Shown here in pieces: positions 1 through 64,000 of a stretch of 64,000 bases of DNA. The notes beneath the pieces are model-generated. The model worked only from the letters and a program-made list of their open reading frames with translations, was not told the DNA's origin and ran no database searches. This stretch comes from Sphaerodactylus townsendi (taxonomy: Eukaryota), in assembly GCF_021028975.2 (NCBI RefSeq), contig NC_059427.1, positions 121,334,001 through 121,398,000 on the forward strand. The letters are read 5' to 3'. The translations under genes were made by a program, and so were the position numbers. Position 1 is the stretch's first letter. Each line of letters opens with the position of its first letter.

Positions 1-1022
1 CACTCAAGAAGCTACTTCAGGAGAATATTCGTCTTGGAGTAGTTTTCCCAAGAAGAGTCTGAGATCAGTAGTCTCTTATCTACTGATCTTTTCTTTGAAA
101 AACCACTTCAAGATTGATTCCCCCGGAAGAAGTTTCTTGGGCAAAGTTTGCTGAGTAATAAAATATATTTTTACCTATTTTACACCATGGGCCTTGGCCT
201 TATTTTTCCCTCCTGTGACTCATATAGCCCTATTGTCTATCCTTGTTTATCCTAGCTATAAAATTCAGACAACCAGGAGCAGAAAGTTTAAAGATAATAC
301 TGTATTTGAGCTTTCAGCTGCAATAAGATGATGCATCAAATACATTAATGTGAGGTTATGAACTGGAGGATATTTCAGACTTAATAAGGTGATAACATTT
401 GATGGCATGCTGTGCCTAGTGTTGAATGTGAATTCGGGGCATCTGAGTTCATGCCTTTGGTATAGCTTACTGTTTGACCAATTAATCTCAACCTAAATTT
501 ATTTAGGGGGTTGTCAGAATACAATGAGGTAAGTTCATGTATGCTTCCCTTGAGCTTGCAGGAAAATAGAATTCTAGTGACCTAAACAATCCATTAGCAG
601 TCTTCATAATGCTAGACATAAATGTAACACCTTAGTGGGAACATATGAAATGAATTAACACAATCTAATTTATAGGAATTTTCTCATTGCTCCACCTGGA
701 ATTTTTAAAACAATCACTACTTTATAACTGTGAGATAGAGATGGCATTAGGGAAGCAGCTCCTGTTCCAATATATTACATTTTTTAAACGTAAGTATTGA
801 GCTCCGCCTGCTATGCAGCGAATTAGCTATGCAACCCAAATAAAATATTTGCCCCTGCTGATCCACGAGAGATTTGGACGACTGGGTGTTACAAAAGGAT
901 GGAAATTCAGTGTTACAGGTTAAAACCAATGAACCCAACTAAGAAAACGAAGAGCGATGAGCTCAGCGACAAAACCGCTGCCATTCGCAAAGGCATAACT
1001 TCGCTTTTCAATGGCCGAGAAC

Positions 1023-1093
1023 GTTGTGGGTTCCGCACAGCATATTTATAACAAGTTGAAATCGTTATAAATATGCTGTGCGGAATCCACAAC
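1023..1093. mobile_element. Short foldback MITE, Harbinger-like GATTCCGCA family
   Basis: 30-bp inverted arms 1023-1052 and 1064-1093 with one mismatch and an 11-nt spacer; termini resemble the elements at 35368 and 55022. Confidence 0.7.
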
Positions 1094-1442
1094 CCTCCTG
1101 CAAAGGCTCAAGCAGATGAGTTTCGGCTCTATAACCAAGAAGGAAACTCGAATGCAGAACTGCATGAAACTTCTTTGGCGACCTGAACACATTACTTGGA
1201 GGCTGTCTCTAAGGTACTCTAAAATGTGGGAAGGATGGCGTAAGTCCCTCCTTGCATATTTTTGAAAACTAGTTCAGAATCACAGCAATCTAATTTGGAT
1301 GATTTTACAGACAATAGAGGCGAATAGTGAACTCACACGAGTAGATAGCGTTGCAAACAGTAGATCGGCTGATTTAATCCTCCACCCTTGCTCCCCCGGG
1401 CTAAAGGTGCAAAGAGAAAGCCTGCAGCTTGCACTCCACAGC

Positions 1443-1572
1443 GGACTACATTTCCCAAAAGGCCTAGCGAGCGTAGCGACTCCTTGCCTAGTGTGGTGAG
1501 CGAGCGCCGGGGTGCGCCCGCTGTTGGCGGTTGTCCTTGGGTGGAAGAAGCAGCCTGCACAGCCGGGAGGGG
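1443..1572 (+). promoter_or_regulatory. SLC25A19: Probable SLC25A19 promoter and non-coding exon 1 with ZNF143/THAP11-type motif
   Basis: CpG-rich patch; GGACTACATTTCCCAAAAGGC at 1443-1463; candidate GTGAGC donors at 1496 and 1573. Confidence 0.65.
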
Positions 1573-2319
1573 GTGAGCAGATGCCGAACTCAGGAAGGGT
1601 TCTAGGGTGGGGACTCCGTGGGAAGTGGGGTGTTGCAGATGCTCAGGGTTTAATCCCTATATTTATGTGTCTCTTAGAGACCGATGTTGCAAACCCTGTT
1701 TCCATGTAGGATCTGCTTGTGCTGGGAATGCACACTCAGCTATATTTCCTGCTTTTTTTTTAATGCTTCACAAGTTCTAGATATAAATACGGGAAGAGGT
1801 TAAGCCGCCTGAGTCCGATTGATCTTTTTTTTCTTTCCAGTCAAATGGTCCCTCATTGAATCACCTCGTCCTGCTCAATGAATGTGATAAACAGTGTTTT
1901 TCAGTCTTAAAAACACACAGACCTTTTTTGTTATGTAATATGTTTATATTGCCTTGTTACGAGGTTTGCTTGTGATGATTTAGTCAAAAAATGCAAAGGC
2001 CAATGAGCTATGAGTAATCGTTTCCCGTTGGCTGTGCACAGTCCTCATTTTTGATGGGGTGGGGAGGAAGCAATGGCTAGGGCTCAAAACAAAATCATTT
2101 GTATCTTGTGATTTGGGATAATATTGTGGGCTTTTGCCAGACCGTTCCTGTGACTCAGTGAGAAGCAGCTAGAGTTGCCTGCTGCATGGAGAAAGAAACT
2201 TCCTGTCCCTTTGGTTTCATGGGATGTTACTTCATGTTATGCCATGAAAAACTTCACCTGCCCATTTCTACACATTAAGCCTCTATTAAAAGAGAAGGCT
2301 ACCAATCTTGATCCTCTTT

Positions 2320-2492
2320 GATCTGAGATTGAAAATGCCTTAACAGTCCAGGTGCTCGGGAGCAACAGAAGGCCATTGCTTTCACATCCTGCATGTGAGC
2401 TCCCAATGGCACCTGGTGGGCCACTGCGAGTAGCAGAGAGCTGGACTAGATGGACTCTGGTCTGATCCAGCTGGCTTGTTCTTATGTTCTTA
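2320..2492 (+). mobile_element. CR1-type 3' end fragment
   Basis: ctggactagatggac...ggtctgatccag followed by a ttcttatgttctta tail; boundaries approximate. Confidence 0.6.
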
Positions 2493-3978
2493 TTTTTTCT
2501 CTAGGCCTTTTGGTAACCCTCATTGGAACTAGCTGTTCCCCATTTAAGCAAGCAGTAGTTTACTCTCAGCAGGAGCAGAAGAGGTTGTGAAAATGTGTTC
2601 TGTCAGTGACTAGAAAATATACACTGAACTTGTGGGGGAAACAGTCTTGTGGAAGTCCCCACTAGTCTAAAATAGATTTTTTTTCTTCAAGAGAAGATAA
2701 TTCTTTTGTGTCCAGTTTAAAACCAGTGAGTGACATTAGCTTTCTGTTCAATGTCCAAACAAAGCAGTAAGCTTGTATTTTATCACAGTAAGACTCTGCT
2801 CGAACTATTAACTTTCCACCCATCACTGAAAAGCAGTCCAAGTGTACCTGCATCTGAAACATGTTATTTCTGTAACCTTTTCCTTATAATAAAAGTTTGG
2901 TTCCATCGTGCCCAAGTTCAGGCCAAGTTTATCCTCTTTAAATCAGACTGTATGGTTACCTCATACCACCTTGCAGAGCCGGAGTCATAGTCTTGGGGGA
3001 AAGGGCAAGTAGTAAGATTTGGAAAGACTCTGCTTTAAGGGCTTTGCAAGTTGCTGTCAGTCAAACTACATAATTCAAGGTCAGCTATTTGACAATTTTG
3101 TATGATCTGGATACTCTGCCAGTGGCTTTAAGAGTTCCTGAGCAGTGAGAAGCTGAGGCAGGAGAGATAGATAGTTGGATAGTCTGTTGGTTGACATTTC
3201 TTTCCCACTGCTGCTGAGCGAAGCCTGGCAAGAGGAGAAGGTGGACAGCTGAAGGTTTCAGAATTAAGATAGGTAGCGCCACAACTCCTGCTGATATATT
3301 GTTTGTTTTCCTGGAGCTGTTAAAGCATGAGTGGAATCTCAGGTCATAATTTGAATTTAAGGGGCACAATATGTGTGAACATGACGTGGTTAACTCTGCC
3401 ACAGCTGTAATATGGACCAAATCTGTATTTGTATGGTTGGTTTGTGTAACGTGGTTAAATGTGGTTGAAAATGCCCTCCTAGTCTTGTAACGTTGTTATA
3501 CTTGTTTCTCGATATTGTGTTACATATTATTGAGCAGAAATGTGTTTGTCTGTTGGCTAGTCTTTGTTGAAGTGTTGTCTTTATAGCATAACTAAAACAA
3601 CAGGGGTTCAGTTTCAGTTTACTTACTTCTAATGCCCCATTTACATATATGTGCATACAGTCGTTATGAGTGATAAGAAAGTGAGATTATGCCACCCTTT
3701 GACTCCAGGGCACACTTGGTAATGTTTTTAGAATGTGTGTTTTAAATTTCATGTAAATAAATGTTGTGTTGAATGAACTCTATATACATAGATCCCAGTT
3801 ATGCCTTACATCCAATTCATGCACACCAGCCGTGTCTGGGAGCCGGAAGAGTTTAGCTTCCCAAATGAGTTTTCAAGTTGAAGCAGATTTCACAGCTAGA
3901 ACTCTTTATTTACTTGCTGTCAATGGCATTGTTCACAGGAGTGAATGGATATTGAAACGGCCTTTGGATCCTGGAGGA

Positions 3979-4110
3979 ATGGTTGGCTATGACCCTGATT
4001 CCCAGTGCGCATCCCTCTCAGCAGCAGAAATAGCAGTAGCAGGATCTGCATCTGGGTTGGTCACTCGGGCACTGATTAGCCCCTTTGATGTTCTAAAGAT
4101 CCGTTTTCAG
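3979..4110 (+). CDS. SLC25A19: Mitochondrial thiamine pyrophosphate carrier, coding exon 1 (132 nt)
   Basis: [44 protein letters not shown]; carrier signature Px[DE]xx[KR]; strong Kozak ggaATGg; donor GT at 4111. Confidence 0.96.
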
Positions 4111-5034
4111 GTACAACTTTCTACAATGTGTGTGATAGCCTTCCAACATTACAGTGGATGGTTCTGAAAAACTGTCCTTTCTAGAGTTACTAATAAAGTC
4201 TTGAAGCTGGTAATCGGCCATGCATTAACTGTTCATGATACTGGATCTTTAGCATGTAAACAGTTCTGACTGTGTGGTTAGTGACATGATTATCATACCT
4301 CGCAGATTATTGTTGAAGTTGTTAAGAGGCCATTCCTCAAGTTAGGAGGGCAGTATGTGGCCTCACTAGGTGACTAAACTCTTAACTACTGAAAGTTATG
4401 TTTAAGTGAAAGGCTGTTCATGGGTTATTGTGGTTGGAAAACAGGTATGGAAATCAGTAGTGAAGAAATCAGAATAGGTGAGATTCAAATAGTAATTCTT
4501 GCTGATTTTGTTTATTAGCCTTGAATTTCCAGAGGGTCAGCCATTAAAGTGATAACCTGGCCTACAGTTAGAGTTGCTGTCTTTTTTTCAGCTGTCCTTA
4601 ACTGCACAGCAGATGGAACCAAACTGTTTTTAGGCACAGAGTTCTGGTGCAGCTTTTAAACGAACAGGAAATTGTCCTTAAAGCAATCCTTGGCATAGCT
4701 TTATGTAGTCCCCTTACCTTGTTCTGGATGCCCTAACTGAAATGGACTTGCTCTTGGATCAGAAGGAATAGCCTTTTTGTAACTGATTATAGCTGTGTTC
4801 TGGTTTAAGGTTTGGCTGTCCTCCAGTATCTCTGAAATTGTTCATGTCTGTTTATCCTTTTTAAGTATACATATATATTTTTTTCATGTAAAATGTTGTT
4901 TTGATAGCTCACCTCAAGTTATGAGATTCGAACCCAGTTCATTTCCTTTCAAAAAAAGAACAAATTTGTTTATACCCTCAGATGCTTTAAGTTTCAAACA
5001 TTACCACTGAAAACTAACTCTCCTCTTGCTTTAG

Positions 5035-5190
5035 CTCCAGATTGAGCAGCTGTCTTCCAGAAATCCACAGGCTAAATATTATGGTATCTGGCAGGCTATT
5101 TGCCAGATTTTGGGGGAGGAAGGGCCAAAGGCTTTCTGGAAGGGCCACGTTCCAGCTCAACTCCTCTCGGTCAGCTTTGGAGCTGTTCAG
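5035..5190 (+). CDS. SLC25A19: SLC25A19 coding exon 2 (156 nt)
   Basis: [20 protein letters not shown]...[25 protein letters not shown]; branch ACTAAC, acceptor ttag, donor gtaaga. Confidence 0.96.
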
Positions 5191-5380
5191 GTAAGAATCG
5201 GAATGCTTCAGGTTAACTCATTACTTTGGAATATGGTACCTTCTCCAACAGCAGCCTTTAAAATTGCAGCTGCCTTTCAGTTGTGTGTCTCCATAGACTG
5301 ATATTTACTTTGCCACAATTAAGATGTTGACACAGAAGGGTTTGATTGGGCAGAGGGACAAGTATAAAAGACTGGGTCCT

Positions 5381-5571
5381 GGGTCCATTAGAGTGTTTCC
5401 ACAAATGGATTTTTTTTTTTGTCTGTGAAGTGCGAGTTTTTCTCTTCCCACCCCCCATTGCAGCTCTAGTGCCCCTCCAAAATGTTGCTTCTGCAGTGGG
5501 AGTGGGGAGGTGAGGAAATCGCACTCAAAGGATGGAAGTTCTTCCCTCTATGGAAGCACTCTAATGGACCC
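5381..5571. mobile_element. MITE with ~21-bp terminal inverted repeats
   Basis: gggtccattagagtgtttcca ... tggaagcactctaatggaccc. Confidence 0.55.
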
Positions 5572-6251
5572 GCACCAGGGTTCTGCTGTCAACTGGAATG
5601 TACGGGCATGATAGCTCAAAACTATTGCATTGTTCTTATCCTGTAGCGGTGAGGTGATTTGATCTTCCTCTTACCGTGATATTGCTGTGATCATTCCACC
5701 CTGTTTTCTTGTGTGCTGTGTTGTGGGAAGAGGCCACAGTACCATTTGTTAGGATGCGGGTGAACCTTATTGCAGGGCACTAGAGATTCTGTGAGCTCTG
5801 TTATGACAAGGGCATTCAATAGGGAAGTTGAAAGGGAGACATTCCACAAGAATTGTCATGTCAGGATCAACAGCCCCACACTCCATAAAATAGTGGCCTT
5901 CTCTATTTACAGGTAAATTTAATATTTACAGAGCTTTCATAGACAAGAGCCTATTTTTGCAGATGTTAAAATGAAGCAGTCACAAAAGGGTTTTTCCCGT
6001 AAATTGCCCTAATTCTATTCTCTAAGAATCTGGAACCAGCTGATAAGGCTAGAGTACTCTTATTGGAGCAAAGTTAATCAATGGGACTAATGACCCAATA
6101 GTATGTACTTCTACCCAGAAATAAATTCCAGTATGGTTGGCCAGGATTGCTGTCAGGGGAAGCATCCATAGTATTGTTGCCTAAAGCATTGCTCAGATCC
6201 CCCACATAATTGGGGGGGGGTATTGCTGTAACAACTCAAACCTGAATGACC

Positions 6252-6446
6252 CAGGCTAGTGTCTGAGCTCATCAGATCTCAGAAGTAGGGTCGGCCTTGT
6301 TGGAGGGAGACCAATGGAATACCAGATTATTATGTAGAGGAGGTCACTGGCCTGGCCAACCACCTCTAAACATCTGTTGCCTTGAAAACCCTACTGGTTT
6401 GCCATACATCAGCTGCAACTTGACAGCACTGTACATATACACACAT
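6252..6446 (+). mobile_element. 5S rRNA-derived SINE with RTE-like tail
   Basis: Head resembles 5S rRNA (agatctcagaag...gggtcggcc...gggagacc); tail caacttgacagcac; related copies at 7249, 22548 and 61523. Confidence 0.65.
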
Positions 6447-6495
6447 GTTGCTGGAGTATATGTTGCACTTGTGGTATGGAGAATAGTATGATATA

Positions 6496-7239
6496 ATATT
6501 GTTGAAGGATTTAACTTCTGGAGTCATTGGGGTGTTGTGGGTTTTTCGGGTTGTATGGCCTTGTTCCAGTAGCACTTTCTCCTGACATTTCACCTGCATC
6601 TGTGGCTGGCATTTTCAGAGGATCTGATGGTAGTAAAGCAAGTAGAGTATATATACCTGTGGAATATCCAGTGTGGGAGAAGGAACCATTTGCATTGGTT
6701 AAAAGTGTTAAGGGTGTAATCTGCAAGTGTAATTTGCATGTGTTAGGTGGAATTCACCCATTTTAGCATGTATGTAATCCTGCATGTATGTTTCCTGCAA
6801 TTTAAACAGAAAGGAAGAAGCTATGAAAATGAACAAAATTTGGCTACCAGTACTTTAAAACACTAAAATCAAGACAATGGTTAGTGAACACCACCCAGAT
6901 ACAGGATGTATCTCTGCAGGAAACAATTAAATGGATTAAAATGCCAGGCTACTACTATGAGGATGCCCCCACTGGTTGATTATGCAACTTCAGTGTTACA
7001 TATATATGCTAAAATGGGTGGACTCCACTTAACACATGCAAATTACACTTGCAAATTGCACCCTTAACACTTTTAACCAATGCAAATGTTTCCTTCTCCC
7101 ACCCTGGACGTTCCACAGGTATATATACTCCACTTGCTTTACTATCATCAGATCCTCTGAAGCCACAGATCCAGGCAAAACGTCAGGAGAAAATGCTACT
7201 GGAACACGGCCATACAACCCGGAAAACCCACAACACCCC
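6496..7239. mobile_element. Penelope-like inverted pseudo-LTR insertion with degenerate hammerhead motifs
   Basis: About 250-bp inverted arms; flanked by direct repeat agtatgatata (6485-6495 and 7240-7250). Confidence 0.75.
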
Positions 7240-7248
7240 AGTATGATA

Positions 7249-7400
7249 TAGCCTGATCTCAGAAGCTAAGCAGGGTTGGTACTTAAATGGGGGACCACCA
7301 AGGAGGACTCTGCAGAGGAAGTCAATAGCAGTGGAAGTTCACTGGCAGCTCACTTGCACTTAAAAAGCCGTCACACTTATTGGGAGGCTGTGAGTACCGT
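7249..7400 (+). mobile_element. 5S-derived SINE fragment
   Basis: gcctgatctcagaagctaagcagggttggtacttaaatgggg, a 5S-like head; 3' boundary approximate. Confidence 0.6.
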
Positions 7401-7465
7401 TTGCCTTTCTTCACCTAACCCGAATGTACTTATTTCGGTTGTCTGTTCTTGTCTTCTGATGCCAG

Positions 7466-7636
7466 TTCGTCACCTTTGAGCTTCTGACCAAGCTGGTGCA
7501 TGATGGCACATCGTACCACGCCCGTGACTTTGGTGTGCATTTCGCATGTGGTGGTTTGGCTGCTTGCGCTGCCACCATCACGGTTCAGCCCCTTGACACA
7601 CTGCGCACCCGCATGGCTGCCCAAGGAGAGCCAAAG
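7466..7636 (+). CDS. SLC25A19: SLC25A19 coding exon 3 (171 nt)
   Basis: [12 protein letters not shown]...[33 protein letters not shown]; cag acceptor and gtaaga donor; not in the ORF track. Confidence 0.96.
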
Positions 7637-8599
7637 GTAAGAGGTGATTGAGGAGGCTTTCCAGTCTGGTTCCAATGTTATATGGCTACCTTTCAGATCA
7701 GAAAAGCCCCTTTCCAAATTGGGTGATAGCCACCTAGTGACCTGTGAAGTGCTTTGGGTCCTTCCACACCATTGGTGTGGCAGACCTGTCTAAGACAAAT
7801 AAAAGACCCTGTCCAAGACAAATAAATGACTTATCAGAGGACCTACAGACCTACCTTAGAAGGATTTGACTGGGGAAGTGTTTGGGAACTGACCATGAGG
7901 AGCAGAGCTGAGAATTTCAAATGCCAATTGAAGGACAAGAGTTTGACTCACTTGGGTCAGGGAAAGCTGGGTTAAAAAGCCAGGTCTCTAGAAAAGGCTT
8001 GAAGCATGAGAGGGAAGCAGCCTAAATACAGAGCATTGAAGATTTATTCTGATAGGCTAGCTGAGACAGAAACAGGAGAAAGAAGCAAAAAGAGGAGACG
8101 GATGGTCTTGAGAAGGAGGAGGAAGGTAAGACAAACTGAGGAAGGGCTCTTTTGAGGGGAAGAAACAATATTATTGCTGTGCTGTCCCTGGAGGTGTTGA
8201 TGTGCCTTTTGCAATAGTTCTTTGACTTCAGTTGCTTTTGCAAATAATATTTTCTGTTGGTCGATATCCATTTTCATGTTGTTGCGCACAAAGATTTTTT
8301 TGGTAACTCTGAAAGTGCCATTTTGCATGTGACGTTTGTGGCCTGTGTAAACCTATCTGTGTATGAAGCATGGAGTTTTCTCACATCACTCTCCGTTTTT
8401 GCAGCTCCTTCTAATCGCTAGAAGATCATTCTCAAGGAGAATAGCTGTGCAGCTGGAGAGAGGAGGGTCAGGGAGATGAAATTACTTTTCCTCCCACGGT
8501 TCCAAGTGTACCTCTGCTGAGAAGTGGGAACAGTTTCATTCCCTGGTCCCTGCTCAGCCCGATCACTTGTGCAGCTAGTCTTGTGAAAAGGTCCTACAA

Positions 8600-9037
8600 C
8601 AGTGATGGTGAACCTTTTCGAGACCAAGTGCCCAAATTGCAACCCAAAAACCACTTATTTATCACAAAGTGCCAACATGGCAATTTAACCTGAATAACCC
8701 CCTCGAGCAGGGGCTAGCCTGCTGTAGCCTCCAGCAAGTCCCACATGCCTCTCTAGCATCTCTGCCTCTCTAGCATCTCTGCCTCCTTGCCTCCCCCCCC
8801 TGCCCCGCCCCCCGGACAGCAGCCACCTGGAGCACAGGCACCAGGCCTGCCAGCCGAGTCCTCCCTGCTCACTGAGGTGCATGCACATCAAGTCCAGTGG
8901 CCCAGGCCAGCCTAGATGTGTGTGTGTGTGTGGATGATTCCCCCCCCCCACCACATGACAAACTCTGCGTGTGTGTGCCCACAGAGAGGGCTCTGAGTGC
9001 CACCTCTGGCACTCGTGCCATAGGTTCGCCACCACTG
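8600..9037. mobile_element. Non-autonomous hAT element, OC1/OposCharlie1-like
   Basis: TIRs CAGTGATGGTGAACCT / AGGTTCGCCACCACTG; perfect 8-bp TSD TCCTACAA (8592-8599, 9038-9045). Confidence 0.85.
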
Positions 9038-9346
9038 TCCTACAACCTTAGAAAGGAGCTTTCTGAAGAAGCTGGGAATGGGGAGGAATACACTGAACTG
9101 AAACCTAAATACAATCTCCCCTGACTATGTTGAGTATTCACAGGAGGAGAGCACTTACATGAGTAGCTAGGATTGGAAAATATTAGATGAGGTGGTACCA
9201 AAAGAGACTGGGCTGAGGAAAAGATGCAGGAGGAGCCACAACACTGACCTTGTAGTTGCTCCTCCCAAAGCACAAATCCAAATCTCGTGTCTGGTGATGC
9301 TTTCTTCTGCACCAGTAAAAAGATTCTGCATTCAAAATAAGATATA

Positions 9347-9594
9347 GAATTAAGCAACTCACTTAAAGTTGCCGCATACAAAATCTTACCCTGTGAAGGT
9401 TACATTTGATTTTGCTATCCATAACCCTCCAATTATGATGGACAATAATCTGTTAAAGCAGTTTTATACAGATCTGTATAGAATTGTACTTTAACAGATA
9501 TTTTCTATTATAGTTGGATGGTTATGGATAGAAAAATCAAATGTAATTCCACAAGGTAAGATTCTGTATGCAACTACTTTGAGTTGTTTAATTC
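9347..9594. repeat. Long degenerate palindrome (old MITE-like foldback)
   Basis: Centred on tacagatctgta (9467-9478); arms pair imperfectly for about 120 bp. Confidence 0.7.
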
Positions 9595-9953
9595 TTTAGC
9601 TCACACATGGTATTCTTTTGTTTTGGGTCACCCCTTACTACGATGCCATTTTGTTTTTGCTTTCAAAATAAATTCGCTATTGTATATGTGTCCTTTTTTT
9701 CTTGATGAATCATTGTATAAAATAGGAAAGCTTCAGAGGTAAGGATAAGCATGCTGATCAGAGTGTTGGAGCAAATGCCTATAATAGGGGGATGTGGCTG
9801 GAGACTGGAGAAATGTCTGAAAGTGTTACTTTCAGAAGTTCAGCTCCCTGAGCCAATTGTGAGAATTGTTTGAAATCTGTGTTGCAGTGGAGAATGGGGA
9901 GTAGTATCAATATCAAAAGCCTTCGCTGATTGCTCCTTTTTGTATCGTTTTAG

Positions 9954-10137
9954 ATTTACAAGAACCTCCGCCATGCTGTGGTCAACATGTATCAGAGAGA
10001 AGGGCTGCTGACCTTTTATAGGGGTCTCAACCCTGCCATCATTGCGATTATCCCTTATGCTGGCCTCCAGTTTTCATTATATAACTCTCTGTCAAGACTG
10101 TATGAATGGATTGTTCCAGGTGAAGGATCAAAAGCAG
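9954..10137 (+). CDS. SLC25A19: SLC25A19 coding exon 4 (184 nt)
   Basis: [61 protein letters not shown]; tag acceptor and gttagt donor. Confidence 0.96.
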
Positions 10138-10356
10138 GTTAGTCTTTGGTACTGTGGATGCAGGGAGAAGAGATCAGCAAACTCTGTTCTGCTACAGAAC
10201 AAAGATAGTTGCAGGTGTGTAGCCATGTTCACATGCAGTAGAAGAGGAAGATTCAAGTCCAGTAGCACCTTAAAGATCAGCAAGGTTTCAAGAGTCAATG
10301 CTCTCTTCATCAGGTACTGGTTGGTTTGACTCCCAAAAGCGCATACCCTGGCTACC

Positions 10357-10492
10357 NNNNNNNNNNNNNNNNNNNNNNNNNNNNNNNNNNNNNNNNNNNN
10401 NNNNNNNNNNNNNNNNNNNNNNNNNNNNNNNNNNNNNNNNNNNNNNNNNNNNNNNNNNNNNNNNNNNNNNNNNNNNNNNNNNNNNNNNNNNN
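10357..10492. other. Assembly gap (N run)
   Basis: Run of N. Confidence 1.
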
Positions 10493-10619
10493 ACTAGACT
10501 CTTGTCAAGAATAGTCTGTCACTTAGTAGTGCACAATCCTGCTCAAGGGCTTGCTATGAAGATAGGTTCATAAATCACTACATACCAAAAGGGCTGTGTA
10601 GTTGGCTGCTTTAATAATT

Positions 10620-10700
10620 CATTTTCTCTTGTACCACCCAGTCCCTTGCTGTTGTCTTTCCATTTTCTCCTGTACCACCCAGTCCCTTGCTGTTGTCTTT
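10620..10700. repeat. 41-bp tandem duplication
   Basis: cattttctcYtgtaccacccagtcccttgctgttgtcttt x2. Confidence 0.85.
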
Positions 10701-11368
10701 TTCTGAAGACAAGTCATCAGTTATAGTGAAATGCCAAATCACAACAAAATGTTGTGTGTAATCTTTTAGACTGTCCAAGGGTTGCCACAGTGGTGTGAAC
10801 AGTTTGCTGTGGTCAGGCAAACATACAACAACTTGGGCCCACCTTTCCAGTCATCCTGAAGGCTGTAAGAGCATGGCTGCTCTCTGACAGCCCTGAGGAG
10901 GACTGGAAAGGTAGCATCGATCCCACATTTCTAGTGGTCCATAATGATGAGAGAACATAGTCACTGGGGCTGTTCCACTTCTTACTGTTGTCCAATCCCC
11001 CCTCCCCGCCAATAACAGTCAAAGGCAGGACCTTTTCCACCTTTAAAGCCATCCTTGGGGGTTAAAGAGGGGCTTCTGAGATGTCTCCAGTATCCCCTTT
11101 TCTCAGATTCCCAGCTTTCCTGCCACTGCTCACCCCACCCTCTCCCTTCTCCCCTGCTCACTTACCCACTTTCTCCCACATTTCCCCCAACCCAAAATGT
11201 CACCAAAAGATTTTTTTTATCAGCATCATTTGCCTATTAGCTGTAGGTGCGAGTTAGCACCTCAACTATTTTTTAGCTTTTCAGATATCTCTGCAACAAT
11301 CACCTGCCATCTCCTCCTCCCACTGGTAGAAGTACTTTCTGACAGCAGAAAGCATAGTTAGGAGCCAA

Positions 11369-11820
11369 GCAGAAGAGTTTGGATTTATACCCTGTTTTTC
11401 TCTCCTGTAAGGAGTCTCAAAGCAACTTATAGAGGCCCCTTCCACACATGCAGAATAATGCACTGTCAGTCCACTTTCACAATTGTTTGCAAGTGGATAT
11501 TGCTATTCCACACAGTAAAATCCAGCTGCAAAGTGCCTTGAAAGTGGATTGAAAGTGCATTATTCTGCATGTGCAGAAGGGGCCAAACTCGTTTCCCTTC
11601 CTCTCCTCACAACAGACACCTTGTGAGTTAGGTGAGGCTGAGAGAGTTCTAAAAAAACTGTGGCTACTTCAAGGTTACCCAGCAGGCTTTATGTGTAGAA
11701 GTGGGGAAACAAATCCAGTTCACCAGATAAGAGTCCACTGCTCACTTGGAGGAGTGGGGAATCAAATCCGGTTCTCCAGATTAGAATCCATCTGCTCTTA
11801 ACCACTACACCACACCGGCT
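11369..11820 (-). mobile_element. tRNA-derived squamate SINE (Squam3-like), interrupted by a MITE
   Basis: Reverse-strand head gtggtgtagtggttaagagc; body shared with the copies at 13206, 28095, 32520 and 59871. Confidence 0.8.
11434..11584. mobile_element. Harbinger-type MITE (GGCCCCTTCC family) nested in a SINE
   Basis: TIRs ggccccttccacacatgcagaataatgcact / agtgcattattctgcatgtgcagaaggggcc; flanks aga/aaa. Confidence 0.85.
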
Positions 11821-11877
11821 CCACCAAGCTGTTCTTTTAAGACATAATCCTTCCTTTGCATCTTCTCTGCTTTCCAG

Positions 11878-12008
11878 GCAATGTTAAAAACTTTGTGTGT
11901 GGCAGTTGTGCTGGAGTCATCAGCAAAACCCTCACTTACCCATTTGACCTGTTCAAGAAGAGACTGCAAGTGGGAGGCTTTGAGCAAGCCCGGGCAGCGT
12001 TTGGACAG
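11878..12008 (+). CDS. SLC25A19: SLC25A19 coding exon 5 (131 nt)
   Basis: [44 protein letters not shown]; third carrier signature; cag acceptor and gtgaga donor. Confidence 0.96.
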
Positions 12009-12704
12009 GTGAGAGACGTTTCGGTGTGCCTGCAGCCAATGACTTTTCTGCTGCCTCCCTTTTTGTTTATTAATATAGTCTGTAAATTCATTCCTAATGT
12101 GAGCAAAAGGTAATCTAGCATCAGCAAGACAAAGGTAGCATCTCCTGTGAGCCATTCTGAGATGAATGTGCAATGTGATGTAAAGTTTTTTCCCCATTAC
12201 TAATTCATTTATTTAAATATATTTATATATTTATCCTAGTTTTCTTCCACACTGGGGAGTAAAATATCCAAATAATAAGAAAACTGAACAAAAATACACA
12301 GCTTTCCAGGAACCTCGTCAAATTTAATCCACAATGAGTCCGTGGTGGTGGTGGTGGTTGTGTTGACATGGTTGTCACAGGACTGTGAGCTAAGAGGCAA
12401 TGGCCAGCAATCCTTTGGCTCTTGCCTTTGGCCAAGCCCAGACGTAACCATACCTCTTGCTAAGGCACCATCTGTGTTTTATTCAGCCAATCCATCTGTT
12501 GCCACTGCCTTCTCTGGTTTGTTTGAAACTGTAAAACGGAAGGTTCCAAACAGAAAAAGAGGAGTGGTTCTTGTCACTTTAAGAATTGTGGCTTGGGTCC
12601 CCACTACTCACCAGCGTCCCCAAAGAGACTGCAAATGCCACAGTAGCACAACCACCTGAGGGCCAGGGATGAGCACTTCTTTCAGTTTTGTCCCTCACTA
12701 GTAG

Positions 12705-12885
12705 ATGCCTGAAGCTGCCTTATCACTAAATCAGACCATCGAACCATCAAAATCCATGTTGTCTACTCAGCAGGTCTCTGACTGTGTTCTTTCATCTCAC
12801 CTTGTCTATACTGGAGATGCCAGAAATTGAAACTGGGATCTTCTGCCTGCCAAGCAGATGCTCTGTCATTAAACCATGGCCCCTC
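12705..12885 (-). mobile_element. tRNA-headed SINE fragment
   Basis: gaagctgccttatcactaaatcagaccat ... gggatcttctgcctgccaagcagatgctct; similar fragment near 21620-21765; boundaries approximate. Confidence 0.5.
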
Positions 12886-13205
12886 CTCAAGTGTGGAGGG
12901 GGATGAAGTGGTTTGGGCTTACTGCTGTCTCCCATTTTCTGTCTCTGTGTGTGATTTTCATTGTTTTATAGAGCAAATAGGTCTGGGTGCCAGTATTGAT
13001 ACAAGCTCCTCTAAGCAAAGAAGTAAGATTTTCCTGCTGGGAAGATAGTTGTCTACTTGCAGAGCTGAAAAGTTGCATGGTTTATTGTGTGTACCTGGTT
13101 GGGTTTTAAAAACTTGGTCCTCCCCAGCCCCGCTGTCAACTCTTCTGTCAATGCTGTGCGTGTGTTAAGTCAGTGTAACTTCCTTGGATGAAAGTATATC
13201 TATCT

Positions 13206-13503
13206 AGCCAGTGTGGTTAAGAGCAGGTGCACTCTAATCTGGAGAACCAGGTTTAATTCCCCGCTTTGCCACTTGAGCTGTGGAGGCTTATCTAATGATA
13301 AGCCTCCACATGCCAGCTGGGTGACCTTGGGCTAGTCACAGTTCTTCGGAGCTCTCTCAGCCCCACTCACCTCACAGGATGTTTGTTGTGAGGAGGGAAG
13401 GGAAAGGAGTTTGTAAGCCCCTGTGAGTCTCTTTACAGGAGAGAAAGGTGGATATAAATCCAACTCTGCTTCTCCTCCTCCTCCTCCTCCTCCTCTTCCT
13501 CCT
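13206..13503 (+). mobile_element. tRNA-derived squamate SINE (Squam3-like) with (TCC)n tail
   Basis: agccagtgtggttaagagcaggtg...ggtttaattcccc head; microsatellite tail. Confidence 0.8.
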
Positions 13504-13656
13504 TACTCTCATTCAAGGAGAGACGAGGGCTCCCAAGAGCCTCTGACTGTGGATGCATCCCTAAGACTTCATTAAGCCATTTTCCCGTGCTAGGCAAACC
13601 TGCCCATGACTTCCTGTAGTGGCTAGAGTTATTCTGTTGCTCCCTCTTCTCTCCAG

Positions 13657-13857
13657 GTGCAGACATACAGCGGTTTAATGGATTGTGCCCGGCAGATCGT
13701 GCGGGACGAGGGACCCAGTGGATTCTTCAAGGGCCTTTCCCCAAGCCTGCTGAAGGCCGCATTCTCAACAGGCTTCACCTTTTTCTGGTATGAGCTCTTC
13801 TGCCAACTGATGCATACCCTGAAGGACGTGAAGAGCTCGAAGGAAGAGAAAGACTGA
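13657..13857 (+). CDS. SLC25A19: SLC25A19 coding exon 6 with stop (201 nt)
   Basis: [49 protein letters not shown]...stop; spliced CDS 975 nt, in frame. Confidence 0.96.
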
Positions 13858-14296
13858 CAGGAGCTCAACGGAGAGACCTGGCCCTCCACAACTGCTGTCC
13901 TTTCCACCTACAGCGTGGACTAAACTGCTTCCACAGAAGAGGCCTGACTTAATTGTAGGGAAAAGTTTTTTTAAAAAAAATCGGCTCTTGGAAACTGTCA
14001 AAACCCATCTGATTGGATGAAGTTTACTCTGAGAACAAAGGGTGTTCTTGTCCTGCTTGCAAAGCTCTGACTGCTCTTTCTCCCTTTTGCAACTGGTGCT
14101 GTAATGGTTGCTTTGACCTGCTGACCATCTCTCTTTAACTCTCCAGTGACACAATCCCTCCGCCCATCATCAAAGAGTGGGAGGAAGCCTCGGCAAGTGA
14201 TTTAGTTGCCAGCCGGTTTTCCCCAACATTGCAAATTAGCAGTGTTTACGGCAAGCCGGGGCAGCTTGGTTTCTTGCTTCTTGGCATTCTTGAGTT

Positions 14297-14425
14297 TGCT
14301 AAGGGAGTAGCTACCTGTTGAACAGTTGGGAGACTTGGTACAGCCAAGGGAGTATCTACCTGTTGGTACTTGGTATGACCAAGGGAGTATTTACCTGTTG
14401 AACAGTTGGGAGACTTGGTACGGCT
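14297..14425. repeat. Three imperfect tandem units (~35-47 bp) downstream of the SLC25A19 stop
   Basis: aagggagta..tacctgttg...acttggta occurs three times. Confidence 0.75.
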
Positions 14426-16899
14426 TAGTACTGTATCATCTCCAGTTCTTAGTCTTGATTTTGGTAACTTTATGGGCCATAATGATGTCACAATATTTCA
14501 TGAGCAGTCAAGAAGGCTGCTAATCTTATTTTTTAAAGGCATCCTCCGTAAGGAAGAGAGAGCCACAGAAAAGAGAGGTGTATGCGTGCAACCACTCCGT
14601 CTCAGTGGTACCTTCGGTGCTAGTGTTCTCTTTTCCCCCCACATACACACTTCTCATTGGCTAGCCAAACTGCAAATGGCAGGAAACATGAACCCACAAC
14701 AGTTACACATTTTTAAGGTATTGGCTTTTATTCTCCTATTTGTAATGTATCCTGGATGCTTATGCACATCTTTTCATGTTGTGGCAAAGGTTTGCATGCC
14801 ACAGTGGAAATCTCCATTCTTGTGCCTTTCCTCCTTTTCTATTTATTTGCAATAGTTGATGTCAGTCTCTTGCAGCAGCATCTCAAGCAGAGTTTCACCC
14901 TTCTAAGCCCACGGAAGGGCGGAATGCTGCTTAGGATAGCCCTCCTAGCTGTTACACAAGAATGACGAAAACAAATGCAGGTGCGCAAATGTTATTGTTC
15001 TGTGGGCGTTTTTAGCTTTTTTAGCTTTTTAAAAAATTTTCTAAAACAATCATATCCCCTTGGCAGTATTTTTGAGTCAAAGAAACTTACTTCTTCAAAC
15101 TGGTCATGAGCTGAAATCAGTTGAAACCCGCATTTTGCATCAAAGAGCTAAACTGGATTCTTATGTCCTGTTGAATCAAGGAAATCTGCCAGGAAACTAG
15201 CGTGAGTGATGGAAAATCTGCCTGGGGCACGTCAATATTGAAGGACTGGACTTGTTCTTTGGCGAGAGGGTCCCAGTTCCATTTCACTGATGGTTGTTCT
15301 GGTCTGCTGCTGCTGGTTTTTGATTAAGAGTGAACAGCAGCAGAGCTTTCTTGACACACCAGACACATCTATGTGAATTCATATGGCCTCCTTGGACGGC
15401 TAGAAGCACTGGTCCTGTTCCTCATTTCATTCTATGGCAGGTGGCACTTTCTTCTAGTTTCGGCCACTGTCTGTAATGACATGATGGCATTACAGTTATG
15501 TGCACTGCTAGATCATGTAAGAGTGGTTTGGGAAAGCAGGAGGTTTTCGCCTGTCTCACAAAAGATGCGGCACATGCTCAGCCACACAGCTGCCTTGAGG
15601 AAAATAAAGGGAATGTGCTCCCGTTCCCTTTTGCCACAGTACAAATCCAGCTGTAAGCAAGAATTCCAGAGAATGGGTGGGTGGCGGGGGGAGAGATCAA
15701 TAAAGAGGGAAGTTGAAAGCAAGAGTACTCAATTACACTATTGTATGGAAGGTGTTCTTACACATTGAGGTTTTTTCAGAGCTAGCAGGATAGATCTGAT
15801 TTCAGAGGCAATTGGATCACCCTTGATCAGTACAGCTGGAGCCATGTCACTTAGGAATACAGAAAGTGGAAACAGGAAAGATCATTCTGGTCACCCTGTA
15901 TAATCTACCTGAAAAACTAGGGCTCTTCCTTATACACTTAAAGGTGTGGCTTTTATTTAACTGTCACATGCTTAATGAGATTCACATTCTTCCATTGAGT
16001 GTTGTTGGAAGAGAGTTGGCCTATGGAGCCCTTGACTGACTGAGAACAAAAGCTGTTTGTACCTGTAAAATGTGTACTTTGGACCGGCTCATTTTTCCTC
16101 TTTCCCTCTCTTGCTCTCCATGCATTGTTTTCTGTTTTGCCTTCCAAGTTGACAAGATGATTCTGTTTCATAACAGTCACTCAGGGCAGAAATACAAATT
16201 AGGTGCCAATGAAGCATTCCCAAATTCAGGTTGATTTGTATTGAGTCGTGTTAGAAGGAGGAAATTTGCAGGGGAAATGGAGCTTGGAGGAAAGGTTAAG
16301 CACACACATGCTTATTCTAGTACAGGTTCTCCCCTGCAGCCTTCCCCGTTCATGGTTACTTTGGCTAACCCAGTATCCATTTTTTTTCTGTATGAATGTG
16401 CTGCTCTCAGAACAGCTTCAGAATGGCATTAAAGAAACAAAGGCAGCCAAAAGTGCAAGCAGTTTTCCATTCATCTGGTGGCACTTCTTGTAATAGAGGA
16501 ACTTGGAAAAAAAGAGATATGGGTGGCACCAAACAAAATGAAGGAAAAGCAAAAAAAAACCCCAATGGTGCTTGAGGGAAAATATTCATTATACAGTGTT
16601 TCACATGAGCTTCATCAGGGAGATGTAACTTAAAAGATTGCATGAAGTGTTCTCTTTCCCTTCCAAAAGTGCAATGCCAGAAACGCATAGGGGTATATTG
16701 ACAATAATATTTCTCCTCAAGCATCATTGCTTTTTGCTTTTCCTTTAACAGAGGACCTTGGACAGTTTTTGCTGTAGTCAGAAGTGTAAAATTCAGTGTC
16801 GGGCCTTTCTCAAATGCAAAATCTGTCATTATGTCACAAGTTTGCACTTCCGACCACACGACCCTTCTTCAGTAATCTTTGGTTTGGCAACAGCAACTA

Positions 16900-17397
16900 A
16901 GTGGGAGCAAAGGAGCTCCTAGTAACCCCTGGCCCACGTGAGGTCCGTTTGGCCTCCATATGGACCAGGGCCTTTTCGGCCTCGGCCCCTACCTGGTGGA
17001 GTGACCTCATGGAGTTCCGCAGGGCCTGCAAAACTGTGCTGTTCTGCCAGGCATTCCTTTGAGGCCTGGCTGTTTCCATCTATCCACTGTGGATATGTGC
17101 CACTCCACTGCAGGTGTGAAGTTTTGTGATTGTCGCCATTGGTCTGCCATCTGATCCAACCATAGCAGTTGTTTCAGTTAGTGGTATTTATTAAATATTT
17201 AATTTTTTAAAAAAATTAGACTGTTTTAATTATAATTGAATTAATTTATCATACATTTTAGATCGCTACTCGGCTTTCCAATTTTACGGGTCTACGTACG
17301 GCAAGACACTTCTGTTGTATTGTGGCTGATCTGTAAATTGCCCCGAGCCAGTCCTGGGAGAGGCGATTAAGAAATTCAAGAACTAAATGAATAAATA
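16900..17397 (+). mobile_element. L2-like LINE 3' fragment
   Basis: cagggccttttcggcc...cccctacctggtgga and gtaaattgccccgagcc...aatgaataaata end; boundaries approximate. Confidence 0.5.
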
Positions 17398-18411
17398 TGA
17401 GGGCTGTACCACCATGTTACCCTCTGCAGTTTATGCTCCATACCCCTTAGTCCTACAGATTTATTGCACTCTCATGCCTTCCATTTGTCAAGGTGTGCTT
17501 CTTTAAGCAAAGCCAAAGATCCCAGCAGTCTTACTGGATGCCTTGATATCAATAACAGCCCCCCACCCACCCACCCACCCACCCACAATGGAGTCTTTAG
17601 GCTCCTGCAATGTTGAGAGCTCTGCTCTAATTATCTGTAATAGATCTAGTTGCTCTTATTATTTGAGCTGCCAGCTAAGACTACATTTCCACATGCTTAG
17701 CACAAGGAATAAATGTTTTGGCATTTCTTACTGTAAGATGGTTTTGTTTTTTAACTCCTCTATTTTTCAACACTTAACCCAGCACAACAGTTGTCTGTTT
17801 GTTTTTTTCTTATAAACTGATTTTTTTTCTCAAGAGCAGAATTCTTTTAAGGGTTTGGAGCATTCTCCGGTTTTCATCCTGTGTGGAACACATGCTACTT
17901 TGAGAAGAAACTTATTAAATATATTAAACATAAATCTGTCTAGTGACTGCTTTACTTTTGCAGCTGTTGTCCTTTGTCCTGAGGATGGATGAAGGAATAC
18001 CTTGAAATTTGCCTTTTTTCCTTCTCACTTCAAGAAAGCAAAGTTCTACAAAGGATCAAGTGTCCAGAAAGGAGAAGCTGATACATACACCCAGGTGTTC
18101 TTCATAATTAGCACCATATGTGTGTGCTTCAAACTTGAGGATCCATTACCAAGTACCAAACATTCTGTGTAAAGCAATACCTGTTAGTCTGTATTTTAAG
18201 TGTGGCTGTAGAAGATTGCCAGTGATCAGAAAACGGGTCTGGCCTCCTTTTGTGCCTTTAAAAGCAGTTTTAATATAAACAGATCAAATGAAGCTTTGTT
18301 AGCATGCAAATTAATGTCAGCAGCTAGTGTCTGCACATCATCTTGCACAAAAGTGGGGTGCACTTGAAGTTGGTAATAAGTTGAATACTTGTCAAATGTT
18401 TTAGCTTAGAT

Positions 18412-18572
18412 CAGTGGTTCTCAACCTTCCGCGACCCTTTAACACAGTTCCTCATGTTGTGGTGACCCCCAACTCTAACATTTATCCATTTTACAGATGG
18501 AGAACACTGATGCAGAGAGTCTTAGGCGACCCCTGTGAAAGGGTCGTTTGACCCCCAGGTTGAGAACCACTG
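18412..18572. mobile_element. SPIN/URR1-like hAT MITE
   Basis: CAGTGGTTCTCAACCTTCC...GCGACCCTTTAACACAGTTCCTCATGTTGTGGTGACCCCCAAC...GGCGACCCCTGTGAAAGGGTCG...AGGTTGAGAACCACTG; 8-bp TSD GCTTAGAT. Confidence 0.9.
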
Positions 18573-20410
18573 GCTTAGATAGTATGAGTAAGGTGCAGCC
18601 CCCAAAGCCTTTGACAGTATTTTATTGGTTCTGTAGTTCACAGTCCTGCTCACAAGGGGGCACTGTTCCTGCACAGCAAGACAGAGTGTGCGCCCTTTTT
18701 TTACAGTGGTATCTAATGAGATCAGCATAAGCTTTGGTCAATCCAGGAGGCATGAAAGGACTATTAAAATAACAGATGGCTGACCTAATTGGTGCATCCA
18801 GGGCAGACGGAGGACTGGATACTGTTTCCTCAAAAACAAGAGCAAAGCAAGTACCTGGAGGCAGGGTTAGTGCTGTTTATATTAAATGTTTGCTTTCAAG
18901 GAAGGTGCCCATAGTAGTGCTTTCAAAGGACTTCCAGTTTTTTCTAACAGCCAACTGCCACTAGAGAGAGAGGGGCTACTGCACAGCATGGATTTGGATT
19001 GACACTTCGAGGCTGGTGCATTTATTTGGCAGCGTATATTGTAGAGAAGCAAAGCGCTTGCTGCTAAAGCTAATGTGAGAGCTAACTACTGCTGTTCTTG
19101 CAAAGTAAGTGTGAACCCAACCTGTTTCAACTGTTTGCCCGTTTTGATAATCAACACTGGTGGGAACTCACCGAGGTTTCAGGCTGGGATTGAACTGGAG
19201 GCCTTCTGCAAGAGCTATTACCACCACTGCCCCCACTCTGGGTTCCTTCCCTTGTAGAAGATTCATCTGCGCAAGAGACTTGAGTGAGTCATGAAGCTGG
19301 GAATTCCAGCCTGCCGCTGGGCTCAGCGCTCACAAGTAGGCTTGGCTCCAGAACCTGCTCCAGAACAGCCTTCTAGCTGCGCCCTCTTCCCTCAGAGGGA
19401 ATAGCCAGAAAGTGGGCATAGCAAAGTTGTGACAAAAGAAGGGTCAAAAGGAGGCAAAGGTGTGATGGGCTGAGGTTTTAAAAGGCCTTTTAACAACAGC
19501 CTACTTTTGTGGCTCCCAGGATTACATAGCAACCCCCTAAATGCTTAATAGAAAGGGAATTCTTATGTGGATCCCTGCCTCTCCAGAAATATGGAGTTAG
19601 GGGAGCGATTTTGTGGATGCGATACTTACCAAACTGATTGGAAAATACTTCACGTGTTTGGTCATAAGATGGAGTGACTACTGTGTGTGATTGCCTCCCC
19701 TCCCATCTGAACCTAAAGTAGTATGTTTATGAATGTGTACAGAATGTTTGCTTTATAAGGATGGTATTGATTAATTTGGCCTGAATACAGGTGACTGAAA
19801 TTCTCTCTCTTTGCTACCTGATGGGTCATTGCTGGAAGCTACTGCAATGAAGCTGTGATGTGGGGAGAGTGGGATTGGAGCTTTTATTCAGAAAGCTTAT
19901 TTTCTTTCAGGATTAGCCGTTCGTCTGCAAAATCTACACTGGGAGTAGCCTTTATTATATACAATTAAATGTACCTGGTTCAAGCAGTAATAAGCATTAA
20001 CACTATACAAAGAATGTTCAGGGGCGGGAGGTGTTAGACTACAGGCCATTGCTTCATATGCAGTTTCTGCAAAACCTTATGCTGGAATAAAACGTTCTTG
20101 GAGGCACTGCAAGACTCTTTGTTTTTGCAGCAGCGGGCTGTCAAGAGTTATCTCGAGGGTTGCCGGCAACCCGGTGGGGGGTGGGGGGAATGACCTGTTT
20201 CATTAACAGAGGCTTAATGGAATGTTATTTATCATGTGATGTTTTCCTGTAGCCCGTGCAATAAGAACTGCCCATTCCCACATATTAAGCCTCTGTTAAA
20301 GAGCGAAGACATGTTGACAACCCAAACTACTACTCCGGATTGATATCTCCTTTGAAACCTGAAATGGCGCTCTGGTAAGGAAGGAGTTGCCCTTCCTGAA
20401 AAGAGAGTGT

Positions 20411-20540
20411 GACTCCTTCCACACATGCAGAATAATGCACTTTCAATGCACTTTGCAGCTGTGCGGAATAGCAAAATCCACTTGCAGACAATTGTGAAAG
20501 TGGATTGAAAGTGCATTATTCTGCATGTGCGGAAGGGGCC
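20411..20540. mobile_element. Harbinger-type MITE (GGCCCCTTCC family)
   Basis: Same TIRs as the copy at 11434; 3-bp TSD tgt/tgt. Confidence 0.85.
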
Positions 20541-21050
20541 TGTCGCTCGCAGGCTGTTGGTGTGAAAGCAAATAAGGGTGAGGAGAGAGCCGAGGACGCT
20601 TTGCCCAGAAGGTGGCGCTGTTGTTGCTGCTGCGGCTGCGCTGTCACAATCGCTGCTCCTCCTTTCGGTTGGGCTCGCTAGGAAATGACCTAAGAGGAAA
20701 CCCTCCGAGTTTGCAAGCCATGGAAAGAATTCGTCTTTCGTGAAAAGTAAGAGGAATTGCCCGGGGATCTGCCTGCTGGCATCGCCTGGGCGCTTTTCCT
20801 GGCGGCGGGGCGAAGAGAGGAAGGATGCCCATTTTGCACCTGCACTCCATGCTCGAGCTGCTGCCTTTCCTGCTCCTGCTGCTGCTGTTCTTGGCTGTGG
20901 GCTTCTTCCTGATCTACCTCCAGCGACCCGACCCAGAAACCAAAAAGAATTAATGAGCGTAGATTGGGGAGGGTTTGGGGGCTGCGATTTCTCTGCCAAC
21001 TAAAAAATGCAGATGCTCCTGTCCTGAGACGGGAAACGAAGACCCAACAG
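20541..21050 (+). promoter_or_regulatory. MIF4GD: Probable MIF4GD CpG-rich promoter and first exon
   Basis: Main CpG-rich block upstream of the first coding exon; CTCF-like CCAGAAGGTGGCGC at 20605-20618; candidate donors GTAAGA (20747) and GTTAGT (21051). Confidence 0.6.
20825..20953 (+). CDS. Putative 42-aa single-pass membrane micropeptide (uORF/smORF)
   Basis: MPILHLHSMLELLPFLLLLLLFLAVGFFLIYLQRPDPETKKN; A at -3; tandem stops TAA TGA; no homology or expression evidence available. Confidence 0.35.
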   Translation: MPILHLHSMLELLPFLLLLLLFLAVGFFLIYLQRPDPETKKN

Positions 21051-22547
21051 GTTAGTGACACTTGGTCCTTTGCAGAAGTCCCTTAGACAGAAACAAACTT
21101 GCAGCTCTGAGTGGGTAGAGCAGTTTCTGTGCTGACTTGACTTGGCGTGCCCTGGAATTTAAAACTGATTCACTTGTCCACGTATGGCTTGCTGAGATCT
21201 GCAAGATGTGGCAGCATGTTCAGACAACCGGTCTTTGGCTGACCCCTAGACCCCTTCCCATCCACAGGGCTGTTTGCTTGCATGTGCCTCAGCTGGCTGT
21301 CAGGTACATACAATGAATTATGTCAACTATGTGTACACCTCCTGGTATGCACATGGGAGACACACATGTCTGTTGAACTTTGGCAGTCCTTGCCCAGAAA
21401 AAGTGACAGGGAAGGTCAAGGGATTGGGAATATGCTTATGGAAATGCTATATACATGTGGTGAGGGGTGTAGACAAAGTGTGAGGTGCCTACATTAAGTA
21501 GAGGATTTTTTGGGCAGCAGTAGTATGAACATCACACTAAATCTGTCAAACTGTCATACATAACAAGAACGGTAAAGCCAAACCAACTGTGGGCCCTGAA
21601 GGTCTGTGCTGAGCTTTATTAAGAAGCTGGCTCATACTGAGACCTGCTGTTCATCCATGAGCACTCCAACATCTTTCCCAGCCTATAAAACCTGAGATCC
21701 CCCTTTAAAGTGAAGATTGTAGTATTGTGCATGGGACCCTAAGGTGCTCTGCCACTGATCTCTGAGGCCAAATTGGCAATAACACAAACAAGATGGAATC
21801 ATGCCTCTAATCATCTTACACTTTGACCAGAGCACAGTCCAAGTGAAAATCTAGTTGATGTGCTTTACAATACAGTGGATGTCATTCAGTATGCACAGGG
21901 GTGTATGGCTGCTGTAGTGCACACAGAAACAAAATTAATCTGAAGAGCAGTTCAGAACCCACTATAGTTGTTATGTATGTTTGTGTTTCTGTTTTCAGTG
22001 GGTGGAGGCAGTTGCCACTCTGCCAGGATTTCATTGGACATAAAGGGTGCCTATATCTTTGCCCAGTTTTGTCTGAGTCTTCAGCAATAGCCTACTCTGA
22101 CAGTACACTGGCATGCTAACATTTACAAAATGCAGTGAGCTTATCACAATGTAACTGTGTACTAGACCTTTGTGTGTGCATGTGTGTATGTTGGGGGGCG
22201 GGTGAACTAGAAAACTGACTTTCCAGTTCACAAAGAAGGGGCAGATAGGATAAGTTAGTTGTTCTGGTGAGTAGACCATTTAATGTGAGCAGGGATTGTG
22301 TGTGTGCATAAATCCTGTTGCAGACACATGTTTGGAACCAAGTCATGAGTGGCTGCATGCAACTCAAGACTTTAAAAATAAGCCTATTTAAATAGTATTT
22401 ATGACATTGCTATAACTATTGTAATGAGAGCCAGTGTGGTGTAGTGGTTAAGGTGTTGGACTAGGAGCTGGGAAACCCATGTTCAAGTCCCCACTTGTGC
22501 CATGGAAGCTTGCTGGATGATGTTGGACCAGTCATACTCTCAACCCT

Positions 22548-23140
22548 GACCCTGGCTAGTATTTTGATGGGAGACCTCCAAGGAACACTGGGGTTATTTT
22601 ATCAACCTCACTTCACCAGCTATGAGACAAGCATTTATGCAGGCCCAGCTAAATGTCCTTCCTTCAGCTGTCACATGGGGAAGATTCTCTCAAGTCCCTT
22701 TGCAAGAAAGACTATGTAAATGTCCCCTCAAGCAAGTCGAGTTCACCAAACATGTTCTACTGCACTATATTAAACATATCAAGCAAAGGAGATCATTAAT
22801 TGATCCCCACGCAAATAGATGTTTACTCATTTCTGATTTGGATAGGATTTGGTTGCTTTTAAATGACTGCAATGTTAGATGAACTGAAAATGTGGCAAAA
22901 TTTTTAATATCTATTTCATTAAGTACATGTAAACTGAATAACTGATTTCAATACCTTTGACTTCTCCCCCCCCCCTTTTTCCCCTATGCAATTAAAGGTT
23001 ACAAACAAACAAACAAATAAAAATTTTAAAAAAACATACTGGGGTGATGCAGATGCAGGCAATAGCAAAACAGCCCTGAAAGTATCTTGCCTAAAAAAAC
23101 ACTATGGGAATGCCATAAGTCACCTGTGACTTGACAGCAG
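22548..23140 (+). mobile_element. 5S-derived SINE split by a LINE insertion
   Basis: 5S-like cctggctagtattttgatgggagacc before the insert; body and tail (ccataagtcacctgtgacttgacagca) after it. Confidence 0.55.
22594..23037 (+). mobile_element. 5'-truncated non-LTR retrotransposon 3' end (RTE-X/CR1-group-like)
   Basis: Translates GRFSQVPLQERLCKCPLKQVEFTKHVLLHY, a Cys/His C-terminal motif; (ACAA)n/A-rich tail; flanking direct repeat actgggg. Confidence 0.6.
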
Positions 23141-23776
23141 AAAAAGCTGTTGTGAAGACAAAAGGTTAGATAACATGTCCTAGGGAACCACTTTTTAAAA
23201 ATGCTGAGGTTTTAATACTGAAAAATCCAAGAGCAGATCTTTGGATTGTGATTGAATCTAGCCACCCTCTCTACTGATATATGCATGCCTTTTTGTATTC
23301 CAAATGGTGCCATTAGACTGTTGTTTATATCATTTACTTACTTCATTACTGAAGGCAAGGTGGTGTGGCAGAGATCAGGGGTTATTGTGAGGATGAGAGT
23401 ACAACAGGCAGTAGTGTAAGATGCCTGATAAACAGCTTTACTGGAGATTGGGATGTGTGTGTCTTAAGGAATCTACTGGAAGAGACGCCTTTTCAGGCAT
23501 TGCAGAAAACACATAATTAACAATGCAGGAGTGGGCAAATAACTTACTAATGTGATTGTGGATAATGAGAAGGGCCCATGACACAAAGGTGAAGGTTGAA
23601 AGATGGAGAAGACGAAGAGCTTGAAAAGAGATCACTGCCTCTTGGGTTAGTGGGAACTAATTGGGAATAGTGTGGTATAAAAATAGCTATTTTCACTCTT
23701 GAGCTTGGCCATTTGATTGAACCCCAGATTATTTCATTCTTCCTCTTGGAATGATGCCTTGTTTCATTGCCCTGCA

Positions 23777-23905
23777 GCTGTCTGTGTGTAAAGTGCCATC
23801 AAGTTGCTTCCGACTCACAACAACCCTATGAATCGCTGTCCTCCAAAACATCCTATTATTAACCATCTTGCAAACTGAGGGCTGTGACTTCCTTCATAGT
23901 GTCTG
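23777..23905 (-). mobile_element. RTE-like LINE 3' end
   Basis: Reverse strand catagggttgttgtgagtcggaagcaacttgatggcactttacacac. Confidence 0.55.
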
Positions 23906-24408
23906 CCTGCAGCATGAGCATGTCATGGTCAGGGAATTCTGATGAGTGAGCAGTGTGTTTGACTATTTGTCAATTCATTGTTAAGCTGGGCAATAAGCAT
24001 TTGGGGCTGGAATAGAACAGGGTGGGCAGGTAAGCCTGGATGTTTTCATGCAGAACAAAGATATCTTTCTCCCTCCCTCCTCTATACAAAAAAACCCTAA
24101 TGTGAACAGAATGAATGAAACACTGAGAAGTCTTGAATCAGAAGGATCTAAAGGGGAGGAAGATGGGAGTTATAGCTTCTGGCTGAAGAGATTTCCAACT
24201 TCGTGTTAGTTTTCAGGGACTCCATTATGTTGCTATCCCTCCCATATGTTTGGCACTTCTGTTTCCTGCACCATAGCAAGCCAGAGTTTCTGACATCTAG
24301 TCCAAACTCCTTTTTTGTCTCAATAACCTATGTCTGATCTCTTCTGTCTCCACAGTTTGCCGCTGTGTGCTGCTTCCCTGACCTAGCACCACTGAAACAG
24401 AGCAAGAA

Positions 24409-24490
24409 ATGGGAGACACAGGCAAAGAAGAGTATAAAATACACTCATTTGATGTAGAGAGTCAGCAGTTATTGAAAACAGCCTTCAAAG
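24409..24490 (+). CDS. MIF4GD: MIF4G domain-containing protein (SLIP1), first coding exon (82 nt; exon begins 24356)
   Basis: MGDTGKEEYKIHSFDVESQQLLKTAFK; acceptor cacag ending 24355; donor gttggc. Confidence 0.93.
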
Positions 24491-25842
24491 GTTGGCACCT
24501 CTGTCTTTCTCTCTGGCATTTTTCCCTCCACAAATCAACATGATTAATTTTGTTGAAAAATGGATGAAATCTGGAATTTTAGAGACCTATTACCATTAGC
24601 CATTTTAACTAGTTTAAAACTGGTTCTCATTTTCTCCCCTTCCATCTCAAAAGAAAATAACAACTCTGGAAATTCTGTTTTCCTGATGTTTCTAAAAATA
24701 CTGTTTGGATTCCAGACCACTCTATATGACTGCAGTTCCCAAACTTGCCCAGTTTGAAACAGAATTACACTTGTATTGTAGGTATAATGTAGGTCAATCA
24801 TGGAATAGCTTTCAACATGTCACTATATCTTGACCTCAGATTTCTCCCATCATTACAAATGAATAATTACTGGTCTTCGCTGCAGGAACACTGTCATGAG
24901 AAAAGATTTGTTGGAGCAATCCATGGACAGTCCATAAACTAAGCAGCTAGCAAAAATTAAGGAATCCAGAAATAAAGGACATATTAGCTGAACTATTTTA
25001 GACATTCAAAAATATGCCTGTGGCCCATTATGCATGGAAGGCTTACCTTGTGGCTCTTCATTGTGCAGTGGACTTGTAATGGGGTCTCCTTGCCTTTGTC
25101 TGTTAACACACGAGGAGGCAGAACACAGCCTGCAGCACAGTTTGTCTGCTGAACATTGCCAGCTCTCAGTTTCTAGTTCTCTTAGCTCTACTCTGCCCAT
25201 TGAATCAGCCTTAAAGGCACAGACCTTTCCCCTCTCCACACACCAACATACACTCATTCTCTCTCTCTCTCTCTTCCTGCCACTTCTGCTGTGGCAGGGA
25301 ACAGAGAGGCTTGTTTTAAAAGAAAGGCTGGTTTGAAATACATTTCTAAAGCCCTCCCGATTATCGGGGAGGGTGGAAGTAGAGCGGGGGATGTGTGGTG
25401 GAGCCAAAAACAGATCCTCCTTGGACTACTCCTTGGAAAAGTCCCCTCTGTTATTATTATATCAAAATCTCGATATAAGCAGGAAGGAGCTGGCAATATG
25501 AAAGTGGGGAAATGAGGGGAAAATCATGGCTAACAGGGTGAAGCTAGGCAGGCTGGCTGTGAGCAGAGGGAAGATGTCCGGGGCAAAGCTGTGCTCACTG
25601 GCAAATCTGTCATGCTCTGGCAGCAAAGCAAGTTAAAGTTGTGCTAGAAGTGGTCTTGCTTACCACAGAGAGAATGGAAAGTGAAAGCAGGGCTCCAGGA
25701 AATACATCTATACAGGAAATGTTGCTGCAATGGACATTTGCCCCCATCATGCAACAGATACATTGTGCATAATTGGCCAGTGTGTATTTTTCCTAGTTAC
25801 TATTTACAGTTACTGTTAACAATGTTGTATCTTCTTATGTAG

Positions 25843-25952
25843 ACCCCAGCAGTGTAGACTTGGAGAAAGTGGCCAATGTAATTGTGGATCAGTCCCTCGA
25901 AGACTATGTGTTCAGCAAAGAGGCCGGGCGTATCTGCTATACCATCATTCAG
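25843..25952 (+). CDS. MIF4GD: MIF4GD coding exon 2 (110 nt)
   Basis: DPSSVDLEKVANVIVDQSLEDYVFSKEAGRICYTIIQ; tag acceptor and gtgaga donor. Confidence 0.95.
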
Positions 25953-27476
25953 GTGAGAAATTGAAAATCCATGTTTCACATGATTTATTCATTCATTTAT
26001 ATTATAAAGACTTATAGAACATGCTGCTTAAAGCCATTTGTGTGCAACATTACAAGTAGAATTGGCAGTTTGTTCTGCAGTGTCAACCATATGCCACGAT
26101 CCAATTTGCACATACTGAACACCACTTTAATGAATGTGGCTGTCTATGATAAAAAAATAAATCGCATCTCAACATGAGACTTCAAGTCAGTGAAACTAGT
26201 ACTGCTAGTCCGAAATGTGCAAAGAAGTGTATGCAGATTTTAAAAAATTGGAAAAATAGGATTGGAAAGCATAAGATTTGGAAACAAAAGTAAGCCCCTT
26301 TCTATTTGCTTTCTTGTTATAGGGTCTTTCCCAGAAGATGCCATCATGTTTTCAAAATTATTTTCATTCATATGAACACTGTGAAATAAGTTTCTCGTTA
26401 TCTTAACTTTTCTGAAATCATTTATTTCAAAAATTCCCTTTTCCTTTGTTTCTTTGCTTTGAATAATTATACCTGACCTTTCTCCCAAAGTGGTTTATAT
26501 CATTCTCCCCTCCTCCAGTATTATCTTCACAAAAACCCTGTGAAGTAGGTTATGCTGAGAATACGGCCCAGGGCAGAGGCATATGTGGGGGAATGGCACC
26601 CGGAGACAAATTGTTTCAGGGTGCCCCCCCCCCCCCCACGCCTGGGGGCAGGGCTCCACTCTCACCCCCAAGTTGCACCCCCAGACTCCCAGGAGCTGGC
26701 AGCCCGGCTTCTGCCGTTCCCTCTGGGGAGAGCAGAAGAGACTGCAGTCCTCTGTCCTCCGAGAGGTGCTTTTATAAACACTGAAGTTGGGGACGGGGCT
26801 CAGGGGGTGGCGCGGAGTGCCTCCACAGCTCAAGTGGCAGAGCAAGGAATCAAACCCAGTTCTCCAGATTAGAGTGCACCTGCTCTTAACCACTACGTCA
26901 CACAGAAAGGAGCCTGTAGGTTGCATTAAAGAAGTTCTGGATGTGCATGCTGTTCATTTTGGCATTACCTCCAGCCATGATTCCTTTCCTGCAGATGGAG
27001 CTTGGTAATGGCATGCCCTGCTGACCTTTCTGGGTATCCAGCCCAACTTAGAGGATAGAAGGGGAATCTATCCCTCCAACAACAGCCCAGACTTGGTGAG
27101 CAAAACACATTCATGGCCCATTGTCAGTTTTGCCTCCCTGCAAACTTTATGCCCCTATAGGCTCCTGCATCATTTTTCTGTACAGTGATGGGGTTTGAAT
27201 ATTGAGAGATATGCACAGCTAGATGTACACATTTATTTACTTTATTTATATCCTACCTTTCTCCCCAACGGGAATTCAAAGCCGCTTATATCATTCTTCT
27301 TTCCCCTATGTTATCCTCACAACAACCCTGTGAAGTAGGTTAGGTGAAGTGTGTATGACTGGCCCAGGGTCACTCAGCAAGAATGGAGATTTGAACCTTG
27401 CCCCTCAATCCTATTCTGAAACTCTGCTCCTTGTACCACAATGCCTTTCCACCTGGGATCCACACCTTTGTTACAG

Positions 27477-27632
27477 GCAGAAAGCAAGCAGACTGGCCAG
27501 AGTATCTTCCGGCGAAGCCTTCTCAACCGACTTCAGCAGGAATACAAAGACCGTGACGAACTGCGAGGCCGTTCCCTCCAGGCCTGGGTCTGCTATGTCA
27601 CCTTCATCTGTAACATCTTTGATTACTTGAAG
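27477..27632 (+). CDS. MIF4GD: MIF4GD coding exon 3 (156 nt)
   Basis: AESKQTGQSIFRRSLLNRLQQEYKDRDELRGRSLQAWVCYVTFICNIFDYLK; cag acceptor and gtaaga donor. Confidence 0.96.
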
Positions 27633-28094
27633 GTAAGAAGACCCTGGTGAGAGGATGACCCTCTTCTTTGAAGTCACTAATCCAAATGTGTAAATTCTTT
27701 GTTGGCCTCTTCAAGTGTTCATGAGGGAATATGTGAATTGGAATCTGCCTCTCCCTTGAATGCTGGAGAAAGGAGCAGCCTTTCTTAAAGCAGCAGCCAG
27801 GATAGGCCAAGAGGACTTATAGGGCTGGTTAACCTGGCTAATTCCTGCCCTTTAAAGTGGCACTGTGTCGTTTTAATTGGGAGCAGTTACCTTTTGTCTA
27901 CTAAAGGACAGCAGCTGCTGCCAGGGAAAACACTACACTATATCTTGAAAACAAAACTAAAGGCAGCGCCTGTTGAAGGTGAGAAATGAATGAGATGTTC
28001 CAGGTGGGGTGGGGGGGATCTGTTACCTACGTAGAGTGCTGCATCCAGTTCAGTAGGCTTGAAACTCATGTCTCAGTATTTTGGTTATGCCCTA

Positions 28095-28377
28095 GAAGAA
28101 GAAGAATTTGGATTTGTATCCAACTTTTCTGAATCGTAAGGACTCTCAAAGCAGCTTGCAGACTCCTTCCTTTCCTCTCCCCACAACAGGGACCTGGTGA
28201 GGCTGAGAGAGCTTGGAGAGAACTGTGACTAGCCCAAGGTCACCCAGCAGGCTTCATGTGGAGGAACAGGGAAACAAATCCAGTTCATGAGTCTGCTGCC
28301 CATGTGTAGGAGTGGGGAACCAAATCCAGTTCTCCAGATTAGAGTCCACCACTCTTAACCACTACACCACGCTGGCT
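28095..28377 (-). mobile_element. tRNA-derived squamate SINE (Squam3-like)
   Basis: Reverse copy of the 13206 family with a GAA-repeat end. Confidence 0.8.
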
Positions 28378-28720
28378 ATTTAACTTTAAAGATGCCGCAG
28401 AATTCTTTAGTGTTCTTCTTGCAACCTATTTAGCCTTGCTACGCTCTTGAGCATTTTAAATTATTATCTTGTATTTAGAAAACTTTTATGCTGCCTCTTC
28501 AGGAACCTACTGGATGTGGTTTACAGAATAAAAAAATAATTAAGACAAAACATTAAGTGAAAACTCTAAGCCCAGCATAAATATATATGCCCTAAAAACA
28601 GATCACAAACAGCTTAAAATAAATCTGGGGGAGAGGAGGGAGGGAGTGCAAAAATGATGTGTCTTCAAAAACTCAGTTATTCTTCCAACATCACTTAACA
28701 AATACGCTGCCCCCTAACAG

Positions 28721-28813
28721 GTAAACAACATGCCAATGATGGCGTTGGTGAACCCAGTTTATGATTGCTTGTTCCGACTGGCCCAGCCTGACAGCTTGCA
28801 GAAGGAAGAAGAG
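28721..28813 (+). CDS. MIF4GD: MIF4GD coding exon 4 (93 nt)
   Basis: VNNMPMMALVNPVYDCLFRLAQPDSLQKEEE; cag acceptor and gtgagt donor. Confidence 0.95.
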
Positions 28814-29057
28814 GTGAGTGTCCAGGGACACAGCAGGAAAAGCCATCTTCGGCTTGCCTGCACTCCAGTTGTTCTGCTTTGGGGCTAGAAAATCTACACC
28901 AATCAGTTTGCATATTTGCAGGAGGAAGACAGGGGACCTACTCTTTCCTTTCCTTGTTTGTCTGGTTTTGTTCTAATATCCAGCCTGGGAACAGGAGGAA
29001 TATCATTCAGTAGCTGCACCTTGACAGACCACATTCTTTTCTCTTCCTTCTGTTAAG

Positions 29058-29285
29058 GTGGACTGCCTGGTGCTGCAGCTGCACCGCATCGGGGAGCAGC
29101 TTGAGAAGATGAACTCCCAGAGGATGGATGAGCTCTTTTCCCTCCTAAGAGATGGCTTCCTGCTGCAGGAGGGGCTCAGCTCCCTTTCCCAGCTGCTTCT
29201 GCTGGAAATCATTGAGTTCCGGGCTGCCGAATGGAAAATGACAGACGCAGCCCAGAAATACTATTACAGCGAAGTCACAGATTGA
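29058..29285 (+). CDS. MIF4GD: MIF4GD last coding exon with stop (228 nt)
   Basis: VDCLVLQLHRIGEQLEKMNSQRMDELF...KYYYSEVTD stop; spliced CDS 669 nt = 222 aa. Confidence 0.96.
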   Translation: MDCLVLQLHRIGEQLEKMNSQRMDELFSLLRDGFLLQEGLSSLSQLLLLEIIEFRAAEWKMTDAAQKYYYSEVTD

Positions 29286-30024
29286 GCAGGCTGTCGCTAT
29301 CATCTGCTCAGGCTACCCAGAGGCAGGATTTGAATTCCTACTCTGACTTCCTTTCACCAGCAAACTTCAAACCAAACAAACGCTGCAACTATTTTTGTTA
29401 ACTTTTCTTCCCCTAGCACTTTTTGTACATAGGATGTATCATGCGCTTGCATAATAGTCCCTTTATTCTGGGTAACTAGTGGCTGAAATTGGGGAGAGGG
29501 GGGTGCAGCCTGATTTAGGAGGAAAGGATATAATTTCAGAACTGCTGTCTGGCATGGCCTTGCACTAAATAGCGACCTGTCAGTCACAAACTGAGCTGGC
29601 CTTTTCTTTGTAGAATTGCTGCCTCCTGAAAACTTGCTTGCAGATGCTGATTGGAATGTGTGCAAGGCAGTGGTTTAAACCTTGGCAGAGAATAATTCTA
29701 TGGACATTAGAAACCCTCTTCAGCCTCTTCTTGGTGAATTATTCTTTTAATAGTGTTGATAGCTGATCTTCATTTACCTTTTGGTTGAGAAGGGGAAAAA
29801 ACTAGCAGATAATTTTAGCTTCCTTTTGAGCCATTTGCTTCTTGGGTGTAGATTGTCATTATGAGACAGGAATGACATCTAGGCAATTTTACCTCTGCTC
29901 TGAGTTTGGTCCAAGTCCCAATTTCCTTTCTACCATCCACTAACAGCAGCTAGTTGCATCACACTTCCTATTGCTGGTTTGTTAATGGAAAACGTGCAGC
30001 TTTTCCAGCAAATTGTCACTTCTA

Positions 30025-30203
30025 GGCGCCTTCCGCACACACAGAATAATGCATGTTCAATCCACTTTCAGTGTACTTTGAATTCAGTGTACTGCATTTG
30101 AATTCAGTGCACTGGATTTTACCGTGCAGAATAGCAAAATCCACTTTCAAACAACTGTGCAAGTGGATTGAATGTGCACTACGTTGCATGTGGAGTAGGG
30201 GCC
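30025..30203. mobile_element. Harbinger-type MITE in the probable MIF4GD 3' UTR
   Basis: TIRs ggcgccttccgcac / gtggagtaggggcc; TSD cta/cta. Confidence 0.8.
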
Positions 30204-31259
30204 CTATTGAGCAAACAGGTGGAACTAGCAATGATTAAATATACCAGCATCACTGCCATAAATTAAATGCAGATAGTAGGGTGTGCCATCCCTTTGTTTT
30301 GCATCCTGAAAATAAGATGTTTGAAAGCTGAGATTCTGCTTAGAGCCAACTCATTCAGAACGTAGAGGCACGGAACTGAACCATTTCAAACTGCAGGGAT
30401 GCATGTGTGCCTACCAGAGTGCTCCTCCAAACTGTCCCTGATAATAGAAAACTAGCGTAGCCATGCAAGAAGGCAAGGCTCATCACACTGCCATGCTAAT
30501 TTTATCCAGGCAGGGCTTTTTTCTAAAAAAAGAAGGAATATGCCATCACGTCATCTTTTGTGGTCAGTCCGCAGTCACATTTTAGGAGCGGGTAAACCTT
30601 GCAGTATTTCTGAACATAAATAGTGTAATCAAACGACGCACTTGATGATGAGTTCCATGTATTCAGTTCCCAGCTTTCCCACCCCCACCCCTCTTCAAAA
30701 AATCTCAGGTAGGGGAGAACCTGATTCTGTTGGGATAGAGGGAATTAAACTTCCCCCTGCATTGTTTCCCCCAATGGCCTCAGGGAGCCACTAATTTGCC
30801 CTGATGCTACTTTTAGCAGCCTCCCTGTCTGATTTTTTTAGTGATCAAGGGACACACCTCATGACTGAACTGTTGCTTACACTGGCAGAGCACAAGGTGT
30901 GTAACAGAAGCTGCTATCAGGCCGTTGCATCTACAAGTAGTGCTCAGTGTTTCCGGGAACAGCACATTGTCTATGGCCCTGGAGAATACAGCAGCACCTT
31001 TTTAAAAAGCAGGATGAGCAAACTGACTCTTCCGTAGCTGCAGGAGGGTGCTAAAACAAATGCCTTCAACCTGCAACTAATTCTGTGCCTCAACCCCTTT
31101 TCCCTACTTCTGGCCCGCTTGGGTGTAGCAAGCCAGAAAGGCAGTGCCTTTCCCCCCTAGGAGCTGGAACGCCCTCAGGCTGCTCCAAAGCCTCACCGTT
31201 CAGCAGGCTTAACCCTTTGAGAACATAAGAGCTTGGACCTCATTTTGTCACATTTGTAC

Positions 31260-31265
31260 AATAAA
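31260..31265 (+). terminator. MIF4GD: Probable MIF4GD polyadenylation signal
   Basis: AATAAA preceded by TGTA and followed by GT/T-rich sequence; further AATAAA near 31350 and 31553. Confidence 0.55.
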
Positions 31266-31788
31266 TACTTTGAACTACAGTATTGTGAATTTCTTTTAGA
31301 ACCTCCTGAATTTCTTTTAAGAAGGCTGGTTTGCTTTGGCAATTTTTAAAATAAATAAACGTCTCGTACTTCTGCATGCTCTCTCTCTTTCCCACTCATT
31401 GAGGTCTCCTGATTAAAAGAGGGCCTTGTGACAGGATCACAATTATTGGCCAATGATAAACATTTCCTCCCTATGACTAAGCTGATTTCTCCCCTCTCCT
31501 TTTAGCCCACAAAGCAGTAGCAAATCCACGAAGGTCAGCATGCTAGAGTAACAATAAAAAGTTACCTATGAGATTTTGTGGCTTTACTTGCAAGGCTGTT
31601 TTATAGTCTGTATAGAGACCATTCTTTGGAGAGAAGCAGCAGGCACAACATTCAGCAAGAGAAATTTATTTATACAGTATGATAATTTATATAACTCTTC
31701 CAGTGTATTGCTGTCTTGCTCAAACTGGTTTACACAACAGGTCATGCTTGCCCGCATTTTACAGATAACAAAGCTGAACTAAGAAATT

Positions 31789-32223
31789 AGGTAAAAGGGT
31801 AAAGGGCTGTGTAAGCACAGGGTCATTAGTGACCCATGAAGTGATGTCATATCACAACATTTACTAGGCAGACTGTTTAGAGCATAGGTGTCAAACTCGC
31901 GGCCCTCCAGATGTTATAGACTACAGTTCCCATCATCCCCTGCCAGCATGATGCTGGCAGGGGATGATGGGAACCATAGTCCATAACATCTGAAGGGCCG
32001 CAAGTTTTACACCTATGGTTTAGAGGATGCCATTACCTTCCCCAGTCATCTACACTTTACCCCCCAGGACTCTGGGTACTCACTTTACTGACCTCCGAAG
32101 AATGGGAGGCTGAGTCAACCTTGAATCGGCTACCTGAACCCAATTTCCACTGGGATCGAACTGAGGTCATGAGCAGACCTTCATCTGCAGGACTGCAGCT
32201 TACCACCTTGTGCCACAGGGCTC
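31789..32223 (-). mobile_element. Sauria-type SINE interrupted by a hAT MITE
   Basis: Reverse (ACCTTT)n-like tail ggtaaaagggtaaag; ggctgagtcaaccttga core; tRNA-like head. Confidence 0.7.
31883..32017. mobile_element. Palindromic hAT MITE
   Basis: CATAGGTGTCAAAC...GTTTTACACCTATG; perfect 8-bp TSD GTTTAGAG. Confidence 0.9.
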
Positions 32224-32519
32224 CCTACCTAAGAAATTACTTCACTAACCAGCCATTGCATAGCAGACATGCCATATTAACCCCACAGATCAGTACCCAA
32301 CAGGCCACATTAGTTCTCGGCTAATACATCTTGCATGAACACATAGCTGCAGCTGGGGCTGAGGAACTTCTACTTGTGTTAGCTTTCCACAGGTGCAGTT
32401 CATAGTGGTCAGCAGCTGGATGGCTTGCAACAGCAAGTGGTGGTTGAACCCTCAAATAGTACATCAAACAGAATTTTAATTTCTGTTCACCTTATTGCAA
32501 GTACAGTACCACATACTAG

Positions 32520-32812
32520 GAAGAGGAGGAGTTTGGTTTTATATCCCCCTTTCTCTCCTGTAGGAGACTCGAAGGGGCTTACAATCTACTTTCACTTCCC
32601 CTCCCCGCCCCACAACAAATATCCTGTGAGGTAGGTGGGGCTGAGAGAGCTCCAAAGAACTGTGACTAGCCCAAGGTCATCCAGCTGGCATGTGTTGGAG
32701 TGCACAAGCTAGTCTGGTTCACCAGATTAGCCTCCACAGCTTGTGGCAGGGCGGGGAATCAAACCTGGTTCCCCAGATTAGAGTGCACCTGCTCTTAACC
32801 ACTACACCACCA
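32520..32812 (-). mobile_element. tRNA-derived squamate SINE (Squam3-like)
   Basis: Reverse copy of the 13206 family. Confidence 0.8.
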
Positions 32813-33125
32813 CATTCAACTGTCAATCATGAAGTGTAAAGCAATCAAGTGATGAAATATATACATGCATGACACATGATCCAGAAAGCCTGCTCTCATC
32901 TGGAACCAAGGGCATAAATTTGAAGGTTGAGTACCAACTTTCCCATCATTCTCTTTGAGACAGAAAGTTAGTTGCAGTCTTCTCCCTTCAAGTTCCTTTT
33001 AGGCAAGGTCACAAATTTCACTCAGTTCCTTTTACACATACATCACAGTCAAGCAACCAATAAAAAACAAAAGTAATGTAGGAAAGGAGACTATTAATCA
33101 GAGAGATCAAAATGTGGTTTCTATC

Positions 33126-33131
33126 TTTATT
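33126..33131 (-). terminator. MRPS7: Candidate MRPS7 polyadenylation signal
   Basis: AATAAA on the minus strand about 335 nt after the stop. Confidence 0.45.
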
Positions 33132-33465
33132 ATCAGTTAGTTCTTAATTTGGCTCTGCTTCTAACGAAGAATTCAGAATGAAATGTACAGCAAGTAGAAA
33201 ACAGGTGCTTGTATATCTTTGAAGTCATCTAGGAAATGAGAGTAATCAGAACTTTTACCTTGTAAGATTCAAGAAAGGAACTCCTAAAATACGAAATTTC
33301 AAAAGGTAATTTGCTCTGAGGTTTGTTAAACATCATTTGAAAAGAGTCATTTGAGAAGCATGCTCAGGCATGTGGTATGCCAAGAAATGTATCTGGATGT
33401 TCTTTGCCTTCCTTGCAGTGAAGTCTCCGTCATCCTAGAGTGTGTTTGCCAGAATGGTGCATTCT

Positions 33466-33687
33466 CTACCACCAACGAAAGTGTGCAAACGCCCGATTAG
33501 CCTCTGCCATTTTGTGCAGTTCGTGCTTTTTCTTTATTACAGGGCCTTCATTGTGGAAGGCTGCCAGCAGCTCATTGGAGAGTTTTTCAGGCAAGAGCGT
33601 CCGCCTATGTTTGTTTTCCCTGCACTCAGTGATCATCCATTTCATAGACAGAAAGCGCCGCCGGCTGTCCCTCAGGGGGGTAGGCAC
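33466..33687 (-). CDS. MRPS7: Mitochondrial ribosomal protein S7 (uS7m), last coding exon (222 nt)
   Basis: [19 protein letters not shown]...[22 protein letters not shown] stop; uS7 C-terminal signature. Confidence 0.97.
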
Positions 33688-34120
33688 CTGCAGCAGACAA
33701 AGATTAAACGTACTCTGCATTAAAAACACCCTGAATCTGAGTAAAAGAAACTTGAAACAACTGGCATATGCTTATGGTGGTGTTTATTCCCTGTCCAAGA
33801 TATGAACTTCAAAGCACTGGATTCTTTTGAGCAAGAACTGTAATAGGAGAGCCAAGGTACTCATAGACTGGGAACTTAAGCTGCTGGGGCAGAGATTTCC
33901 AAAGGCAGTACTACACTGGGCATAGCCCTGCCTTCTGAGCCTTAACGAGGAACACTGCCCTTTCTCAGCCAACCCTTTATTTAGCTGCATCACAAGGTTT
34001 TCAGAACGAAAAGATGAAGCTGAGGATGGCTCAAGTGCATGTACAGTATTACTTCTGTACATAAATGAGAGGCTTAGCTCTCTGAAGAGGTCTCCATACA
34101 TCTTCCAAGTAACTTAAAGC

Positions 34121-34559
34121 NNNNNNNNNNNNNNNNNNNNNNNNNNNNNNNNNNNNNNNNNNNNNNNNNNNNNNNNNNNNNNNNNNNNNNNNNNNNNNNN
34201 NNNNNNNNNNNNNNNNNNNNNNNNNNNNNNNNNNNNNNNNNNNNNNNNNNNNNNNNNNNNNNNNNNNNNNNNNNNNNNNNNNNNNNNNNNNNNNNNNNNN
34301 NNNNNNNNNNNNNNNNNNNNNNNNNNNNNNNNNNNNNNNNNNNNNNNNNNNNNNNNNNNNNNNNNNNNNNNNNNNNNNNNNNNNNNNNNNNNNNNNNNNN
34401 NNNNNNNNNNNNNNNNNNNNNNNNNNNNNNNNNNNNNNNNNNNNNNNNNNNNNNNNNNNNNNNNNNNNNNNNNNNNNNNNNNNNNNNNNNNNNNNNNNNN
34501 NNNNNNNNNNNNNNNNNNNNNNNNNNNNNNNNNNNNNNNNNNNNNNNNNNNNNNNNNNN
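34121..34559. other. Assembly gap (N run) in MRPS7 intron 4
   Basis: Run of N. Confidence 1.
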
Positions 34560-34572
34560 GCTGATGACTTAC

Positions 34573-34740
34573 CTGGTAGGATCGACCACCTTTCTGCATA
34601 TTCACCAACCCAATAATAGGTTCACAGTTTTTCAGTGCCTGATGGAAGATAGTGTAAGGGTTGCACTCAATGTTTTCTCTCTCCGTCTCATTGGCTTTAT
34701 AGTACTTCTCGAGTTGCTTCCTCTTAATGGCTTCTAAAGT
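34573..34740 (-). CDS. MRPS7: MRPS7 coding exon 4 (168 nt)
   Basis: [16 protein letters not shown]...[32 protein letters not shown]; cag acceptor and gtaagt donor. Confidence 0.96.
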
Positions 34741-35144
34741 CTGAATTGCAAACAATAGATAAGTGGGGTCCTCTGCTCCTTCTCTGAAAGATTCTCTAAG
34801 CAACAGCATTTTATCTGCCCCATGAATGAAGAAAGCATTACCCATACACATCTCCCAAGTATCTCTAGGCAGAGAGTGCAATTTCTTCAATAAGATGATG
34901 CAGGGTCCCCAACTGTTGAGTTTCCTTTCTAGCTACTGGAAGCTGGACCCTGATTCATTCATGTCACAGGAGCGAGACAAGACAGAGAATTCAACTTTCA
35001 AAACAATCTCAGTGGCCATAAAAGTCTTTTTTTAAAAGAGAGAAACTGGGGAATTCCTCAGAACTTGCTCAGAATTTAATGCAGAAAGCAGGGGTATACA
35101 ATTGGATGTGTGACTTCAAATATATGCAACTACCTATGTACAAG

Positions 35145-35215
35145 CATAGAATCATAGAGCAGGAAGAGACCCCAAGGGCCATCAAGTCCAATCCCATGCA
35201 ATGCAGGAAGACATA
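35145..35215 (-). mobile_element. CR1 3' end fragment
   Basis: catagaatcatagag...cccaagggccatcaagtccaatccc. Confidence 0.7.
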
Positions 35216-35367
35216 ATAGATGAGGAACATTACACACCATTTGTTCTGCTTGCAAAATTAAGAATTTTGGATTACAAAGCCAGTAAAATAAAAAGAATGG
35301 GGAAAAGAGTGCAGACACACAACATGGTCACACTAGAAAGACAAGGGCAAAGGTAGGCACTCTCTTT

Positions 35368-35464
35368 GGCGGATTCCGCATAGGCCAAAAAACACAGTTT
35401 ACACCGTTTTAAACCATTTTACACCGTTTTCACATCGCTGTTTTTGGCTCATGCGGAATCCGCC
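35368..35464. mobile_element. Short Harbinger-like MITE
   Basis: TIRs ggcggattccgcat / atgcggaatccgcc; internal 10-bp tandem units. Confidence 0.7.
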
Positions 35465-35538
35465 TATGACTCTTTTAAAATGGGGATACTGCTGCTTTGC
35501 CAAATTGGCAACAGTGAGACAAAACCATTCATAAATAC

Positions 35539-35602
35539 CTGATTCATGAGGGTCCGGCTCAGAACTTTATTCCCTCCCATCATCAGCATGCTAGTAAATT
35601 TG
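35539..35602 (-). CDS. MRPS7: MRPS7 coding exon 3 (64 nt)
   Basis: (S)KFTSMLMMGGNKVLSRTLMNQ; cag acceptor and gtattt donor; phase fits neighbouring exons. Confidence 0.94.
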
Positions 35603-35999
35603 CTGTAACAACAACGTACAACCATGAGTATCCTAGATTTCTGATTTCGTTATCAAGGCACAAGATCCCTATTGCAAAACTCTACCCTTACACTGATCAA
35701 CCACAACATTATGCATGGAGATCCAGGACAAGAGTGCCAGTTACTTCATATCTGCTTTCAGTTTTCCTAACCTGCATTAAAATCACTACCATAGGGAGGG
35801 GAGGGGAGGGAGTGAGGGATGGCATGCAAGGGAGGGGAGGGGAGCGGAAAATAGCCCTGACACTTCAGGTCACCCAGCTGATTATACTTCCTGGATCCTT
35901 CAACTAATAGTTGCTGCTATCTGTTACAAATTGATTATTAACTAGATTTCCCAATAAAAGCAATGAGACTGATATACTGATACATAGCCAGATTCAGAC

Positions 36000-36191
36000 C
36001 TTATCAATGGATCATAGAACACAGAACTGGTGACACAGGAAGGGGCAGCTTGTATGGGTCGGACTGTTTTTAGCTCTTGTTCAGCCTTTTCCTCTTCTGA
36101 TAATTGCTCTGGAGGCTTTTGATATGCTTCTTTGTTTATTACTGGTTTAAGATACATGGGATCATATCGGCTCCACCTGATCTGGGTCAGC
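36000..36191 (-). CDS. MRPS7: MRPS7 coding exon 2 (192 nt)
   Basis: LTQIRWSRYDPMYLKPVINKEAYQKP...TSSVFYDPLI; cag acceptor and gtctga donor. Confidence 0.95.
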
Positions 36192-36454
36192 CTGTAAAGG
36201 ATTCAAGGAACAGAATAAGAATTTAATACAAAAAAATGTTCAACCCCCAGGAAGTGAAAGTATAGAATTCTACAGATTCTACACCCTTGCATCCAGTTCT
36301 GTGACCCAGTTTCATAGATGCATTTTAATGTACTTCCCTTCAACTTAATGAGCATTCAGGGCAACTTACGAAAGGTATACAACAATAAGCTATAGGCAGG
36401 TTTATATGGTGATGCACACTGGACACAGATGGTGGCACAACTGCCCAACTACAA

Positions 36455-36600
36455 CTACCCCTATGAGGAGAGATTTAGGGAGCTGGGTATGTTTAGTTTG
36501 GCGAAGAGAAGTTAAGAGGTGACATGATAGCCATGTTTAGATATCTGAAGGAATGTTATGTTGGTGAGGGAGCAAGCTGCTCCAGAGACTAAGACCAATG
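36455..36600 (+). mobile_element. CR1 ORF2 3' fragment
   Basis: ccctatgaggagag...gggagctgggtatgtttag...ggtgacatgatagcc. Confidence 0.7.
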
Positions 36601-37143
36601 TGATGAAGATGTGGCAGGACCTTACCCAAGACTCCCATTGTTCTATGGGCTGTCCTACGGGCATGGTCAGGCCTCTGATTGGCCCCTTGACCCGTCACCC
36701 ACCTGGAGCTTTAAATTGTTGGGGTCAGAGTGGAGCAGTGTTTCCCATCTGCTGCCAGCTTGATGTCAGTGTACATGCAGGGACAGGTGAAATGGAAGTT
36801 GGCTGGGCCAGCAAACGTTGGAGCTATCAGCAGCAGCCGCAGCAGCCCACCAGTGCTCTAGCCTCTTTAGGTTCTTCTGAGGGCTGAGAAGGGCCACACA
36901 AGCCAACAGATGGGATGGTGGCATCTTTGAGATGAGTTGGGGCAGTGATGTCTAGGCAGATCGGCTCCAGACACCATGAATGTCAAAAAGCATGAGGGAC
37001 AAGATAGAAACTTGCAGAACTCCAGAGGAGTAACAACCCTCTTAGGGCCACACTCTGAAACTTACCTTAAGATCAGAACCACCACAGAACAGTGTTTCCT
37101 AATTCCAACCCTGAAAGATACTAGGATACTATGATCTATGGTA

Positions 37144-37700
37144 TCAAAAGTCATCAGAAGGTCCAGGAGAATTAAAAGAGTTGCACCACCTTCCTGTGCA
37201 TTTTCTGGCTGATGTAATCCAACTAATTGTTCCAGCCCCATAACTAGGCCTGAAACCAGACTGGAATGGATCCAAACAATCTACAGCATTCAGAAAACTC
37301 TGAATTCTTTCAGATCTTGCTGAAGAATGGTACATTTGAAAGTGGATTATAGTTGTTCAGATCTTCTGGATTCAATGTAGGTTTATTTAGGAATGAACAC
37401 ACACTATCCACCTCAAGACAGGAGAAATCACTCATTCTCTCATGGAAGCATTTACTTTTTCTCTCTCCTCCTCCTCCTCTGAATACTTGAAAAGGCAAGA
37501 GGGGCAAGGGTCATACAAGCAGCTGACAGGTTTTTAACTTCCAAGAAATCCTCTCCACATTCTTTCACTGAACATGTTGAAAGGTATCCCACATTACCTG
37601 GCCGATCAGCACCCTGTGACTGTCCAATCCTGTCACTGCTAAGGGAGAATTCAAGTGGGAATGAAAGCAAGAGGTTTTACCCTCATGCACTTAGCTACAT
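37144..37700 (-). mobile_element. L2-like LINE reverse transcriptase remnant
   Basis: KPTLNPEDLNNYNPLSNVPF and LDPFQSGFRP in broken frames. Confidence 0.75.
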
Positions 37701-38876
37701 CTTTTCAGGATAAAGATGACATCAAATTTGAGAATTCATCCACCATTTCCTGGACCGTCCTTATTCTAGGATGCTCCACTTGGGTCCCAGCGCATTGAAG
37801 ACAGAACTAGGTAGGAACCAGGACTCAAATGGAGCATTGTTAGAACAAAGACAGTCTGAGAAATGGCAGATGAATTCTCACCTACAGAATATTCCACTTA
37901 CAGCATATTCCAAAGGTAGCCCCACCTACAGCATATTCAAATAGTTCAGTCTCAATGTTACCAGAGTATACATGTATAGCATCAGATTATTTGATGTTCA
38001 AAATTGTGTTTAAGATGGTTAAAGTATGGTTAAAATATGGAAGCATATTTAGCGTGGATTATAATCCACATTTGGATGTCCAAATGAAGTAAAAGTATGA
38101 TAGTTTTTCACATTAATCTAAAATGCATAGATGTTATCTTGTAAAAAAAAATCAATCAAGTTTATATCCATTTAGTACCAGGAGATAAACAATTCATTTA
38201 AATTATTTAACCCTTCCTGACATCAAACATACACTGCAGATCCAGATCCATCATCTTGCCTCATGCCAAATTATATAAACATCTCAATTTAAATATTTTC
38301 CCCATTTTTCTTCAAAAACAAACCAGATGTTATCGCAAATGAACATCTTATGGTTATAGGAAGGAACATTGACACCACAAGAACTTATTGCCCATTGATT
38401 CTCACAAACATGCATTATAAATTAGGGAGTGGAATGTTTTAACAGACATCTTCATTCATAGAACCACTGGCACCGCAATCATTCAGAGTTGCTGCCGGGG
38501 TTGCCAACCTCCAGGTGGGGCCATTGAAATTCAATGTATTTAGAGTGGAAAACTACACTGCGAGTCACCTGGACCAGAATGCATTACACACAATTTGCTG
38601 AGCTGCTTTTGGCATACGGTAGTTCGGTTATATGGCTGGTAGATGAATATGCATGTTTTTGGCGGGGGCGGCAACAGATTCTTTTACCTTTTCAAGTTCT
38701 TTTTCTATAACTGTCAGGTCTGTATTTCATGAAGATGGCACGTTTTGAAGCCTTGGTGCGTGTGCTCTATGCAGACGGAGTTATATCAAATAAACTGAAA
38801 TTATGTACAGCAAAGACTCTGCATCCCATATTATCAGCACAGATTCTGGAAACCCTTATTTTAGAACTTCACTTAC

Positions 38877-38953
38877 CCAGGTAACCAAACCTTGGTATAG
38901 CCACATAACTGTTGTCCCCTCACCCGGAGCTTTTCCATCATGGGGGCAGCCAT
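38877..38953 (-). CDS. MRPS7: MRPS7 coding exon 1 (77 nt), mitochondrial presequence-like
   Basis: MAAPMMEKLRVRGQQLCGYTKVWLP(G); donor gtaagt; spliced CDS 723 nt = 240 aa. Confidence 0.92.
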
Positions 38954-39039
38954 GTTGAGTCTGTCTTCAGGACCCTACCAGTAGGTGTCTAAGATCCTGC
39001 CTGACAGTTTTGCCTTCTTTAAGCTCCGTTAGAAACTGG

Positions 39040-39115
39040 CTTCTGCATAGCAGCCTTTTACGTGTAACGGTGTCAGTGATCAATGGGAGCGGGCGGGGTG
39101 GAGGGGACGGGACCA
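39040..39115 (-). promoter_or_regulatory. MRPS7: Probable MRPS7 proximal promoter with GC box
   Basis: Small CpG patch with GGGCGGGG at about 39091-39098, 140 nt upstream of the ATG. Confidence 0.45.
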
Positions 39116-39281
39116 AAAAACCAGTTTTTAAAATATATCTCTTTGCCAGTTCGAAATCTTACAAAATCAGAAAGTAATCCCTTCTTTTGCCTTTTAAAAA
39201 AATATATGTTTGTCATTCTGTCGTTGGAGTTTCTCTCACATAACTATTCGAAATTCTCTTCTATTGATGTAATTATATGCA

Positions 39282-39371
39282 GGGCTCTTTGGCACATGCA
39301 GAATAATGCACTTTCAATCCACTTTCAATGCACTTTGAAGCTGGATTTTACTGTGCAGAATAGAAAAATCC
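39282..39371. mobile_element. Half copy of the GGCCCCTTCC-family MITE
   Basis: gcacatgcagaataatgcactttcaatcc... Confidence 0.7.
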
Positions 39372-39547
39372 CATAAAGACTCAGAAAATGTTATTCTAGA
39401 ATAAAATTTCATGCACAAAATAAGTGAATTTTAGTCCACAAAAGTTTATGCCATAAGAACATAGTCTTTTCAGGTGCCACTAGACTTCTGTTCAGTTTTT
39501 GTGCAACAGACTAATATAGCTATCTCTCTGGGATCATTATTGTGAGT

Positions 39548-39866
39548 ATTGTCGAAGGCTTTCACAGCCGAATTCAACTGGTTGTGGTGGGTTTTCCGGG
39601 CTGTGTGGCCATGGTCTGGTGGATCTTGTTCCTAACATTTCAGGTAAGTTCCACAACAAGTTCCACTCAAACACTTACTGATTGGTTCCCCACCCTGGGA
39701 CATGGACAATATATACCCCAAACATTCTCTTCTCTCTGGACACAGTGTGTAACAGACTTCCCTCTGTGATACACCTCTGAAGATGCCAGCCACAGATGCA
39801 GGTGAAACGTTAGGAACAAGATCCACTAGACCACGGCCACACAGCCTGGAAAACCCACCACAACCA
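39548..39866. mobile_element. Penelope-like inverted pseudo-LTR insertion
   Basis: Inverted arms; TSD attattgtgagt / attattgcgagt. Confidence 0.8.
39774..39814 (+). ncRNA. Minimal type I hammerhead ribozyme motif
   Basis: cct-CTGAAGA-t-gccagccacagatgcaggt-GAAAC-GTT-agg. Confidence 0.55.
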
Positions 39867-40249
39867 ATTATTGCGAGTGTTTCAAAATGTCAACACCAAA
39901 TGTGAACACCTATTCATCGGAAATTCAATGAGACTTGTTCCCAAAGTAGCATGCATAATCTTGCAAGATTAAACTTTCAGTAAACACACTAGAATACTTT
40001 GTGAGATGTAGTAACAAAAGCTGCTCAGTTCTTGGGGAAAAACACAGAAGACAAATCATGGTTTGAATTGTAGAAATTGCACATGACCTGAAGGACTTGA
40101 ATCAAAATGTCTGATCCCATACCACTGTTCTTATAGAAAACTGTGGGGACTGGTTAAATCCAGGTGATTTTGAACAGATCCTCATAAATTCATACAATTT
40201 TTACACTGGAATGAAACCACCATGTACAGCATGTCTTAGTCTATAGGAC

Positions 40250-40860
40250 GTACCACAAAAATCATGCATCCAATGCACCGTGGGGCCCAGTGGCACAAAT
40301 CCTCATGCTTTTTGCACTAGGTCACCCCAAAATCACCATCATATCACAGCTCAACCACAAATTTCAGCACAATAGTCACAATAGATCTCCTATTTTGTAC
40401 TGTGGTTTTGCAGTGATGCAAAAACGTGGTTGCAAAGCATGGATCCTCATGGATTGCTTTTGCATTGGGTCACCCTAATGACAGCATCAATTCACATGTT
40501 AAATCTATGGATACAGCTTGCACCACAAAGATCAAGCATCCATTGCTTTGCAGTACTGCCACAGTGCAAAGACATGGTTTTGAAGCCCTGTTCTTCATGG
40601 ATTCTCAGAGTGTTAGCAGTATGTTGCCCCAAATTTACCATCAGCCCACATATCATGTCCATAACCACAGATTGCACGGTGCACCACAACAACACACATC
40701 TGTGGCACCATGGGCTAGCCCCCCAGCGCAGACATGGTTCTGAAGCATGGATGCATATGGGCCTCAGGGCTTTTGAAGTGGGTCACCCCACACTCACTAT
40801 CAAAGCACATATGTCTACCGCCACAGTTTGCACCACAAACATCACACATCCAAAACTTTC
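40250..40860. repeat. Degenerate ~150-160-bp tandem array (about 4 units)
   Basis: gctttt...ggtcaccc near 40307, 40456 and 40769; catggtt.tgaagc-like near 40425, 40573 and 40733. Confidence 0.6.
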
Positions 40861-41107
40861 TGGGTCTCCCCTTATTCATTATCCATCCACCATTTATTAT
40901 CCATGGCCAGAGCTTGTGGCACCACAAATCACTGGATGAGTGATTGTTTTGCTCAGATCTGTGGCTAGGGACATGAACTGTGATGTGATGGTGATTTGGC
41001 AGTGACAGTGCAGACGTCATGAGGATCTGTGCTTTTCAACCATTTTTGTGCCACCATGGATGGGAAGCATGGGATGTGTGATTGTTTTGGTTTTGCCTAT
41101 AGACTAA

Positions 41108-41243
41108 GGCCCCTTCTGCACATGCAGAATAATGCACTTTCAATCCACTTATTGTTTACAAGTGGATTTTGCTATTTCGAACAGCTGCAAAGTGCATTGA
41201 ACGTGGATTGAAAGTGCATTATTCTGCATGTGCAGAAGGGGCC
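41108..41243. mobile_element. Harbinger-type MITE (GGCCCCTTC family)
   Basis: Near-perfect TIRs; flanks taa/tta (TWA-type target). Confidence 0.85.
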
Positions 41244-41779
41244 TTAGGCATATTCTACACATTAACATGGTGGTTTTGTTTCATTCCAAAAATCATGAAT
41301 TCATGAGGATCCGTGTTTTCATGCTGCTGCTGTGCCACGAAGTGTTGTGTCCACTTTTTATAGTCCTGACTTCCACATGTGATTTGATACTGTTCTGGGG
41401 GAGTTCTCCATTAAATAGTGGAGGATCCATGGGGATCTGTGTAGATCCGCCTTTTCCCTTTCTCAAGTCCCAGCAATTCTATGTATGGAAATGTTAAGAG
41501 ATCATAGTCTACGCCTCTACTACTCCAGGAACATCTTGCTTGAGCAACAAATGAAGAGGTTGCTTCAAACAGAAAAAAGCTATTACGTTTGAAGGTCTTT
41601 TGATATTACTTGGAGTGTAGTAGTGGGAGTGTTAACACAGAGGGACCCCAACTCAGTTCTCCACTTAGCTATGAAATTCCTTGGCTGTCTTGCTTTTGCT
41701 CAATATGTCCAGAGATTACAACAGGGAGGGCCGAACTCTTGGGCAAAGGGTGAGGTAAAACCTATGGGAGCTTCTCCAC

Positions 41780-42145
41780 CTCCTCCCGAACTCTACTGGG
41801 CTGGCTCTGCCCAGCTCGGCTGTGGCGTCGCCGGTCAGGGGGCGGAGTCTCGAGGTCGGCCGGCAACATGGCGGAGGCGGAAGGGGAAAGCCTGGAGTCC
41901 TGGCTGAGTGAGTAACCCCCGTCCTCTCCCCTTCCGCCCAGTGAGGGGGTGGCGGCTCGGCTTCCCCCTCGGTTTGGGGGAAGGACGCAAGGGCGGGAGG
42001 GAGGTCCAGGAAGCCCCCGGGACGGGGAGTCTGGGGCTGTGGTCCGCGGGCTGTAGGGAGTGTGAATGGGGCTACGGCAGTCCCGAGGAAGGTCTGGAGA
42101 TGGGTCGGGGCAGGGGAGAGATGGCGAGGCACGTCGGCCATGGGT
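41780..42145 (+). promoter_or_regulatory. GGA3: GGA3 CpG island promoter
   Basis: CpG-rich; GC box GGGGGCGGAGTC at about 41838-41849. Confidence 0.75.
41868..41907 (+). CDS. GGA3: ADP-ribosylation factor-binding protein GGA3, coding exon 1 (40 nt)
   Basis: MAEAEGESLESWL(N); donor gtgagt. Confidence 0.93.
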
Positions 42146-43610
42146 AGAGAGGCTGTGTGATCTCATGCAAAGGAAGATTGTGCCTTAGCTAGGTGAGAAC
42201 ATGTCGACAGATGCAGGTTTTTCGCATCCCTCCTGCAAAGCTGGACTGGACGACAGAAACACAGGCTTCTTTTGCCTGGGGGCAAGTTAAAGGTGCTGCT
42301 CACCTTGGGACCCCCCTGCCTGTGACTGTGTCACCGGCCTCTGCCCATCCCTGCTCCTGATCTTTGTCAAGGTTTTTTTTTTTTGTCTTGCAGTGATGAC
42401 TTACCCTGAGTACCCACATTTTCTGCCCACAGCATTTCTGCTGTTCACCCGTGACCCACAGATCATGACTCATAGTGTCCTACTTCCCCTTTCTTTAGTC
42501 CATACCAGAGGGTCTTTTTCCTTATGTTCCCAAAACGAGTCTCTCAGTTCCTCTGTTGCCTTCAATTGACCATATGCATGTGTGGGTATATTTTAATTTT
42601 ACTTCATTTATACCCCCATCATTTCCCTCCAAAGAGACCCAAAGCAGCTTACAGCGTTCTCCGATTTATGCTACATACAGACATGTGCCCCTTTCTAAGA
42701 ATAACTAAGGAAGGGGAGAAGACAGGGGTTATTCAATATTTGAGCTTCCCTCAACTCTGCCCCCTGTCTCCTTTATACAAAATCTGGAGTAGGATGGTAT
42801 GAAGTGTGATCTGGAAGTATTGGTGTTCACATGCCACCCAGCTTTGGAACTCATTTAGTGCATTTAGGCGCACTCCTTGTTTTCTCAGCCTTCTACCTCT
42901 CTGGTAGAAGATAATAAAACTTGTTTACATCATATTCAAGAACTTTTGGGACATTCTTCTATGAACTGATGTGTGCTGTATGTATATTCCCTTACAATGT
43001 TTGTGGCCATGATCATTCTCCTTCTACTTCCTTTACACTTCACCGAAATGTCATTAAAATATTTCCTAATTAGTATGAGCAGTTCAGGCATTTCCTGTGC
43101 AAGTGGAGTGTGCCTCCTGGATCTGGCAGGTTGTTATATTTTAAAAGGGTGGTGTGGACTGTGCATATATTTATAAACCAATTTTCCTGAATAAGCTTGA
43201 AATGATTTATATATTTAAAAAACACCAATATACAATGGATAAGAGAAAAACCAACATTCTAAAACCACTAAGATAATACCATTCAGTCCAACATGCTTCT
43301 TAATAGCTCTGCCTCACATTGCTTCTAAATTACAAACAAGAATATACGGTACTTGCACCATTTGGCAACCTGCTCTGCAGAGATGGAGGTGCTACTAAAA
43401 AAAAATCCCTTGAGCTGTAGCTGTTCTAAACTCGTGCCAGAACAGAAGGCAGACCCTAGTAGGAAGACCATAATGTCCACCCAGGCTTATATATGGGGCT
43501 CATATATGGTATCTTTACAGTCTTTCCCCAGTATCCTTTTTGTTAAAGTAAGCTGTTCCTGACAGGCTCCTTCACAGTATAATATGATGTCTTAGTGAAC
43601 TTATCTTGTT

Positions 43611-43867
43611 TTTCTGGGCTGTGTGGCCGTGGTCTGGTGGATTTTGTTCCTAATGTTTTGCCTGCATCTGTGGCTGGCATCTTCAGAGGTGTATCACAAA
43701 GTCTGTTTCAAAAGTCAGAAACAGACTTTTCTCTGTGATACACCTCTGAAGATGCCAGCCACAGATTCAGGCGAAACGTTAGGAACAAAATCCACCAGAC
43801 ACGGCCACACAGCCCAGAAAACCCACCAGAACCAGTTGAATCGGCCATGAAAGCTTTCGACAATACA
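43611..43867. mobile_element. Penelope-like inverted pseudo-LTR insertion in GGA3 intron 1
   Basis: Near-perfect foldback; TSD ttatcttgtt (43601-43610, 43868-43877). Confidence 0.8.
43743..43783 (+). ncRNA. Minimal type I hammerhead ribozyme motif, sense to GGA3
   Basis: cct-CTGAAGA-t-gcc[agccacagattca]ggc-GAAAC-GTT-agg. Confidence 0.6.
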
Positions 43868-44560
43868 TTATCTTGTTCTTGATTGTTTCCTGGCCTGTTT
43901 ATCCTTCCCCAGTCCTGCAATTAAGTTTGTGTGGGGAAATGTTGTGGTTTCCTGAAAGACTGAGAAATAACTGAATGGGACCTATCCCTGTGTTTCCTGA
44001 GTTTCTTCATCCACCCAATTGATGATTGTTTTCTCTCTGCTATCTGCCTGATTCTTTCGTCTCTTTCGTTTTGTGCCCACCCTCCCTTTTCAGAGTCCAA
44101 GCAATCTATATTTCCTAAGTGCTTCTAGATAAAGACATACCAAAGTAAGATAAAGCAGATAGAAGGTAGGCCTTTATCTGATGCAACAAAATTAGCTCCT
44201 TCTCCACTACAGACTCAGCAGACTATTGTGCATTTAAATGAGCGTTGAATGGAGACTGAGATATCTAAGCAGAAATCCAAAGCTGCAGTTGTAGTAGATA
44301 CAGACAATCTGAAGTCTGGCTTCATTAACTCGTAATTCATTTCTAAAGGAGGAAGGTCATTAAATTCTGCGTTGTCTACTTTCTCCAACTGTGCAATCCT
44401 AAATGCAGTTATACAGTGGTCTTATGAGATGATAACTCTGCTTAGAATTGCATTATAAACCACTGGTTTCCTTGCTAAAAAGAACTCCTCTTAGTTTGTC
44501 AGAGAGGGGTAGAGAATTTTGCAGTTTTCAGATAAATTAGGAACTTCATACTCCTTAGTT

Positions 44561-44649
44561 TACCAGCATGGCCAATTGGCCATGCTGACAGAGGCTGATG
44601 GGAATTGTAGTTCCTGAACATCTGGAGAGCCGCAGGTTCCCTACCCCTG
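44561..44649. mobile_element. Right half of a palindromic hAT MITE
   Basis: Nearly identical to the right half of 53279-53427. Confidence 0.8.
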
Positions 44650-45513
44650 GTATATACTCGTGTATAAGTCGACCCTCATATAAGTCGAGGCACCTAATTT
44701 TACCACAAAAAAACTGGGAAAACTTATTGACTCGCGTATAAGTCGAGGGTGGGAAATGCAGCATCAATTGAGGCATCAGTAGGTTAAATGTTTTTGAATA
44801 TTTATTTCAAAGAAAAACAGTAAACTGGCTCTGTAAGTGGAAAAGGGGGTCAACAAGAACAATATGGTATCAACAATAACTTTAAAAGTACAAAAACCTC
44901 AGCTCAACCAGCAACCAAGCTAAAACACAAGAGTTAAAATCCTTCAAAACTGGATTCCTCATTATCATCTGTATGTCCAAATGTAACCCAACTTAGATTT
45001 TAAGAGGGATATTATCAGAAATGAAAAATCTACTATTAGCTTCCATTGTAAACAATGGGAGATGGGTCATCCCCTTTGGGGGGTCAATAACTTTGGATCC
45101 CCTGACCCAAACTTCACCAAACCTGGCTGGTATCATAAAGAGACTCTCCTGATGAGACCAGCCAGGTTTGGTGAAGTTTGGCTCAGAGGGTCCAAAGTTA
45201 TGGACCCTCAAAAGGGTAGCCCCATCTACTAATAGCTCCCATTGAAAACAATGGGGAATGGGGGCACCTCCTTTGGGGGTCCATAACTTTGGACCCCCTG
45301 AACCAAACTTTACCAAACTTGGCTGGTATCATCAGGAGAGTCTTCTGAGGGTACCCTGAAATTGTAGTGCCGCTATCATACAAACTGCGCCCCTGCCACG
45401 GGCAGTGCAAAGTAAAACACACAAAAAATTTTAATGACCCAAGATATAAGTCGAGGGTTTCTTCAAAGCATTAAAAATGTACGAAAATTTAACTTATACA
45501 TGAGTATATATGG
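44650..45513. mobile_element. Non-autonomous Tc/mariner (Tc2-like) element with internal ~196-bp repeat
   Basis: gtatatactcgtgtataagt ... acttatacatgagtatatatgg followed by TA; internal direct repeats start at 45044 and 45240. Confidence 0.7.
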
Positions 45514-47488
45514 TATTTGCATTTGTAGATTTTCAGGATGAACAATGTTCTGAGGTACTGTTCAGTTTATTTAGACTCTAGAAGGCTCTACAGTTAATGT
45601 TTTATATTATAAGGACAAAAATTGTTTTTGCTAAAATAAATATCACACAATTTTTTTCTTTTACCATGCTTTGTATACATGGCACCAGTCAGTCAACTAA
45701 ATCTTTATTACTGTCATAGACTCATATAAGATAAATTGAATTGAATTGATAGTACACAATAATAAATTGAATTGATAGTACACAAAAGAAAACATATTAA
45801 AGTAGTAAGCATAAGCACTAAAAAGGGTGAAAACATAAAGGAGGATAGGTATAAGAAGACACTAAAATTGTTAAATTGAGGATTATAGCTATCAGGACAT
45901 TATATCTACTATGTTGCACAGACCATCCTATGATGTGTTCCGAGTGCTGTAATAGTCATCTTGTAAAGCAGGTTGTTGGTATTTCACATTGCATATGACC
46001 AACTGGGACTGAGAGAAATAGCTTGCCTAAGTGGATTCGTGGCAGATGTGAGAGTTTAACAAGAATCTTCCTGGTACATAGTCCTTTGGCAGCTTTACCA
46101 TCGTAAAATGCCTCTAAGATGTTACTTCAAGGACAGTTACTACATATGACCATTTTTTTAAAAAAGAAAATTTTGTCAAAACAATGATGTTATTGCATTG
46201 GAATACAACAGTCACATGAATTCAACAGCAGTACTGCTTTCTGGACTGCTATCTCTTGATGAAAAAAAAATCTGAGCCTTGAGGTTTCAAATGAAATCAG
46301 GGCTAGGGCTTGATATCACTTCTGGTGAAAACCATAAGTAACATCATGAAGGCTCGCTACAGGGATTTACAAGCCAGCTATCCATAAAACCATAGCATTT
46401 TTTAGGAAATGCTAGAGTGTCCCACATGAAAGCTCTCCCAGTATTCCCTGGAAGTGATGCTCACAAGCATTCAGCACAATTCCGTCCCACACCATTTCTC
46501 ACCCCCCTTAAGTTCTCTTTTAGTGTCTAGAAAAAAGCCTGTGGACACCATGTTGAGGAACCCTGGTTGTGAGAACTACATTCTGTGGAAGCAAGGTGTA
46601 TGTATTTAGGGCTTCCCCACCCCAATATCACAGGGAACACACAGAACCCTTGACCTGGAGGATTTCACTCTGTTTATTTTTTTTATTTCTGGGAGTGAGG
46701 GGGAATACAAGCACTGAGTCTATTGATCCTGTGAAACTGTGAATTAACTGTGGTCCCTTTAGACAAGGCAGTTATTAGGATGTTGTGAAAGCTTCATTCG
46801 ACTGAGAGGCTCTGTTTGTGAGCCTGAATTTCTTCAGATAGTTCTATCCCCACAACTGTAGTACTTTTAAAAGTTAAATAGGCTTAATTCACACATGTAC
46901 ATTGCAGACCTGGGTAAGTTTTGATTAACCAAAGAGCTAAGTCGCTTCATTCCAGAGCGAATCCATCTTCTGAATGGTGTTCACAAAGCAGGACCCCCCT
47001 TTGCACTCCAAGATCTAGTTCCAGTTTCATTCAAATTATTGAGAGCAGGTGAAAAGAGCTTGGGGTGCTGGTAAAGCAGGTTGGTGACTAGGAGTGCCCA
47101 GCTTCTAGTTGCTGCATCTGATTTGCATAACTTCTTGTTACCTAGATTCCAGCTCATCTGGCCACATTGATCCATGTTTCAATAACCTCCATGGTTTGAA
47201 ATTTGCAGTAAAAAAGTAATTCTGTGCACAGGGCTGCCCTTGAAGAAAAAAAACCAAAGAAACTTCACAAACCCCGGTCCAGACTTCCAGGCAGCAACCC
47301 TAACTTGTTCAATTAGGAGCTAGCCACTGGGAACATGTCTCCTGCTCACATTTTGAAACAGTTACATTGGCTGCCAATCTGTTTCTGCAAGTTCACCTAA
47401 GAAGTTCAATGCGCGATACCTTTAAAACCATGACCTGGGATCTACTTACTGCTTCGAAGCACTGTTTCCTTCAATATTTCTCTATACT

Positions 47489-47686
47489 CAGTGGTAGGAT
47501 CCCAAAATTTTAATAACAAGTTCCAATGGTGGTGGATTCAAAACAGTGGCGCCCGCCTGATACACACCTCCAGTCCCTATTGGCCAAGGAGCCGTTGCTC
47601 TAGCTTAACTCCTTCTCGGCACTCAGAGAATATTAGTAACCAATTTCTAGAGAAGTGGTGAAAACTGGTTGGTTCCAACCTTACCT
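47489..47686. mobile_element. Degenerate hAT-like MITE
   Basis: cagtggtaggatcc ... ggttccaacct termini, weak match. Confidence 0.35.
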
Positions 47687-47827
47687 GTAGCCTCCAACTA
47701 CAGGGCCCAGCGTAATTTTTGCATAGAAATGTCAAAAGTAAGCCAGAATTTGCCAGGTAGGATACAACATGTTCGACAAGTGTTACAAGCCGCCAGCACA
47801 GTCTTTCTTTAGCATATTTCTGTTAAT

Positions 47828-49320
47828 GGTAGATTTGATTTAAATCATGATTTTTTTTAAATCTAAGAGACTCATTCTTCCTGGTATAAACTTTTAACAT
47901 TTTCAACCAGAAGGGTTCATTTTTTTAGAAAAATAAATTCTCAAGATTAGTTTTACAGTTGTATCAAAAAATTACTGATTTATTCTTATTATTAGGTATC
48001 ACATTGATTGCTAATTGTGAGGGGTATTGCAAAATACGCGAACTATCACCAGTTTAATAGGTTGTAATCATTCATATTTGAGGACAGCTTTCTGCTATAC
48101 TTAATGGTTAAATAAGTGTAAATAATCATTGCCATCGAATAACAATTTTTTAAAATGAAGTTTGCTTCGCAAAACTGTTCACCGCCATTATAGATGTATG
48201 TAATCCTTGAATTTGCTTAAACATCCATATTTGTTAACTGATGTGGATTTAGAAGCAAAATATCTTTTAAAACTTTACATCAACAGCCAGGCATGCACAA
48301 GAAAAAATTTCAAGACATCGCGCATCCTTTACTCAACCTCATTTTCCCTAATTTATGTCCATTATCTTGGAAAGAAGAAACAAGATTTCCGCTATCAGCT
48401 CCCAAACAAATTTCTCAGCTTGGAATGAATTAAATCCAAGGGAAGTGAGCTACTGCCGTTAAAAGTGGTACCAATCATTACTTCAACAGTCCTGAAATCC
48501 AAATGCTTAATAATAAGTGGACTTGCACTAGTTTACATTGCCCTGACTTTCTTTAAGACATCAGCAGCAAATATATATGTCTTGAATTGTTTATTATAGC
48601 TGGCATGTACTGCTGGATGATTCCTGGATATCCATCAGTCATATCCATTTTCATAGCTTAACTCTTCTAATGATGTCTTGAAAGTAAAGTCCCAGCTAAC
48701 TCTTCTTTTCCTGCACTTAAGATTTCATCCCCTATCAATGGATATTGACAATATTTTTTCACTTTTAAAACGTGAGCTGAAAACAGCAATTTGTCTCATT
48801 CTTTTAAAATGCTTGTGGAATTCTAATTCCCAGGCAGTTTGGAATTATTTTATAATTTAATTCTGTTCAGTTTTGTTTTTTAAGAGCTCCTTGTGCAAAG
48901 CCATAAACTTAGCACTTAAGACTTAAGGGGTTGATTCTGTGTACATAGATTTTAAAATGAGACAATGGGTCTAAGGTCTTTTCTCAGCTCTGTATGTTTT
49001 TTATAACACTTTTGCAGTGAAAGAAGAAGCATGTTATCTCTGGGTAGTTACAAATTTAATAGTTTTGCAAAGCCTTACAAAACAAACATTTGCTTATAAT
49101 GTTCTCTCTAGGTAGAAATAGAAACAATAGGTAATTAGGTAAAACTGTCCCTTATTTCACTTGATGAATAACTTTTCAATTATATTATATCTTAAAAATA
49201 AAACTATAGAAAGATATTTCCTTTTAAAAGTTGTCTATTTAAAAAAATCCAATTTAAAAATCTGATTTAAACCCCAAACATGCTGATTGTTTTAATTTGA
49301 TTTTTTTAATTCACTCCTGC
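47828..49320 (-). mobile_element. Decayed hAT transposon with transposase C-terminal remnant
   Basis: Minus-strand broken frames FKTYIFAADVLKKV..., LLTAVA, IHSKLRN (hAT dimerisation region); GATTTAAA motifs at both ends. Confidence 0.65.
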
Positions 49321-49479
49321 CCAGATCAAATTGGTAGGACTTTAAAGGTCAATTCCAGTACCTGCTCAATTGAGCCTGGGGAGCAAACTTAGAAGCCAGT
49401 GCAGGTGGGACAAGACTGGAGTGATAAAGGTTCCTACAACTCCCCATTCCCAGTCAGCCTCTGACTGCAGTATTCTGTA

Positions 49480-50400
49480 CCAAATGTCTTAGCTTTCTGG
49501 AAAGCCCTTCTAGAGCAGCCCCTCATAGCTGTTAATACTATACCAATATAACCCTAGATGTTACCTTGGGGCATGCACCAGAGTGGCAAGACCTTATTCG
49601 CCCAGGAAGCGACTGCAGCTGGCTCAGTAGTCAAAACTGGTGACCACCACCACTGCCACTTGTTTGTCCAACAGGAGGCCTCCAGGTCCAGGAACACCTC
49701 CAAGATTCAACTCTATACCTTTTAGAGAGAGTGCAACCTCTATCAACAACAGGAGATAAACCCATTTTTCTGATTCAGACCTTTCCCCTACCAGAAGCAC
49801 CTCTGGTTTGTTGGGATTAAGTTTCACCTTTATGAGGCCTCATCCATTCACTGAATTTTTTCCCTAAGCACCTCTTTCACATTTTCCACAGCCTCTGGGA
49901 GTTTGCTTATAGCACAAGTTAGAGCTGAGTGTCATTTGTATGTATTGATGGCAGCTCAGCCCACATATCCAGATGACTTCTCCCAGTGAGCTTTACCCAT
50001 AGATGCTGCAAAAAAACATGTGGAACAAGATGGAACCTTGGGGAACCCTATTGTACAAAGGTCAAGGGTCAAAGCAGCAGCAGTCATCCAGAACTACAAT
50101 CTGAAATCTACCCCTCAAGAGAGGACTGGAGCCACCAAAGCGACAGTTTCTTCCAATCTCAAAGGTAATCCAAAATGATACCATGATTGATGACATCCAA
50201 AAGCTACCAAGAGGTCCAGGAGAATAAAACCAGGTTGCATTCCTCCCTGGGTCCATCTCTCCCACTGAATGCCATCCACCATGGTATCAAGGCTCGAGTT
50301 TTGAAGTTTCACAGAACCAGGCCTTCCTGAAACCAGATTTGAATGGATCACTCGAACCAGGCCTGAAACCAGATTGAAATGAAAGGGTTGGCTCCATTGA
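49480..50400 (-). mobile_element. L2-like LINE RT remnant
   Basis: KLNPNKPEVLL and ILLDLLVAF in broken frames; boundaries approximate. Confidence 0.7.
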
Positions 50401-51384
50401 CAAACACTTTGCTCAAGATTTATCCCATATCAAGATGTTCGCTATTATCATTTTCTCCTCTAGGAGTGATAAATATTGGATACAATTTGTTTTTTCCACA
50501 TTGCCTATAGGATATTCAAAGTAATTTGACAGGTAGGAGCATAGTTTACATCAGGCTACATTGTGATGACTGTGTCGAAATGAGGCTAAGTTGGAAAGTC
50601 AGTACAGAATTGGGTATTTTGAAAATCTCTCTCTTTTTTTAAAACAGGCTTCTAATCTTCAAGTCTGCAAAGATAAGAAACTTTGAAAGATAGTATACCC
50701 AGTTGGGGCAGGGTTCCATCACCCGGCATAAATCTTTGACATTTCTCATGGAATACTGCAGGATAATTTATGCTACATAATAAAATAGATGTACATTTAA
50801 ATCATATATAGAAGTGGAATTATGGATTGTTTTGATGAGAATCTTGACTTTTAAAAATACTTGTTAAATATACACCACGGTATGTTTGAAAATATAATAA
50901 ATATGAGTAAGTGAGGTTTGATCTTGGATTCTCACTTGTACTTCAGAGAACAAGATTTCGTAAAATAGTTTTCCTGATCTGTGTTTGTGTAAGTGGATGG
51001 GAAGGATATCTCCCAGGGGTTGGATCAGAAGAACTAGGAAGAAAATTGTAGCTGCCTTGGGCTTCTCTTTCTTTTTCTTTCTTTTTTTGGCAGTGTATCA
51101 CTTCTCTCATGGCAAGCATGTAAATGGGCCAGGTCCTCTGAGTATAATTCTCTTCTACTGCTGCTGATTGATTTGTGAATGTTTAATATTGATGTCATAG
51201 CTTTAGTAATGATTCGTTTGCATACTTGAGGCGTACTAATTGAAAATTAGTAGCAAAGTTTTGAAAATAAAGATGGGGCTACCTCAGTGGCAGCTTATTA
51301 ATGTTACTAACCTGTCTTCTAAATGCGGGTTGCGGGGAGGAAACAAATGAGGTAATGAAGAAACAGGACCAAGATTTCAGAATA

Positions 51385-52862
51385 TTGAATTTATTTACAT
51401 CCAAAATGTATTATTATTTGCCTTTCTACCTTATAGAAATCAAGGCAACTTACAATTTAAACAACACTCAAACTCAATAAAATACATCAAAGTCAATAAC
51501 TTTAAACTATTTATAGGCAATAAAAATGAAATTTATGGAATACTGTCATGAATAAAACTGTCTTCAGCTGCCTCATGAAAACTGAGAGTGAGGGGTCCAG
51601 GCATATCTCCCTGGGGAAGTTGTTCCATAATCATCATGGGATCGTTATCACTGAAAAATTCTTGACTTGTAAAATCTTACCCAGAATGAAGCTTTACTTG
51701 ATGGGGATAGTCAAGATACCCTGCGGTATTAGTAGCTGGGGTATGAATATGTGGGGAATAGGTCTGTGGGTCTACAGGGAAGCACAGGAGTTATTTGTGT
51801 ATTTCCTGTGTTATGCAGGATGTTGGATTAGATGACCCTTGAGATCCCTTCTAGCTCTATGTTTCTAAGATGGTCTTTCAGATATGTCAGTTCAAAGCCA
51901 TGAAGAGTTTTAAAGGTCAAAGCCAACACCTTGAGTTAGGCTTGGGAGTGAATCAGAAGCCAGTGTAATTGCTGAAATATTGGGGTCACATGAACCCAGT
52001 AACTGGCCCCAACTAGCTGTTTAGTTGCAGCATTCTGCAACTCTTCTGAAGCCGCCATCTGTTCCCGCGGCATTCCTGACTAACGTACTGCAGTCTAGAT
52101 ATGGAACTGGCGTAAGGCATGGGTAATTGTGCTTAGGTTAGAAAGAGAGAGCCGTGAATGGGGCAACAGCCGAACTCAAGTGAGACACATGTTCTTACTA
52201 CCGCAGCCCCCGATTTTTTCTTAGGTGCATCGCTGTGTTGAACAGCACTCCCAAGCTACAAACCCTGACATACCAAGGGGGTGTAAAGCGGTAAGCAACT
52301 CACCAAGGCAGGGGATATCTACAAGTCCCTATACTCTGCTTTTCAGTTGTTCCCTGAGCACATCTGTCATGTCAGGGTAAAGTTTCAGCTTGTTCAGTTT
52401 CATGCAACCCATTACTGACTCCAAGCTCTGATTTAGAAGGTCAGCAGCTTCTGTAGAATTACATGGAAAAGATAGGTAGAGTTAGGTATCAAATTCTCAC
52501 ATCACAACCCAGACCTCCTGAGGACCTCTCCCAGTTGCTTCATGTAGAGATTAAATAGCATGTGAGATAAGTTCAAGCCCTGAGGATTCCCACAAGCCAT
52601 TGGTCCTTCAGCACCACCTTCTGGGACCAGCCTCCCAAATAGGACTCAAGCCTCTGTGACCCAATGCCCCTTAGTCCCAGCTCCAAGAGGCAGACCAGTA
52701 GGATAACATGGTCAACGTTATCAAACACCACTGAGAGATCCATCAGAACTAGCAGTGTCACACTCCCACATCTAGTTTTTGGTAGAGGCTATCAATCAAG
52801 GTGGCCAAAGCAGTCTGTGTTCCAAATCCTGACCTAAGGCCAGATTGACACAGGTGTAGAAA
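51385..52862 (-). mobile_element. L2-like LINE remnant with a CR1-type fragment inserted near 51750-51868
   Basis: TLLVLMDLSVVFDNVDHVILL matches the RT motif LVLLDLSAAFDTVDH. Confidence 0.7.
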
Positions 52863-53278
52863 ATCGATAGGGTAGGAAACCTTTGTGAAGTATACTTGAT
52901 GTTGTACATGGTCGAATGCAGAACACTAATGTCAGAAAACTGTAAACAGTGTCTCTGTGATATTACAGAGTCACAGAAGGATGTACAGAGGTGATGCCAG
53001 GATTATACTGTGAGATGTTAGTTTTAATTTGTATGTTCATGAACAATGGCTACATCAGGGCTTACTAAAACAGTTGTGTAGGCACTCTCCTTGTCACTTT
53101 CAGGTGAACAAATCAAACAGGTTTTTTTAAAACAGTGCTTTTTAAGATCACAAATGTGGTCTGTATGTGTGTGAACGCAGGGCTAATACAAAAAAAAAAA
53201 AACAAAATGAGTAAGCTCTCAGAATCTCCCATTTACCTATCACTGAAATTCTTTAGAGATTCTTCTGAAGTTTCTAGG

Positions 53279-53427
53279 CAGGGGTAGAGATACCTGCGGC
53301 TCTCCAGATGTTCAGGAACTACAATTCCCATCAGCCCCTACCAGCATGGCCAATTGGCCATGCTGACAGAGGCTGATGGGAATTGTAGTTCCTGAACATC
53401 TGGAGAGCCACAGGTTCCCTACCCCTG
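53279..53427. mobile_element. Palindromic hAT MITE
   Basis: CAGGGGTAG...CTACCCCTG; fully self-complementary; imperfect TSD tttctagg/ttctagag. Confidence 0.85.
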
Positions 53428-53769
53428 TTCTAGAGGTAGAAAGTAGATAGCAGTTTACTGGTGGAATACTTATTATTTTCTAACAGTCCACTTCAAACCT
53501 GCTAAATGCTTCATCAGCATGCCAGTTCTTAAGAAGAGTGTGATTCAAAATTAGTTGATTTAGATTAATTGTGCCTTAAATGCTAGAAGATGCTGAGTAT
53601 TTTTTATTTATTTAAAAAGAATTAGCTCAGCCTTTCTCCAGGAGCTCAAAGTGACAAATGTGCTTCCCTCATTCCTGTTTTATGTATTTGAGGTATATTA
53701 GACTGAGAAATAGTATCTGGCCAAGTATCTGTTTAATTCTCAATTCTAAAAAATAAGGCCTGTTTGACA

Positions 53770-53929
53770 GTGGAATGCACTACCTCGGAGTGTGGTGGAG
53801 TCTCCTTTTTAGGTTTTTAAAGAGAGGCTGGATGGCCATCTGACAGGAGTGTTTGATTGTGTGTTCCTGCATTGCAGCGGGTTGGACTTGATGGCCCTTG
53901 GGGTCGCTTCCAACTCTATGATTCTATGA
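53770..53929 (+). mobile_element. CR1 3' end
   Basis: gagaggctggatggccatctg...ttccaactctatgattctatga tail. Confidence 0.8.
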
Positions 53930-54360
53930 GTAGGGATTTGAACCCAGGTCTCCTTGATTCTAGGCAAACAACCTTGCTTTGCAAATCAGAAATACATCAG
54001 TAGACTCTGAGGATGCCAATAAAATAAAATAAATCATGCTGGGCTGCACCATCCAGTTCTTTGTCAATGTATTCACCAAATTAAGTTATTCAGACAATTT
54101 GTATTTTAGTTTGTCTGGTAAGATTTTTCCTTTCCTTGTCCTTTCTTCGTTCCTGTAACAGTCAACTTGATTCCATTTGCTGTTTTTGTAATATAATCCA
54201 GACATTTATTGCTATGCCCCAAGAATGGACAATTTTTCATTCTCTCACGTTCCTGATCAATTCTGTAAAAAGCAGATTTAATCATCTGTGCTGATCTGAG
54301 CAGAACAAGTGAATCACAAATCTTTGTTGGTACTTTGTGTTCTCTACAATTGCCACTTGC

Positions 54361-54482
54361 AAAATTTATGAAAGGCAGGCCTTGAGATAATCAAGTTTGA
54401 TTCATGTTTTCATTGAGAAATAAAATTTATGAAAGGCAGGCCTTGAGATAATCAAGTTTGATTCATGTTTTCATTGAGAAAT
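54361..54482. repeat. Perfect 61-bp tandem duplication
   Basis: 54361-54421 is identical to 54422-54482. Confidence 0.9.
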
Positions 54483-55021
54483 AAAAAAGAAAACATTGAG
54501 AAATAAAACTCCAGTGAGTGCAACAGTGCCAGGTATAAAACAAGAATATAATCTATGTTCAAGAGAATGTTAGGATTTTCCCCAAAACTTATCAGGGCCT
54601 TCATAGTGAGAAAATCAGTAATACTGGACAGCTTCCCTGAAAGATAACTTGTTGAGGGTTATTAATCTTCTCTTGTTATCTGCAGCTACAAATGAATACA
54701 GGACTCAATCCCAGTTTAAGGGGGCAACAGTTAAGCATACAAGTCCTGAGCTATGCTACATATGGGCTGAGAATATGCCCCTTGAATACCCTGCAGTATG
54801 CAGGCCTTTCATGGCAGACACATAGGTATTCCTTGGAAGGTGAACTGATGTGGAAAGATATTCTGAAGTATTGTATTATAAGAACAAGGCATAGAAATCC
54901 CAAAGATTTAAGATCTACCTGATTCTCAAATGCCAAGAATGCTTTCATAATCCAAAAGCCAGACAGCAAAAAGAGTCTAGAGGAGTAGACTGTGGCACTT
55001 TACAGATTGATTGGTTTCTTT

Positions 55022-55985
55022 GGTCGATTCTGCACAGCATAATAATGAGTTATAATAATAATAATAATGAGTTATATCCATTCTTTTTTAATCCAGGTCT
55101 ACCGTTTTTGTCCTTTGCATGGGTGCCTGTTTTCTGTGAAGAAAACAATACGTTTTCTTTCTGCCCCTTTGCACAAACCCACTTTTCTTTTACAATGCAA
55201 ATGCACAGGCACAAATATCCTGTTTTTCCTGCGTTCTGATTGGCTGTTCCATCACCACAGTCCCCCTTCCACCCACTCCCATCCTCTGCTAAGGGACCGC
55301 TTCTGATTGGTGAAGAATCTACAGCAACCCTGGCAGCCCAAGCAGGACCTCCCCCTCACATTTCTACAGCTTATGGGAAAAAAAGGTTAGGGCTTTGAAA
55401 CCACAACGCATGTAAACATAAAGCATGCAACCTTCCCCCCAACATTGTGATATACAAAATAATAAAATCTGTCCAAAAAGGGAGCAAAGCGATATGTCCC
55501 ATCCACATTCAAAGATGTGCATCTACCTAGCTGTATGTTCTGAACGCCCAAAAAGTAATTTTAAAAATGGAAATGGGACTTCCAGTGGCCCCATTTGTTG
55601 TGAATCTGTTGCTGTTCACATTTGGGTGAAATGGCACTCGCAGTCACTGCCGAGAGGAGAAAACATGCTTGGGGATGTTTCTGAAATGGCGGGCCATCAC
55701 ACTGGTTGACAGCGCAGCAGAAACAGAACTGATATGACGTAACACAGGAGACTGTGTGGGGGGCCAGAAAAATAAAGCGGTTGGGTGCCTGTACTGTTCC
55801 TTTGGAAGCAGGTTCAACCTGGGATTTTTCAAAAAGATTGTGATTATGGTGTTTTAAAAAAAACTGGGTTGAGGAAAATATAACGATTCAATCCCCTTTT
55901 GGGAAAGGGACCCATGCAAAGTTCTTCCCCAAACTGGAATATTCCCTTCGTCAACCCGTTATATTTCCACCATGCGGAATCAACC
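55022..55985. mobile_element. ~960-bp non-autonomous Harbinger-like element
   Basis: TIRs ggtcgattctgca / tgcggaatcaacc; 3-bp flanks ttt/ttt. Confidence 0.6.
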
Positions 55986-56567
55986 TTTGTCATGGCATGA
56001 ATATTTATAGGCAAGTGCCTTTGTTATCAAATACGTGAAAGTACAGATGCACTGGAAGCAGGATAACCACTGGAGTTGAATCAGCCAAAACTTTGCCCTT
56101 TCGTTCCATTCAAATAAAAGGGACAAAAGTTCTTAATTTTGGATGGTTTGCTCCCTTGATTATTAAGTGGCTGCAAAGGGCTGTCTTGATCTTTAGAATA
56201 TTATGAACTGTTGAAGATTGTTGAGCATTTTCAAGTCTTCCGTACTTTGACTAGTCTATGAGAAATGTTCCGTGAATAAAACTGGCAATGTATCTGCAAC
56301 TCATTACTGGAGAAATTGGCAGACGTGGAACAAAATGGCAAATGGGAGGTGATGAATGAATGCTTGTTTCACTTTCTGGAGGTCATTTTTATAATATGTT
56401 CGTTGCACTCAGTTGATTTAGAAACAGTTTCATGGCATGTAGCATTTGAGACTGATCTGAGGTATGTTGAAGCCAAGGAATTGGCTTTATATCCTGGCTC
56501 TTTCTGAGCATGGGGCTTGGGGTTCCCATTGTGACAGAAATCCTGGAACCTTACTAGGGCACAAGAG

Positions 56568-56720
56568 TAGAATCATAGACTCATAGAGTTGGAAGAGATC
56601 CCAAGGGCCATCAAGTCCAACCCCCTCAATGCAGAATCACACAATCAAAGCGCTCTTGACATATGCTCATTCAGCCTCTGTTTAAAAACCTCCAAAGAAG
56701 GAGACTCCAGCACTAAACAC
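56568..56720 (-). mobile_element. CR1 3' end
   Basis: tagaatcatagactcatagagttggaagagatcccaagggccatcaagtccaacccc. Confidence 0.8.
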
Positions 56721-57611
56721 CTAACACCTAAAGTGTCTGGGAACTTGGACACCTGGGGGATTACATTCAGATGCCAATTTGTTTCCATTCCACACGGTAC
56801 CATCCCAACAGAGTTAATCCTTCTTGGAGAAAAGACAACCTGGTTTGGCCCAGACCACCTACTTGTCATGGAAGTCCTGTGCCATTTCCAGATGCTTGAT
56901 GAGGGTAGAACTATATTTAATACATCTCTGATTGTAACAGTTGCATCTGATATCAAAGATTGGACTTTGAAAGGAGGCTGGTTTAGATCGCATTCCATTG
57001 ACCATACATATCTGTGGGCTTTTCCTTTGTCTTCACCTTTCAGTCTTCAGCAGAAACTAGGTCCACAGGATTGCTTTTTATTTGAAAATCTCTGTGCTGT
57101 GTATCTTGTGTGCCTTCCTTGTATTTTGGTTTGCCCTTTCCGCCACTTTTCCTTTTTTCCTCTCTTTTATAAAGACTTGATTTTTTGTTTTGCTTAGTAC
57201 CATTTACTCCTCTGTGATCTTTCTCTGAATCTCTTCTCTAAGTGCTTGACTGCATGAATGCTACATAGTTGCTTATAAGGTATTTTTCTAGGGTTTCTAT
57301 CTTGTCACTTCATTATTGCTGTAGTCCTGCACTAGACAGTTACCTTCTTTGTGGGTCAGTCTTGATGTTCTCAGGAAGTTTCTGAGTGGTGCTGCTGGTT
57401 AACAGAGTATTTTCCAGGGAGCTCTTTCTCTGAGTTTCCCAACAAGAAAAGACATCATGTCCCCCCTTCCTTCCATAACACACACTCCATAAAGTCTTTT
57501 GAAAGCAAAAAGGGGCTGAGTATTTTAGCTCTAAGCCACTATCCTGTCCAAGAAAACAAGGTCCTTTTGTTTGTATCTTGACCTAACATACTTGTTGTTT
57601 CATTTCATCAG

Positions 57612-57696
57612 ATAAAGCCACCAACCCTCTGAATAGACAAGAAGACTGGGAATACATTATTGGCTTCTGTGATCAGATCAACAAAGAACTTGAAGG
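57612..57696 (+). CDS. GGA3: GGA3 coding exon 2 (85 nt), VHS domain
   Basis: (N)KATNPLNRQEDWEYIIGFCDQINKELEG; cag acceptor and gtatgt donor; not in the ORF track. Confidence 0.96.
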
Positions 57697-58883
57697 GTAT
57701 GTGTACAAAACCACTCAACCATTCAAGATTTTATGGTAGAAGCTGAAAGCTGGCATTCCCAGTGCTTTACTTAGTATGATTCATGAGCAAGTTAGAAGTG
57801 GGGTAGTTATTTGCCGTAGTTTGCTAGGAATTTTGATAGGCACTGATCATTTTCATTCATCTAAACATGAAAAAGCAGCAAAGAAGTTCTGACTGTAAAA
57901 GAGGCTGGCCCTTTTCAGAGGCTGTGACAAAACAACCTAAGGTTGTGGCGAAGTCTCATTCCGTCACAGTAATCACAACCACTGGCATCCATGGAGTTTT
58001 TTAATGCCTCTAAAAGTGTTTGCTTATTTCTGTGAAACTTAGAAATATTTAGAAGCTTAGAAATATTTAGCCTACCAAGAAAATGAAGGGAAGAAAATCA
58101 CAGTCTATCATGACTACATGTTCAATTTTGGGGTATACCACCAATCAAATAAAGGCGTTCCTGACTTGACATACCCAACCATGTAAGGACAAAACATTTG
58201 ATATCAGAAAAGGATTTTAAAGCTACAGAATGCTGGGTGTGTGTGTGTGTGTTTCTGCTACATTTTACAAATCTCATAACAAAATTTCATAAAGCCTTAA
58301 AGAGGGAATTGGCAATCAACACTCACAGATCATTTTGGTTCACAAGAGGGACCAAAGTAAAATCTTGGGTTGGATCCTGTGATCTGTCAGCAGCTTGCCC
58401 TTCCCCCAGCAACTATTTCTAAGCCCTGGAAGGTTTATTCCTGATGTCGTAGGATCCACATGGAGCAATAGGCACATAGGGGGACTGCAGTGGGAAAGAC
58501 AAAGGGCGCACAACTGGTTCACCTCTTGCATCAACAGAGGTTAGCAGACAAAAGAGAAAACAGAGGACAGTTTTGCTCCCTTCCCCCTTTCCCACTGCAG
58601 TCTTCATCTTGCATGGCTTTTATTCAGTTAAGGTCTTGGGACCCCTATAATAAACCTTTCTACAGTCAGAAATGGCTGCTGAGGAGAGAGGAGCATGGAA
58701 CAGTGGGAATCATCGTCCTGGGTGCAGACTCTTGACAGTTTCAGCATTCTTTCTTGCCTTTTACTTTCAGAATATTTTTGGCCTTTATATTTGCAGAGCA
58801 AACCTTAAGATCTGTTTGTAACATATGTAGTGACATCTCCAAAAGCAGGTGAAAAATGATAATTTTCTACTTATTTGTTCCAG

Positions 58884-58959
58884 TCCACAGATAGCTGTGA
58901 GGTTGCTGGCTCATAAAATCCAGTCACCACAGGAATGGGAAGCAATCCAAGCTTTGACT
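58884..58959 (+). CDS. GGA3: GGA3 coding exon 3 (76 nt)
   Basis: PQIAVRLLAHKIQSPQEWEAIQALT; cag acceptor and gtaagt donor. Confidence 0.96.
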
Positions 58960-59870
58960 GTAAGTACACCTTATAAAAAGTCCCCCCTTCCTTCCAGCTG
59001 TCTTTGCCCAAGAATCAGAGGGCCTTCCCCCTTCTCTCTTCTCTTTTCTTCTTCACTAGCCACCCACATCCTTTATTTCTTTACCTGTAGCTTGAGGCTC
59101 AGATAGGCACTAGGTGCGTGTGGATTTGGGTGGTGCTTCACACACACCCTGCTCCCTGGCCAGCCAAATGTCTGCAGCCCAATCAGGAGTTCCTTGTCTG
59201 TTTTGAGGATAAGCTATGAGGTGCCCTGGATGAGAGTCTTTGGCCACAGTCTGAGATCTTTACCAGGAAAAGATTTTTATTTACCAAAAGAGAATCTCCA
59301 TTCACTAGAGCAAGGCTTATCACTACCGGAAAACAGGCGTGATCCAGAAACGATTTTCATTACAAGATTGTTATTCACAACGAACCGTAAGGCCGTTAAA
59401 GAAAACATGTGAGGCTAAGATAGTTGTACAGTCACGGGTTTTCCATTGTCATTTCCTTCCCTGGAATGGATGCAAGTGTGTTAGAAGTTTGACATAGAGA
59501 CTGGTCAAGATGTACTTCACTCCATTGCTGTCCTGTTTCCTGGACGTTAGCTTTTGCCTCTGACAGTGCTCACATCTTTTAAACACTTTCTGGCCTAGCT
59601 GTATCTTTCTTCCAGTTACTTCAAGGTACACGTCTCAAAACCTTTCAGACCTACCTGTCTTAAAGGTCATCTATCTTGCCTCTTCCTGATAGGTGGGCAA
59701 GTGGTCACTTTATCCTGCCTGTTTGTATCTATAAAGGAATCTTATCTCCTCTCAGTCTACAATCTGAGAAGTTTATGGTTCTTTTTTCCCAAAGAAAGTA
59801 TGTTTTCTCTGAGATCAGGACTTCCCTAAGTGTTAATCAAGGCATATTGCATCTGTTCATCATAACATTC

Positions 59871-60152
59871 AGCATGGTGTAGTGGATAAGAGCAGGTGGA
59901 TTCTAATCTGGAGAACTGGGTTTGATTCCCCACTCCTCCATCTGAGTGGCAGAGGCTTATCTGGTGAACCAGATGTATTTCAGCACTCCTACATTCCTGC
60001 TGGGTGACCTTGGGCTAATGAAGTTCTTCTGAACTCTGTCAGCCCCACCTACCTCACAAGGTGTCTGTTGTGGGGAGAGGAAGGGAAAGGAGTTTGTAAG
60101 CCAGCTTTAGACTCCTTACAGAAGAGAAAGATGGGGTATAAATCCAAACTCT
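59871..60152 (+). mobile_element. tRNA-derived squamate SINE (Squam3-like)
   Basis: tggtgtagtggataagagcaggtg...gggtttgattcccc head; ends tataaatccaaactct. Confidence 0.8.
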
Positions 60153-61522
60153 ACATTGGTTTTTAAAATTCCCAGTATACATGCTGACTGTCCTTCTCCA
60201 TTTGTACATTCATATGTTGCACGGTCTTGAATCTAGCTTCCTAATGCTGCAATGAAATACACTTTCTTGAGTTTAGACTTCACTGAACATAGTGGATTTG
60301 CTTCTGAGTAAATGAGAGTAAGATATGCAAGATTAATCTGACCTTTTGTTTGAAAATAAGTGTCCAGCCTTCCTAGTTGTGAAGGGAAGTTTGCGGACGT
60401 GCCTGTGGTGTCTCCTCAAGGCTTTGGACAATGTTTAGAGGAGCAGTGCCTGGGACTTGAGCAATTAATGTTAATTTTCCATGATAACTCATTGCTGCCT
60501 CTTTATCCTCACTGGACCCCTTCTCCTCTCCCCATGTCCTCCCCTCTCTCTTTCTTGGCTTGTCATTCCAGTCCTTGCCAATATATTCGGGAGCTTACAA
60601 GCACATCCAGATAACTTATGTTCATTATATATGAATATCTGTACCTGGAGTGTATTTTAATGATGTCTTTTCATGTTGATGGCCTTTCCATTAAGTCCGG
60701 CGTTATTGTATCAGATTATGTATTAAAGCCCCTTATTTCTTGTGTTACATCTTGTTTTGCTATCAAAGCAATTCTGTTTCTTCTGTATGTGTCATTTTCT
60801 AACTAAAACTGTTTGTAATTTACTGGCTGAAAATGTCCACTGTATTTCTCTCAGTCCCAGGATTTTGGAGTTTAAAAGCTCAATTTCTCATTCTTTGATT
60901 TAAATTGTACCTTGATTTATACTTTGCACTTTCCCTATTCCTGCTATATGTGTCAAAAAGCTTTGGACTTTTCCTTTTGTATCCACTCACATCAACAACT
61001 GAATATACTTCAGTTTTTAATACAGTTGCCTCATTAAGAATAGCGCTATTCAGATTTGTCCTTGGCTCTTCGCCAGCAACTAGTTGAGTGCCATTGTCCT
61101 GGAAGTCTTCTCTTCCAGCACATATGAAAGAGAGAGAGTGTGTTTTGGATTGTTTCATCATTGGATTTTAAGGTATGAAATGATCGGAAGTGGTTTGCCA
61201 TTGCCCTCTGCACAGTACTAACCAGGGTTAGCTGAAGTGGCACTGTCATTGTCTATGATATATCCTCCATTAGCATCACCTTTGAAAGGTACCAGTCACA
61301 CTTTTAACATCTATGTATATTGAAATCTAAATGCATAGCCCCTTTGAAAATGAGATGTCCAACTATGGGATCAGCCACACAGAAACATCCTGGCTTCTCC
61401 TTCCCACATAATGTGGTCTGCATAGGACTTTTACATAAACATGGTATAGTGCTGAAAGTAATATATTGCTCAGGTAGTGAAGCTGGGATGAATACACAGA
61501 TAAAACTGGACCTGGATAGTCC

Positions 61523-61685
61523 CAGGCTAGCCTGATCTCACCAGATTTCAAAAACCCTGGTTAGTATTTAGATGGGCAATCTCCAAGGAACAGCAGGATT
61601 ATGACTTGGAGTGGCAGGCAGTGGCAAACCACCCTCAGAACTTCTCTTGCTTTGAAAACCTTGACTTGATGGCACATGCTCACAA
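61523..61685 (+). mobile_element. 5S-derived SINE
   Basis: gcctgatctcaccagattt...cctggttagtatttagatggg head; gacttgatggcac tail. Confidence 0.6.
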
Positions 61686-61946
61686 AAGTTTTGGGAAAAA
61701 ACAAAGGAAGGTGGGCAGGGGATTAAACTTGGTCTCCAGGGAGTTCCATCGTAAATGAACTTGAAATGGTACACGTCATAGCCCTTCGGGGGTAGGGCGG
61801 TCTACTAAATTGAATAAATAATAATAGTAATAGTTGAAATGCTCATTAACAACCTGTGCTCACACCAAATAGGGTGGAAATCCTCATCCAAACAGTTCCA
61901 TCCTTATTCTTTGATTCATCATATTTTGATTTTTGCTTCCCTGCAG

Positions 61947-62045
61947 GTGCTGGAAGCTTGTATGAAGAACTGTGGGCGAAGATTTCATAACGAAGTAGGG
62001 AAGTTTCGATTTTTAAATGAATTGATTAAAGTTGTGTCTCCGAAG
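61947..62045 (+). CDS. GGA3: GGA3 coding exon 4 (99 nt)
   Basis: VLEACMKNCGRRFHNEVGKFRFLNELIKVVSPK; cag acceptor and gttagt donor. Confidence 0.97.
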
Positions 62046-62655
62046 GTTAGTATGAAGTTTGACCTATGTCTAGTCTGCCCTAGTCCTTAAAACACACTTA
62101 CAATCTTTCTGGGATAGGGCTTGGTAGAAAGACAAGACAAAAAAAGCATTTACGATCACTGAGGTGTAGATAATAAAGGTTCTCATAGTGAATGGATTAT
62201 CCAGTGAGCTAGCGTATGGGTAGCTGAACATTCTGCATTTTTTTCATTTCTAAGTATTATCAGGAATTAGGTTCCTGCTGCTTATGTAACATTTTGAAAT
62301 ACTGTTTCTATCCCAAAATGTGATAATCAGAGCTTGATATTGGTCAGTTTGTTTAACCGTTCTCATTTCTACATGTTGTTTGGATAATGTAGAATAAAGG
62401 CTTATAATGAAACTTTTGTGACCTATGAAAAAAGGGCATTTGAAAATCATGCATGCTGTCTCTTAATTTACTCTGTTCCATCTATAATAAAACATTGCCT
62501 GCATTAAATAATGCTCCTGATCTAGCCATTAAAATTGATCTAACTATTGAAATTAGAAATGTCTTTGTTAAGTCATTATTGGAAAATGACTTTAATCTGG
62601 CAGCTAGCCCCTTTAACATCTTGAGGAGCACCTGAGTACCTGTGTGTGACTGTTA

Positions 62656-62980
62656 CCGTGTTTCCCCAAAATTAAGACAGGGTCTTATATTAATTTTTGC
62701 GCCAAAAGATGCATTAGGGCTTATTTTCAAGGGTTGTATTGTATTGTATTATTTGATTTGTATACCGCATATTCAGGGAAATACGGTACCTTCACAATTC
62801 ATTGAGGGAGGCTCTTGGCGGCCCCATTGCTTCCCCTGCTTGATCACACCATCCTGATCTATAACTTCCGGCAGGGCTTATTTTTGGAGTAGGGCTTATA
62901 TTTCAAGCCTCCTACAAAAATCCCGAAAAATCATGATAGGGCTTATTTTCAGGGTAGGTCTTATTTTCAGGGAAACACTG
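62656..62980. mobile_element. Tc/mariner (Tc2-like) MITE
   Basis: TA|CCGTGTTTCCC ... GGGAAACACTG|TA; repeated gggcttatttt subterminal motif. Confidence 0.8.
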
Positions 62981-63110
62981 TAAGAGCCTGCCTCAGATCA
63001 GCACGGAAAACATTTACAGCATCGGCTCATACTTGCAGTGGTTCAGAGTAGATTCTTGTATCTCAAAGGAAAGAAATCCACATAATTTCTATTTTTTTTT
63101 CCTTTGGCAG

Positions 63111-63234
63111 TACCTTGGTGATAGAGTGTCAGAGAAGGTCAAAACCAAAATAATTGAGCTGCTGTATAGTTGGACGGTAGCCCTGCCGGAGGAGTCGAAA
63201 ATCAAAGACGCTTACTACATGTTGAAGAGACAAG
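63111..63234 (+). CDS. GGA3: GGA3 coding exon 5 (124 nt)
   Basis: YLGDRVSEKVKTKIIELLYSWTVALPEESKIKDAYYMLKRQ(G); cag acceptor and gttgag donor. Confidence 0.96.
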
Positions 63235-63846
63235 GTTGAGAGCAACTTGTTAAATGGAATGTCATAATGTAATGGCTTTGATAAGTAGTCACTGCAGTTT
63301 GTCTAAGGTAGACTTGCTCAACTGAATAAGACTTGATACATAGATGTTCACACCCTTGCAGCTTTACTGTGGAGTGTTATGTATCATCACAATGAAAGTC
63401 TGGCTGCACTGTTATTATCCCACTAGCTGCCCACTCTGGATGTTAAGTTCCTCTTTGCTGCTCAGGCAAATGCTTGTGATATTAAGATCAGGTTTGACAA
63501 TACCAGAAAATATCAGCAAGTAGCAGAATGATGGCAAATTCCCAGGCTCAAGGGCAAAAAAGGTCTTACAAGGCAGGTTTATAGGGACAAAGGCTGGCAA
63601 CTTCTATAGTGAGCTTTGTCTGTTGATGAACCCCACCATTCTGAATCAAGATTTAGAGCACTGGCTGGGTCTTTATTGCTAATGCAGTAGCACAACATAA
63701 TCTTTGCCAAAGTCCTGCTGGAACATCATCAGCAAGTAGTAGATGCCTTGACATACTACAGCTGTCTTCTTTTGCACAGGCAGCTTGTGTGGAGCAAAAA
63801 AAGTGTTGTGCCACTAACAGAAATCATTGTCTCCTTTTTCTTTCAG

Positions 63847-63950
63847 GCATTGTCCTGTCAGACCCTGTAATTCCCGTGGAGAGAACGCTCATCCCCTCTC
63901 CTCCACCTCGCCCCAAAAATCCTGTATTTGATGATGATGAGAAATCCAAG
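63847..63950 (+). CDS. GGA3: GGA3 coding exon 6 (104 nt); gene continues beyond the window
   Basis: (G)IVLSDPVIPVERTLIPSPPPRPKNPVFDDDEKSK; cag acceptor and gtaaag donor. Confidence 0.96.
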
Positions 63951-64000
63951 GTAAAGTGAAAAGGAGAACTCTCATAAGCAACCATCAAATAATCTTATGA

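What the first reader, a model, noticed from the sequence alone, without database searches (positions are those of the whole stretch)
20825..20956. Candidate transmembrane micropeptide encoded in the MIF4GD leader (possible bicistronic mRNA)
Seen: a 42-codon ORF below the track cutoff, MPILHLHSMLELLPFLLLLLLFLAVGFFLIYLQRPDPETKKN. It has A at -3, 21 consecutive uncharged residues (12-32), a polar tail ending TKKN, 34 of 42 codons ending in G/C, and tandem in-frame stops TAA TGA. It lies upstream of a good donor (CAG|GTTAGT at 21050) that could splice to the MIF4GD acceptor at 24356. Established: single-pass micropeptides and uORF-encoded proteins on bicistronic vertebrate mRNAs exist; C-terminal dilysine motifs mediate ER retrieval, although TKKN is not the canonical KKxx spacing. 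Inference: an unannotated membrane microprotein co-expressed with, and possibly limiting translation of, the histone-mRNA translation factor MIF4GD/SLIP1. Caveat: CTG-rich leaders can produce poly-Leu by chance.
Basis: partly seen in the sequence, partly recalled or inferred. Interest (0 to 1): 0.8.

Follow-up and report, generated by a model that had tools for sequence, protein, structure and literature searches.

The report
Conserved reptile membrane micropeptide upstream of MIF4GD
A 42-codon reading frame just upstream of the MIF4GD gene has kept its start, frame, stop and amino acids from turtles to lizards, so it very probably encodes a small, unannotated membrane protein; no RNA data could be obtained to show which transcript carries it.

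Summary
Its length alone is ordinary: the window holds 238 ATG ORFs of 42 codons or more.

Conservation is what makes it stand out. The same ORF, with the same ATG and stop position, is intact in a close relative (Logan contig, 95% aa), the skink Lerista (88%), Anolis carolinensis (83%) and the turtle Emydura (75-79%; one in-frame +6 nt). Flanks are barely alignable and full of indels.
- Pairwise dN/dS is 0.11-0.42.
- Variable sites fall 10/8/23 on codon positions 1/2/3.
- Only this frame keeps its amino acids (0.81 identity, against 0.61-0.74 for the other five).

It is degraded in Phrynosoma. It was not found in two bird loci, an opossum MIF4GD mRNA or a toad locus. No annotated protein, Pfam family or paper matches it.

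Two conserved donors (20746|20747 and 21050|21051) bracket it. It is therefore intronic in one isoform and in the 5' leader in the other. Anolis has only the second donor, which places the ORF in exon 1 there.

The dilysine motif is not conserved. Verdict: a new conserved single-pass microprotein gene, probably the first cistron of an alternative MIF4GD mRNA.

The parts
20680..20701 (+). Conserved promoter or exon-1 motif AGGAAATGACCTAAGAGGAAAC (two GGAA cores), probably near the MIF4GD transcription start
   Evidence: 93-96% identical in L001, Lerista and Emydura, and 80% in Anolis. Also found in Phrynosoma, kiwi and a bird-like contig. Its role as a promoter element is inferred.
20720..20743 (+). 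uORF1, MERIRLS*, with a strong start context GCCATGG
   Evidence: ATG and the first six codons are conserved in L001, Lerista and Emydura and absent in Anolis. In Emydura the same ATG starts the annotated N-terminally extended MIF4GD isoform X1, P0252 (MERIRLATSDPKEAEK...).
20744..20752 (+). Donor 1, AAA|GTAAGA (exon ends 20746)
   Evidence: GTAAG is conserved in the window, L001, Lerista and Emydura. The exon-1 end of the Emydura isoform X1 protein fits this donor. Absent in Anolis. If it is used, the ORF is intronic.
20788..20824 (+). Conserved 37-nt leader just upstream of the ORF start
   Evidence: Identity to the window is 92% (L001), 81% (Lerista) and 70% (Emydura) without gaps, against 44-53% for the 32 nt before it. 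Not conserved in Anolis.
20825..20953 (+). 42-codon ORF plus stop, predicted to encode a single-pass membrane microprotein
   Evidence: Intact orthologues in five species; dN/dS 0.11-0.42; third-position bias p = 0.008; AlphaFold2 helix 2-32.
21007..21027 (+). uORF3, a 6-codon mini-ORF (MQMLLS*)
   Evidence: The ATG is conserved in all five species. The stop is at the same place in the window, L001, Lerista and Emydura. In Anolis it runs into the donor.
21048..21056 (+). Donor 2, CAG|GTTAGT (exon ends 21050)
   Evidence: CAG|GT is conserved in L001, Lerista and Emydura, Anolis (CAG|GTGGGT), kiwi and the bird-like contig (CAG|GTCGGT), with a likely equivalent in Phrynosoma. Use in this species is not shown.
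24356..24490 (+). MIF4GD exon 2: acceptor at 24355|24356, 53 nt of 5'UTR, main ATG at 24409 (GAAATGG)
   Evidence: It encodes MGDTGKEEYKIHSFDVESQQLLKTAFK, which matches MIF4GD proteins of reptiles and birds.

Best explanation
The ORF is a real protein-coding small gene. It encodes a 42-44-residue protein with three parts: a nearly invariant polar N-terminus (MP-x-x-HLHSMLELLPF), one transmembrane helix (about residues 12-32) and a short, variable, net-positive tail. The gene is at least as old as the turtle-lizard ancestor.

It lies between the MIF4GD transcription start region and the conserved exon-1 donor at 21050. When that donor is used, the mRNA is bicistronic: micropeptide first, then about 150 nt, then MIF4GD. 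When the upstream donor at 20746|20747 is used, the ORF is spliced out.

Because the helix ends 10 residues from the C-terminus, the peptide would be inserted after translation, like a tail-anchored protein. It most likely acts in trans inside a membrane on a larger partner. Its translation would also lower MIF4GD translation from the long-leader mRNA.

Shown: the ORF, its conservation, the coding signature and the conserved splice signals. Inferred: the transcript structure in this species, translation, membrane insertion and the cis effect.
For: Intact orthologous ORFs at the same place between SLC25A19 and MIF4GD:
- L001, a close relative: 95% aa.
- Lerista edwardsae, L012 2465-2593: 88%.
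- Anolis carolinensis, L016 4866-4994: 83%.
- Emydura macquarii, L011 6144-6278: 44 aa, 75-79%.

Conservation against the flanks: the ORF is 80-96% identical in nucleotides, and its only gap is an in-frame 6 nt in poly-Leu. The flanks are 41-71% identical with tens of gap columns.

Coding signature: dN/dS is 0.11-0.42 with dS up to 1.2, and variable sites fall 10/8/23 by codon position, p = 0.008. Frame +1 keeps 0.81 aa identity, against 0.61-0.74 in the other five frames.

Protein features: 26 invariant residues, including H5, H7, S8 and E11 outside the hydrophobic run. It has the highest hydropathy of the window's 238 ORFs. AlphaFold2 predicts one helix, residues 2-32, with pLDDT 93-95 in the core.

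Transcript architecture: donor 2 is conserved in all species. In Anolis it is the only donor, so the ORF lies inside exon 1 there. Birds keep the motif, an ATGCC start and donor 2.
Against:
- Donor 1 is conserved and is used in the Emydura X1 model, so the ORF is intronic in at least one isoform.
- On the long leader, a strong-context uORF1 precedes the ORF, and the ORF's own context is only moderate.
- The ORF is degraded in Phrynosoma and was not found in birds, an opossum mRNA or a toad locus, so it is dispensable in several lineages.
- Synonymous divergence between the window and L001 (0.10) is below flank divergence. Some constraint may therefore act on the nucleotides themselves.
- Only five sequences support the coding test.
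Confidence: 0.6

Rival explanations
1. It is a conserved-peptide uORF acting only in cis. The nascent peptide stalls or slows ribosomes on the long MIF4GD leader and so tunes MIF4GD translation. The released peptide has no function of its own.
For: It sits upstream of MIF4GD, flanked by two other conserved mini-uORFs. Peptide-level conservation is what defines such uORFs. Prolines lie near the stop (P35 and P37 are invariant).
Against: Stalling peptides are normally most conserved at the C-terminus, the part inside the ribosome tunnel at termination. Here the last 10 residues vary most, while the N-terminus and the hydrophobic helix are nearly invariant. A 21-residue, very hydrophobic, helix-forming core is what a membrane protein needs, not what stalling needs.
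Confidence: 0.13
2. It is an independent small gene with its own start site between 20747 and 20825. Its transcript is not the one that makes MIF4GD protein. It may be unspliced, may end in intron 1, or may splice to exon 2 without productive MIF4GD translation.
For: A gap-free conserved 37-nt block lies directly upstream of the ATG in four species. The region is a G+C-rich promoter-like island. Donor 1 would remove the ORF from the canonical mRNA.
Against: Anolis lacks that 37-nt block and donor 1, yet keeps the ORF between the shared GGAA motif and the single donor. Only one poly(A)-like hexamer (ATTAAA, 22769) lies between the ORF and exon 2 (places 23004-23040 were not examined). Donor 2 just after the ORF is conserved in every species.
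Confidence: 0.15
3. It is not coding. The block is conserved as promoter, CpG-island or 5'UTR sequence, and the open frame is a by-product of CTG-rich composition.
For: CTG runs keep several frames open; antisense frames -1 and -3 are also stop-free in all five species. Synonymous divergence between the closest pair is lower than flank divergence.
Against: Substitutions concentrate on third positions, and dN/dS is far below 1 even where dS is about 1. Only frame +1 conserves its amino acids. ATG and stop stay at the same positions, and the only indel is in frame, while the flanks are riddled with indels.
Confidence: 0.05

Closest known systems
Microproteins encoded upstream of the main coding sequence on bicistronic vertebrate mRNAs (from my own knowledge: MIEF1-MP, SLC35A4-MP, ASDURF/ASNSD1, PYURF/PIGY)
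   Same: A small ORF under protein-level purifying selection sits in the 5' part of a conserved gene's transcription unit, about 150 nt before the main start codon in the long-leader form. SLC35A4-MP is likewise a single-pass membrane protein.
   Different: No sequence similarity to any of them: no Pfam hit and no annotated relative. It is restricted to turtles and squamates as far as tested. An alternative donor can splice it out. Neither a bicistronic mRNA nor translation is shown here.
Very small single-pass or tail-anchored membrane regulators (from my own knowledge: sarcolipin, phospholamban, myoregulin, DWORF; also small complex subunits such as OST4)
   Same: Size of 30-50 residues, with one helix that fills most of the protein and a short polar tail after it. 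The predicted structure is a continuous helix.
   Different: No match to their Pfam families at E <= 1. The conserved part here is a histidine-rich N-terminal stretch, HLHSMLELLPF, which has no counterpart in them. No partner protein is known.
Conserved-peptide uORFs that act through the nascent chain (from my own knowledge: AMD1 MAGDIS, the fungal arginine attenuator peptide)
   Same: Upstream position and conservation of the peptide sequence.
   Different: It is much longer and dominated by a transmembrane-type helix, and the C-terminus is the least conserved part.

Membership tests
Protein-coding sORF under purifying selection | Start, frame and stop are kept in distant species | tested here: met
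   Five species from turtle to lizards keep the same ATG and stop column. The only indel is +6 nt, in frame.
Protein-coding sORF under purifying selection | Excess of synonymous change, specific to one frame | tested here: met
   dN/dS 0.11-0.42; variable sites 10/8/23 by codon position, p = 0.008. Frame +1 aa identity is 0.81, against 0.61-0.74 in the other frames. Only five sequences; no full codon-model likelihood test was run.
uORF-encoded microprotein on a bicistronic mRNA | ORF and main coding sequence lie on the same mature mRNA | tested here: inconclusive
   This is inferred from conserved donor 2 and from Anolis, where no donor lies between the shared motif and the ORF. No reads could be laid. 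Donor 1 offers an ORF-less isoform.
uORF-encoded microprotein on a bicistronic mRNA | The ORF is translated (ribosome footprints or detected peptide) | not testable with these tools
   No ribosome profiling or proteomics was available for these species.
Single-pass / tail-anchored membrane protein | One hydrophobic helix of about 20 residues ending within about 30 residues of the C-terminus | tested here: met
   Residues 12-32 are uncharged. Kyte-Doolittle 19-mer score is 3.04, the highest of 238 ORFs. AlphaFold2 helix 2-32, pLDDT 93-95 for residues 11-30. The helix ends 10 residues before the stop.
Single-pass / tail-anchored membrane protein | Membrane localisation | not testable with these tools
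   This needs a tagged construct or cell fractionation.
C-terminal dilysine (KKxx / KxKxx) ER-retrieval signal | Lysines at -3 and at -4 or -5 from the C-terminus, conserved | tested here: not met
   The tails end TKKN, TKKN, TKKH, TKQN and SKNH. Only the lysine at -3 is invariant; position -4 is T or S and -5 is E or D.
SERCA-regulating micropeptides (phospholamban, sarcolipin and relatives) | Sequence match to the family models | tested here: not met
   No Pfam family at E <= 1. The nearest language-model clusters are unnamed and score 0.83-0.84, within the range that shuffled proteins reach.
Conserved-peptide stalling uORF | Highest conservation in the C-terminal residues next to the stop | tested here: not met
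   The C-terminal 10 residues are the most variable part, and residues 1-21 are almost invariant.

The most novel reading that the evidence does not exclude
Reptiles keep an ancient bicistronic MIF4GD mRNA whose first cistron is a functional membrane microprotein. Birds, some iguanians and probably mammals have lost it. In turtles, skinks and this lizard, a second upstream donor lets alternative 5' splice-site choice switch the mRNA between a micropeptide-plus-MIF4GD form and a MIF4GD-only form. That would couple the output of a histone-mRNA translation factor to a membrane protein.
Probability: 0.35. Interest if true: 0.7.

Novelty: new member of a known kind. Interest (0 to 1): 0.6.

Why it matters
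Few small membrane proteins have been traced back hundreds of millions of years, and almost all known ones were found in mammals, fish or flies.

This is a candidate that annotation pipelines missed in every genome examined, including the well-studied Anolis carolinensis. It has a clear coding signature and an invariant histidine-rich N-terminal motif that suggests a specific partner.

It also offers a natural experiment. The ORF was lost in birds and in Phrynosoma while the surrounding leader and donor were kept. In some lineages a second donor can splice it out. It is therefore a tractable case for asking how bicistronic vertebrate mRNAs arise, are regulated and decay.

Tried and rejected
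- **RNA evidence.** The look-up of sequencing runs gave three runs of one organism holding all sampled words of 20560-21060, and one run of a second organism holding 90%. Local scripts cut the window at 23003/23041 or skipped that stretch. I draw no conclusion from the unknown-kind runs.
- **Exact look-up of the peptide.** Not on record.
- **Family and similarity searches.** Pfam gave nothing. The ESM Atlas gave only unnamed clusters at chance-level scores. A metagenome scan with the five-species alignment gave no relative. Rfam on 20300-21300 gave only sub-threshold miRNA-like hits on a neighbouring palindromic repeat.
- **Literature.** Nothing links MIF4GD to a uORF or microprotein, and the motif HLHSMLELL appears in no paper.
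- **Exhaustive protein search.** I spent it on the last MIF4GD exon, not on the peptide, to reach orthologous loci. The peptide therefore had only the word-based search.
- **Spliced model.** I searched the MIF4GD exons one by one by reference and never joined or submitted a spliced model.
- **Mammalian sequences.** Representatives that looked mammalian or human-like (such as P0010, P0012 and P0013) were not used further. No human locus was fetched, so presence in placental mammals is untested.
- **Failed or chance look-ups.** The Mauremys look-up failed. A weak toad match (E = 0.001 in 27 kb) has no ATG in frame and was dismissed as chance.
- **Chance poly-Leu.** Considered and rejected on the codon evidence.

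Full report
**1. Observation**

The ORF is exactly as described. Positions 20825-20956 translate to MPILHLHSMLELLPFLLLLLLFLAVGFFLIYLQRPDPETKKN followed by two stops.
- The start context is AGGATGC, with A at -3.
- 34 of 42 codons end in G or C.
- ACAG|GTTAGT ends an exon at 21050.
- CACAG|TTTGCC opens MIF4GD exon 2 at 24356, with the MIF4GD ATG at 24409.

The window carries SLC25A19 exons upstream on the same strand. MIF4GD exons lie at about 24409-24489, 25842-25955, 27468-27635, 28718-28816 and 29055-29285.

Length alone means nothing: the window has 238 ATG ORFs of 42 codons or more. This one has the most hydrophobic 19-residue stretch of all of them (3.04, against 2.49 for the next).

**2. 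Conservation**

A word-based search of 5.8 billion proteins found a single relative, P0001. It is a 42-residue product called on a 924-nt Logan contig, L001. L001 is collinear with the window from about 20575 to 21130.
- Inside the ORF it is 96% identical with no gap.
- The 37 nt before the ATG are 92% identical.
- The other stretches between and after the conserved elements are 53-75% identical, and the region outside the ORF carries many gap columns.

To reach more species I went through MIF4GD itself. The last exon was searched against the representative library. Full-length relatives were collected, and their genomic loci were fetched.

The ORF is intact at the same place between SLC25A19 and MIF4GD in:
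- Lerista edwardsae: L012 2465-2593, 88% aa.
- Anolis carolinensis: L016 4866-4994, 83% aa.
- Emydura macquarii, a turtle: L011 6144-6278, 44 residues, 75-79% aa.

All five share the ATG and the stop column. The only indel is six bases, in frame, in the leucine run. Against the window, the ORF is 80-96% identical in nucleotides. The sequence between the conserved elements is 41-71% identical, with tens of gap columns.

**3. Coding signature**

- Pairwise Nei-Gojobori dN/dS is 0.11-0.42. It stays at 0.11-0.17 where dS is near or above 0.8.
- Variable sites fall 10, 8 and 23 on codon positions 1, 2 and 3 (chi-square p = 0.008).
- Translating the same alignment in all six frames gives 0.81 mean amino-acid identity in the ORF's frame and 0.61-0.74 in the others.
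- Two antisense frames are also free of stops in all species, as expected for CTG-rich DNA. The open frame is therefore not the argument; the frame-specific conservation is.
- Twenty-six residues are invariant. They include the non-hydrophobic H5, H7, S8 and E11 in the motif HLHSMLELLPF, plus G26, P35, P37 and K40.
- AlphaFold2 on the five-sequence alignment predicts one helix, residues 2-32, with pLDDT 93-95 over residues 11-30 and a disordered tail.

**4. Where it is missing**

- Phrynosoma keeps the upstream motif, a stretch resembling the 3' end of the Anolis ORF, and the following ATG and donor. The start and the N-terminal part are gone.
- Kiwi (L013) and a G+C-rich bird-like Logan contig (L003) keep the motif, a short ATGCC-initiated stretch and the donor, but have no hydrophobic ORF.
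- An opossum MIF4GD mRNA contig has a 153-nt 5'UTR without the ORF.
- A spadefoot toad locus gave only a chance-level match with no start codon.

The simplest reading is an origin no later than the turtle-lepidosaur ancestor, followed by later losses. Crocodilians, tuatara, snakes, geckos and placental mammals were not tested.

**5. Transcript architecture (inferred)**

The alignment shows a string of conserved elements:
- A motif, AGGAAATGACCTAAGAGGAAAC (20680-20701), shared even with birds.
- uORF1, MERIRLS* (20720-20743), in a strong context.
- Donor 1, AAA|GTAAGA (exon end 20746).
- A 37-nt conserved block, then the ORF.
- A 6-codon uORF3 (21007-21027).
- Donor 2 (exon end 21050).

The NCBI model of Emydura isoform X1 (P0252) begins MERIRLATSDPKEAEK and then continues into exon 2. 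That fits the use of donor 1.

Anolis, however, has neither uORF1 nor donor 1. Its ORF lies about 85 nt after the motif, and about 45 nt before the only donor, CAG|GTGGGT. Birds and Phrynosoma likewise have only the donor-2 equivalent.

This makes donor 2 the ancestral exon-1 donor and places the ORF in the MIF4GD leader. Donor 1 would be a lineage-specific alternative that removes it.

On the long leader of this species, the ORF's stop is 97 nt from the exon end, and exon 2 adds 53 nt before the MIF4GD ATG. The intercistronic distance is thus about 150 nt.

**6. Mechanism**

I commit to a translated, post-translationally inserted single-pass microprotein that acts in a membrane on a larger partner. 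A secondary effect would be dampening of MIF4GD translation from the long-leader mRNA.

The rivals are:
- A nascent-peptide regulatory uORF. It is disfavoured because the C-terminal tail is the least conserved part.
- An independently transcribed small gene. It is disfavoured by the Anolis layout.
- Non-coding conservation. It is disfavoured by the codon evidence.

The dilysine idea fails: the tails end TKKN, TKKH, TKQN and SKNH.

**7. What is known**

- No Pfam family matches.
- No protein named or annotated by any source matched in the word-based search, which sees only proteins of 23-73 residues.
- Atlas clusters score only at chance level.
- No paper links MIF4GD to a uORF or microprotein, and none holds the motif.

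This is a new member of a known kind: a conserved, sORF-encoded membrane microprotein in the 5' part of another gene.

**8. Limits**

- No RNA or ribosome data were available. Those places were sent to no search tool afterwards and were left out of local comparisons.
- The runs that hold the stretch are of unknown kind, so they count neither for nor against expression.
- The spliced MIF4GD model was never joined or searched as a whole.
- No human sequence was fetched or compared.
- The coding test rests on five sequences and simple counting methods.

Noticed in passing
window 20415-20536; further copies at 11433-11590, about 30024-30203, 39280-39327 and 41107-41244: A palindromic, hairpin-forming dispersed repeat of about 120-150 nt (MITE-like) sits directly upstream of the MIF4GD promoter motif. 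Rfam gives only sub-threshold miRNA-precursor hits on both strands (44 bits, against gathering scores of 93-105).
   Followed up: partly
window 20720-20743; L011 from 6001: The short uORF MERIRL... has a conserved ATG and first six codons in the window, L001, Lerista and Emydura. In Emydura it reads through donor 1 and gives the annotated N-terminally extended MIF4GD isoform X1. In the three squamates it stops just before the donor.
   Followed up: partly
window 21007-21027: A 6-codon mini-uORF lies between the micropeptide stop and donor 2. Its ATG is conserved in all five species, and its stop is at the same position in four.
   Followed up: partly
window 20680-20701; L002 5438-5459; L013 6744-6772; L003 17-49: The motif GGAAATGACCTAAGAGGAAAC, with two ETS-like GGAA cores, is almost invariant from lizards and turtle to birds at the start of MIF4GD. 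It is probably a core promoter element.
   Followed up: no
L002 (Phrynosoma platyrhinos) 5440-5580: The micropeptide ORF looks pseudogenised here. A stretch resembling the 3' end of the Anolis ORF, the following ATG and the donor remain, but the start codon and the N-terminal and helix-coding part are missing.
   Followed up: partly
window about 10360-10500: A run of N (assembly gap or masked stretch) lies inside an SLC25A19 intron. It was left untouched.
   Followed up: no
many bird MIF4GD entries (for example P0078-P0096): Many bird MIF4GD protein models are 250-275 residues instead of 222. They carry an insertion after exon 2, apparently retained intron sequence in the models.
   Followed up: no
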